Under the pieces are notes generated by a model. The model was not told the origin of the DNA. It ran no database searches and was given only the letters and a program-made list of their open reading frames with translations. Below, piece after piece: positions 1-5,718 of a stretch of DNA of 5,718 nt (positions within the stretch are counted from its first letter, which is position 1; each line of letters begins with the position of its first letter). The translations under genes were made by a program, and so were the position numbers. Origin of the DNA: Paramicrosporidium saccamoebae KSL3 (taxonomy: Eukaryota; Fungi; Cryptomycota); assembly GCA_002794465.1 (NCBI GenBank), contig MTSL01000162.1, positions 1-5,718 on the forward strand. Direction: 5' to 3'.

Positions 1-96
1 GTATTTGAGGACAGTGGGATGTGTATCCATACTATCCTAGGATTAGCAGTGAACAACCCCCCTTCCCGTCTGTGGCTTTATCCCCACTACGCGACA

Positions 97-155
97 TTTT
101 TAAATGTGACGGAACAACTCCGTTAGTGGCAAATGATAAACTCAATGCTATTAAC
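97..155. repeat. Conserved intergenic element, copy 1 (downstream of gene A)
   Basis: Core 124-155 tagtggcaaatgataaactcaatgctattaac matches copies 2 and 3 at 29/32. It is preceded by the shared aatgtga motif. Confidence 0.9.
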
Positions 156-244
156 AACTAATAATAATTGAGAAAACTGTACTCTCTGAATCTAAATTTA
201 ATTTCAGTAGCGGCAAAAAGCCGAGAAGCAATCTTACCGACTAC

Positions 245-658
245 TTATTTATAATCTTCAGAGTCGTAATCACTGTCGCCATTGTCAGTCAATCTTCGGC
301 TTGGCGTCTCCTCGGTGAGCTTTGCAGTTTTTAGCGCACCCAATTGGTGCAATGTCGCTAATCTGGATCCGGGCGTCTCTACCGTAGTTCTCTGCGTGTC
401 CCGCTCCCAGGTGGGTGTGAGCAGTTCCCGCACGTCTAAATGGCTCCGCAAGCCGCATTTCTCGCCGAAAGGTTTTGAATACTCTAACAAGTCGTCCAAT
501 TCCTTCCAATTATCTGGATGTGACAAAGGGTGTGGCGAAAAGGAGCGAGAGCGCAGCTTAGCGAACAACTCGTCGGACTCACTGCCAGAAGAAGAGGCAG
601 CTATGGGGTCAAAGAAAACGAGAGAAAGGGCCAGCCGTGCAAGAGCGCTGTACTTCAT
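245..658 (-). CDS. Gene A: small predicted secreted protein (signal peptide, Ser linker, 65-aa family module, acidic tail)
   Basis: 137-aa ORF. The N-terminus MKYSALARLALSLVFFDPIAA-SSS is signal-peptide-like. It matches gene B at 18/30 N-terminal residues, and residues 45-109 match gene C residues 86-150 at 39/65 without gaps. Conserved upstream and downstream elements flank it. Confidence 0.8.
   Translation of the reverse strand: MKYSALARLALSLVFFDPIAASSSGSESDELFAKLRSRSFSPHPLSHPDNWKELDDLLEYSKPFGEKCGLRSHLDVRELLTPTWERDTQRTTVETPGSRLATLHQLGALKTAKLTEETPSRRLTDNGDSDYDSEDYK
332..526 (-). repeat. Family N-terminal module, copy in gene A (partner 4698-4892)
   Basis: LSHPDNWKEL...VRELLTPTWERDTQRTTVETPGSRLATLHQLGAL versus LSDQENWDEL...VRELLTPIWGWDTQGTTAETPGSRLMTLYKLGAL. 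Confidence 0.95.
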
Positions 659-697
659 GAGTCAACCAAGGCAGTGGCTTGTGAGGCAGGGGATCAC

Positions 698-730
698 TTT
701 TTAACTGCAACTTCGATACATTCCAATTGG
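698..730 (-). promoter_or_regulatory. Putative core promoter of gene A (TTAA box plus palindromic CCAATTGG)
   Basis: TTTTTAA at 698-704 and TTCCAATTGG at 721-730 lie about 40 and 63 bp upstream of the ATG, with equivalent positions upstream of B and C. Confidence 0.55.
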
Positions 731-913
731 TCGTTGCAGTGCTTTGCGTGTCTATCTATCGCATCATAAGTGTCCCGTGGTGATACAACAGCCTACATAC
801 AGGAGCTCCTTATCGTGACACTTTAAGCGAGTGCTCCTTTTATTAAATATCGTCTTCATTTATGAGGCAAGACTCCCCGTCAGATCGTAACGCCCAATGA
901 GAGTTATTAGACC

Positions 914-1060
914 TTAAACATGGCGAGTTGGCTCACCACGTCTCAACAAGTACCACAGACTTTGGCAGACAAGAGAAAGCTTGTTCATTGTGATTTACAT
1001 AGCCCCACAAACGACGTCCGTGATTTACTGAATGGAATAGTTCCATTTCCAAGCATTGCA
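914..1060 (-). pseudogene. Possible decayed fourth unit: degenerate promoter plus 24-aa micro-ORF (914-988)
   Basis: 1047-1078 aligns to the B upstream region 1813-1845. An ATG sits at 988, 59 bp from the degenerate ttccaa. The micro-ORF MNKLSLVCQSLWYLLRRGEPTRHV* has CTT TCT CTT GTC, resembling the LSLV codons of A. Confidence 0.3.
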
Positions 1061-1104
1061 ACTCAGCCAGCTAGTGATCTGGAGACGCAGAGCTATCATC
1101 TTTC

Positions 1105-1167
1105 ACCTATTTAAAATGTGAGGGACCAATTCCATTAGTGGCAAATGATAAAATCCATGCTATTGAC
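1105..1167. repeat. Conserved intergenic element, copy 2 (downstream of gene B)
   Basis: Core 1136-1167 tagtggcaaatgataaaatccatgctattgac is identical to 1921-1952. It is preceded by acctatttaaaatgtga. Confidence 0.95.
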
Positions 1168-1256
1168 ATTTAATAATAGTTTTCTCAACTATATTTTCTG
1201 GACCTAGATCTGGTTTCAGTAATTGCAAAAGACACGCCAGCCACCCTATCGATTAC

Positions 1257-1748
1257 TTATTTGAGATCCTTTGGTTCGTCCTCCTTGTTTCCATTGTTAG
1301 CGGGCTTTGCAACTAGTGCCTTTTCCTTCATGGGCTTTTCGACTTCCGGCTCTCTCAATGTGGTATGGGTGGTTCTAGGTAAATACGCCTTATCGTCTAT
1401 TTCCCGTAGCCATTCCTGTAAGTAGGGGTCTTCGTTGTCCCATGGCCATAGCCGTTTCCGTTGGTCCTGCAGGTGCTCTCGCTGGTGCAGTTGAAGTTCC
1501 CGTTCGTCTTCCTCTCTCCACCCAAATTCCCGTGCCCATTGCCGTTTCCGTTCTTGTTCGGGCTCGCCATATACGTCAAGCGGCGTCAAGTTATTGGCCT
1601 TGTGCTCCCAATTCTCTGGATGTGACGTAGAAGAATCAGATGATGGCTTAGCGGACGAATCGTTGGACTCGCTGCTAGAAGAAGAGGCAGCTATGAGGCC
1701 GACCAGGATGAGAGAAAGGACTAGTTGTGCGAGAATGTTGTACTTCAT
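1257..1748 (-). CDS. Gene B: small predicted secreted protein, paralog of A with a Glu/Arg/Trp-rich core
   Basis: 163-aa ORF. The leader MKYNILAQLVLSLILVGLIAA-SSSS has a good hydrophobic core. It shares the SHP(E/D)NW motif and the C-terminal AL..AK...NG..D.K* pattern with A. Its 3' flank is alignable to that of A. Confidence 0.8.
   Translation of the reverse strand: MKYNILAQLVLSLILVGLIAASSSSSESNDSSAKPSSDSSTSHPENWEHKANNLTPLDVYGEPEQERKRQWAREFGWREEDERELQLHQREHLQDQRKRLWPWDNEDPYLQEWLREIDDKAYLPRTTHTTLREPEVEKPMKEKALVAKPANNGNKEDEPKDLK
1438..1552 (-). repeat. In-frame internal direct repeat in gene B (90-bp spacing)
   Basis: 1438-1462 tcccatggccatagccgtttccgtt versus 1528-1552 tcccgtgcccattgccgtttccgtt (22/25), encoding QRKRLWPWD and ERKRQWARE. 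Confidence 0.75.
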
Positions 1749-1790
1749 GAGTCAGTTGAAGCGGGGCGGCTGGTCAGACAGGCGATCGCT

Positions 1791-1822
1791 CTTAAACCGT
1801 TTTATTGATGCATTCCAATTGG
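1791..1822 (-). promoter_or_regulatory. Putative core promoter of gene B
   Basis: CTTAAA at 1791-1796 and TTCCAATTGG at 1813-1822 lie about 44 and 65 bp upstream of the ATG. Confidence 0.55.
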
Positions 1823-1888
1823 TTGCATCTCAACCAGCCATTGATTCAGCCTACTTACTTACTGATGAGTCCAGAGTTATAGTCTTCC

Positions 1889-1952
1889 ACCTATTTAGAA
1901 TGTGACTGGCCCAGATCCAGTAGTGGCAAATGATAAAATCCATGCTATTGAC
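1889..1952. repeat. Conserved intergenic element, copy 3 (downstream of gene C)
   Basis: Core 1921-1952 is identical to 1136-1167. It is preceded by acctatttagaatgtga. Confidence 0.95.
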
Positions 1953-1994
1953 TATTTATGACTACTCATTGATTGTTCAGTGTCCACTGCTAAC

Positions 1995-4900
1995 TTAAAA
2001 GGTCGCCTCTGGGTCCTCGTCCTCGGCCGAATTGGAGGCATTGTTGGGCTGGTCGTTTTGAGCCGGTTCCGGCTGTTGCGTCGTCTCCACGTCCATAAGC
2101 GATGCAGAGTGGCTGTTGGTGAAAATCACCATGGCCCGGACAACATTGTAGGAATGTTGGGGTACGACATAGAGGAGAGAGGCACAAGTGCTGCTGGGGT
2201 AGGTATCATAATCGTCATGGACGAGTAAATGGGGATCAAAGACCTCTTCCGGCCCCAGCTCCAGAATTGCGTGCTGAAGAGCAGCAACCCTGCTGACGAG
2301 CGTGCAAAACTCTACTCCCGCGCGGATCACATAGTCGGGGCTGTCGTTCAGCTCCTCAGTTACTGCTTTAGTGTCCGATTTCTGTGGCGGCTGTTGCTCC
2401 TCTGTGGTCATTGAATCCACAATCTCCGGCGCCGCTTCCTTCATCTCCTGTGATTCCATATCGAAATCCGATTGTTCAACTGCAGGCACACCCTCCCAGT
2501 CGCCCAAGGAAGCGACTCCGTGACTGGTTGGCTCCACCTCTTCTTGCATGGAATTGGAGGAAGCACGGACCGTCTGATCCTGATTCAGCTCTAGATCCTC
2601 CCAATGGAACAGATTCAACCTTGCCGACTTGTGAGGATTCCTGGTGACATTAATGATCAGGCAATCGGGCGTCAGGACTGTGGAGGAAGAGCCAGTCCAG
2701 ACAGTCAACATTTTGGCCAACTGAGTAGTGGTGAGGGATTCGATAAAGGTACGGATGCAGTCGTGTAAAAGAATTTTATGACCCGGATAGAACGAGTCCA
2801 CCAATGGATTCTCCACATTCGAGAATTTGATGGCGTCAATCACGTCCTTGGCCGTCAGCAAGGGAGCATTGAAGGTGTCGAGCAATACGGAGGGCCTGCG
2901 CATAAATCTGATGCCGGCAACCCGGAAGGTTTTGTTCAGATAAAAGGCATAGTTGCGGAAGAACTCAAGGAAGCCTCTTCGGATCATCTCGTGATATTCT
3001 TCGAAAAATTTGGTGATATTGTCAAAAGTGCAACCAGAGAGATCTGCGGCTTCACAGTCCCCCAGGTCGAGCAGATTGGAAGGCTTGCCAAGGGTGGTAA
3101 AGGTTATGCCTTTTACTGTGGGGAGATACATGTCATCAGTGTAAAAGTCTTTGCGTTCGTAGCCTTGCATCAGCTTTGTGTTAATGAATTCTTTCACTCG
3201 GTCCTTATAAGTCTTGTCGTAGTATTCCATAACCGCTTCCTCGTCATCTGCATAGGGTAAGAGAGTGTAAAAGGGAAGATCGAGGGCAAAAGTTGCACGG
3301 AGGTTCTTCTGGATGGCCTTTCCCGTAAACATGCCTGCTATCAATCCTGCCTCTCCGCCCATCAACCAGGAGAACCGCTTAACGATGCCATTGACTTCAG
3401 AGAGCGGACAAATCAGTTCCTTCTCGATCCTTTTGAGGAATTGATCTATAAGTGCACGGCTTGGTCCGTCCTGATCTATCGCCTGAGGCACTTTGAGCAT
3501 CAGCTGGGAATTTGCAAATTCATCGGGATGGTTTGTCAAAAAGGCAACGGTCTCTTCGAGGTTGTGGCCATGTACCATGTCGTATTTTTCAATCTTCCAA
3601 GTGGGCTTGTTCTTAGTGTTGTGGGTGACTATGGCAACGGCGCGCAGATCATTCTCATTCTTCACCAACGCATAGCAAATTGGCGCTACATCGGGTTTCC
3701 CCTTCATAGCATGCAACACGGAGCGACGTAGATGCTTCTTCCCCCGGAAAAGATCTTCGATTGGGCAGATGCAGTCAATGACTCCCTGGACGTTGGAACG
3801 CATCATAGTGGAACACAGCTTGAGAGCCATAGTGGGCGGGGTCAGCGATGTTGAGTATTCATTTTTGCGGCTATTGACGTACTGGCTCAGATCTTTCATC
3901 GAGTTCACAAACACTGAATTCAGCAAATGGTGATACTTTTCCAAATCGGCTGGGCTGGAAGGATGCAGCAGCAAAAAGTCTACATACCACGAGTTTTTGT
4001 CAAAATTGCCCGGCAGATTGTCTGTAGCTTCCACCAGGTCGTAAAAATCGTCAAAGGAGGGGGCCGGGAGTGGAAATGTTGACTCGCAGAGCAGACAGGA
4101 CGTCACACTGGTTACCAACGATGCATCCAGGGTCGTCTGCACCTGCGTTAGGATCTCTGTCATTTCTGGCGACCAGTGCGCCAGAAGAGAGTGGACCAAT
4201 CCCAGATTTGTGGTTTGATAAATCTTGACGCGACACTCATACAAAGTTTGCACAATTTTTCCCAACGTGGCACTTTCGTATGTATCGTGTTCCGTCAACA
4301 ATAGCTTCAGGAACATTTCGGTACGCAGCGCCAACACTGCTAGGAACACTGAGTCTTCCTCCGTCATTCCTGAAATCACATGCAATAGACACTCTACAAG
4401 CTTTCCTCCCAGGTCCGAGCTCTTTGAGGCCAGGTATGCCATGACATTCGAATCGAAAATGTTCCAATTAAGATTTTTGGCTGATCGGAATAGTTTATGG
4501 TCCAGAAGACGACGCAGAGTGCGACGACTAGCCTCCGTGGGACGTGGCAGTTCGCTGTAAGCACCTTGCATGGCAATGTACTCGCTCAGCACTTCCGGCT
4601 TAAAGGTCGCCCAATGATTGAGCGTCTTTAGACAAATTCCCTCGAACGGCTCCAGTGAATCCTCAATTGTCACCGCATCCCATGCCTTTACGTGGCTTAG
4701 CGCGCCCAGTTTGTACAATGTCATCAATCTGGATCCGGGTGTCTCTGCCGTAGTTCCCTGCGTGTCCCACCCCCAGATGGGTGTGAGCAGTTCCCGCACA
4801 TGAACACCGCTCAACACTTCGCCCTTTTCGCTAAACGCCGCTGAGCACTCTGCCAAGCCGGTTAATTCGTCCCAATTTTCCTGGTCCGACAACTTGGCCA

Positions 4901-5135
4901 GGCTCATGACACCCCCAATAGACGGAATATCATGTTGTCGGAAGAGCGTCACACAGGACAGCTTCAACATTACTTCGTCGTCTGCGCCGAGCGCCTTAAT
5001 TGGGGGAATGGTTGACTGATAATCGTTCGCGGCATATCCCGTAGTAGTGGTGGTGGTCGTAGTGGTCGTTGAAGCCGCCGCAGAATCAACGAGAGCCAAG
5101 ATAATGGCCAGTCGCGACAATGCGCCCTGCTTCAT
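1995..5135 (-). CDS. Gene C: large predicted secreted protein with C-terminal divergent HECT-type E3 ubiquitin ligase domain
   Basis: Uninterrupted 1050-codon ORF (track start 5147). The second ATG at 5135 (MKQGALSRLAIILALVDSAAA-S) aligns with the MKY starts of A and B and gives the same promoter spacing, so it is preferred. It carries the family module and HECT motifs listed in the domain feature. Confidence 0.9.
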   Translation of the reverse strand: MKQGALSRLAIILALVDSAAASTTTTTTTTTTGYAANDYQSTIPPIKALGADDEVMLKLSCVTLFRQHDIPSIGGVMSLAKLSDQENWDELTGLAECSAAFSEKGEVLSGVHVRELLTPIWGWDTQGTTAETPGSRLMTLYKLGALSHVKAWDAVTIEDSLEPFEGICLKTLNHWATFKPEVLSEYIAMQGAYSELPRPTEASRRTLRRLLDHKLFRSAKNLNWNIFDSNVMAYLASKSSDLGGKLVECLLHVISGMTEEDSVFLAVLALRTEMFLKLLLTEHDTYESATLGKIVQTLYECRVKIYQTTNLGLVHSLLAHWSPEMTEILTQVQTTLDASLVTSVTSCLLCESTFPLPAPSFDDFYDLVEATDNLPGNFDKNSWYVDFLLLHPSSPADLEKYHHLLNSVFVNSMKDLSQYVNSRKNEYSTSLTPPTMALKLCSTMMRSNVQGVIDCICPIEDLFRGKKHLRRSVLHAMKGKPDVAPICYALVKNENDLRAVAIVTHNTKNKPTWKIEKYDMVHGHNLEETVAFLTNHPDEFANSQLMLKVPQAIDQDGPSRALIDQFLKRIEKELICPLSEVNGIVKRFSWLMGGEAGLIAGMFTGKAIQKNLRATFALDLPFYTLLPYADDEEAVMEYYDKTYKDRVKEFINTKLMQGYERKDFYTDDMYLPTVKGITFTTLGKPSNLLDLGDCEAADLSGCTFDNITKFFEEYHEMIRRGFLEFFRNYAFYLNKTFRVAGIRFMRRPSVLLDTFNAPLLTAKDVIDAIKFSNVENPLVDSFYPGHKILLHDCIRTFIESLTTTQLAKMLTVWTGSSSTVLTPDCLIINVTRNPHKSARLNLFHWEDLELNQDQTVRASSNSMQEEVEPTSHGVASLGDWEGVPAVEQSDFDMESQEMKEAAPEIVDSMTTEEQQPPQKSDTKAVTEELNDSPDYVIRAGVEFCTLVSRVAALQHAILELGPEEVFDPHLLVHDDYDTYPSSTCASLLYVVPQHSYNVVRAMVIFTNSHSASLMDVETTQQPEPAQNDQPNNASNSAEDEDPEATF
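2091..3578 (-). other. HECT-like domain of gene C (about residues 524-1019 of the 1050-aa ORF)
   Basis: Colinear by-eye matches to the HECT consensus: NLEETVAFL..QLMLKV..AIDQDGPSRALI (ILED..L..EF.GE.G.D.GG..REFF), AGMFTGKAIQKNLRATFALDLPFYTLL (G...GKA.......L.....FYK.LL), EMIRRGFLEFF (..FR.GF), LTAKDVIDAIKF (ID..D.....Y), FIESLTTTQLAKMLTVWTGSS (....FT.E.....L.FVTGS), and YPSSTCASLLYVVPQHS (LP.AHTCFN.L.LP.Y). The Cys codon TGT is at 2184-2186. Confidence 0.8.
4698..4892 (-). repeat. Family N-terminal module, copy in gene C (partner 332-526 in gene A)
   Basis: 195-bp in-frame, ungapped homology. DNA near-identity is visible directly, e.g. aatctggatccggg(c/t)gtctct(a/g)ccgtagtt and ggtgtgagcagttcccgcac in both copies. 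Confidence 0.95.
5040..5069 (-). repeat. Poly-Thr (10 x ACN) linker after the signal peptide of gene C
   Basis: ACG ACC ACT ACG ACC ACC ACC ACT ACT ACG, occupying the position of the Ser run in A and B. Confidence 0.9.
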
Positions 5136-5172
5136 TGCTCCCACCAAGATGGCAAATTGCCCCTAGTCGGCC

Positions 5173-5230
5173 TTTTAATTACTAGATCGATGCATTTCCA
5201 TTGGTTAAACCAATCTTGAATTCCAATTGG
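5173..5230 (-). promoter_or_regulatory. Putative core promoter of gene C with two CCAAT-type sites
   Basis: TTTTAA at 5173-5178, the variant TTCCATTGG at 5196-5204 (about 61 bp from ATG 5135, preceded by gatgcat as in B), and a perfect TTCCAATTGG at 5221-5230. Confidence 0.55.
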
Positions 5231-5240
5231 CTACAACTGT

Positions 5241-5360
5241 AGTGCCTTTTAATGTCTTTTAGGGTCTGGTAGTGTCAAGTAGTGTCTTTTAGTGTTTCCC
5301 AGTGGTCCGTAGTGTTCTACAATGCCCCACAGTGCTCTAGAGTGGCCTGTAATATCTCCT
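5241..5360. repeat. Degenerate tandem repeat, 12 units of exactly 10 bp, consensus about AGTGTCTNNT
   Basis: Units: agtgcctttt aatgtctttt agggtctggt agtgtcaagt agtgtctttt agtgtttccc agtggtccgt agtgttctac aatgccccac agtgctctag agtggcctgt aatatctcct. All 12 start with A, 8 start with AGTG, and there are no indels. Confidence 0.85.
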
Positions 5361-5516
5361 TAACCTACGTACAGGAATGAAGAAATTGGACTTATTAATC
5401 ATGGCCTATTAGTTTTCTAGTAAGGAGCCGTTATTTGATCTCTGTTACACTCTGGCGGCTCATGCAAAGGCTTAAAAATAGCCCATCCATATCTTTGCGT
5501 ATTACCCGGTATCAGA

Positions 5517-5522
5517 TTTATT
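5517..5522 (-). terminator. Candidate polyadenylation signal AATAAA for the partial right-edge gene
   Basis: tttatt on the + strand, about 50 bp after the stop codon. The hexamer is common in AT-rich DNA. Confidence 0.3.
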
Positions 5523-5572
5523 GTTTTAAATGCGCAATCGATCATTTCCCTTCAGCAGTGCAACCCCTCTGA

Positions 5573-5718
5573 TTACATGCCGTCCTTGTTTGTCAAGGAG
5601 TAGTTACTGGACGGACCGATCAAGGGGGTGTATTTCTCAAATTCAGCTCTGCTCGGAGGATACAGAGACCAAAACTCGTAGTACCAGAGGGTGCGATCGC
5701 ATCCTTGCAGCAGGTGGT
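5573..5718 (-). CDS. Probable 3' end of an upstream gene of unknown function (partial)
   Basis: The frame is open from the window edge: HLLQGCDRTLWYYEFWSLYPPSRAEFEKYTPLIGPSSNYSLTNKDGM* (TAA at 5573-5575), with AATAAA about 50 bp downstream. It is only 47 codons long and no family was recognised. Confidence 0.45.
   Translation of the reverse strand, partial: HLLQGCDRTLWYYEFWSLYPPSRAEFEKYTPLIGPSSNYSLTNKDGM

Follow-up and report, generated by a model that had tools for sequence, protein, structure and literature searches.

A 65-residue segment shared by two Paramicrosporidium saccamoebae genes probably begins the N-terminal domain of divergent HECT-type ligases, the shorter gene being a truncated mosaic copy

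Two genes near one end of a Paramicrosporidium saccamoebae contig, here termed A and C, share a conserved 65-residue module, which is very probably not a swappable cassette but the start of the N-terminal domain of a HECT-type ligase, with A representing a truncated mosaic copy of such a gene within a tandem array. By profile comparison and structural modeling the body of C is a divergent HECT-type ubiquitin ligase of predicted activity, and the family to which it belongs comprises lineage-specific, expanded, clustered, signal-peptide-bearing and strongly divergent HECT-type ligases. Our analysis established directly, as set out below, the homologies and the architecture, together with the relationship to HECT ligases and the mosaic make-up of A.

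The window, that is the whole stretch of 5,718 nucleotides analyzed here, is the terminal part of contig MTSL01000162.1 (assembly GCA_002794465.1) of P. saccamoebae, a rozellid that lives as an obligate intranuclear parasite of amoebae. On this 11.8-kb contig the family is arrayed in six copies (F, D, E, C, B and A), the neighbor gene D being PSACC_02459. The local assembly is not fully trustworthy: there are two runs of N in the scaffold, and the contig begins and ends within or beside copies of the family. Copy F is cut by the other contig end, whereas E is an incompletely assembled paralog upstream of C, broken by the two N runs and with its remainder outside the window. The accession is linked to PMC5701793. 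The genes and the module copies are placed as follows:

5615..5698, (-) strand: last visible piece of copy E, a weak tblastn match to C residues 379-406 (E = 0.008)
1995..5135, (-) strand: gene C, a complete family member of 1046 aa from the ATG, from the ORF list
4698..4892, (-) strand: module in C, residues 82-146 of the 1046-aa numbering and 86-150 in that of the original prediction, by BLASTP and ungapped identity count
1257..1748, (-) strand: gene B, 163 aa, comprising a signal peptide of the family type, a charged central part that contains an internal repeat, and a 3' end resembling that of the family
245..658, (-) strand: gene A, 137 aa, a truncated mosaic family copy, from the ORF list, BLASTP, tblastn and segment identities
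332..526, (-) strand: module in A, residues 45-109, with 75% nucleotide identity to C versus 43% to B
248..331, (-) strand: tail of A, 28 residues, its last ~14 codons homologous to the end of B (repeat D2), of low AF2 confidence

The open frame of C reaches a TTG at 5147, which gives the 1050 aa of the original prediction (window 1995-5147); the public assembly calls a protein identical to our 1046-aa version. As had been predicted, A residues 45-109 and C residues 86-150 of the longer numbering match without gaps at 39 of 65 positions (60%), compared to a best ungapped match of at most 17/65 in 200 shuffled controls. The BLASTP e-value for A against C is 1e-21, and the DNA of the module stretch is 75.5% identical across 184 nt, this being the part in which the DNA similarity of the two genes is highest. 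The lengths given for the sequence beyond the terminal LGAL, 28 residues in A and 900 in C, were likewise recovered. The homology of A to C does not begin at A residue 45, however; C is matched from Met1 onward, across the signal peptide, in an alignment that includes two gaps (58/150 identities in BLASTP). Nor is the module confined to these two genes: it is also present in D, E and F on the same contig, and the alignment of D with C extends over ~994 residues, straight across the LGAL junction.

The original prediction had taken the module for a possible export or host-translocation domain with LGAL as the point of payload exchange, and had suggested a profile search and a tabulation of what follows LGAL as the check. 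Our search of 1.84 billion (1.84e9) proteins recovered 45 relatives at E <= 1e-3, a threshold that module-only relatives of less than ~35% identity would probably fail to reach, by a rough estimate from bit scores. The module is carried by 19 proteins, namely 18 of these relatives and the cluster member P0047. All 18 carriers other than A continue into the same N-terminal domain. Homology past the junction is seen at the protein level in 17 of the 19 and via the DNA in P0028 (119 aa), a full-length-like copy with one in-frame stop, whose same-frame homology to C runs on to residue 307; A alone stops at LGAL. Complete module carriers end in the same HECT-like domain, and no common breakpoint at which the module is followed by a variety of unrelated C-terminal domains was encountered among the 19. 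Pairwise identity averages 0.24 ahead of the module, 0.288 within it and 0.256 in the next 65 columns; neither these columns nor the pLDDT profile of C reveal a drop in conservation or a linker at the junction.

The AF2 model of C (pLDDT 81.5, pTM 0.79) allowed the module to be viewed in the context of the complete protein, the principal elements of which are these:

5070..5135, (-) strand: signal-peptide-like N-terminus, residues 1-22, with a hydrophobic core
5040..5069, (-) strand: run of ten threonines, residues 23-32, directly after the signal peptide, from the translation and a tandem repeat finder
3636..4973, (-) strand: helical N-terminal region, about residues 55-500, from AF2 secondary structure and pLDDT
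2106..3623, (-) strand: divergent HECT domain, about residues 505-1010, from the family profile, Pfam and Foldseek
3456-3476, (-) strand: DQDGPSR motif, residues 554-560, by position check
2685-2699, (-) strand: WTGSS motif, residues 813-817, by position check
2346..2627, (-) strand: acidic C-lobe insertion of ~95 residues (837-930), predicted to be disordered (pLDDT 28-42)
2184..2186, (-) strand: Cys984 (SSTC), candidate catalytic cysteine, from the family profile alignment to the xTC of AREL1

The module corresponds to the first ~65 residues of the helical region, which spans ~450 residues and is colinear with D and 15 other long carriers. In the model the module has a pLDDT of 85-97 and its helices run on into the rest of the N-terminal region; residues 140-200, which include the junction, stay continuously above 90, with LGAL at the end of a helix inside this high-confidence region. 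The poly-threonine run lies in a low-confidence segment, and the C-lobe insertion is rich in E, S, D and Q, with a variable insert at the same site in D and other members. Some family members have an LRR-type N-terminus in place of the helical type, the HECT domain being constant. A maximum 10-residue Kyte-Doolittle mean of 2.39 was obtained for the N-terminus of C, and a comparable hydrophobic core is seen in A, B and D and in 25 of the 43 Met-started proteins scanned; this N-terminal hydrophobicity suggests that the family proteins are secreted. A signal-peptide-like N-terminus is also present in the LRR-type members, from which the module is missing, and hence the module is probably not needed for export.

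The HECT relationship emerges with the family profile of 43 sequences searched against PDB, which detected the HECT domains of AREL1 (E 1.7e-8), TOM1 (1.2e-6) and HUWE1 (1.7e-4, across ~300 residues). C and D used singly gave neither a Pfam match nor a PDB sequence match; the Pfam HECT model (PF00632) matches 6 of the 43 members, with a best E of 2.1e-5. In a Foldseek search of PDB with the C model the best 50 matches are all HECT E3 ligases (E 4e-7 to 9e-4, probability 0.99-1.00), and the bilobed fold with its N-lobe and C-lobe is apparent in C. The TM-scores are modest (target-normalized 0.3-0.48 for isolated HECT domains), as expected given the mobile lobes and the insertion. The original guess that C is HECT-like thus proved correct at the level of family profile and structure, despite the lack of a Pfam match for C itself. 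The xTGSS and xTC motifs are conserved in the family, and a [ST][ST]C is found near the C-terminus of most complete members, the candidate catalytic cysteine being in SSTC (Cys984) in C and in TTC in D; the fragment PSACC_00312 lacks it. Cys984 aligns in the profile with the catalytic xTC of AREL1, and this stretch, weak by itself, together with the conservation makes it a candidate equivalent of the HECT catalytic cysteine.

The short gene A consists of a signal peptide, a vestigial N-terminus, the module and an acidic tail. It retains the ends of the family and the module and is missing ~900 residues of the body, supporting the alternative originally offered, that of a truncated paralog. A 12-residue deletion is found in the conserved segment preceding the module, and no remnant of the ligase body was detected downstream of A by tblastn, that position being occupied by the family 3' flank. 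The flanking elements in the window are:

5186..5204, (-) strand: family upstream box of C, 19 nt with an internal CCAAT, 51-69 nt before the ATG of C
1804..1822, (-) strand: family upstream box of B, by box match
712..730, (-) strand: family upstream box of A, by box match
1908..1959, (-) strand: 3'-flank element downstream of C, direct-repeat family D4
1123..1174, (-) strand: 3'-flank element downstream of B, direct-repeat family D4
111..162, (-) strand: 3'-flank element downstream of A, direct-repeat family D4

Five matches to the upstream box occur in the contig versus 0 expected, one each before F, E, C, B and A, and the D4 elements of C, B and A are 77-87% mutually identical. The 5' coding part and the 3' end of A are closest to B and its module is closest to C: the signal peptide of A is 78% identical to that of B and 57% to that of C, its module 43% to that of B and 75% to that of C, and its 3' flank 72% to that of B (Fisher p 4e-5 to 2e-10 for the contrasts). 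This mosaic suggests that neighboring copies have exchanged sequence by gene conversion or unequal crossing-over. A and B have their 5' and 3' ends in common; the BLASTP match between them is confined to residues 1-52 and that found by hhalign on B to residues 1-28, with neither method detecting the module in B. B is a second short gene with the ends of A, which means that the short form was duplicated or retained.

We accordingly favor a history in which the module, as the first conserved stretch of the helical region, would have been inherited vertically with the whole protein and not exchanged. A would have arisen by recombination or deletion within the array. It would have kept the upstream box and the 3' flank of the family and, between them, the signal peptide, the module with a gapped remnant of the segment ahead of it, and a short acidic tail. 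The full-length proteins may enter the secretory pathway and reach the host, where, by way of Cys984, they could use the host's own E2~ubiquitin to modify its proteins, with the N-terminal region potentially selecting the targets. A itself is most likely a leftover of array turnover, either decaying or without function.

An autonomous export or host-translocation domain, present alone in A and joined at LGAL to a HECT payload in C, would account for the abrupt end of the A-C similarity and for the module being the most similar part at the DNA level, and AF2 does predict helices for the A module in isolation (pLDDT 77-90). Nevertheless, we consider it very improbable, and it fails the refutation test that the original prediction had set for it: every carrier other than A has one and the same body, conservation is steady across a junction embedded in a continuous high-confidence region, signal peptides are found in module-less members as well as in B, and no PDB fold match ties the module to any known translocation domain. 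Still less probable is an assembly artifact, in which reads from several copies would have been collapsed or joined into a chimeric A. Its position 244 nt from the contig end, the N runs, the truncation of F at the other end and the mixture of B-like and C-like parts could be so explained; however, no segment of A differs by less than 22% from any other copy on the contig, so that A cannot have been pieced together from the copies seen there, its frame is continuous, and its flanks hold the expected family elements in the expected order.

That A, and perhaps B, are functional short secreted proteins competing with C for a partner as decoys or dominant negatives, co-regulated through the upstream box, appears unlikely, though more serious than the foregoing. 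A is an intact reading frame with signal peptide, upstream box and family 3' flank, its dN/dS against C is 0.70 (i.e. below 1), the isolated module is predicted to be helical, and there are two short genes with the same ends. Against this, A has no ortholog or short relative, and B no relatives, in 5.8e9 protein clusters or JGI metagenome contigs. An open frame through the A module would survive neutrally with a probability of 0.1-0.2 and is therefore not evidence of selection. The A branch is accelerated, with 8 unique amino-acid changes versus 1-2 for C (p 0.04-0.11); A has also lost Cys, His and Trp at conserved positions, and the deletion noted above falls in a conserved segment. At 25 conserved module positions A has the commonest residue in 14, compared to 19 in C; as D, a complete member, also has it in only 14, the divergence of A is not extreme. 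A broader version, also quite unlikely, combines an array of host-directed secreted HECT ligases with A and B as retained secreted derivatives under the same box, in which A, as the tip of the N-terminal region, would compete for or tune partner binding.

The present proteins share with the eukaryotic HECT E3s (AREL1, Tom1/HUWE1, E6AP, HACE1 and the NEDD4 family) a C-terminal catalytic domain of two lobes that carries DxGGPxR, xTGSS and xTC motifs and, ahead of it, a large N-terminal region that is mostly helical and particular to each family. They differ from them in that C and D are too divergent for Pfam HECT, in the signal-peptide-like N-terminus and poly-Thr linker of C, in its ~95-residue disordered acidic C-lobe insertion, and in the expansion of the family in local gene arrays of a parasite; canonical HECT ligases are cytosolic or nuclear and are not known to have signal peptides. 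SopA of Salmonella and NleL of E. coli are bacterial effectors delivered by type III secretion that are HECT-like only in structure. C may share with them the logic of an E3 that depends on a cysteine, is encoded by a pathogen and is exported to act upon ubiquitination in the host, but the fold and motifs of C relate to eukaryotic HECT domains, export would use the eukaryotic secretory pathway, and neither protein appears among the best 50 Foldseek matches listed for C. In the Crinklers (CRN) of oomycetes a single N-terminus is combined, at a recombination motif, with C-terminal domains of many unrelated kinds. The analogy originally drawn to their modularity was not borne out by the 19 carriers; these resemble CRNs as predicted secreted parasite proteins with a conserved N-terminal part, but all except A have the same continuation after the module, and the variable part is the whole N-terminal region, helical or LRR-type, before a constant HECT domain. 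Microsporidia, the sister group of the rozellids, have large lineage-specific families with signal peptides, such as NemLGF of Nematocida and InterB of Encephalitozoon. The present family is similar in being expanded, fast-evolving and clustered, with signal peptides, fragments and truncated copies; the likeness drawn here is one of description, and NemLGF and InterB are not known to be HECT ligases.

With the failure of the cassette idea, the shared module reduces to an ordinary finding, a truncated paralog in an array undergoing duplication and loss. The underlying interest lies in the expanded and clustered HECT-type ligases of an intranuclear parasite of amoebae, the family also being found in uncultured relatives known only from metagenomes. 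The P. saccamoebae genome paper makes no mention of HECT, ubiquitin or secreted proteins, and no description of a signal-peptide HECT family was found in the searchable literature. If the proteins do reach the host, they would be effectors by which one eukaryote hijacks the ubiquitin system of another. The family also offers a concrete example of a HECT scaffold re-equipped with differing N-terminal regions, either helical or LRR-type.

Paramicrosporidium saccamoebae is a rozellid that lives as an intranuclear parasite of amoebae (PMC5701793). None of the DNA treated here is viral or comes from a pathogen of humans, animals or crops. The window represents the terminal 5718 nt of the 11,791-nt contig MTSL01000162.1 in assembly GCA_002794465.1, is directly preceded by a run of N, and carries three open reading frames, all on the minus strand:

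245-658, minus strand: A, 137 aa, 244 nt from the contig end
1257-1748, minus strand: B, 163 aa
1995-5135, minus strand: C, 1046 aa from the ATG (1050 aa from an upstream TTG)

When A-D were compared with the whole contig using tblastn, six copies of the family were recovered in the order F, D, E, C, B and A. D, which corresponds to PSACC_02459, is complete with 1052 aa; F, encoded on the opposite strand, is truncated by the other end of the contig, and E is situated between D and C. E and F are inverted duplicates on either side of D, 96% identical over 325 nt (positions 1-557 and 4769-5290 of L001, the DNA stretch holding these three copies). E begins with a GTG and is broken at two places by runs of N that mark assembly or scaffold gaps; as its frame changes coincide with these runs we do not call it a pseudogene, and the F-D-E part of the scaffold may thus be mis-assembled or recently rearranged. 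A tRNA scan was blank, as was a scan for bacterial promoters and terminators, which is uninformative for a eukaryote.

The starting point was a stretch of 65 residues common to A (residues 45-109) and C (residues 86-150 in the 1050-aa frame). This similarity is genuine: 39 of the 65 residues are identical without gaps, as against a maximum of 17 of 65 in shuffled controls, and the lengths following the terminal LGAL of the module are 28 residues in A and 900 in C, as the original prediction had stated. The two proteins match with a BLASTP e-value of 1e-21, and at the DNA level they share 75.5% identity across 184 nt. The BLASTP alignment begins at Met1 and continues across the signal peptide, with two gaps, so the module has no sharp left edge.

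The main reading proposed for the module was that of an exchangeable export cassette, with LGAL marking the junction at which payloads are swapped. We searched 1.84 billion representative proteins with a profile built from C, D and the N-terminus of A, and recovered 45 matches with e-values of 1e-3 or below (31 of them 1e-10 or below) in a library whose clustering at 50% identity hides close paralogs and in which very distant module-only proteins could score under the threshold. Nearly all the matches to the family profile are metagenome proteins, one of the others being a second P. saccamoebae fragment, PSACC_00312. A local domain map placed the module in 19 proteins, comprising 18 of the search matches and P0047, a longer cluster member. 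In 17 of these carriers, that is all but A and P0028, the alignment extends beyond LGAL into one and the same continuation; those that are complete end in a common C-terminal region. The 119-aa P0028 was considered as a second module-only gene and rejected, given that on its contig homology to C goes on in frame beyond a single in-frame stop, as far as residue 307. Within the contig, C and D align over about 994 residues (25% identity) without a break at the LGAL position, and the family homology of E and F likewise extends past it. The mean pairwise identity of the long carriers, 0.288 inside the module, compares with 0.237 ahead of it, 0.256 over the 65 columns that follow it and 0.239 beyond these; there is no boundary at LGAL. 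Tabulating what follows LGAL in relatives was the check suggested for the swappable cassette, and its outcome is the one named in advance as refuting that reading: all carriers other than A share their continuation, P0028 included when its DNA is read. In this family of signal-peptide-bearing HECT-like ligases, the module forms the beginning of the N-terminal region.

The relationship to HECT ligases emerges at the level of the family. Pfam returned no match for A, C, D, F or the C-terminal 301 residues of C; sequence searches of the PDB with C alone and with a 3-sequence profile were blank, and a word-index protein search with C recovered only itself. The Pfam HECT model matches 6 of the 43 family members (best e-value 2.1e-5), and a profile of all 43 detects the HECT domains of AREL1 (1.7e-8), TOM1 (1.2e-6) and HUWE1 (1.7e-4), with matches running through three stretches of the form DxGGPxR, xTGSS and xTC. 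An AlphaFold2 model of C computed with the family alignment (mean pLDDT 81.5, pTM 0.79) retrieved HECT E3 ligases as all 50 of its best 50 Foldseek matches in the PDB. The tail of C is also predicted to be disordered; the other landmarks, numbered from the ATG, are:

residues 1-48: disordered N-terminus (AlphaFold2)
residues 55-500: helical region (AlphaFold2)
residues 505-1010: mixed alpha/beta region (AlphaFold2)
residues 837-930: disordered acidic insertion (AlphaFold2)
residues 554-560: DQDGPSR
residues 813-817: WTGSS
residue 984: Cys984

These four lines of evidence, namely the Pfam matches of members, the family profile against the PDB, the AlphaFold2 model and the Foldseek matches, identify C as a predicted HECT ligase of divergent sequence, whose N-terminus resembles a signal peptide. 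A hydrophobic N-terminus like that of C is present in 25 of the 43 Met-started proteins scanned, and we infer that the family proteins may be secreted and targeted to the host. Ten threonine codons in a row directly follow the signal peptide of C (window 5040-5069), and a 10-nt tandem repeat of 5.6 copies lies upstream of the gene (window 5240-5295). Literature searches on secreted HECT families of rozellids or microsporidia brought up no published account of this family.

The alternative proposal, that A is a truncated paralog, is borne out. Five of the six family copies, namely F, E, C, B and A, have a 19-nt CCAAT-containing box 51-74 nt before the ATG (5 matches, with 0 expected); the box was found neither before D nor on another P. 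saccamoebae contig, and we regard it as a candidate promoter element specific to the family. Downstream of their stop codons, A, B and C have in common a conserved element (about 52-87 nt, 77-87% identity), which could serve all three as a signal for 3' processing or could mark the boundary of the duplication unit. Their positions are:

window 712-730: upstream box of A
window 1804-1822: upstream box of B
window 5186-5204: upstream box of C
L001 484-502 and 4806-4824: upstream boxes of F and E
window 111-162: 3'-flank element of A
window 1123-1174: 3'-flank element of B
window 1908-1959: 3'-flank element of C

As A possesses both elements, it retains the 5' and 3' ends of the family and lacks a body of about 2.7 kb. 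No family homology was detected in any frame downstream of its stop, and an intron or hidden exon there was accordingly rejected. A is also a recombinant, as can be seen from its identity to its two neighbors, segment by segment:

codons 1-24 (signal peptide): 78% to B, 57% to C
codons 25-48: 64% to B, 50% to C
codons 49-109 (module): 43% to B, 75% to C
last 15 codons (124-138, stop included): 64% to B, 47% to C
first 150 nt of the 3' flank: 72% to B, 21% to C (105 gap columns)

The B-versus-C contrasts among segments are significant (Fisher p 4e-5 to 2e-10); A is thus a segment-wise mosaic of B-like and C-like parts, for which recombination or gene conversion between neighbors in the array is the simplest account. 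B itself shares only its signal peptide and flanks with the family. It was rejected as a carrier of the module, since the hhalign match is confined to the signal peptide; in its charged middle, where an internal repeat recurs at a spacing of 90 nt, we detected no homology to either the module or any database sequence.

Between the modules of A and C, dN/dS is 0.70 and dS 0.42. The A branch has 8 unique amino-acid changes versus 1-2 for C (p 0.04-0.11), and at 25 conserved module positions A has the commonest residue in 14, C in 19 and D also in 14. Survival of the open frame of A was considered as a sign of selection and discarded, given that the frame persists under neutral change in 10-20% of simulations. 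Among 5.8 billion clusters, neither A nor B has a relative of similar length, the word-index search recovering only the queries, and no A-like locus was found in the JGI metagenome contigs scanned. Modeled alone with AlphaFold2, A is predicted to form helices in the module (pLDDT 77-90), whereas its tail is modeled with low confidence; Foldseek found no PDB fold match with an e-value below 3. A decoy role for A is possible, and none of these observations argues positively for it.

The real modularity of the family lies elsewhere than at LGAL, in the different N-termini that precede the common C-terminal region. In relatives, this same region also follows quite different N-termini bearing signal peptides. 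The metagenome proteins P0020, P0022, P0026, P0027, P0030, P0034, P0036, P0045 and P0046 have module-free, repeat-rich-looking N-termini with signal peptides before this divergent HECT region; one N-terminus in the family alignment matches the BspA-type LRR family of Pfam. The presence of the HECT region behind module-free signal-peptide N-termini indicates that the N-terminal region varies within the family as one unit. PSACC_00312 (293 aa; contig MTSL01000034.1, positions 1748-2629 of the stretch L002) represents another type of fragment gene in the family: a signal peptide of its own is fused to only a D-like C-terminal part, and it has neither the xTGSS motif nor the candidate catalytic cysteine. 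In an uncultured relative, two full-length members stand in tandem (L003, positions 6054-13108, from JGI metagenome 3300036987). Immediately upstream of this tandem comes a further gene, of 1350 aa, and the tandem adjoins ordinary housekeeping genes in what appears to be a compact, intron-poor eukaryote with 45% GC.
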